Positions 1 to 26,052 of a stretch of 26,052 bases of DNA are shown here, piece by piece. The notes under the pieces are model-generated. The model worked only from the letters and a program-made list of their open reading frames with translations. It searched no databases and was not told where the DNA came from. Position numbers and translations under genes: made by a program. Origin of the DNA: Arcobacteraceae bacterium (lineage in GTDB: Bacteria > Campylobacterota > Campylobacteria > Campylobacterales > Arcobacteraceae); assembly GCA_048268245.1 (NCBI GenBank), contig JBLWVX010000035.1:1-26052 (forward strand), read 5' to 3'. Numbering within the stretch: position 1 is the stretch's first letter; each line of letters starts with the position of its first letter.

Positions 1-264
1 AATAGAGAAAATAACCCAATAGTAAGAATTGACTATAAAGATAGTGTTTTATCTGTATATAATACAGGAGATAAAATAGATACAAAAAATTTATTTATTA
101 TTTTTGATAAGTATTTTCAAGAAAATAAATCAAATGATGGCTTTGGTTTAGGCTTGAATATTGTAAAAGAGTTTTGTGATAAAAATAGAATTACTATTAC
201 TATAGATACACTAGATGAAGGAAATAGATTCAACTTAAATTTAAAGAGTATTCTTAAGGCATAA
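1..264 (+). CDS. Sensor histidine kinase, C-terminal HATPase_c fragment (5' truncated by window)
   Basis: Not in ORF track. Frame 1 is open to TAA at 262-264: ...LSVYNTGDKI...IFDKYFQ...GFGLGLNIVKEFC..., matching G1, F and G2 boxes. Confidence 0.9.
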   Translation, partial: NRENNPIVRIDYKDSVLSVYNTGDKIDTKNLFIIFDKYFQENKSNDGFGLGLNIVKEFCDKNRITITIDTLDEGNRFNLNLKSILKA

Positions 265-331
265 TCTTAGAATTTATGCTTTTCTTAAATAAATTATTAT
301 ATTATGATAGAAATTTATTTAAAGGATTTTC

Positions 332-1270
332 ATGATAGATGAAACACTTGTTTTTCCTATTGCTATAATCATATTTGTTTTGATTATTATTGCAAAAGGG
401 GTAAGAATAGTACCCCAGTCAGATTTATACGTAGTTGAAAGACTAGGGAAATTCCAAAAAATATTACATGGTGGTTTTCATGTAATTATTCCTATTGTTG
501 ATCAAGTAAGATCAAAACTAACTTCAAGAGAACAACTTGTTGATATTGCTAAACAATCAGTAATCACTAAAGATAATGTAAATATTTCAATTGATGGTAT
601 TGTATTTTGTAAGGTTGATGATGCTAAAGAAGCTACGTATAATGTAGTAAACTTTAAAAATGCTATTGCAAATCTTGCAATGACTACTTTAAGAGCTGAA
701 ATTGGTGGTATGGACTTAGATGATACTTTATCAAATAGAGAATCATTAAATGCAAAACTTCAAACAGAGCTTGGTAGTGCGGCAGCAAACTGGGGTATTA
801 AAGTTACAAGAGTTGAGATTTCTGATATTTCTGTTCCTGCTGAAATTGAGCGAGCTATGAATATGCAAATGGAAGCAGAGAGAGAAAAAAGAGCTATTGA
901 AACAAAAGCAAGAGCTGATAAAGAAGCTGTTATTAGAAGTGCAGAAGCCTTTAAACAAGAAGAAGTTTTAAAAGCAGAAGCAATTGAGAGAATGGCAGAT
1001 GCAAAAAGATATGAACAAGAACAAATTGCAGCTGGTCAAAAACAAGCAATGATTCTGATAAATGAATCAATGGCTCAAAACAAAGAAGCAGCAGAGTTCT
1101 TACTTGCAAAAGATAGAGTTGCTGCATTTAAAGCATTGGCAGAGTCTGAGTCTAATGATAAGATGATTCTTCCTTATGATGTAACACAAATGATAGGAAG
1201 TACTAGTGTACTAGGAGATGCATTTTTCAAAGGTGTAAGTAATGGAAACACAAACAATAATGCTTCTTGA
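332..1270 (+). CDS. SPFH/stomatin-like (band 7) membrane protein, QmcA/YbbK-like
   Basis: N-terminal TM helix, VVERLGKF, VITKDNV, LRAEIGGMDLDDTLSNR, WGIKVTRVEI, AEREKRA coiled coil; AAGGA RBS. Confidence 0.95.
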   Translation: MIDETLVFPIAIIIFVLIIIAKGVRIVPQSDLYVVERLGKFQKILHGGFHVIIPIVDQVRSKLTSREQLVDIAKQSVITKDNVNISIDGIVFCKVDDAKEATYNVVNFKNAIANLAMTTLRAEIGGMDLDDTLSNRESLNAKLQTELGSAAANWGIKVTRVEISDISVPAEIERAMNMQMEAEREKRAIETKARADKEAVIRSAEAFKQEEVLKAEAIERMADAKRYEQEQIAAGQKQAMILINESMAQNKEAAEFLLAKDRVAAFKALAESESNDKMILPYDVTQMIGSTSVLGDAFFKGVSNGNTNNNAS

Positions 1271-1700
1271 TGTAATCAACCCTTATATCCTTTTAGGAAT
1301 AGGGGTTGTTCTAATAGGTCTTGAGGCTGTAATAGCTTCATTTATTCTTATTTGGTTTGGTTTAGGATTTTTAATAACTGCTTTTATTAGTTTAGCATAT
1401 GACTTCAATGATGGAGTTTGGCAACTAGCAAGTGTATCAATAATCTCACTTTTATTTATACTAGTACTTAGAAAAAAAGTATTAGAAAAGTTTTTAGATT
1501 CAACTGAGAAAGTAAATGATAACTATTTACAAGAAGGTGGAATAGGGCAAATCAAAAATCAAAAAGTCTTCTTCAAAGGAACATACTGGGAAATTGATAG
1601 TGATATTGATGAAAAAGAGTTTGAAGAGGGTGAAAAAATAGAAGTTATAAAAACTTATAAAAATTTTGCGAAAATTAGGAAGAAAAACAATGGGAAGTAA
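1242..1700 (+). CDS. NfeD-family (YbbJ-like) partner of SPFH protein
   Basis: Three hydrophobic helices, then soluble domain with V-x-F-K-G-T-Y-W; overlaps the SPFH gene, the classic pairing. Start may be ATG 1242 or 1260. Confidence 0.9.
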   Translation: METQTIMLLDVINPYILLGIGVVLIGLEAVIASFILIWFGLGFLITAFISLAYDFNDGVWQLASVSIISLLFILVLRKKVLEKFLDSTEKVNDNYLQEGGIGQIKNQKVFFKGTYWEIDSDIDEKEFEEGEKIEVIKTYKNFAKIRKKNNGK

Positions 1701-1905
1701 ATTAACACATTTATTTTTTTATCTAGTAGGGTTTATTATTTTAAAAATTATAACTTTAGGTAAATATCCTTCATTAAGTGGTTTTATGCAAGATGAAGTA
1801 AATGATCCAGGAATGATATCTTCTGATTCTGCAATTATTTCAGGGTTTGGAGTATTAGTTAGTTTTGTTGGTTTTGGCTTTTTTCTTTATTATACAAATC
1901 CTTAA
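1690..1905 (+). CDS. Small two-TM hypothetical protein (71 aa)
   Basis: In-frame ATG at 1690 overlapping the nfeD 3' end, purine-rich AGGAAG upstream; two hydrophobic segments flanking LKIITLGKYP. Confidence 0.65.
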   Translation: MGSKLTHLFFYLVGFIILKIITLGKYPSLSGFMQDEVNDPGMISSDSAIISGFGVLVSFVGFGFFLYYTNP

Positions 1906-1923
1906 AAGTTAAATGTTACAAAC

Positions 1924-1977
1924 TTAACAAAAACTTAACAAAAAATTAATTTTTTTTTAACACAAGCATTCTATTAT
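1924..1977 (+). promoter_or_regulatory. Putative sigma70 promoter of TonB receptor operon with 11-bp phased TTAA(CA) elements
   Basis: TTAA at 1924, 1935, 1946, 1957 and -10-like TATTAT at 1972-1977, upstream of RBS AGGGGA (1995-2000). Confidence 0.5.
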
Positions 1978-2004
1978 CCCCTTTGACTTTATTTAGGGGA
2001 AAAT

Positions 2005-4101
2005 ATGAAAATAAAACACTCACTTTTTGCGATGGCGTGTCTTACGTCATTTGCATATTCAAATGACACAATCACACTTGATTCTATTTCAGTTACAGCA
2101 ACAAAAGTTCAAAGAGCTACAAAAGAAGTAACTCAAAGTATATCAGTTGTAAGTAAAGAAGAGATAGATGATAAAAACATCATCAATATTTCAGATGCAA
2201 TAAACACAGTACCAGGGGTAAATGTAGAAAGCTCAACTAACAGTTCAAGTCCTAGACTTATCATAAGAGGTGCTGGTCTTAAAGCTAGATATGGGGTTAG
2301 GGAAATCATGATTATAAAAGATGGGGTTCCTATGACTGATCCTGATGCTTTTACAAGATTTGATTTTATAGATATGCAAGATGTAAAATCTATCGAAGTT
2401 CAAAAAGGACCTGGCTCTATTCAAGCAGCTAATGCAACAGGAGGAGTGATACAGCTTATCACAAAATCTGTTTTTGATGAAGATGAAAATAGATTGAAAT
2501 TTGGGTTTGGAACATATGGGGCTAACCAATCAAACTTTAGGTATTCAACAGCACTTGATGATAAAAACTATATTTCGATAAATGCAAGTACAACTAAAAA
2601 TGATAATAGTTGGAGAGATAATAATGATATTGATTCAAGACAGTTAAGCTTAAAATATGGATATTTATTTGATGATGATTCTGTATTTGAAAGTGAAATA
2701 GCATATACAAAATCAAATATGCAACTACCCGCTTCAATGACACAAAGTGAATTTGAAGAGTTTAAACAAACTGGAAAACAAAAAGATACAAGCTCACCTT
2801 GGCAAAATAGTGCAAGAGATTCTGAGATATTATTTTTAAATGCAAAGTATGAAAAAACAGTTGGAGATATCACTTATAAACCAAGAGTTTATTTTAATAC
2901 ATGGGAGCATTTTCATCCTGTAACTGCAATGATAAATGACAGTACTGATAATAATATTTATGGTACAGATTTAGAACTAAATTATAAACATAAACTTTTT
3001 TCAGATGATGCTACTTTAGTTGCAGGAGTTACTGCAAAACAAGATGTAAGTAAGGATTCTAAGAAATATACATATAAAGATTATACAATAGTTGGAATGG
3101 GAAATAATAGCATCTCTAAAACACTATCTGAACAAACAGGTTATTTAGCAAATGTAGAAGATTCAAAAGCTACTTTATATGGTATATATGTTCAAGAGAG
3201 TTTTAAAGCCTCAAATAAAACTTTAGTGGATTTATCTCTAAGAGTTGATAAAGTTAAATTTGATGTGGATGGAAATGAGATTTTAGAGTATAACTGGAGT
3301 GGTTTTGGAGGTGATACTTATAAGACAGGTGATGGTGCATATTCTATAGATGAAGAGTATACATTAGTATCTCCAAAGATAGGTGTATCTTACGCAATAA
3401 ATGATGCGACTAACCTTTATGCTTCTATTGCTTCAGCAAATCAAGCTCCTACAGATAATGAACTTAAAACAAACATAGTAGAAAATAAAGCAAGTTTAAA
3501 AAAGACAAAAAGTAAAAACTATGAAATAGGTCTAAAGTCAAGAACAAACAAATACTCTTATGATTTAGTTATTTATCAAAATGATGTTAAAGATGAAGTT
3601 ACTGCTGTTAAGCAAAATTGGACTACATCATATGAAAATGCAGGGGAAACTCAAAAAAGAGGTTTAGAGTTTAATACAGCTTATATGCTAAATAAAAATA
3701 TCACATTAGGTGGTTCTTACGCATATAGTGACTTCAAATTTAAAGAGTTTAAAGAAGAAGGAACTTATGATAGAAATGGTAACTACTTACCATATATTCC
3801 AAAACATCAATACTCAATATTTGCAATGTATAAAAATCAAGGCTTTAAAACAAGAGTGCAGTTTAGATCATGGGGTAGTTATTATATGGACAATGCAAAC
3901 TCACAAAAATATGAAGGTTATGATTTTGTAACTGATTTGATGATTGGATATGAAAAAAGAAACCATAATGTTCAGTTAAATGTAAATAATCTTTTTGATA
4001 AACATTATGCTATGTCAGCACAAAAAGATTTGGATGGAGATATTACTTACAAAGTTGCAGCCCCAAGAACTGCAATGCTTACATATACATATAAGTTTTA
4101 A
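2005..4101 (+). CDS. TonB-dependent outer membrane receptor, substrate unknown
   Basis: Signal peptide, TonB box-like DSISVTA, plug motifs VPGV, IIRG, IEVQKGPGS, GGVIQLITK, VNNLFDKHY, C-terminal YKF. Confidence 0.95.
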   Translation: MKIKHSLFAMACLTSFAYSNDTITLDSISVTATKVQRATKEVTQSISVVSKEEIDDKNIINISDAINTVPGVNVESSTNSSSPRLIIRGAGLKARYGVREIMIIKDGVPMTDPDAFTRFDFIDMQDVKSIEVQKGPGSIQAANATGGVIQLITKSVFDEDENRLKFGFGTYGANQSNFRYSTALDDKNYISINASTTKNDNSWRDNNDIDSRQLSLKYGYLFDDDSVFESEIAYTKSNMQLPASMTQSEFEEFKQTGKQKDTSSPWQNSARDSEILFLNAKYEKTVGDITYKPRVYFNTWEHFHPVTAMINDSTDNNIYGTDLELNYKHKLFSDDATLVAGVTAKQDVSKDSKKYTYKDYTIVGMGNNSISKTLSEQTGYLANVEDSKATLYGIYVQESFKASNKTLVDLSLRVDKVKFDVDGNEILEYNWSGFGGDTYKTGDGAYSIDEEYTLVSPKIGVSYAINDATNLYASIASANQAPTDNELKTNIVENKASLKKTKSKNYEIGLKSRTNKYSYDLVIYQNDVKDEVTAVKQNWTTSYENAGETQKRGLEFNTAYMLNKNITLGGSYAYSDFKFKEFKEEGTYDRNGNYLPYIPKHQYSIFAMYKNQGFKTRVQFRSWGSYYMDNANSQKYEGYDFVTDLMIGYEKRNHNVQLNVNNLFDKHYAMSAQKDLDGDITYKVAAPRTAMLTYTYKF

Positions 4102-4112
4102 TAGGACAACAC

Positions 4113-5543
4113 ATGAAAGAGATTGTAAAAAGAAAAGTAAATGATATTTTTTCATTTCCTATAATAGGCTTTATATTTAAAAATGCTAAATTTTTATTTG
4201 TACTAAAACTTATAGTTTTTTCACTATTTATTTATGCTATTTACTTTGGGTTTGCATATGAAACAAAAAGTGAAAATAAGTTTACAACAGGTTTGTTTTG
4301 GAATCTATTTTGGCCTTTTTTTATGGTAGTTAGTTTAGCTACTTTAGGTAGAGTATTTTGTGGTATTTGCCCTCATGGATTTATAGGTAAGTATATTACT
4401 AAAATAGGTTTAAATAAAAAAATGCCAAAAGTTTTAGCTAAGCCTTTTATTGGTTTATCTATTTTATTGATTGGGTGGTGGTTAGTTTACTATATGTATC
4501 CGAGTTTGTTTAAAGCACCAATTGCAACAGCTATTATGTTTACTGTTATGACTATACTTGCCATAATAGTTTTCTATGTTTATGAAAATATGGCTTATTG
4601 TAAGTATATCTGTCCTATTGGAACTATGACTAAAGTTTTCTCTAAAGTAGGATTTACAAAGTTAGAAACATATAAAGATGGTTGTGCTTCATGTAAGACA
4701 TTTGATTGTGCTAGTGCTTGTAGTTATAATCTAAAACCTTTTACTTTTAATAAAAAGAATTCTATGGAAGATTGTACTTTATGCATGGATTGTGCTAGTT
4801 CTTGTGAGAATGTGGCTTTTTCTTTAAAAAAACCATCTTCAAATTTATTTGGTAAATTTAAAATAAACAAAGCTGAGGTTTGGGCTCTTATATTTATAAC
4901 AGCTGTGATTTCTATAACTATGAGTTTTCATCATGCTCTTGGAAGAAGTGCAATAGTTGAAGATTTCTTTTGGGTTAAAACAGCAAGATATTTTGAGAGT
5001 TTTATAAATTTTGGGTCTATTGATACTGTAGGCTTATTTGCATTATTATATGCAGTTATTATATCTGTTTTTTTGAGTGTGTCTGGGATGTTTATAGCTT
5101 CAAAGATTATGAAAGTTTCATATGAAAAAACCTTTTATACTTTAGGTTATGCTTTTGCTCCTTTATTTATAATAGGTGGATTATCTCATATTGGAGAGTT
5201 TTTCTTTTATTCTTATGCTTCAAATATAGTAAATGGATTTATTCAAGCGTTTTCTTTAGACTATGAATATATAAAGCCTCTTGCAAGTAGAAGAGATGAA
5301 TGGGTGCATGTCTTTAAAGTATTTAATCATATAGCTTATATCTGGGCATTTATTATTATGATTGGAAGATTAAAGTTTATAGATACTAAAACATCTTTAA
5401 AAGTTTTAGCTTTTCCTTTTGCAAGTGCTTTGATTATTTTTTATATGTGCTTAAAATTTTATACAGGATATGTTTTTCAAACTTATGGAGCTTCAAAAGG
5501 TGGGCATTCCCATCATAAAACAGTTTCATCTAAAAAAGAGTAG
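4113..5543 (+). CDS. Polytopic membrane 4Fe-4S protein (NapH/MauN/CcoG-like polyferredoxin)
   Basis: GRVFCGICPHG and YCKYICPIG motifs, CASCKTFDCASAC and CTLCMDCASSC clusters, many TM helices, His-rich tail GGHSHHK. Confidence 0.9.
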   Translation: MKEIVKRKVNDIFSFPIIGFIFKNAKFLFVLKLIVFSLFIYAIYFGFAYETKSENKFTTGLFWNLFWPFFMVVSLATLGRVFCGICPHGFIGKYITKIGLNKKMPKVLAKPFIGLSILLIGWWLVYYMYPSLFKAPIATAIMFTVMTILAIIVFYVYENMAYCKYICPIGTMTKVFSKVGFTKLETYKDGCASCKTFDCASACSYNLKPFTFNKKNSMEDCTLCMDCASSCENVAFSLKKPSSNLFGKFKINKAEVWALIFITAVISITMSFHHALGRSAIVEDFFWVKTARYFESFINFGSIDTVGLFALLYAVIISVFLSVSGMFIASKIMKVSYEKTFYTLGYAFAPLFIIGGLSHIGEFFFYSYASNIVNGFIQAFSLDYEYIKPLASRRDEWVHVFKVFNHIAYIWAFIIMIGRLKFIDTKTSLKVLAFPFASALIIFYMCLKFYTGYVFQTYGASKGGHSHHKTVSSKKE

Positions 5544-5560
5544 TAGTTCTACTCTTTTTT
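5532..5560. terminator. Bidirectional rho-independent terminator
   Basis: AAAAAAGAGTAG-tagtt-CTACTCTTTTTT between convergent genes. Confidence 0.85.
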
Positions 5561-7364
5561 ATACTTCTTTTGCTTGAACATTATCTTTATTTAAAAACTC
5601 TTTTTTATCTGCATCGTCAACAACTGTTTGTGCAATTGCTGCTGTTTGTTGTGCAATTGAATTTGTTTGGAATGCAATTTGATCAATAATCCCAATGGCA
5701 TCATTTATTTCTGTTACTTGAGCATTTATTTCATCCATTGCTAAATTTGTAGAATTTGCTAATCTTTCACCTTCTGTAGCTGAACTTGTAACTTCAACAG
5801 CAAAGTTCGCCATTTGTTTTATATTATTTGTATTACTTCTTATATTTCCTGTAATCTGCTCTATTGCTGCAGCTGTTTCTTCAAGTGAAGTTGCTGCTTC
5901 ATTAGAGTTGTTATTTAAAAGGTTTACATTTTGAACTAAAGTATCAGAACTTGCATGTAGTGTAAGACCATTTGATTTATTCTCAACTAACATTTCATTT
6001 ATTATCTCAGCTAAAGAGTTTAAACCTTCTGCTGTTTTACCAGTTTGGTTTTGTATTCTATATGTAAAGTCTAGATTTTGATAACTTGTTAAAGCTTCTT
6101 GAATTTTAGTTAAGTCTTCTGCTACATTTTGTGCCATAATATCTAGCATTTCATTTATGATTGTTTTTAATTCTTCTAAACTTTCATTATCAGTTTTTAT
6201 TTTTACTTGTTGTTTTAGCTTACCTTCTTTTACTAAATTTACAACTCTTTTTACATCATCAATTAATTTAGTATCTTGTTCTATTAGTTTTTTTGATTTA
6301 ACTATATTTTCATCAACAACTTTTGACATAGCTCCTATTTCATCGTTTGATTTTATGTCAATTAGTTGAGCTTCTTTTGTTTCTTTATTTAAATATTTGA
6401 AGAAGTTGATTAATCCTTCTTGGAAAGTATTTATTAAATTAGATATATTTCTAGGAATTATAATTCCTAAAACAATTACAAAAATAATAATAATCACTGA
6501 AATAATTGTTATCATATTGCTTATACTTTCATTTAACTGTTTAACCTCCGGTCCAATAGTGTCTTGATCTTTTTTTATAGATAATTTTATATCTTCTGAA
6601 ATCTTTGCTATATTAGGACCTATTTTGTTTAATCCTTCATCAATTATCTTATTTCTATCAGTAATAATTTGTTTTACCTCAGAAACACCTGCTTGGTAAA
6701 CATTGATTAAAGATATTGCTTCTTTTAATTGGGCTCTTCTTTTAGGGTTTTGAATACTATTTCTAATTTTTGTTAGTTGTATTTGAAGTTCATCAAACTC
6801 TTTTTTTACTCTATTTGCATCACTTTGAGAGTTAGACTTTAGAAACTTAGCAGTATATAGTCTTGCTAAAAGTAAACCTCTAATAACAATAGCTGTTTCA
6901 AGTGATGCTTCTTCATCATTATCTACTCTTGCACTTTTCATAACAGCTGTTAGAAGTTGTTCAATTTTTTTACCATTTACATCAAGGTTTTTGTTTACAA
7001 TATCATTTCTTTGATTCATAAACTCTATAACTTCATGAAAGTGTTTATTGTATTGTTTTGCATCTTTATCAAGTTGATTTACCAAAGGCACTCTTGAAGG
7101 ATTTTGAATCTCTTTTTTAGCTGTAGCAATATAATCACTTGCTTTTTTGTAATAATGCTCAAATTCATCAATTTCTTTTTGTTCTGGATGAGTTAAATAA
7201 TCTTTTACATTCAACCTCACCATAAGCATATTAGCTTGGACTCTTCCTGCTAATACAGCATCCCTTGCCATTTCTCTGTACTCTGTAAAACCTTGTGAAG
7301 TTTTATTTATACTTACAATACTATAAGCTGCAAGGATTATTAATAGTATTGCAACTAAGCTAAG
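5559..7364 (-). pseudogene. Methyl-accepting chemotaxis protein with HBM-like sensor; lacks start codon region and signalling hairpin tip (longest ORF 5559..7271)
   Basis: Periplasmic helical domain, TM2, HAMP (NDEIG), MCP arm [20 protein letters not shown] joins directly to the C-terminal tail. TM1 is coded in frame upstream of ATG 7271 with no ATG/GTG/TTG before stop at 7388-7386. Confidence 0.8.
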
Positions 7365-7398
7365 AGTATAAAAAATGTCTTGTTTTTAAAAAATAATT

Positions 7399-7432
7399 AA
7401 AAAAAGTTTGATTTTATTAGCTCAAACCTTTT
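7399..7432 (-). terminator. Probable terminator of the HAD gene
   Basis: Imperfect stem AAAAGTTTGA...TCAAACCTTTT with a T7 run on the minus strand, just past the HAD stop. Confidence 0.45.
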
Positions 7433-7445
7433 ACAATAGTAGTGA

Positions 7446-8069
7446 CTATTTAAATTTTTCAAATATTTTTTGTTCTAACTCTGCTACAGTATGTATAGCA
7501 TCTTTTTCATGGTTAGAAAATCCCCAGTTTACTAGTACTGAATCAACACCTGCATTTGTAGCAGCCATGATATCTTTGTGTGAGTCACCAATAAGTTGAG
7601 CATTGCTATTTAGTATTTTATGCTCATTTAAAATCTTGTGTACCATTTCAGGGTGCGGTTTTGGGTTTTTTACATTATTAAAACCTAAGATACTTGAGAA
7701 GTGTTTTTCTATTCCCACATGGTCAAGCATTTTTCTTGCAAAATCTGAACTTGCATTTGTAGCAACTGCTAGTGTAAAATCATCTTTTAAATCTTCTATT
7801 AGTTGTGTAATTCCATCATAAACTTCTAAGTCTAACAAACAGTGTTCATTATAATACTCTTCAAAAAGTACTACTTGCTCATCAGTAAACTCTTTTGTTC
7901 CATAAAAAAATTCAGCAGAGTTTATATCAGGGTCATTTACTTTTTCTAAAATAAAGTTTTTTTCTAAAGTTTCTAAACCTAGATTTTGTCTTACATAGTT
8001 TATAGTATTAGCGATGGCATTTGAACTATCTACTAGTGTTCCATCCATATCAAACATAATTAATCTCAT
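7446..8069 (-). CDS. HAD-family hydrolase, phosphoglycolate phosphatase-like
   Basis: FDMDGTLVDS motif I, VATN motif II, KPHP motif III, IGDSHKDI motif IV. Confidence 0.93.
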   Translation of the reverse strand: MRLIMFDMDGTLVDSSNAIANTINYVRQNLGLETLEKNFILEKVNDPDINSAEFFYGTKEFTDEQVVLFEEYYNEHCLLDLEVYDGITQLIEDLKDDFTLAVATNASSDFARKMLDHVGIEKHFSSILGFNNVKNPKPHPEMVHKILNEHKILNSNAQLIGDSHKDIMAATNAGVDSVLVNWGFSNHEKDAIHTVAELEQKIFEKFK

Positions 8070-8252
8070 ATATATTTTTCCTAAAATAATTATTTAAATT
8101 TGATGTATTATATGATTATATTCTTAAAAAAACGATAGCGATTTTTAAAAAAGTGTTACTTTTCTACAATTATTATGAAATTTTTACTTAAAGAGGACAA
8201 AAAGTATCTTGATTTAACAAATAATTAACACTTCCTTTGTTAAACTTCTAAA

Positions 8253-8380
8253 CATATAGGATATTTATATTAAATCCTCCTACTACTAATCATATTTAAA
8301 TTAGTATCCTATTTTAAACTATTGAAATAAATTTGAATAATATAAAAGCTTCACAACTCCCTTTGTGAAGCTTTTTTTTT
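8253..8380 (+). ncRNA. Candidate intergenic small RNA (~125 nt)
   Basis: Extended -10 TGtTAAACT (8238-8246), stem ATAGGATA/TATCCTAT, TCCTCCT motif, orphan strong terminator with no + strand CDS ahead of it. 5' end estimated. Confidence 0.6.
8344..8380 (+). terminator. Rho-independent terminator with C/U-rich loop
   Basis: AAAAGCTTCACAA-ctccct-TTGTGAAGCTTTT within a T9 run. Confidence 0.9.
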
Positions 8381-8452
8381 GCCCTAATTTTATCAGTTAA
8401 AAGGGAAATTTATTATTAAATCAATATAATACCTACCTTGGAGTTAGATTAT

Positions 8453-9163
8453 ATGGAAACAATTAGTATATTAGCAATTGTATCAATTGCTGTTTTAGGT
8501 TCATTTGGTCACTGTGTTGGAATGTGTGGTGGTATTGTTATGGCATATTCAAGTACAAAGATAAGAAGTGAATGGTCAAAAAAAGTTCAAGCAATAGCTC
8601 ATCTTTTTTACTCTCTTGGAAGAATTACTACTTATACATTAATTGGGGCTGTTATAGGTTTTGTAGGAAGTGTAGTAACATTTAATAATCTAACAAACTC
8701 AATTTTATTAGTTTTCACAGGTATCATGATGATACTAGTTGGTCTTTCTTTACTTGGAAAAATCAAATTTTTAACTATTTTAGAACATACATGTTCAAAA
8801 TCGACTCTATATCAAAATACATTTAAAAAATTACTAGGTTCTGATTCTATGATAAGTTTTTACTTACTTGGAATGTTAAATGGGCTTTTACCATGTGGTT
8901 TTGTCTATGCTTTTGCAATAATCGCTGCTGGAACAGCTAGTGCTTTTTGGGGTGCATTTGTAATGTTTATTTTTGGTCTTAGTACTTTACCTGCACTTTT
9001 TTCTCTTGGATTTTTTATTGGACTTTTCAAACAATCTAATTTAAGGGATGTATTTATAAAAGTTGCTTCGATTTTAGTAATACTTTTTGGATTCTATATG
9101 ATGTATTTAGGCTACCAATTCTACACAGATACAAATGGAGTTTTTACAAATATAAGCATATAA
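8453..9163 (+). CDS. DsbD_2 / sulfite exporter TauE/SafE-like membrane protein
   Basis: GSFGHCVGMCGG, GRITTY, GMLNGLLPCGFVY, MFIFGLSTLP motifs; about six TM helices. ATG 8453 preferred over TTG 8438 because GGAG lies upstream. Confidence 0.9.
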   Translation: METISILAIVSIAVLGSFGHCVGMCGGIVMAYSSTKIRSEWSKKVQAIAHLFYSLGRITTYTLIGAVIGFVGSVVTFNNLTNSILLVFTGIMMILVGLSLLGKIKFLTILEHTCSKSTLYQNTFKKLLGSDSMISFYLLGMLNGLLPCGFVYAFAIIAAGTASAFWGAFVMFIFGLSTLPALFSLGFFIGLFKQSNLRDVFIKVASILVILFGFYMMYLGYQFYTDTNGVFTNISI

Positions 9164-9173
9164 TTCCTATTTT

Positions 9174-9194
9174 TTAACAAAATTTCTATATAAT
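9174..9194 (+). promoter_or_regulatory. Putative sigma70 promoter for leader ORF and btu-like operon
   Basis: TATAAT at 9189-9194 with TTAACA starting 15 nt upstream, the same spacing as at 1957/1972. Confidence 0.6.
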
Positions 9195-9237
9195 TCCGCA
9201 CTTTTAAACTACAAAATTTTATAAAGGAGGAATAATC

Positions 9238-9423
9238 ATGATTAGTAAATCGAAGAAATACTTCACATTTTATGGTATTTTAGCTGCTACAGTTGATAGA
9301 AAGATACACTCTTCTTACTGTACTGTACACTCAATTATGAGTCAAGATTTACCTAAAATCACAAAATTACTTTTAAGTAAACAATTAAAACCAATCAAAA
9401 TAAATTTAACAAATCACATATAG
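9238..9423 (+). CDS. 61-aa hypothetical protein, candidate leader peptide/uORF
   Basis: Near-ideal RBS AAAGGAGG 7 nt before ATG; fills the space between promoter and receptor; stop 22 nt before the receptor ATG. Confidence 0.7.
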   Translation: MISKSKKYFTFYGILAATVDRKIHSSYCTVHSIMSQDLPKITKLLLSKQLKPIKINLTNHI

Positions 9424-9445
9424 AAACAAAATAGGGAAAATAATA

Positions 9446-11245
9446 ATGAATAAAAAATTAACTACAAGCTTAGTTGCAAGCTTACTAATAGCAACAAACC
9501 TAACTGCAAGTCAAACTTTAGACACTATTACTGTTACAAGTGCCACAAAATCAGAACAATCAATCAAAGACGTTACTTCAAATGTAGAAGTTATTACAAG
9601 CCAAGAAATAGAAGAGAGACATTTTACTACAGTTTCAGAAGCATTAAGTACACTTTCAGGTATTAATTTAATATCAAATGGTGGTTTAGGTAAAAGTACT
9701 TCTGTTTATGTAAGAGGTATAGATAGCGAAAAAGTTTTAGTATTAATAGATGGTGTAAGATTTAATGATGTGAGTAATTTTACTGGTGGAGCAGATTTTG
9801 CTAATTTAAATATTAATAACATTGAACAAATTGAAGTTATAAAAGGTGCTCAAAGTGGTCTTTGGGGTGCTGATGCAACTGCAGGTGTTATTAATATTAT
9901 TACAAAAAAGCCAGAAGATGGATTTAATGGGAATATAAATGTAGAATTCGGAAGTTTCCAAACAAAGAAGACAAATACAATTTTATCATATGGAACAAAA
10001 GATTATTATCTTGAGGCTTTTTTAAATACAATTGATACTGATGGTTATACAGCACATGCCAAAGATGATACAGATATTGATAATTATGAAAAAGATGGAT
10101 TTAAATCAAGAGAATATGGTTTAAAAGCTAAATATAATATTGATGATTCTAATTCAATAGGATTTGCTCACAAAATTATTGATAGTAAAGTTGATTTAGA
10201 TACACCATCATCAGATAATTTAGTAAATAATTCTGAATATAACTATAAAGTTTCATCAGTTAATTATGAAAATATTTATAATGATATTAAAACAAAAGCA
10301 CATATAAATAGAACAGTATATGATTGGAGTTATATTAGTAGTTATCCAAGAAGTGACTATGATGGTAGCTTAACTGAGTATGGTATCGAATCAACTATTC
10401 CTTACTTTAATGAAAAGTCTTTTTTAATGTTAGGTACTAATTATAAAGATTTTAAAAAAGAAAATGATATTAACAGAGACTACAATAATAAAGCACTTTT
10501 TATAACAAATAGTAATAGTTTCAATAATAATCAAACAATATTTACACAATCATTAAGATATGATAATTTTGATAAGTTTGAAAATAAAACAACAGGAAAA
10601 GTTGGTTTAAAACATTTCTTTACTAATGATTTTTTTGCTAGTACAAACTATGGAACAGCATATAATGTACCAACTGTAACTAGGCTTTATCATCCATCTT
10701 ATGGAAATGAAAATTTAGTTCCTGAAAGTTCAAAGGCTTTTGACTTAACAGCAGGGTATAAGAATTTTGAAGTGACTTATTTTAAGACAAAAATTAAAGA
10801 TTTAATTGGCTGGGATAGTGGATATAGTAATATTAAGGGAACATCAACTATTGAAGGATATGAGGCTTCATATAAAAAAGATGTTTTAGAAGATTTATTT
10901 TTAGGAGTTAACTATACGCATTTAGATGCAAAAGATGCTAAGGGTAAAGATTTAGCAAGAAGAGCAAAAAATTTAGTTAATTTATCATTAGATTATTATG
11001 GTATAAACAAAACACATATTAACTTAAATGGCCAGTATGTAGGAACTAGATATGATGATCCAAATAAGACAGGTGGACAAACAGGAAGATACACTGTTTG
11101 GAACTCTGTTGTAAACTATGAAATATCAAATGACTTAAAAACATATTTAAAGGTTGATAATATATTTAATAAATATTATCAAATTGCAGATGGTTATGCT
11201 ACTTCACCAAGAGCATTTTATGTTGGTTTAAATTACAAGTTCTAA
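9446..11245 (+). CDS. btuB: TonB-dependent receptor, BtuB-like (probable cobalamin/corrinoid)
   Basis: DTITVTS TonB box, NGGLGKSTSVYVRG, VLVLIDGVR, IEVIKGAQSGLWGADA, LARRAK; compact 599 aa; ABC genes follow and cbiA is nearby. Substrate inferred. Confidence 0.75.
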   Translation: MNKKLTTSLVASLLIATNLTASQTLDTITVTSATKSEQSIKDVTSNVEVITSQEIEERHFTTVSEALSTLSGINLISNGGLGKSTSVYVRGIDSEKVLVLIDGVRFNDVSNFTGGADFANLNINNIEQIEVIKGAQSGLWGADATAGVINIITKKPEDGFNGNINVEFGSFQTKKTNTILSYGTKDYYLEAFLNTIDTDGYTAHAKDDTDIDNYEKDGFKSREYGLKAKYNIDDSNSIGFAHKIIDSKVDLDTPSSDNLVNNSEYNYKVSSVNYENIYNDIKTKAHINRTVYDWSYISSYPRSDYDGSLTEYGIESTIPYFNEKSFLMLGTNYKDFKKENDINRDYNNKALFITNSNSFNNNQTIFTQSLRYDNFDKFENKTTGKVGLKHFFTNDFFASTNYGTAYNVPTVTRLYHPSYGNENLVPESSKAFDLTAGYKNFEVTYFKTKIKDLIGWDSGYSNIKGTSTIEGYEASYKKDVLEDLFLGVNYTHLDAKDAKGKDLARRAKNLVNLSLDYYGINKTHINLNGQYVGTRYDDPNKTGGQTGRYTVWNSVVNYEISNDLKTYLKVDNIFNKYYQIADGYATSPRAFYVGLNYKF

Positions 11246-11246
11246 T

Positions 11247-12080
11247 ATGAAAAAATACACATTTATACTTTTATTTTTTTGTATAAATTTATTAGGGAGT
11301 GAGAGAATTATAACTCTTACTCCTTCAATAAATGAGATTGTTTTTGCTTTAGGACAAGGAAAAAATGTAGTTGCTAATACTTTATTTAGTAACTATCCAA
11401 AAGAATCGAAAGATTTACCTAAAGTAGGTGGTTATGCAACTATGTCATTAGAGAAAATCTTAAATTTTAAACCAACGGTTGTTATTGCACAAGATTATAA
11501 TCAAAAGCTTATTTCTGATTTAAAAGCTTTAGGTGTTAAAACTTTGGTTTTTAAAACAAATACTTTAGATGATATTAAGCATACAATCAAAACTTTAGGT
11601 GAGTATTTTAAAGTAGAAGAAAAAGCAAATGAATTTTTATCTCAAATTGATAATGAGCTAAAACAGTTAAGCAATATAATCAATGATAAAAAAATATTAT
11701 TAGTTATTGGACCTAGAAAAGATTTAAATAATCAGATTTATATTACAGGAAACAATTTATATTTTGAAGATGTTATAAAGGCTTCAGGAAACAGAAATGC
11801 TTACTTCTCAACTAGTACAAATCAACCAGTTGTAAATAAAGAAAAGATTATAAATATGAATCCTGATATAATTATACTTTTAAGCCCCAGAATTAAAGAT
11901 AATTTGGAAGAACAAAAAAGATTAGAAAAATCATGGAAAACTCTTCCTGTAAATGCAAGTATAAATAAAAATGTATATTTAATTGCAAAAGATTATGCAG
12001 GAATACCTAGTGATAGGGTGATTTATTTTATAAAAGATTTTAAAAAGATATTAATAAATGTTAGAAATAAACAACTATAA
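11247..12080 (+). CDS. Periplasmic binding protein, helical backbone (BtuF-like)
   Basis: RIITLTPSINEIVFALG, NYP, LPKVGGY, SLEKIL..KP motifs; signal peptide. Confidence 0.88.
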   Translation: MKKYTFILLFFCINLLGSERIITLTPSINEIVFALGQGKNVVANTLFSNYPKESKDLPKVGGYATMSLEKILNFKPTVVIAQDYNQKLISDLKALGVKTLVFKTNTLDDIKHTIKTLGEYFKVEEKANEFLSQIDNELKQLSNIINDKKILLVIGPRKDLNNQIYITGNNLYFEDVIKASGNRNAYFSTSTNQPVVNKEKIINMNPDIIILLSPRIKDNLEEQKRLEKSWKTLPVNASINKNVYLIAKDYAGIPSDRVIYFIKDFKKILINVRNKQL

Positions 12081-12759
12081 TAGTTCTATTTTAAAAGATA
12101 TTTCATTTTCTCTAAATGAAAATGAAAATCTTATAATTTTAGGACAAAATGGCGCAGGAAAATCAACTCTTGCAAAAGTTTTATCAAATCTAATTGAAAA
12201 TGATGAAGTTAAACTTTTTGATGTGAATATAAATGATATAAGTGATGACAAAAGAGCATCTTTAATAAACTATATTCCTCCAAAACTTGAAATATTTGAT
12301 GAGTATATTACTCTAAGAGAGTTTTTAGAGTTATCAGCAATCAACAATAGTGACAACAACTCACAGATAGATAAAATCATCGAATTACTGAGTTTAAAAA
12401 AATTAGAAAATAGATTTTGTAAAGCTTTTAGTTCTGGGGAAAAACAGCTTTTACTTCTTGGTTCTGCGATTATGCATAATGCAAAGATTACTATATTTGA
12501 TGAACTTACTGCAAACTTGGATATTACGAGATTAAAAGAGGTATATGATATTTTCAAATCTGATTTTTTACAACAGAAAATTGTAATAACTCATAATCTT
12601 GACTTAGCATATGCTCTAAAATTTAAAGTTTTATACTTAAAAGATGGGCAAATAAAGTTTTATGGTTCAAATGAAGAGTTTTTTTCAAATGAGAATCTTC
12701 AAAAATTTTATAATAACTCAATTATAAAATTAGATAAACATTTGGTGGTGAATTTATGA
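12058..12759 (+). CDS. ABC transporter ATP-binding protein (BtuD/FepC-like)
   Basis: Walker A GQNGAGKST, signature FSSGEKQ, Walker B/D-loop IFDELTANLD, H-loop ITHN. Confidence 0.92.
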   Translation: MLEINNYNSSILKDISFSLNENENLIILGQNGAGKSTLAKVLSNLIENDEVKLFDVNINDISDDKRASLINYIPPKLEIFDEYITLREFLELSAINNSDNNSQIDKIIELLSLKKLENRFCKAFSSGEKQLLLLGSAIMHNAKITIFDELTANLDITRLKEVYDIFKSDFLQQKIVITHNLDLAYALKFKVLYLKDGQIKFYGSNEEFFSNENLQKFYNNSIIKLDKHLVVNL

Positions 12760-13730
12760 TAAAAAAACTATTATTTATATCATCACTTTTTATTATAGTG
12801 ATTTCTCCATTTTTAGGAGAGATTACACTAAATCTAAATGAACTATTTGATCCTTCAACTATTACTTATAAAGTATTTTGGGAGTTAAGAGTTTCAAGGG
12901 TGTTTTTAGCACTATTAGTAGGTGGAGTTTTAGCCTTGAGTGGTTTGATTTTTCAAATTATTTTTAAAAATGCTTTGATTACACCATATACTTTAGGAAT
13001 AGCAAGTGGTACGACTTTATTTACGGCTATTTCAATAGTATTTATTCCAAGTATAATACTTCCTGTTTCATCATCTTTTGGCTCTTTAGTAACTATTATA
13101 ATCTTATATTACATCTCAAAAAGAATAAACAATAACAGTATTGCTGTATCTACTAATTCTATTTTATTAATAGGTATTGCCTTGTCATATTTTTATTCAT
13201 CAGCTTTAATGCTTGTTTTTTATCTAAGTGATTTAGAGCAAAACTACTCAATAGTGAGATTTACTTTAGGAAGTTTAGATACAGTTGGGTTTAGTAGCCC
13301 TTTTTGGGTACTTATTGCAAGTTTGATTATGTACTTTACTATTTATGTAAATAAAGCGAAGATAAAACTGCTTCTTATATCTAATGATACAGCCTTTTTA
13401 AAAGGACTTAATGTACATAAATTAAACCTTACATTACTTGTGGTTATCTCTTTATGTGTAGGTATTTGTATTAGTTTTGTAGGGCCTATTGGTTTTATAG
13501 GTTTAGTAGTTCCTCATATTATCAAGCTTATTTATAAACAAAGTGCAGATAAGTTAATCTTCCCTGTATTCTTTTATGGAGGTGTATTTTTAGTTGTTTC
13601 AGATTTGATAGCAAGAAATTTAAATACAGCTTCTACACTTCCAATTGGTGTTGTAACAGCATTTATTGGGGCACCATTTTTTGTATATCTTCTTATAAAA
13701 AGAAATAAAAAAGCAAATGAAGGAAACTAA
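12756..13730 (+). CDS. FecCD/BtuC-family ABC permease
   Basis: LRVSRV, FQIIFKNALITPYTLGIASG, GPIGFIGLVVPHI, LPIGVVTAFIGAPFF; ATGA overlap with the ATPase gene. Confidence 0.95.
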   Translation: MIKKLLFISSLFIIVISPFLGEITLNLNELFDPSTITYKVFWELRVSRVFLALLVGGVLALSGLIFQIIFKNALITPYTLGIASGTTLFTAISIVFIPSIILPVSSSFGSLVTIIILYYISKRINNNSIAVSTNSILLIGIALSYFYSSALMLVFYLSDLEQNYSIVRFTLGSLDTVGFSSPFWVLIASLIMYFTIYVNKAKIKLLLISNDTAFLKGLNVHKLNLTLLVVISLCVGICISFVGPIGFIGLVVPHIIKLIYKQSADKLIFPVFFYGGVFLVVSDLIARNLNTASTLPIGVVTAFIGAPFFVYLLIKRNKKANEGN

Positions 13731-14347
13731 ATCTTTATATGATTTAGTTTATCTTCACCTAGTACTATAAGTTCTTCATTTACTCTTTTGATTAAGTCAG
13801 GGAAAAACTCTAAAAAGTCACATTCAAGTTCATCTATTTTTTCACAAACTATTTTATAGTAAGAAATAGCACTATCCCTTTGGGCAAGTTTAGGTGACAG
13901 TCTCATATCAAGCCTTTTAAAAGCCTTTTCTAAGTGAACAAAATCTCTATAGTTTAGTAAATCCCTAGCTATCATATTTTCAACTATTTGATTTGCTCTT
14001 AGAGGATAACTATCTTTTTGAATATAAGCTTTTTCATAAAACTCTTGTGTAAAAAGTTCAAGTTTTGTATTACAGTATTTGTCCCAGTTTTTAGTAAGCA
14101 AATAATCATAAACAAAATCTATGATTATGCCTTTTAATAAACCTTTTTCTTTTAATCTTTTTTTACTTCTTTTAAAAGCTTCATGTTTATCTGAGTAAGA
14201 ATCTATTACTTTATGAATAAACATACCATTTTTCAAATCATTACTTGCATTTTCCCAAGGTCTAGCTTTATAAGGGTCTGCTATAAAATTTCCTATTTGA
14301 AAATCTATATCTTTTTTTGATAAAAGTACATGAGCAAGCCAGTTCAT
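13727..14347 (-). CDS. acpH: Acyl carrier protein phosphodiesterase (AcpH family)
   Basis: MNWLAHVLLS, GNFIAD, HKVIDSYSD, IIDFVYDYLL..NW, FLEFFPDL. Start reassigned to ATG 14347 (TAATG overlap with upstream stop). Confidence 0.85.
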   Translation of the reverse strand: MNWLAHVLLSKKDIDFQIGNFIADPYKARPWENASNDLKNGMFIHKVIDSYSDKHEAFKRSKKRLKEKGLLKGIIIDFVYDYLLTKNWDKYCNTKLELFTQEFYEKAYIQKDSYPLRANQIVENMIARDLLNYRDFVHLEKAFKRLDMRLSPKLAQRDSAISYYKIVCEKIDELECDFLEFFPDLIKRVNEELIVLGEDKLNHIKI

Positions 14348-15093
14348 TAGGCTTCTTTTACTTTTCCAGTTTGAAGAGCATAAGCCCAATCATCTCTTCC
14401 ATTTTCTTGGGCTTTTAACGCTGCTTTTTCATAATCATATGCAACTCTTACATGATCCATTGAAAACCTATTTTCTTCTATATTTAGTATCATATAAGAA
14501 GCGTTAGGAGTATTGTTTTCTACTTTGTGTTTTGGTTCGTCTTTACTAAAAGCTTGAAGCCCAATAGCTCCTGGATTTATAGTTACTTGTCCTGAATTTA
14601 ATTTTTTATAGTTTGGAATATGTGAATTCCCACAAAAAATAAAAGGTGCTTCTATATCATCTGTAAGTTTTATGATTTCTTCATCTTCTCTTTGGATTAG
14701 TTGCCCATCTTTTATATCTTCAAGTAAATATTGTGTATCATCAAAATATGTTCCATGAATCATATAGTAAGTCCCACCTATGATTTTTTCAAAGGGTAAG
14801 TCTTGTATCCAGTGTAAAACATCTTCACCTAAATCATTATAAACATATCGTAATGTATCATTTTCTTCAAGTTGTGCAAGTGAAGCTTCAAGTATTTTTC
14901 TATCTTCATCACCCATAATATTTATAAACTTATTAGCTCTGATTAGTTCATATGTTGCTCTTGGTTCTATTGGACCATAAAACATATCACCAAGATTTAA
15001 AACTACTTCTATATTTTTTGCTTTTATATCTTTTATCACTTCTTCTAGTGCATAAACATTTGACTTTATATCTGAAATAATAGCAATTTTCAT
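14347..15093 (-). CDS. Calcineurin-like metallophosphoesterase with substituted metal ligands
   Basis: MKIAIISDIKSN, LGDMFYGP, GDED, HG, CGNSH, INPGAIG. Confidence 0.88.
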   Translation of the reverse strand: MKIAIISDIKSNVYALEEVIKDIKAKNIEVVLNLGDMFYGPIEPRATYELIRANKFINIMGDEDRKILEASLAQLEENDTLRYVYNDLGEDVLHWIQDLPFEKIIGGTYYMIHGTYFDDTQYLLEDIKDGQLIQREDEEIIKLTDDIEAPFIFCGNSHIPNYKKLNSGQVTINPGAIGLQAFSKDEPKHKVENNTPNASYMILNIEENRFSMDHVRVAYDYEKAALKAQENGRDDWAYALQTGKVKEA

Positions 15094-15202
15094 TCATTTC
15101 CTTATTGAACTTTTTTTGGATTATATCAAATTGAAGGTTCTTTGTAAGTTAGGTAAATAAGAAAAAATAGTAAAATTTCACAAATAATAAAAAGGAAAAA
15201 TC

Positions 15203-16462
15203 ATAAAAACTCTATGTATTAGTGCAACTGCATCAAATCAAGGAAAAACAATACTTACAACAGCCTTACTTTATCACTATAAAAAAAGTGTAAGACCTTT
15301 TAAAATAGGACCTGATTTCATAGATCCTCAGTTTCACCAAAAAATCTCTAAAACACCAAGTATAAATCTTGATATAAATATTTGTAAAAAAGATGGTGTA
15401 AAATGGCTTTTTTCTAACTATAGTAATAAGGAATTTTCTATTTTAGAAGGTGTTATGGGTTTTTATGATGGAATGGATAAAAATTCATCAGCTTATGATG
15501 TTACAAAACTTTTAGATGTTCCCACTGTTCTTATTTTAGATGCAAGTGGTTCATATATCACTTTAAGTGCTATTATTAAAGGACTAAAAGAGTATAGAAA
15601 AGATAACACTATAAAAGCAGTAGTATTTAATCATATCTCATCACAAGGTCACTATGAACTTATAAAAAATCAAGTTAAAAAAGATTTTGATGATGTGGTT
15701 TGTCTAGGTTTTATCCAGAAAAATTTAGAGTCATTGAGTTCTACTCATTTAGGTTTAGACTTAAAAGATTGTAATGAAGAAAAAATAGAAGAACTTTCAA
15801 AAGAAGTACTTAAAAATATAGACTTACAAAAACTTGAAGAGATTTGTGAATATAAAAAGGAAAATATAAGTTATCCTTTTGAGAAAGTAAAAAAGCAAGA
15901 TAAACATATAGCAGTTGTTTATGATGAAAACTTTTCATTTTTATACCATGATAATTTAGAGTTTTTAAAAGAGAATTTTTCAAAAGTAACTATAGTAAAT
16001 AGTATAAAAGATGAAACTATTCCAACTGATGCCAATAGTGTATTTATTTGTGGAGGTTATATCGAAACGAAAGAGTCTTATGATAAATACAAAAACTCTA
16101 ATAACTTTCAAGTTTCACTAAAAGAGCATGCTAAAACAAAAAAAGTTTATGGGGAGTGTGCTGGTTTGATACTATTAGGTGAAACTTGTGATGATAAACA
16201 GATGTTAGGTTTACTGCCTTTAGAGTTTACTTTAAATAAAAGATTTGTTCGTATGGGATATTATGATAATGATTTAGGTATTACAGGGCATGCTTTTCAT
16301 TATACTAGTGTAAAAAGTTCTATAAAAGGTGAGTATACTTTATATAAGAAAAAAGGTGAATATGAAAAAGAGGCTGCTTTTAAAAAAGAGAATGTTTTTG
16401 GAACATACTTGCATACTATGTTTAGGGCAAATTTTAGTAAAATAAAAAACTATTTAGTATAG
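15203..16462 (+). CDS. cbiA: Cobyrinate a,c-diamide synthase (CbiA/CobB), apparent ATA start
   Basis: Frame extends 84 codons upstream of the ORF-track start: SNQGKT P-loop, FKIGPDFIDP, NLD, EGVMGFYDG; GATase domain YGECAG, GHAFHY, GTYLH. Confidence 0.9.
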   Translation: MKTLCISATASNQGKTILTTALLYHYKKSVRPFKIGPDFIDPQFHQKISKTPSINLDINICKKDGVKWLFSNYSNKEFSILEGVMGFYDGMDKNSSAYDVTKLLDVPTVLILDASGSYITLSAIIKGLKEYRKDNTIKAVVFNHISSQGHYELIKNQVKKDFDDVVCLGFIQKNLESLSSTHLGLDLKDCNEEKIEELSKEVLKNIDLQKLEEICEYKKENISYPFEKVKKQDKHIAVVYDENFSFLYHDNLEFLKENFSKVTIVNSIKDETIPTDANSVFICGGYIETKESYDKYKNSNNFQVSLKEHAKTKKVYGECAGLILLGETCDDKQMLGLLPLEFTLNKRFVRMGYYDNDLGITGHAFHYTSVKSSIKGEYTLYKKKGEYEKEAAFKKENVFGTYLHTMFRANFSKIKNYLV

Positions 16463-16528
16463 ATATAAGCTAAACTCATATATAAGTAAAGTTTATTTAA
16501 ATTTAATAAGTTATAATTATAACTATGA

Positions 16529-16741
16529 TTAGAATAGGGGATTTAGTTTAGCTTTAAGCTTTTTTGGTAAATGAGCAAAAACAATTGTATCTTTCTTTAA
16601 CAATTGACCTTTTTCATATACTTCTACATCTAAAGTCATTGTTGATGTTTTGAAACTTAAAAGTTTTATTTGATTGTTTCTTTCTTCAAAAGATAGATTC
16701 ATTTTTTTTAAGTCAATGATTGTTTTTTTGCTCTTTGCCAT
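16529..16741 (-). CDS. Small basic hypothetical protein (70 aa)
   Basis: AGGAA RBS, fills the intergenic space, no recognisable domain. Confidence 0.7.
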   Translation of the reverse strand: MAKSKKTIIDLKKMNLSFEERNNQIKLLSFKTSTMTLDVEVYEKGQLLKKDTIVFAHLPKKLKAKLNPLF

Positions 16742-16796
16742 TTATATTCCTAACTTTTTTCTAATTATAATAAATTTTACTTAAAGGATTTAATAG

Positions 16797-17774
16797 ATGA
16801 ATAATAGTGAATCAATTAAAGCAATTCCTTCAAATAGACTTCAATTTTTCCCAATCATGATGTTTGCTACAGTTATGGGACTTATGGGTTTAGCAATGGT
16901 TTTTATAAAACTAAATGAGAGTTTTGGTTTTGTATACGAACTGGGTTTTTATCTTGGACTTTTTACTACAGGACTTTTTTTAATTATAGTTTTAACATAC
17001 TTATTTAAAATATTTTTACACACAAAAGAAGTAAAGCAAGAGTTATCACATCCAATAAGAGTAAACTTTTTTGCAGCTTCATCTATTTCTATTCTTCTTT
17101 TGTCTATGTTTTTTAGACACATTGATATGAATATTGCAAATATTCTGTTTTTTATAGGTGCATTTGTTCATATAATTTTTACATTTTATACAATTAAATT
17201 TTGGATAAACAATAATTTAGAGATAGTACATTCAAATCCTGCCTGGTTTATTCCGATTGTAGGAAATTTGATTGTACCAATTGCAGGAATTGGTTTTATA
17301 GATAAATCTATACTTTATTTTTATTACTCAATTGGTATTTTCTTTTGGATTATTCTTTTTTCAATAATTTTAAATAGAATTATATTCCATAAACAGTTTG
17401 CTGCAAAGTTTATGCCAACACTATTTATACTTATAGCTCCTCCAGCAATAGGATTTATATCTTATATAAAATTGACATCTAGTTTAGACTTCTTTGCTCA
17501 TATACTTTATAGTTTAGGACTGTTTTTTACTATTTTAGTTTTTGTTATGTATAAAAATTATATGAATATAAAGTTTTTTATATCATGGTGGGCATTTACT
17601 TTCCCAATGGCAGCTATAAGCTTAGCCACAATTTTAATGTATGAATTAACTAAAGTAGATTTTTATGAGTATTTATCTTATTTTTTTACGTTTATAACAT
17701 CTAGTATAGTAATTTTAGTTGCAGTACAAACAGTAATTCACATGAGTAAAAAAGAGATTTGTATAATGGAATAG
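16797..17774 (+). CDS. SLAC1/TehA-family (TDT) anion channel
   Basis: FATVMGLMGL, HPIRVNFF, PAWFIPIVGN, PTLFILIAPPA, SWWAFTFP; about ten TM helices. Confidence 0.95.
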   Translation: MNNSESIKAIPSNRLQFFPIMMFATVMGLMGLAMVFIKLNESFGFVYELGFYLGLFTTGLFLIIVLTYLFKIFLHTKEVKQELSHPIRVNFFAASSISILLLSMFFRHIDMNIANILFFIGAFVHIIFTFYTIKFWINNNLEIVHSNPAWFIPIVGNLIVPIAGIGFIDKSILYFYYSIGIFFWIILFSIILNRIIFHKQFAAKFMPTLFILIAPPAIGFISYIKLTSSLDFFAHILYSLGLFFTILVFVMYKNYMNIKFFISWWAFTFPMAAISLATILMYELTKVDFYEYLSYFFTFITSSIVILVAVQTVIHMSKKEICIME

Positions 17775-17830
17775 TTTAAACTTTTCAAGATATAATAAAA
17801 AAATATTTTTAAAAATTTGAAGGAATTATT

Positions 17831-18850
17831 ATGGATTTTAGATATATCGGGAAAAGTGGATTAAGAGTATCTTCTATTTGTATGGGAACAATGACATTTG
17901 GTTCTACTACATCTAAAGAAGAGGCTTTTAAAATAATGGATAAAGCTTATGACAATGGAATAAACTTTTATGATACAGCAGAGTTATATCCAGTACCACC
18001 AAAAGCAAATACAGCAGGAATTACTGAGCAATGGGTAGGTGAGTGGTTAAAAACAAAAGATAGAGACTCTATTATTTTAGCCACAAAAGTAGCAGGGGCT
18101 GCTTCTGGGTGGTTTGTACCACCTATTAGACATGGTCTTACAGCAATTGATTCTTTCCACATCAAAAAAGCAGTTGAGGGAAGTTTAAAAAAACTTGATA
18201 CAGATTATATTGATTTATACCAAATGCACTGGCCTGATACAGTAGTGCCAATTGAAGAATCATTAAGAGCCTTTGATGATTTAGTTAAAGAAGGAAAAGT
18301 AAGATATATAGGAACATCAAATGATAGTGCTTATGGACTTACAAAAGCAAATGAAACTGCAAAAAATAATAAATTATCAAGATTTGAATCAATACAAAAT
18401 AATTTTTCATTATTAAATCCAAGATTCTTAGATGAGTTATCAACTGTATGTAAAAATGAGGATATTTCATTACTTCCTTATTCTCCAATTGCAGGAGGTG
18501 TTTTAGCAGGAAAATATAACAATGGTTTATATCCAGATGGATGTAGATTTACAGCTTATATCAAAAATAAAAATCCAAGAGTTCAGGCAATGGCAAATAG
18601 ATTTGTAAATGAGAAAACTATTGAAGCCACAAAAAAATATATGCAATTAGCAAAAGAGTATGGGATATCACCTGTAACACTAGCAGTTGCTTATTCAAAA
18701 CACTTTGATTTTGTAGCTTCAACTATTATAGGTTCTAGAACACTAGATCAGCTTGATGAATCATTAGCAGCATTTGATTTCAAAATAGATGATGAACTTA
18801 TGAAAAAAATAGAAAAGGTTCAAAAAGATATTCTTTATCCTATGGGATAG
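17831..18850 (+). CDS. Aldo/keto reductase, Tas-like
   Basis: GTMTFG, GINFYDTAELYPVP, LATKV, DYIDLYQMHWPD, GKVRYIG, YSPIAGG. Confidence 0.95.
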   Translation: MDFRYIGKSGLRVSSICMGTMTFGSTTSKEEAFKIMDKAYDNGINFYDTAELYPVPPKANTAGITEQWVGEWLKTKDRDSIILATKVAGAASGWFVPPIRHGLTAIDSFHIKKAVEGSLKKLDTDYIDLYQMHWPDTVVPIEESLRAFDDLVKEGKVRYIGTSNDSAYGLTKANETAKNNKLSRFESIQNNFSLLNPRFLDELSTVCKNEDISLLPYSPIAGGVLAGKYNNGLYPDGCRFTAYIKNKNPRVQAMANRFVNEKTIEATKKYMQLAKEYGISPVTLAVAYSKHFDFVASTIIGSRTLDQLDESLAAFDFKIDDELMKKIEKVQKDILYPMG

Positions 18851-18853
18851 ATT

Positions 18854-18891
18854 AAAGATGAAACCAAAGGGTTTCATCTTTTAATTTTTTT
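18854..18891. terminator. Rho-independent terminator after the aldo/keto reductase
   Basis: AAAGATGAAACC-aaag-GGTTTCATCTTT followed by T-rich tract. Confidence 0.85.
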
Positions 18892-18892
18892 A

Positions 18893-19319
18893 CTATTTCA
18901 AAGCTTCTTTAGAGCTTGTATCAATAAGTGCTACAATAAATTCTTCATCATCCCATCTTCTTTTAATATCAGTTTCTCTAAGATTCTCCCTTAAGAGATT
19001 AGAGACTCTTTTTAGTACTTTATCTCCTATTCTATGGTTGATAAACATGATAAGAGAGTTGTCTAATTCTTGATTGTAATCTAGATTTATTTCTTGATAT
19101 GTTTGTGTATTTTTAAATTTAAAGTACCATTGATTATGAGCATTACTTTTATTGAGAGATTCTATAAGACCATTTTGTGTGTAGTAATTTTTTGTATTCT
19201 TTGAGACTAAAAATGCCACAAACATATTGTATTTATTTTTAATCATTTGTAAATAGTGCTTTATTTAAAAGCCAATCTTTTACAGATGTATCATGTGCCA
19301 TCATTGAAGAAACTAAATC
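18893..19319 (-). pseudogene. Decayed sensor diguanylate cyclase remnant
   Basis: Sensor fragments LVSSMMAHDTSVKDWLL and (different frame) HYLQMIKNKY...FINHRI fused to GGDEF fragment GDKVLK...RWDDEEF, then early stop. Confidence 0.8.
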
Positions 19320-19478
19320 ATTTTTATAAGGAGAGCTTTTCTTTTTTATTTGAATTATTTATGATAACTGAAATTTAGTTATAAATATTTGAAAAATAAC
19401 AATAAATAATTTCAAAATATAACAAGTATTAATATCTAAAATAGTATTATATATAACTTATTTTTATGAAGGATATAT

Positions 19479-22022
19479 ATGAATAACTTAAGTATATCAA
19501 AAAAATCTTCTTTAATTACTATTATAGTTACATTAGTGATGTTAGTTGTTGGTTATCTTGTACTTGACTATTACAAAAAAGATTTGACTTTAGAGACCTA
19601 TGCGAGTGTTCAAAAAGATTTAACAAACTTATCAGAACTTAAAATCCAAGGAAAATTTGATGTAGGTATCTCAAATGCTATTTCTATTTCAAATGATGGC
19701 GAAATAAAAAAAGCATTAGAAATAAATGAAAGAGAATATGCAATAACTGCATTAGAAAATTTATCAAAAAGTATGAAAAAATCAACACCTTTTAAAAATA
19801 TAAAGGTTCATATTCATACTAAAGATTCTTACTCTTTTTTAAGGTCATGGAAACTTGATAAATATGGTGATGATTTAAACTCATTTAGAAGTAGTGTTGT
19901 AAAAGTAAATAGCACACAAAATGCAGTAAATACTTTTGAAGTGGGGAAAGCTGGACTTAGTATAAGAGCAGTAGTTCCTGTATTTGATTCAAATAAAAAT
20001 CACTTAGGTTCACTTGAGTTTATGCAAGGTATAAACTCTGTTGCTAAGTCTTTTGATAAAATTGGTGATGCTTTTGTTTTACTTATGGATAGCTCACTAG
20101 CTGTAGCAAATATACCAGAAGATAAAAGACTTCAAAATTATGTAATTTCTCAAAATTTTATAAATGACAGCTTTTTAAATGATGCAAAAACTATTGATTT
20201 TAAAAAACTTATTGAAGATAAATATTTAATTTCAGATAAATACTTTTATTCATATGTAAATGTAAAAGATTTTAATGATAAGGTTTTAGGTATTGCTGTA
20301 TCTGCTAGACCAATTGAAAAGGTTATGAATTCTGTTGAGCATACATCTTCTATTATTTGGAGTGCTTTAACTATTTTAGTTATAGCTTTACTTATAAGTA
20401 TGATTGTTTCTATTGTAAATATGAAGAAAAATATCTTATCACCTATTTTAAATTTAAAGAATTCAATTGATGCGATAAAAAATAATAGTTCATCTGAATC
20501 TGAAAAGTTAAAAATAACATCAAACGATGAGATAGGAGATTTAGTTCAAAGTTTCAATGCTTATTTAGACTCTATACAAAAGGGTGTAGAGCAAGATAGA
20601 TTAGTAATAGAAGAAACAAAACTTATAATTGGAAAAGTAAATGCAGGATTGTTAAATGATACTATTAAAGGTACTGCCCATTCAAAAGAGGTAGACTCAC
20701 TAGTTACTGAGATAAATAGTATGATAAAAACATTACAAAAAAACCTACTTATTTTATCTGATTCATTAGTTGCTTTATCAAATGCACAGTATGATTATAA
20801 AATCCCACATATTGATGGTCTTACAGGTTTAATAGCTTCATTAATGAGTGGTACAAAAGTAACTCAATCTACAATCAATGAAGTAATGTGTTTAATTGAT
20901 AAATCAAATAAAGATTTAACACTAAGTGCAAATGAACTAACACTTTCATCTAGAAAGTTAAGTGACTCTTCAAATACACAAGCAGCATCTCTAGAACAAA
21001 CAGCAGCAGCTATAGAAGAAGTATCTGCTACAGTAAATAAGAGTAGCCAAAATGCTGCTAAAATGGCTGATTATGCACAAAGTGTAATTAAGTCAAATGA
21101 TAAAGGAAGAGACTTAGCCTCAAGAACTTCAAAATCTATGGATGAGTTAAGTAGTGAAGTAAATGATATTTATGAATCAATTTCTGTAATTGATCAAATT
21201 GCATTCCAAACAAATATTTTATCTTTAAATGCAGCTGTTGAAGCAGCAACTGCAGGTGAAGTAGGAAAAGGTTTTGCTGTTGTTGCTCAAGAAGTGAGAA
21301 ACCTAGCTAATAGAAGTGCTGAAGCAGCTAAAGAGATTAAAGATTTAGTTGAGAGTGCTACAAATAAAGCAAAAACAGGTAAAGATGTAACTACTGAAAT
21401 GATAAATGGTTATAATGAACTTGATGAAAATATTAATTCAACAATTGAGCTTATAAATGATGTTGCAAATGCTTCTAAAGAACAGCAACTTGCAATGAAT
21501 CAAATAAATGACACAGTAAATTCACTTGACCAAGCTACACAGCAAAATGCAACACTTGCTTCAACTATTAATCAAATGGCAGAAAATACTACTTCATTAG
21601 CTCAAGAACTTCAATCAGTAGTAAATAAAACAAGTTTTGATAAAGAAGCTCAAAAAAGAATCTGTAATACTGATATGATATTTGATTTAAATAAATTAAA
21701 ATCAGACCATATTGTATTTAAAAATATAAACTTCTCAGAATGTAAAGAAGGTTTTAAATTTAAAGTAAAAAATCATCATGAGTGTAATCTTGGAAAATGG
21801 ATTGATGCAAATGAAAATGAAGCATTTGCAAATACTAAAGAGTGGCAAGAACTAAAAGAGTCACATCAAAGAGTACATAGTATGGTTCAAGATACAGTAG
21901 ATTTATATGCTGATAATTACGATAATGAACAAATTTTTGTAGTAACTGAAAATATAGAAAAAAATATTGATGATGTATTCCATTTATTAAATAGAATTAG
22001 AGAAATCAACTGTGGTAATTAA
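19479..22022 (+). CDS. Methyl-accepting chemotaxis protein: Cache-type sensor, HAMP, MCP signal domain, C-terminal CZB domain
   Basis: Two TM helices, [37 protein letters not shown] motif [14 protein letters not shown]. Confidence 0.95.
21189..21352 (+). repeat. Inverted repeat arm 1 (MCP signalling tip)
   Basis: 162/164 nt match to the reverse complement of 22426-22589; mismatches at 21262 and 21308 (manual alignment). Confidence 0.9.
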
Positions 22023-22050
22023 AATAGGGATTTTATCCCTATTTTAAAAA
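22020..22050. terminator. Bidirectional terminator between convergent MCP genes
   Basis: TAAAATAGGGAT-ttt-ATCCCTATTTTA. Confidence 0.85.
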
Positions 22051-22085
22051 CTACTCCAATCATTATTGCTTGAAGTATTAGTATT

Positions 22086-23549
22086 TTACTTGTTATTTAA
22101 GATATTGATATTTTCAGCTTTTACTTCATCCTTCCCAATAAACTCTTTCTCATTTGCATTTGAAACTATAAGTTTTGCCATTTCATCTATTTTTATTGCT
22201 ACATCGTTAGTTTGATTTGCAATTTCTGCATTTTGCTGAGTTTGTTGATCAAGAGAGTTTATTGAATCATTTATTTGAGTAATACCTTTTTGTTGTTCTT
22301 TTGAAGCACTTTCTATATTTGAAATTAATTCTATTGTTTTTGAAATACTCTCATTTAATTGACTATAACCTTTTATCATTTCATCTGATATGGCTTTACC
22401 ATTATTTGCTTTCTGCTTCGCATTTTCAACTAAATCTTTAATCTCTTTAGCTGCTTCAGCACTTCTATTCGCTAGGTTTCTCACTTCTTGAGCAACAACA
22501 GCAAAACCTTTTCCTGCTTCACCTGCAGTTGCTGCTTCAACAGCTGCATTTAAAGATAAAATATTTGTTTGGAATGCAATTTGATCAATAACTGTAATAG
22601 CTTCATTAATTGCGTTTACTTCATTATCTATTTTAGTCATTGCTGTAGTTGTATCTTCTGCAAGTTTTTTACCTTCATTTGCCGAAGAAGTAACATTATT
22701 TGCTAATTGGGACATTTCTATAATATTTTGAGTATTAGATGATATATTGCTTGTAATCTCTTCTAAAGCAGCAGCAGTTTCTTCAAGAGATGTGGCTGCT
22801 AAGTTAGAGTTTTTATTTAATGTATTAACATTTTTAAGTAATATATCTGAAGTTTTATCAAGTGTTAATCCATTTGATTTATTTTCAACTAGCATGTCAT
22901 TTATAACATCTGCTAAGTCATTTAATGCTTTAGCTGACTCTCCTAATTCTCCTATAATTCTTGGTGTAAAATCTAATTTTTGAAAAGATTTAAGAGAATC
23001 AGATAATTTATTTAAATCACCATTTACTTTTGATGATACTATATGAAACAGTTCATTAACACCATTTTTTAAATTTTCAATTCCAATATTTTCAGTTGTT
23101 TCTATAATTTTTTGTTCCATAATACCAGTTTTTGCAAGTTCAATTGCATGACTAATAGAATCAATTACTTTTCTTGAGCTTGTAATATCTTGTGCAAATT
23201 TAATAACTCTTGTAACTTTACCATTTTTATTTTTTACAGGTGTGTAAGAAGCTTGAATCCAAATTGAACTTCCATCTTTTCTAAATCTTTCAAATTCGTC
23301 AATTTTAGAAATCCCATTTGTTAAATCATCCCAAAACTTTTTGTACGCAGGAGAATTAGTATAAACTTTATCACAAAACATTTTATGATGATTTCCAACT
23401 ATTTCATTTAATGAATATCCTAAGGCTTTTGTAAAATTGTTATTTGCATTTAATATTGTTCCATTTGGTTTAAAAGATATAATTGCGAAGTTTTGATTCA
23501 TAGCTGCAAGTAAGCTAGACTCTTCTTCTGTTTTACTAAAATTAAACAT
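22086..23549 (-). CDS. Soluble PAS-domain chemoreceptor
   Basis: N-terminal PAS/PAC ([33 protein letters not shown]), no TM helix, intact MCP signal domain. Confidence 0.95.
22426..22589 (-). repeat. Inverted repeat arm 2 (MCP signalling tip)
   Basis: Reverse-complement partner of 21189-21352. Confidence 0.9.
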
Positions 23550-23753
23550 AAAAAATCCTTTCTTATTCTTGTTTATTTAAAATATAAACTTATAGTCTAC
23601 TCTTTAGTTTATGAAGTTATACTTAATGTTATAAATATCTGAGTATCAGCTTTTTACATAACAATAGAAAATAGTTTTTGTGTTCTATAACTTTTAAAAA
23701 GGTAATATATGCAAAAAATATAAAAACTTATAAAATATGAAAGATAAAATATT

Positions 23754-25436
23754 ATGAAAAAAATTAATACACTAGAAGAACTTACAGAATTTGCAGATTA
23801 TTCATTGATAAATACTCTTAATTGTGACCCTGATGCACAAGAAGATGGACAAAATCATAATCCAAGACAGGTTTATAGTGGACATTTTGTGCCAGTAGAA
23901 CCAACTTTTATAAAAGAACCAAAATATATAGCACATAGCAAAAAGTTTTTTGAAGAGCTTGGATTTAATGATGAGCTTGCAAAAAATGAAGAGTTTATGA
24001 ATATGTTTTCAGGAAATACTTCAAACTTACCTGAAGGACTTAAAAAAAATGGTTGGGCATGTGGATATGCTTTATCTATTTATGGTACTGAATATTATCA
24101 ACAATGTCCTTTTCAAACAGGAAATGGCTATGGAGATGGAAGAGCAGTTTCGATACTTGAAGCTGTTTTAAATGGTAAACGATGGGAAATGCAACTAAAA
24201 GGAGGAGGTAGAACACCTTATTGTAGAGGTGCAGATGGACGAGCAGTACTTAGATCAAGTGTTAGAGAATTTTTAGCACAAGAGCATATGAATGAACTAG
24301 GTATTTCTACTTCTAGGTCATTAAGTTTATATGTATCACAAAGCCAAACAGTAAAAAGACCTTGGTTTACAAAAGGTTCATACTCAAAAGACCCTGAGCT
24401 TATGATAGATGAAAAAGTAGCTATTTCAACAAGAGTAGCACCTTCTTTTTTAAGAGTAGGTCAGATAGAACTGTTTGGAAGAAGAGCTAGAAAACATGAA
24501 CACTTAGATGCAAAAGAAGAGTTAAAACAAATAGTCTTACATGCAATACAAAGAGAATATCCTGAAATAAATAATGATTTAACTTTAGAAGATAAGATAA
24601 TTCTTTTTGCGAAATGTTTTAGAGATAGACTTACAACTCTTGTGGCAAATTGGATAAGAGTAGGGTACTGTCAGGGTAACTTTAATAGTGATAATTGTGC
24701 TGTTGGAGGTTTTACGCTTGATTATGGTCCTTTTGGTTTTATAGATAACTTCTATCCAAGATATCAGCCTTGGACTGGTGGTGGAGTTCACTTCTCTTTT
24801 TTCAACCAGCCAGAAGCAGCAAGACAGAACTTTAAAATGTTTTGTATAGCTCTAAAGCCATTGCTTGAGGATGATGAAGAAGCACAAAAGTATATAGAGC
24901 AAATAGAAGAGAGCTTTACTGATGTGATGCAAGAAAAAATGGAAAAAATGTGGGCTAGTAAACTTGGAATAGTTGAGTTTGATGAAGCACTATTTAAAGA
25001 GTTGATAATACTTATGATTGAAACGAGTGTTGATTATACTATCTTCTTTAGAGAGTTATCTTCTCTTCCTAAAGATATAGAAGCTCTTAATAAAAGTTTT
25101 TATAAAAATATAGATGATAAACAAAGCTTAAAAGATAGATGGGAAAAATGGTTTGAAAAATGGAAGTTAGCTATAAATGACTCATCTTTATCAAAAGAAG
25201 AGCTTTCAGTAAAAATGAAAAAAATAAATCCTAAATACACACTAAGAGAGTGGTTTTTAGTACCTGCATATGAAAAAGCAAATGAAGATGACGATAGTTT
25301 GATTCATGAACTTCAAGAAGTGATGACAAATCCATATGCAGAACAATCAAAAGAAATAGAAGAAAAGTATTATAGATTAAAACCTGCTGATCTTTTTGAT
25401 ATAGCAGGCATATCACATGTAAGTTGTTCTTCTTAG
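23754..25436 (+). CDS. selO: Protein adenylyltransferase SelO/YdiU family
   Basis: [52 protein letters not shown]-terminal SCSS. Confidence 0.93.
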
Positions 25437-25443
25437 GATATAG

Positions 25444-25833
25444 TTAGTCCCCAAAGTTTGCAAAAGCACTCTCAACATTTGGGATGTTTTTGTAATGGGT
25501 CTTTGATAGTCTCACTTTTTTTGTATTTAAATCACAAACTGCAATCCTAAAACTAGCTCCCATATATGGCTCAACAACACACACTATTTTATTATCTATT
25601 TGTCTTGTAGTATGAATTGTTCCTTGAAGGTCGTTGAAAAAGTACTTAGGATAACTCAAAGGAGTAATCTCAACTATATCAATAGCCTCTTGATTTTCTA
25701 AAGTCTCTACAATTAAAGCAGCATCTTCATAGCTATCAAACTGAATACACCAATCATCGAAATATTTATTAAAATGTTCTAAATCCTCATCTAGAAACCC
25801 ACCAGCCAAAGACTGTAACGCAAAAATAGACAA
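25444..25833 (-). CDS. Hypothetical protein (129 aa, TTG start)
   Basis: AAGGTGG RBS before TTG; natural composition; no recognised domain. Confidence 0.75.
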   Translation of the reverse strand: MSIFALQSLAGGFLDEDLEHFNKYFDDWCIQFDSYEDAALIVETLENQEAIDIVEITPLSYPKYFFNDLQGTIHTTRQIDNKIVCVVEPYMGASFRIAVCDLNTKKVRLSKTHYKNIPNVESAFANFGD

Positions 25834-26019
25834 AAAACCACCTTGAAATATGTAAAATTCTAAAAACGGATTTTAGCATATTTAGCTTTTAAAAATATAT
25901 ATTGAAGAAAAATATACGTAGTAAATTCTTTTGATTAGATTATTAAATTAATACGATATAAATAGTTCTTAATATAATCAAATAAGATATTTTATGAGAG
26001 TAATTTAAATAATATATTA

Positions 26020-26044
26020 TATAATACTAATTAGTTTAAAGGAG
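26020..26044 (+). promoter_or_regulatory. -10 box and RBS of a gene starting at or just beyond the window edge
   Basis: TATAAT 26020-26025 and AAGGAG 26039-26044. Confidence 0.55.
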
Positions 26045-26052
26045 TTATATTT

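Follow-up and report, generated by a model that had tools for sequence, protein, structure and literature searches.

A leader-peptide family associated with the B12 regulon of Campylobacterota

Across the Campylobacterota, abundant marine, vent, and host-associated bacteria, a short N-terminal peptide motif of translated leader ORFs appears to mark the B12 regulon (btuB, metE, and cbiMK), as supported by comparative sequence analysis, in a phylum that is nearly without cobalamin riboswitches. The leader-peptide family is real, conserved, and apparently undescribed, since a full-text search of open-access PMC and bioRxiv found no paper on it. It was traced from a window of 26,052 nucleotides (contig JBLWVX010000035.1) of an Arcobacteraceae bacterium (genome G000), for which the original prediction was a translated, structured leader in the place where a riboswitch would be expected. 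The core of this idea is supported and extends further than claimed, but the two parts proposed to do the sensing, a His/Cys/Met patch and an RNA junction, are not. What is added here is a leader class that has neither Pro-Pro nor a hairpin, a distribution split by the presence of metH, and an exchange of leader and riboswitch before cbiM. The family offers a concrete, testable answer to the question of B12 control in a phylum nearly without the riboswitch, and the motif is a practical marker for B12 receptors among unannotated TonB receptors.

The btu operon and its leader ORF

The leader and the operon behind it lie on the forward strand of the window. A TATAAT hexamer at 9189-9194 is seen in the sequence as a candidate -10 element. 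TAyAAT occurs at most 75 nt upstream of the leader ORF in 24 of 31 orthologous loci, and no -10 hexamer of their own was seen in 7 of the 31; a sigma-70 scan, however, returned no forward-strand site and no -35 match for the hexamer at 9189-9194, and the promoter claim holds for the hexamer only. The leader has a strong ribosome-binding site (RBS), AAAGGAGG, at 9223-9230, and here the earlier claim is borne out: the full AAGGAGG precedes 19 of the 31 leaders versus 5 of 1649 long control genes of the host genome. The 61-codon ORF at 9238-9423 ends 22 nt before the receptor start at 9446, so that hexamer, RBS, ORF, and gap are all present as first described. The RBS of btuB (9433-9437) is predicted to be open from its pairing probability.

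The operon encodes, in this order, a BtuB-like TonB-dependent receptor (9446-11245; best match TIGR01779, E 1e-92), a BtuF-like binding protein (11247-12080; NF002894, E 3e-28), an ABC ATPase in the position of BtuD (12058-12759), and a BtuC-like permease (12756-13730; NF003001, E 2e-54). The annotation as a btuB-like operon is upheld by B12-type NCBIfam best matches of receptor, binding protein, and permease, all of them below the curated cut-offs, but not by the ATPase, which is matched best by generic ABC ATPase models (BtuD model, E 7e-21). The reported absence of a cobalamin riboswitch was confirmed with the Rfam models RF00174, RF01482, and RF01689, none of which matched the window at E up to 5, and the Rfam covariance models found no cobalamin riboswitch in the host genome either.

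In a set of 31 loci, made up of the 30 best btuB matches (the window's own among them) and L005, the leader ORF is intact throughout, in the same position and with 59-64 codons. Its dN/dS is 0.44 (pooled pairwise over 30 sequences, kinship ignored) with the codon-position pattern of a protein; by segment, the ratio is 0.32 for residues 7-26, 0.62 for residues 27-38, and 0.35 for residues 39-60. At conserved residues synonymous codons vary freely, and most of them are in use, which indicates that the constraint acts on the peptide and not on the RNA. The 61-codon ORF is a real, conserved gene. Neither Pfam nor NCBIfam has a family for the window-class leader, and a scan of 30 window-class and 11 metE-class members against Pfam, DUF2946 included, gave no match. 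The close relatives of the peptide come from Arcobacter species and are all named 'hypothetical protein'; a database of 1.84 billion representative proteins contributed 38 matches, 34 of them 36-82 aa long. An AlphaFold model with two helices (pLDDT 71, pTM 0.37) is uninformative.

A shared motif and its link to B12

The N-terminal motif (residues 4-26; 9247-9315) follows the pattern basic-YF-x-L/F-x-x-I-L-A and is shared with the leader of metE and, more distantly, with leaders of cbiM and other btuB genes and with receptor signal peptides. A profile built only from btuB leaders of the window type (A2) matched 123 of 184 genomes of the host family. It also matched, with E down to 4e-9, a second, longer ORF directly before metE (confirmed as MetE by Pfam), including one in the host genome (G000:C2:62016-62372; L137:2517-2873), which has a GTG start, the motif, an acidic EEPP, CHCDC, and a terminal FAFRRTGVHPP. 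Alignment of A2 with A3, a profile of the metE leaders that matched 204 of 401 phylum genomes, gave a probability of 96.8 and an E of 2e-10 over 36 columns (hhalign), and all 40 loci fetched from A3 matches lie before metE or a TonB receptor. HMMs made from metE leaders only, the seeds of which had first been found through A2, rank the window ORF second in its genome, and the reversed sequence had no comparable match. With an HMM of all non-window classes mixed, the window ORF ranks only 193rd in its own genome, and in cross-scores its class falls nearest the metE motif, well away from the other classes. The window motif has thus diverged, and its link to the family runs through the metE-type motif.

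Five classes can be distinguished, whose C-terminal halves are unrelated. Long leaders with the motif, an acidic Pro-Pro, CxCxC, and a terminal (H/A/S)PP precede metE or a receptor (class a), and short leaders with motif and Pro-Pro precede btuB or cbiM-cbiK (class b). The window class (c), found before btuB, combines the motif with KQLKP...STN and has no Pro-Pro; in class d the motif is fused to a receptor as its signal peptide, and class e comprises metE leaders with Cys and Pro-Pro that lack the motif. The position before btuB is fixed throughout the host family: in a count that used the 110 short btuB-type matches of A2 without the longer-frame and weak ones, a motif leader heads all 121 btuB-like matches in 120 genomes, 64 of the 184 genomes having no btuB match at the threshold used. 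Among the 121 leaders, 83 are of window type within 120 nt, two have a second receptor gene in between, and 36 are of the short Pro-Pro type. The best 80 of 274 loci yielded 74 distinct long leaders, 73 before metE and one at a contig end, with six loci not fitting the leader pattern. In this sample of the best 80 loci CxCxC occurs in 58 of the 74 metE leaders, always (58/58) 39 residues before the last Pro-Pro, and the distance from Tyr to the first Pro-Pro is 40-44 residues in 50 metE leaders; in the short leaders, Tyr to Pro-Pro is 38 residues in 35 of 35. The window class has no Pro-Pro, no CXXC, and no cysteine motif, and its Tyr is followed after 44 residues by a single Pro only. With respect to a possible N-terminal export signal, mean hydropathy is 1.96 in ten receptor-fused motifs, compared with 0.96 for 46 free leaders, whose values run from -0.03 to 2.11.

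The metE leader has no known family in the protein atlas either; it has 683 homologs, and among the 120 matches listed there is no Pfam domain and only 'hypothetical' names. Most searches covered Campylobacterota genomes; in one of the three that reached further, the named groups among the best 80 of 274 loci all belong to this phylum, next to one 'uncultured bacterium'. Weak motif matches (E above about 1e-3 per genome) are often noise and were set aside as such, for example L110/L147, L142-L144, L155, L247, L250, L252, L374, and L375.

The B12 riboswitch is the standard bacterial control of btuB, metE, and genes for cobalt and B12. According to the available part of a published account, cobalamin riboswitches govern B12 transport, biosynthesis, and metE (PMC9600662). 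The presence of the motif follows that of the B12-dependent methionine synthase gene, metH. In a sample of 151 Campylobacterota genomes, 41 have metH, 88 metE, and 39 the motif. The motif occurs in 39 of the 41 genomes with metH versus none of the 110 without it, a split that, since the genomes are related, stands for no more than a handful of independent losses of metH, and that was obtained with a motif HMM partly trained on sampled genomes and with YF fixed by the selection pattern; each of the 39 also has a match at E below 5e-4. None of the 60 genomes that have metE without metH carries it, and of the 11 genomes in genus g24, the 10 with the motif are also the 10 with metH.

RF00174 matched none of the 151 phylum genomes (7 of 14 in the control). 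Genome G197, however, which has metH without the motif, contains a probable AdoCbl-II riboswitch (34.5 bits at a cut-off of 36.5, E 2e-6) at L407:1501-1590 (G197:C82:264774-264863). This element is degenerate, AT-rich, and missed by RF00174, and it lies directly before a cbiM gene that shares 69% identity with a cbiM headed by a leader. Before cbiM, leader and riboswitch take the same place, and cobalamin riboswitches in the phylum are rare but not wholly absent. No other credible one was found among 40 metH genomes; a second RF01689 match (G215, E 0.007) was discarded because it lies inside a coding gene. Motif-less metE leaders (class e) persist not only in some metH genomes but also in the genera g25 and g33, which have no metH. 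Thus, the family also answers to something besides B12, and the Cys module probably reads another signal.

A putative cis switch and its alternatives

Downstream of the motif, the end of the window leader is conserved (K51 in 30/30, L50 in 29/30, P52 in 28/30, and T58 in 29/30). KQLKP (9379-9393), 44 residues after the motif Tyr, is a candidate pause site together with the following S/L-T-N. The ORF tail and spacer (9349-9438) are unstructured, A-rich, and richer in C than in G, and form a candidate Rho loading site: over the final 75 nt of the ORF together with 15 nt of spacer, (C-G)/(C+G) is 0.44, a value reached by 0.24% of 1649 gene ends. The skew exceeds the 95th percentile of the controls in 27 of the 31 leaders and may partly follow from Lys, Pro, Thr, Asn, and Ile codons. 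The next RBS is predicted to be little paired in the window class (0.19 versus 0.55 in shuffled sequences; 1 of 29 above control). In the Pro-Pro classes it is predicted to be paired, with a modest excess over shuffles, at 0.70 versus 0.58 for the short class (31 of 34 above 0.5) and 0.73 versus 0.64 for the metE class (70 of 71 above 0.5). There is no intrinsic terminator near the leader, and the host genome encodes rho. Pro-Pro, cysteines, and an anti-RBS hairpin are missing, but the tail is unstructured and C>G, so that Rho-type control of the window-class operon appears likely. The window-class leader does not fit a classical amino-acid attenuator, as a conserved Met/Cys/His run and a terminator are absent. 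Public sequencing runs contained at most 16% of the words and gave scattered contigs, from which the expression of leader and btuB was not rankable.

Sequence patterns of this kind lead us to favour, with slightly better than even confidence, a B12 switch in cis, in which a default pause near the 3' end would shield the tail with its C>G skew, and the release of that pause would fall to a B12-dependent partner at the motif. The leader would switch btuBFDC according to B12 status during its own translation. In the absence of B12, a ribosome halted close to the 3' end, at KQLKP/STN in the window leader or at Pro-Pro in its relatives, would cover the C>G tail, so that Rho would be kept off and the operon would stay on. 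With B12, the partner would take hold of the motif immediately beyond the exit tunnel, the pause would be released, and Rho would stop transcription before btuB. Relatives with Pro-Pro would have a different output, a hairpin that covers the RBS of the following gene. We infer the pause, the ligand, the partner, and the action of Rho alike, and the pause site of the window leader is a guess, since this leader has neither Pro-Pro nor a cysteine motif. MetH would be the first candidate for the partner, if a rather unlikely one, put forward on elimination and co-occurrence only: G000 has no dedicated B12-binding regulator among its PF02310 proteins, which are just MetH and the small subunit of glutamate mutase, and no adenosyltransferase of the CobA/BtuR type. 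If the switch operates in this way, the range of arrest-type leaders, which comprises metals and small metabolites, would come to include a large cofactor. In a broader and more doubtful scenario, the Campylobacterota would have given up the B12-riboswitch regulon for a portable tag in the nascent peptide, which B12-loaded methionine synthase, or a cobamide at the tunnel exit, would read and which would be wired to three outputs: an RBS hairpin after a Pro-Pro stall, Rho termination as in the window, and direct control of a receptor signal peptide. This would be the first cofactor-sensing leader-peptide regulon.

A cis B12 switch of opposite logic, in which B12 or a B12-loaded factor would stall the ribosome early on the motif and thereby expose the C>G tail to Rho or break the coupling to btuB, is unlikely. 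It would need no Pro-Pro, which fits the window class and the receptor fusions, and the C>G tail lies within the last third of the ORF. However, it leaves the fixed spacing of 38-44 residues to Pro-Pro in most relatives unexplained, and cobalamin is a large molecule for the ribosome tunnel.

We consider it distinctly unlikely that the signal of a cis switch is methionine, homocysteine, or SAM status, or cobalt, and not B12 itself. Such a signal would suit genes that all serve methionine synthesis (metE, metH, and B12 uptake), the motif-less Cys/Pro-Pro leaders that stay before metE in metH-less genera, and the cobalt transporter CbiM. Against it speak the missing motif in 60 of 60 metE-only genomes, the cobalamin riboswitch in the leader's place before one cbiM, and the lack of conserved metal ligands in the window leader. 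The central His/Cys/Met patch, KIHSSYCTVHSIM (9301-9339), is present in the sequence but is variable and the least conserved part of the leader (dN/dS 0.62), its residues H24, C28, H31, and M34 being found in 10, 14, 11, and 3 of 30 sequences, respectively. A metal site or conserved ligand site was rejected on these grounds, and the sensing role assigned to the patch was not borne out.

It is improbable that the leader acts in trans, as a small protein accessory to the Btu transporter; the original prediction had named a small accessory uptake protein among its readings. Purifying selection on the C-terminal half (dN/dS 0.35), the two predicted helices (pLDDT 71), and the strong RBS would be expected of such a protein, but the same motif leads the gene of a cytoplasmic enzyme, metE, as well as cbiM and is fused to signal peptides. 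Moreover, the ORF always comes first and in cis, its apolar stretch is only about 11 residues long, and the C-terminal halves differ between classes. Slightly less probable still is a relic, in which the window class, its arrest site lost, would sense nothing and serve only to couple translation to btuB. The class indeed has no Pro-Pro, no cysteines, and no anti-RBS pairing, and its motif has diverged, but motif and C-terminal residues are under purifying selection over 110 family matches, and the length of the class holds at 59-64 residues.

The sequence permits the three-way RNA junction of the original prediction, but its predicted fold is a different one (z -1.8 for 9255-9375). RNAalifold found no consensus pair among the leader homologues, the three helices are 81%, 73%, and 47% paired across them, and the covariation was reached by 26 of 500 shuffles; the junction was therefore rejected. 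Within it, a possible weak long-range helix (9269-9275 with 9352-9357) has a 7-bp core kept in 28-30 of 30 rows, one pair in 24 of 30, with no compensatory change, and this could be explained by the Phe-Gly and Pro-Lys codons. That the RNA itself is a new structured sensor and the ORF incidental, a reading for which the kept core and the codon use at F12 (TTT in 29/29) and P39 (CCA in 26/28) might be cited, has a minimal probability given the missing consensus fold, the poorly paired third helix, covariation within the shuffles, the protein-like codon-position pattern, and homology to the other classes at the peptide level.

Related systems and further observations

Two of the closest known systems are copper-responsive leaders. 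CruR of Bordetella pertussis (Bp2923, DUF2946), as described in the available part of PMC9426467, is likewise a uORF heading a TonB-dependent receptor operon. As in the relatives of the window leader, its sensor motif precedes a proline pair at the C-terminus by a constant number of residues; with the window leader itself it shares an unstructured C>G stretch inside the ORF and a ligand predicted to shut uptake off. Its spacing of 45 residues (PMC9426467, same part) resembles the 38-44 residues of the leader family. However, CruR responds to copper through CXXC/RAPP and has a spacer of 162 nt (PMC9426467, same part), whereas the leader family is tied to the B12 regulon and the basic-YF motif without a DUF2946 match, and the window leader has a spacer of 22 nt and neither Pro-Pro nor a Cys motif. 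By analogy, the window class looks like CruR's Rho arrangement, and the leader would work like CruR or CutF without being a DUF2946 member. In CutF of Rhodobacter capsulatus, a stem-loop that covers the RBS of the following gene is under the control of pausing, and the same is predicted for the relatives with Pro-Pro; its N-terminus is signal-like, as may also hold for the leader family. CutF differs in that it is an exported copper sensor activated by its ligand (available part of PMC9973294), and the window class has no RBS hairpin. The same part of that paper mentions neither cobalamin, B12, nor Campylobacterota.

Cobalamin riboswitches (RF00174, RF01482, and RF01689) have the same targets as the leader family, namely B12 transport, biosynthesis, and metE in metH genomes, and the metE leader with its two modules parallels the tandem SAM-Cbl riboswitch (available part of PMC9600662), but in the leaders conservation resides in the peptide, and no aptamer matches in the window. 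Small ORFs that end in a proline pair and precede a TonB receptor are also found among the RAPP/RGPP arrest peptides of the SecM and ApdA/ApdP class (available parts of PMC10987492 and PMC12992588), but the relatives of the window leader end in (H/S/A)PP and not in RAPP/RGPP. The main texts of these two papers, as far as available, contain neither metE nor B12, and ten supplement files of PMC12992588 contain no Arcobacter, Sulfurimonas, or cobalamin. The metE and ppe2 uORFs of Mycobacterium tuberculosis share with the leader a translated uORF at a B12-controlled metE, but there, according to the available part of PMC11260477, a riboswitch senses and the uORF modulates, whereas no riboswitch was found for the leader family.

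Within the window leader, Thr58 (9409-9411) is encoded by ACA in 29 of 29 rows, although in the genome as a whole ACA accounts for 50% of the Thr codons; a constraint on the nucleotides of the tail and a trace of a former Pro codon are candidate readings. Elsewhere in the window (2005-5543), another TonB receptor, with no leader motif in front, precedes a polytopic membrane protein of the 4Fe-4S type (Fer4_5). A cobB/cbiA-like gene (15203-16462), whose frame is open about 250 nt upstream of the listed ATG with a probable ATA start, looks like the remnant of a B12 synthesis cluster, as queries with cbiM, cbiK, cbiL, and cbiH found nothing in G000. On another contig (L256:5-1782; G000:C37), genes similar to the small and large subunits of glutamate (methylaspartate) mutase represent a second B12-dependent enzyme.

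Fusions of the motif in frame as a TonB receptor signal peptide occur in L197-L199, L227-L231, L242-L245, L249, L253, and L385; some of these receptors adjoin metH or a cobalamin adenosyltransferase gene, and two keep the acidic Pro-Pro linker. Motif-less metE leaders with CNC and a terminal Pro-Pro were seen in metH-less Campylobacteraceae (L193-L196, L234, L236, L381, L382, and L444) and are possibly a separate sensor of methionine/cysteine or zinc; in L381 and L382 a short cluster of Met, Cys, and Pro codons overlaps the 5' end. Several families encode a membrane protein of 135-195 aa after the B12 receptor (L379:2174-2611, L380:2334-2741, L367:1226-1792, and L372:706-1293). It has no NCBIfam family (two tested), was not found in G000, and is a candidate inner-membrane cobamide transporter. 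Finally, in L125, L126, and L133-L136 the btu operon begins with, or includes, a second type of TonB receptor of about 635 aa, placed after the same leader, which possibly serves other corrinoids as a receptor.
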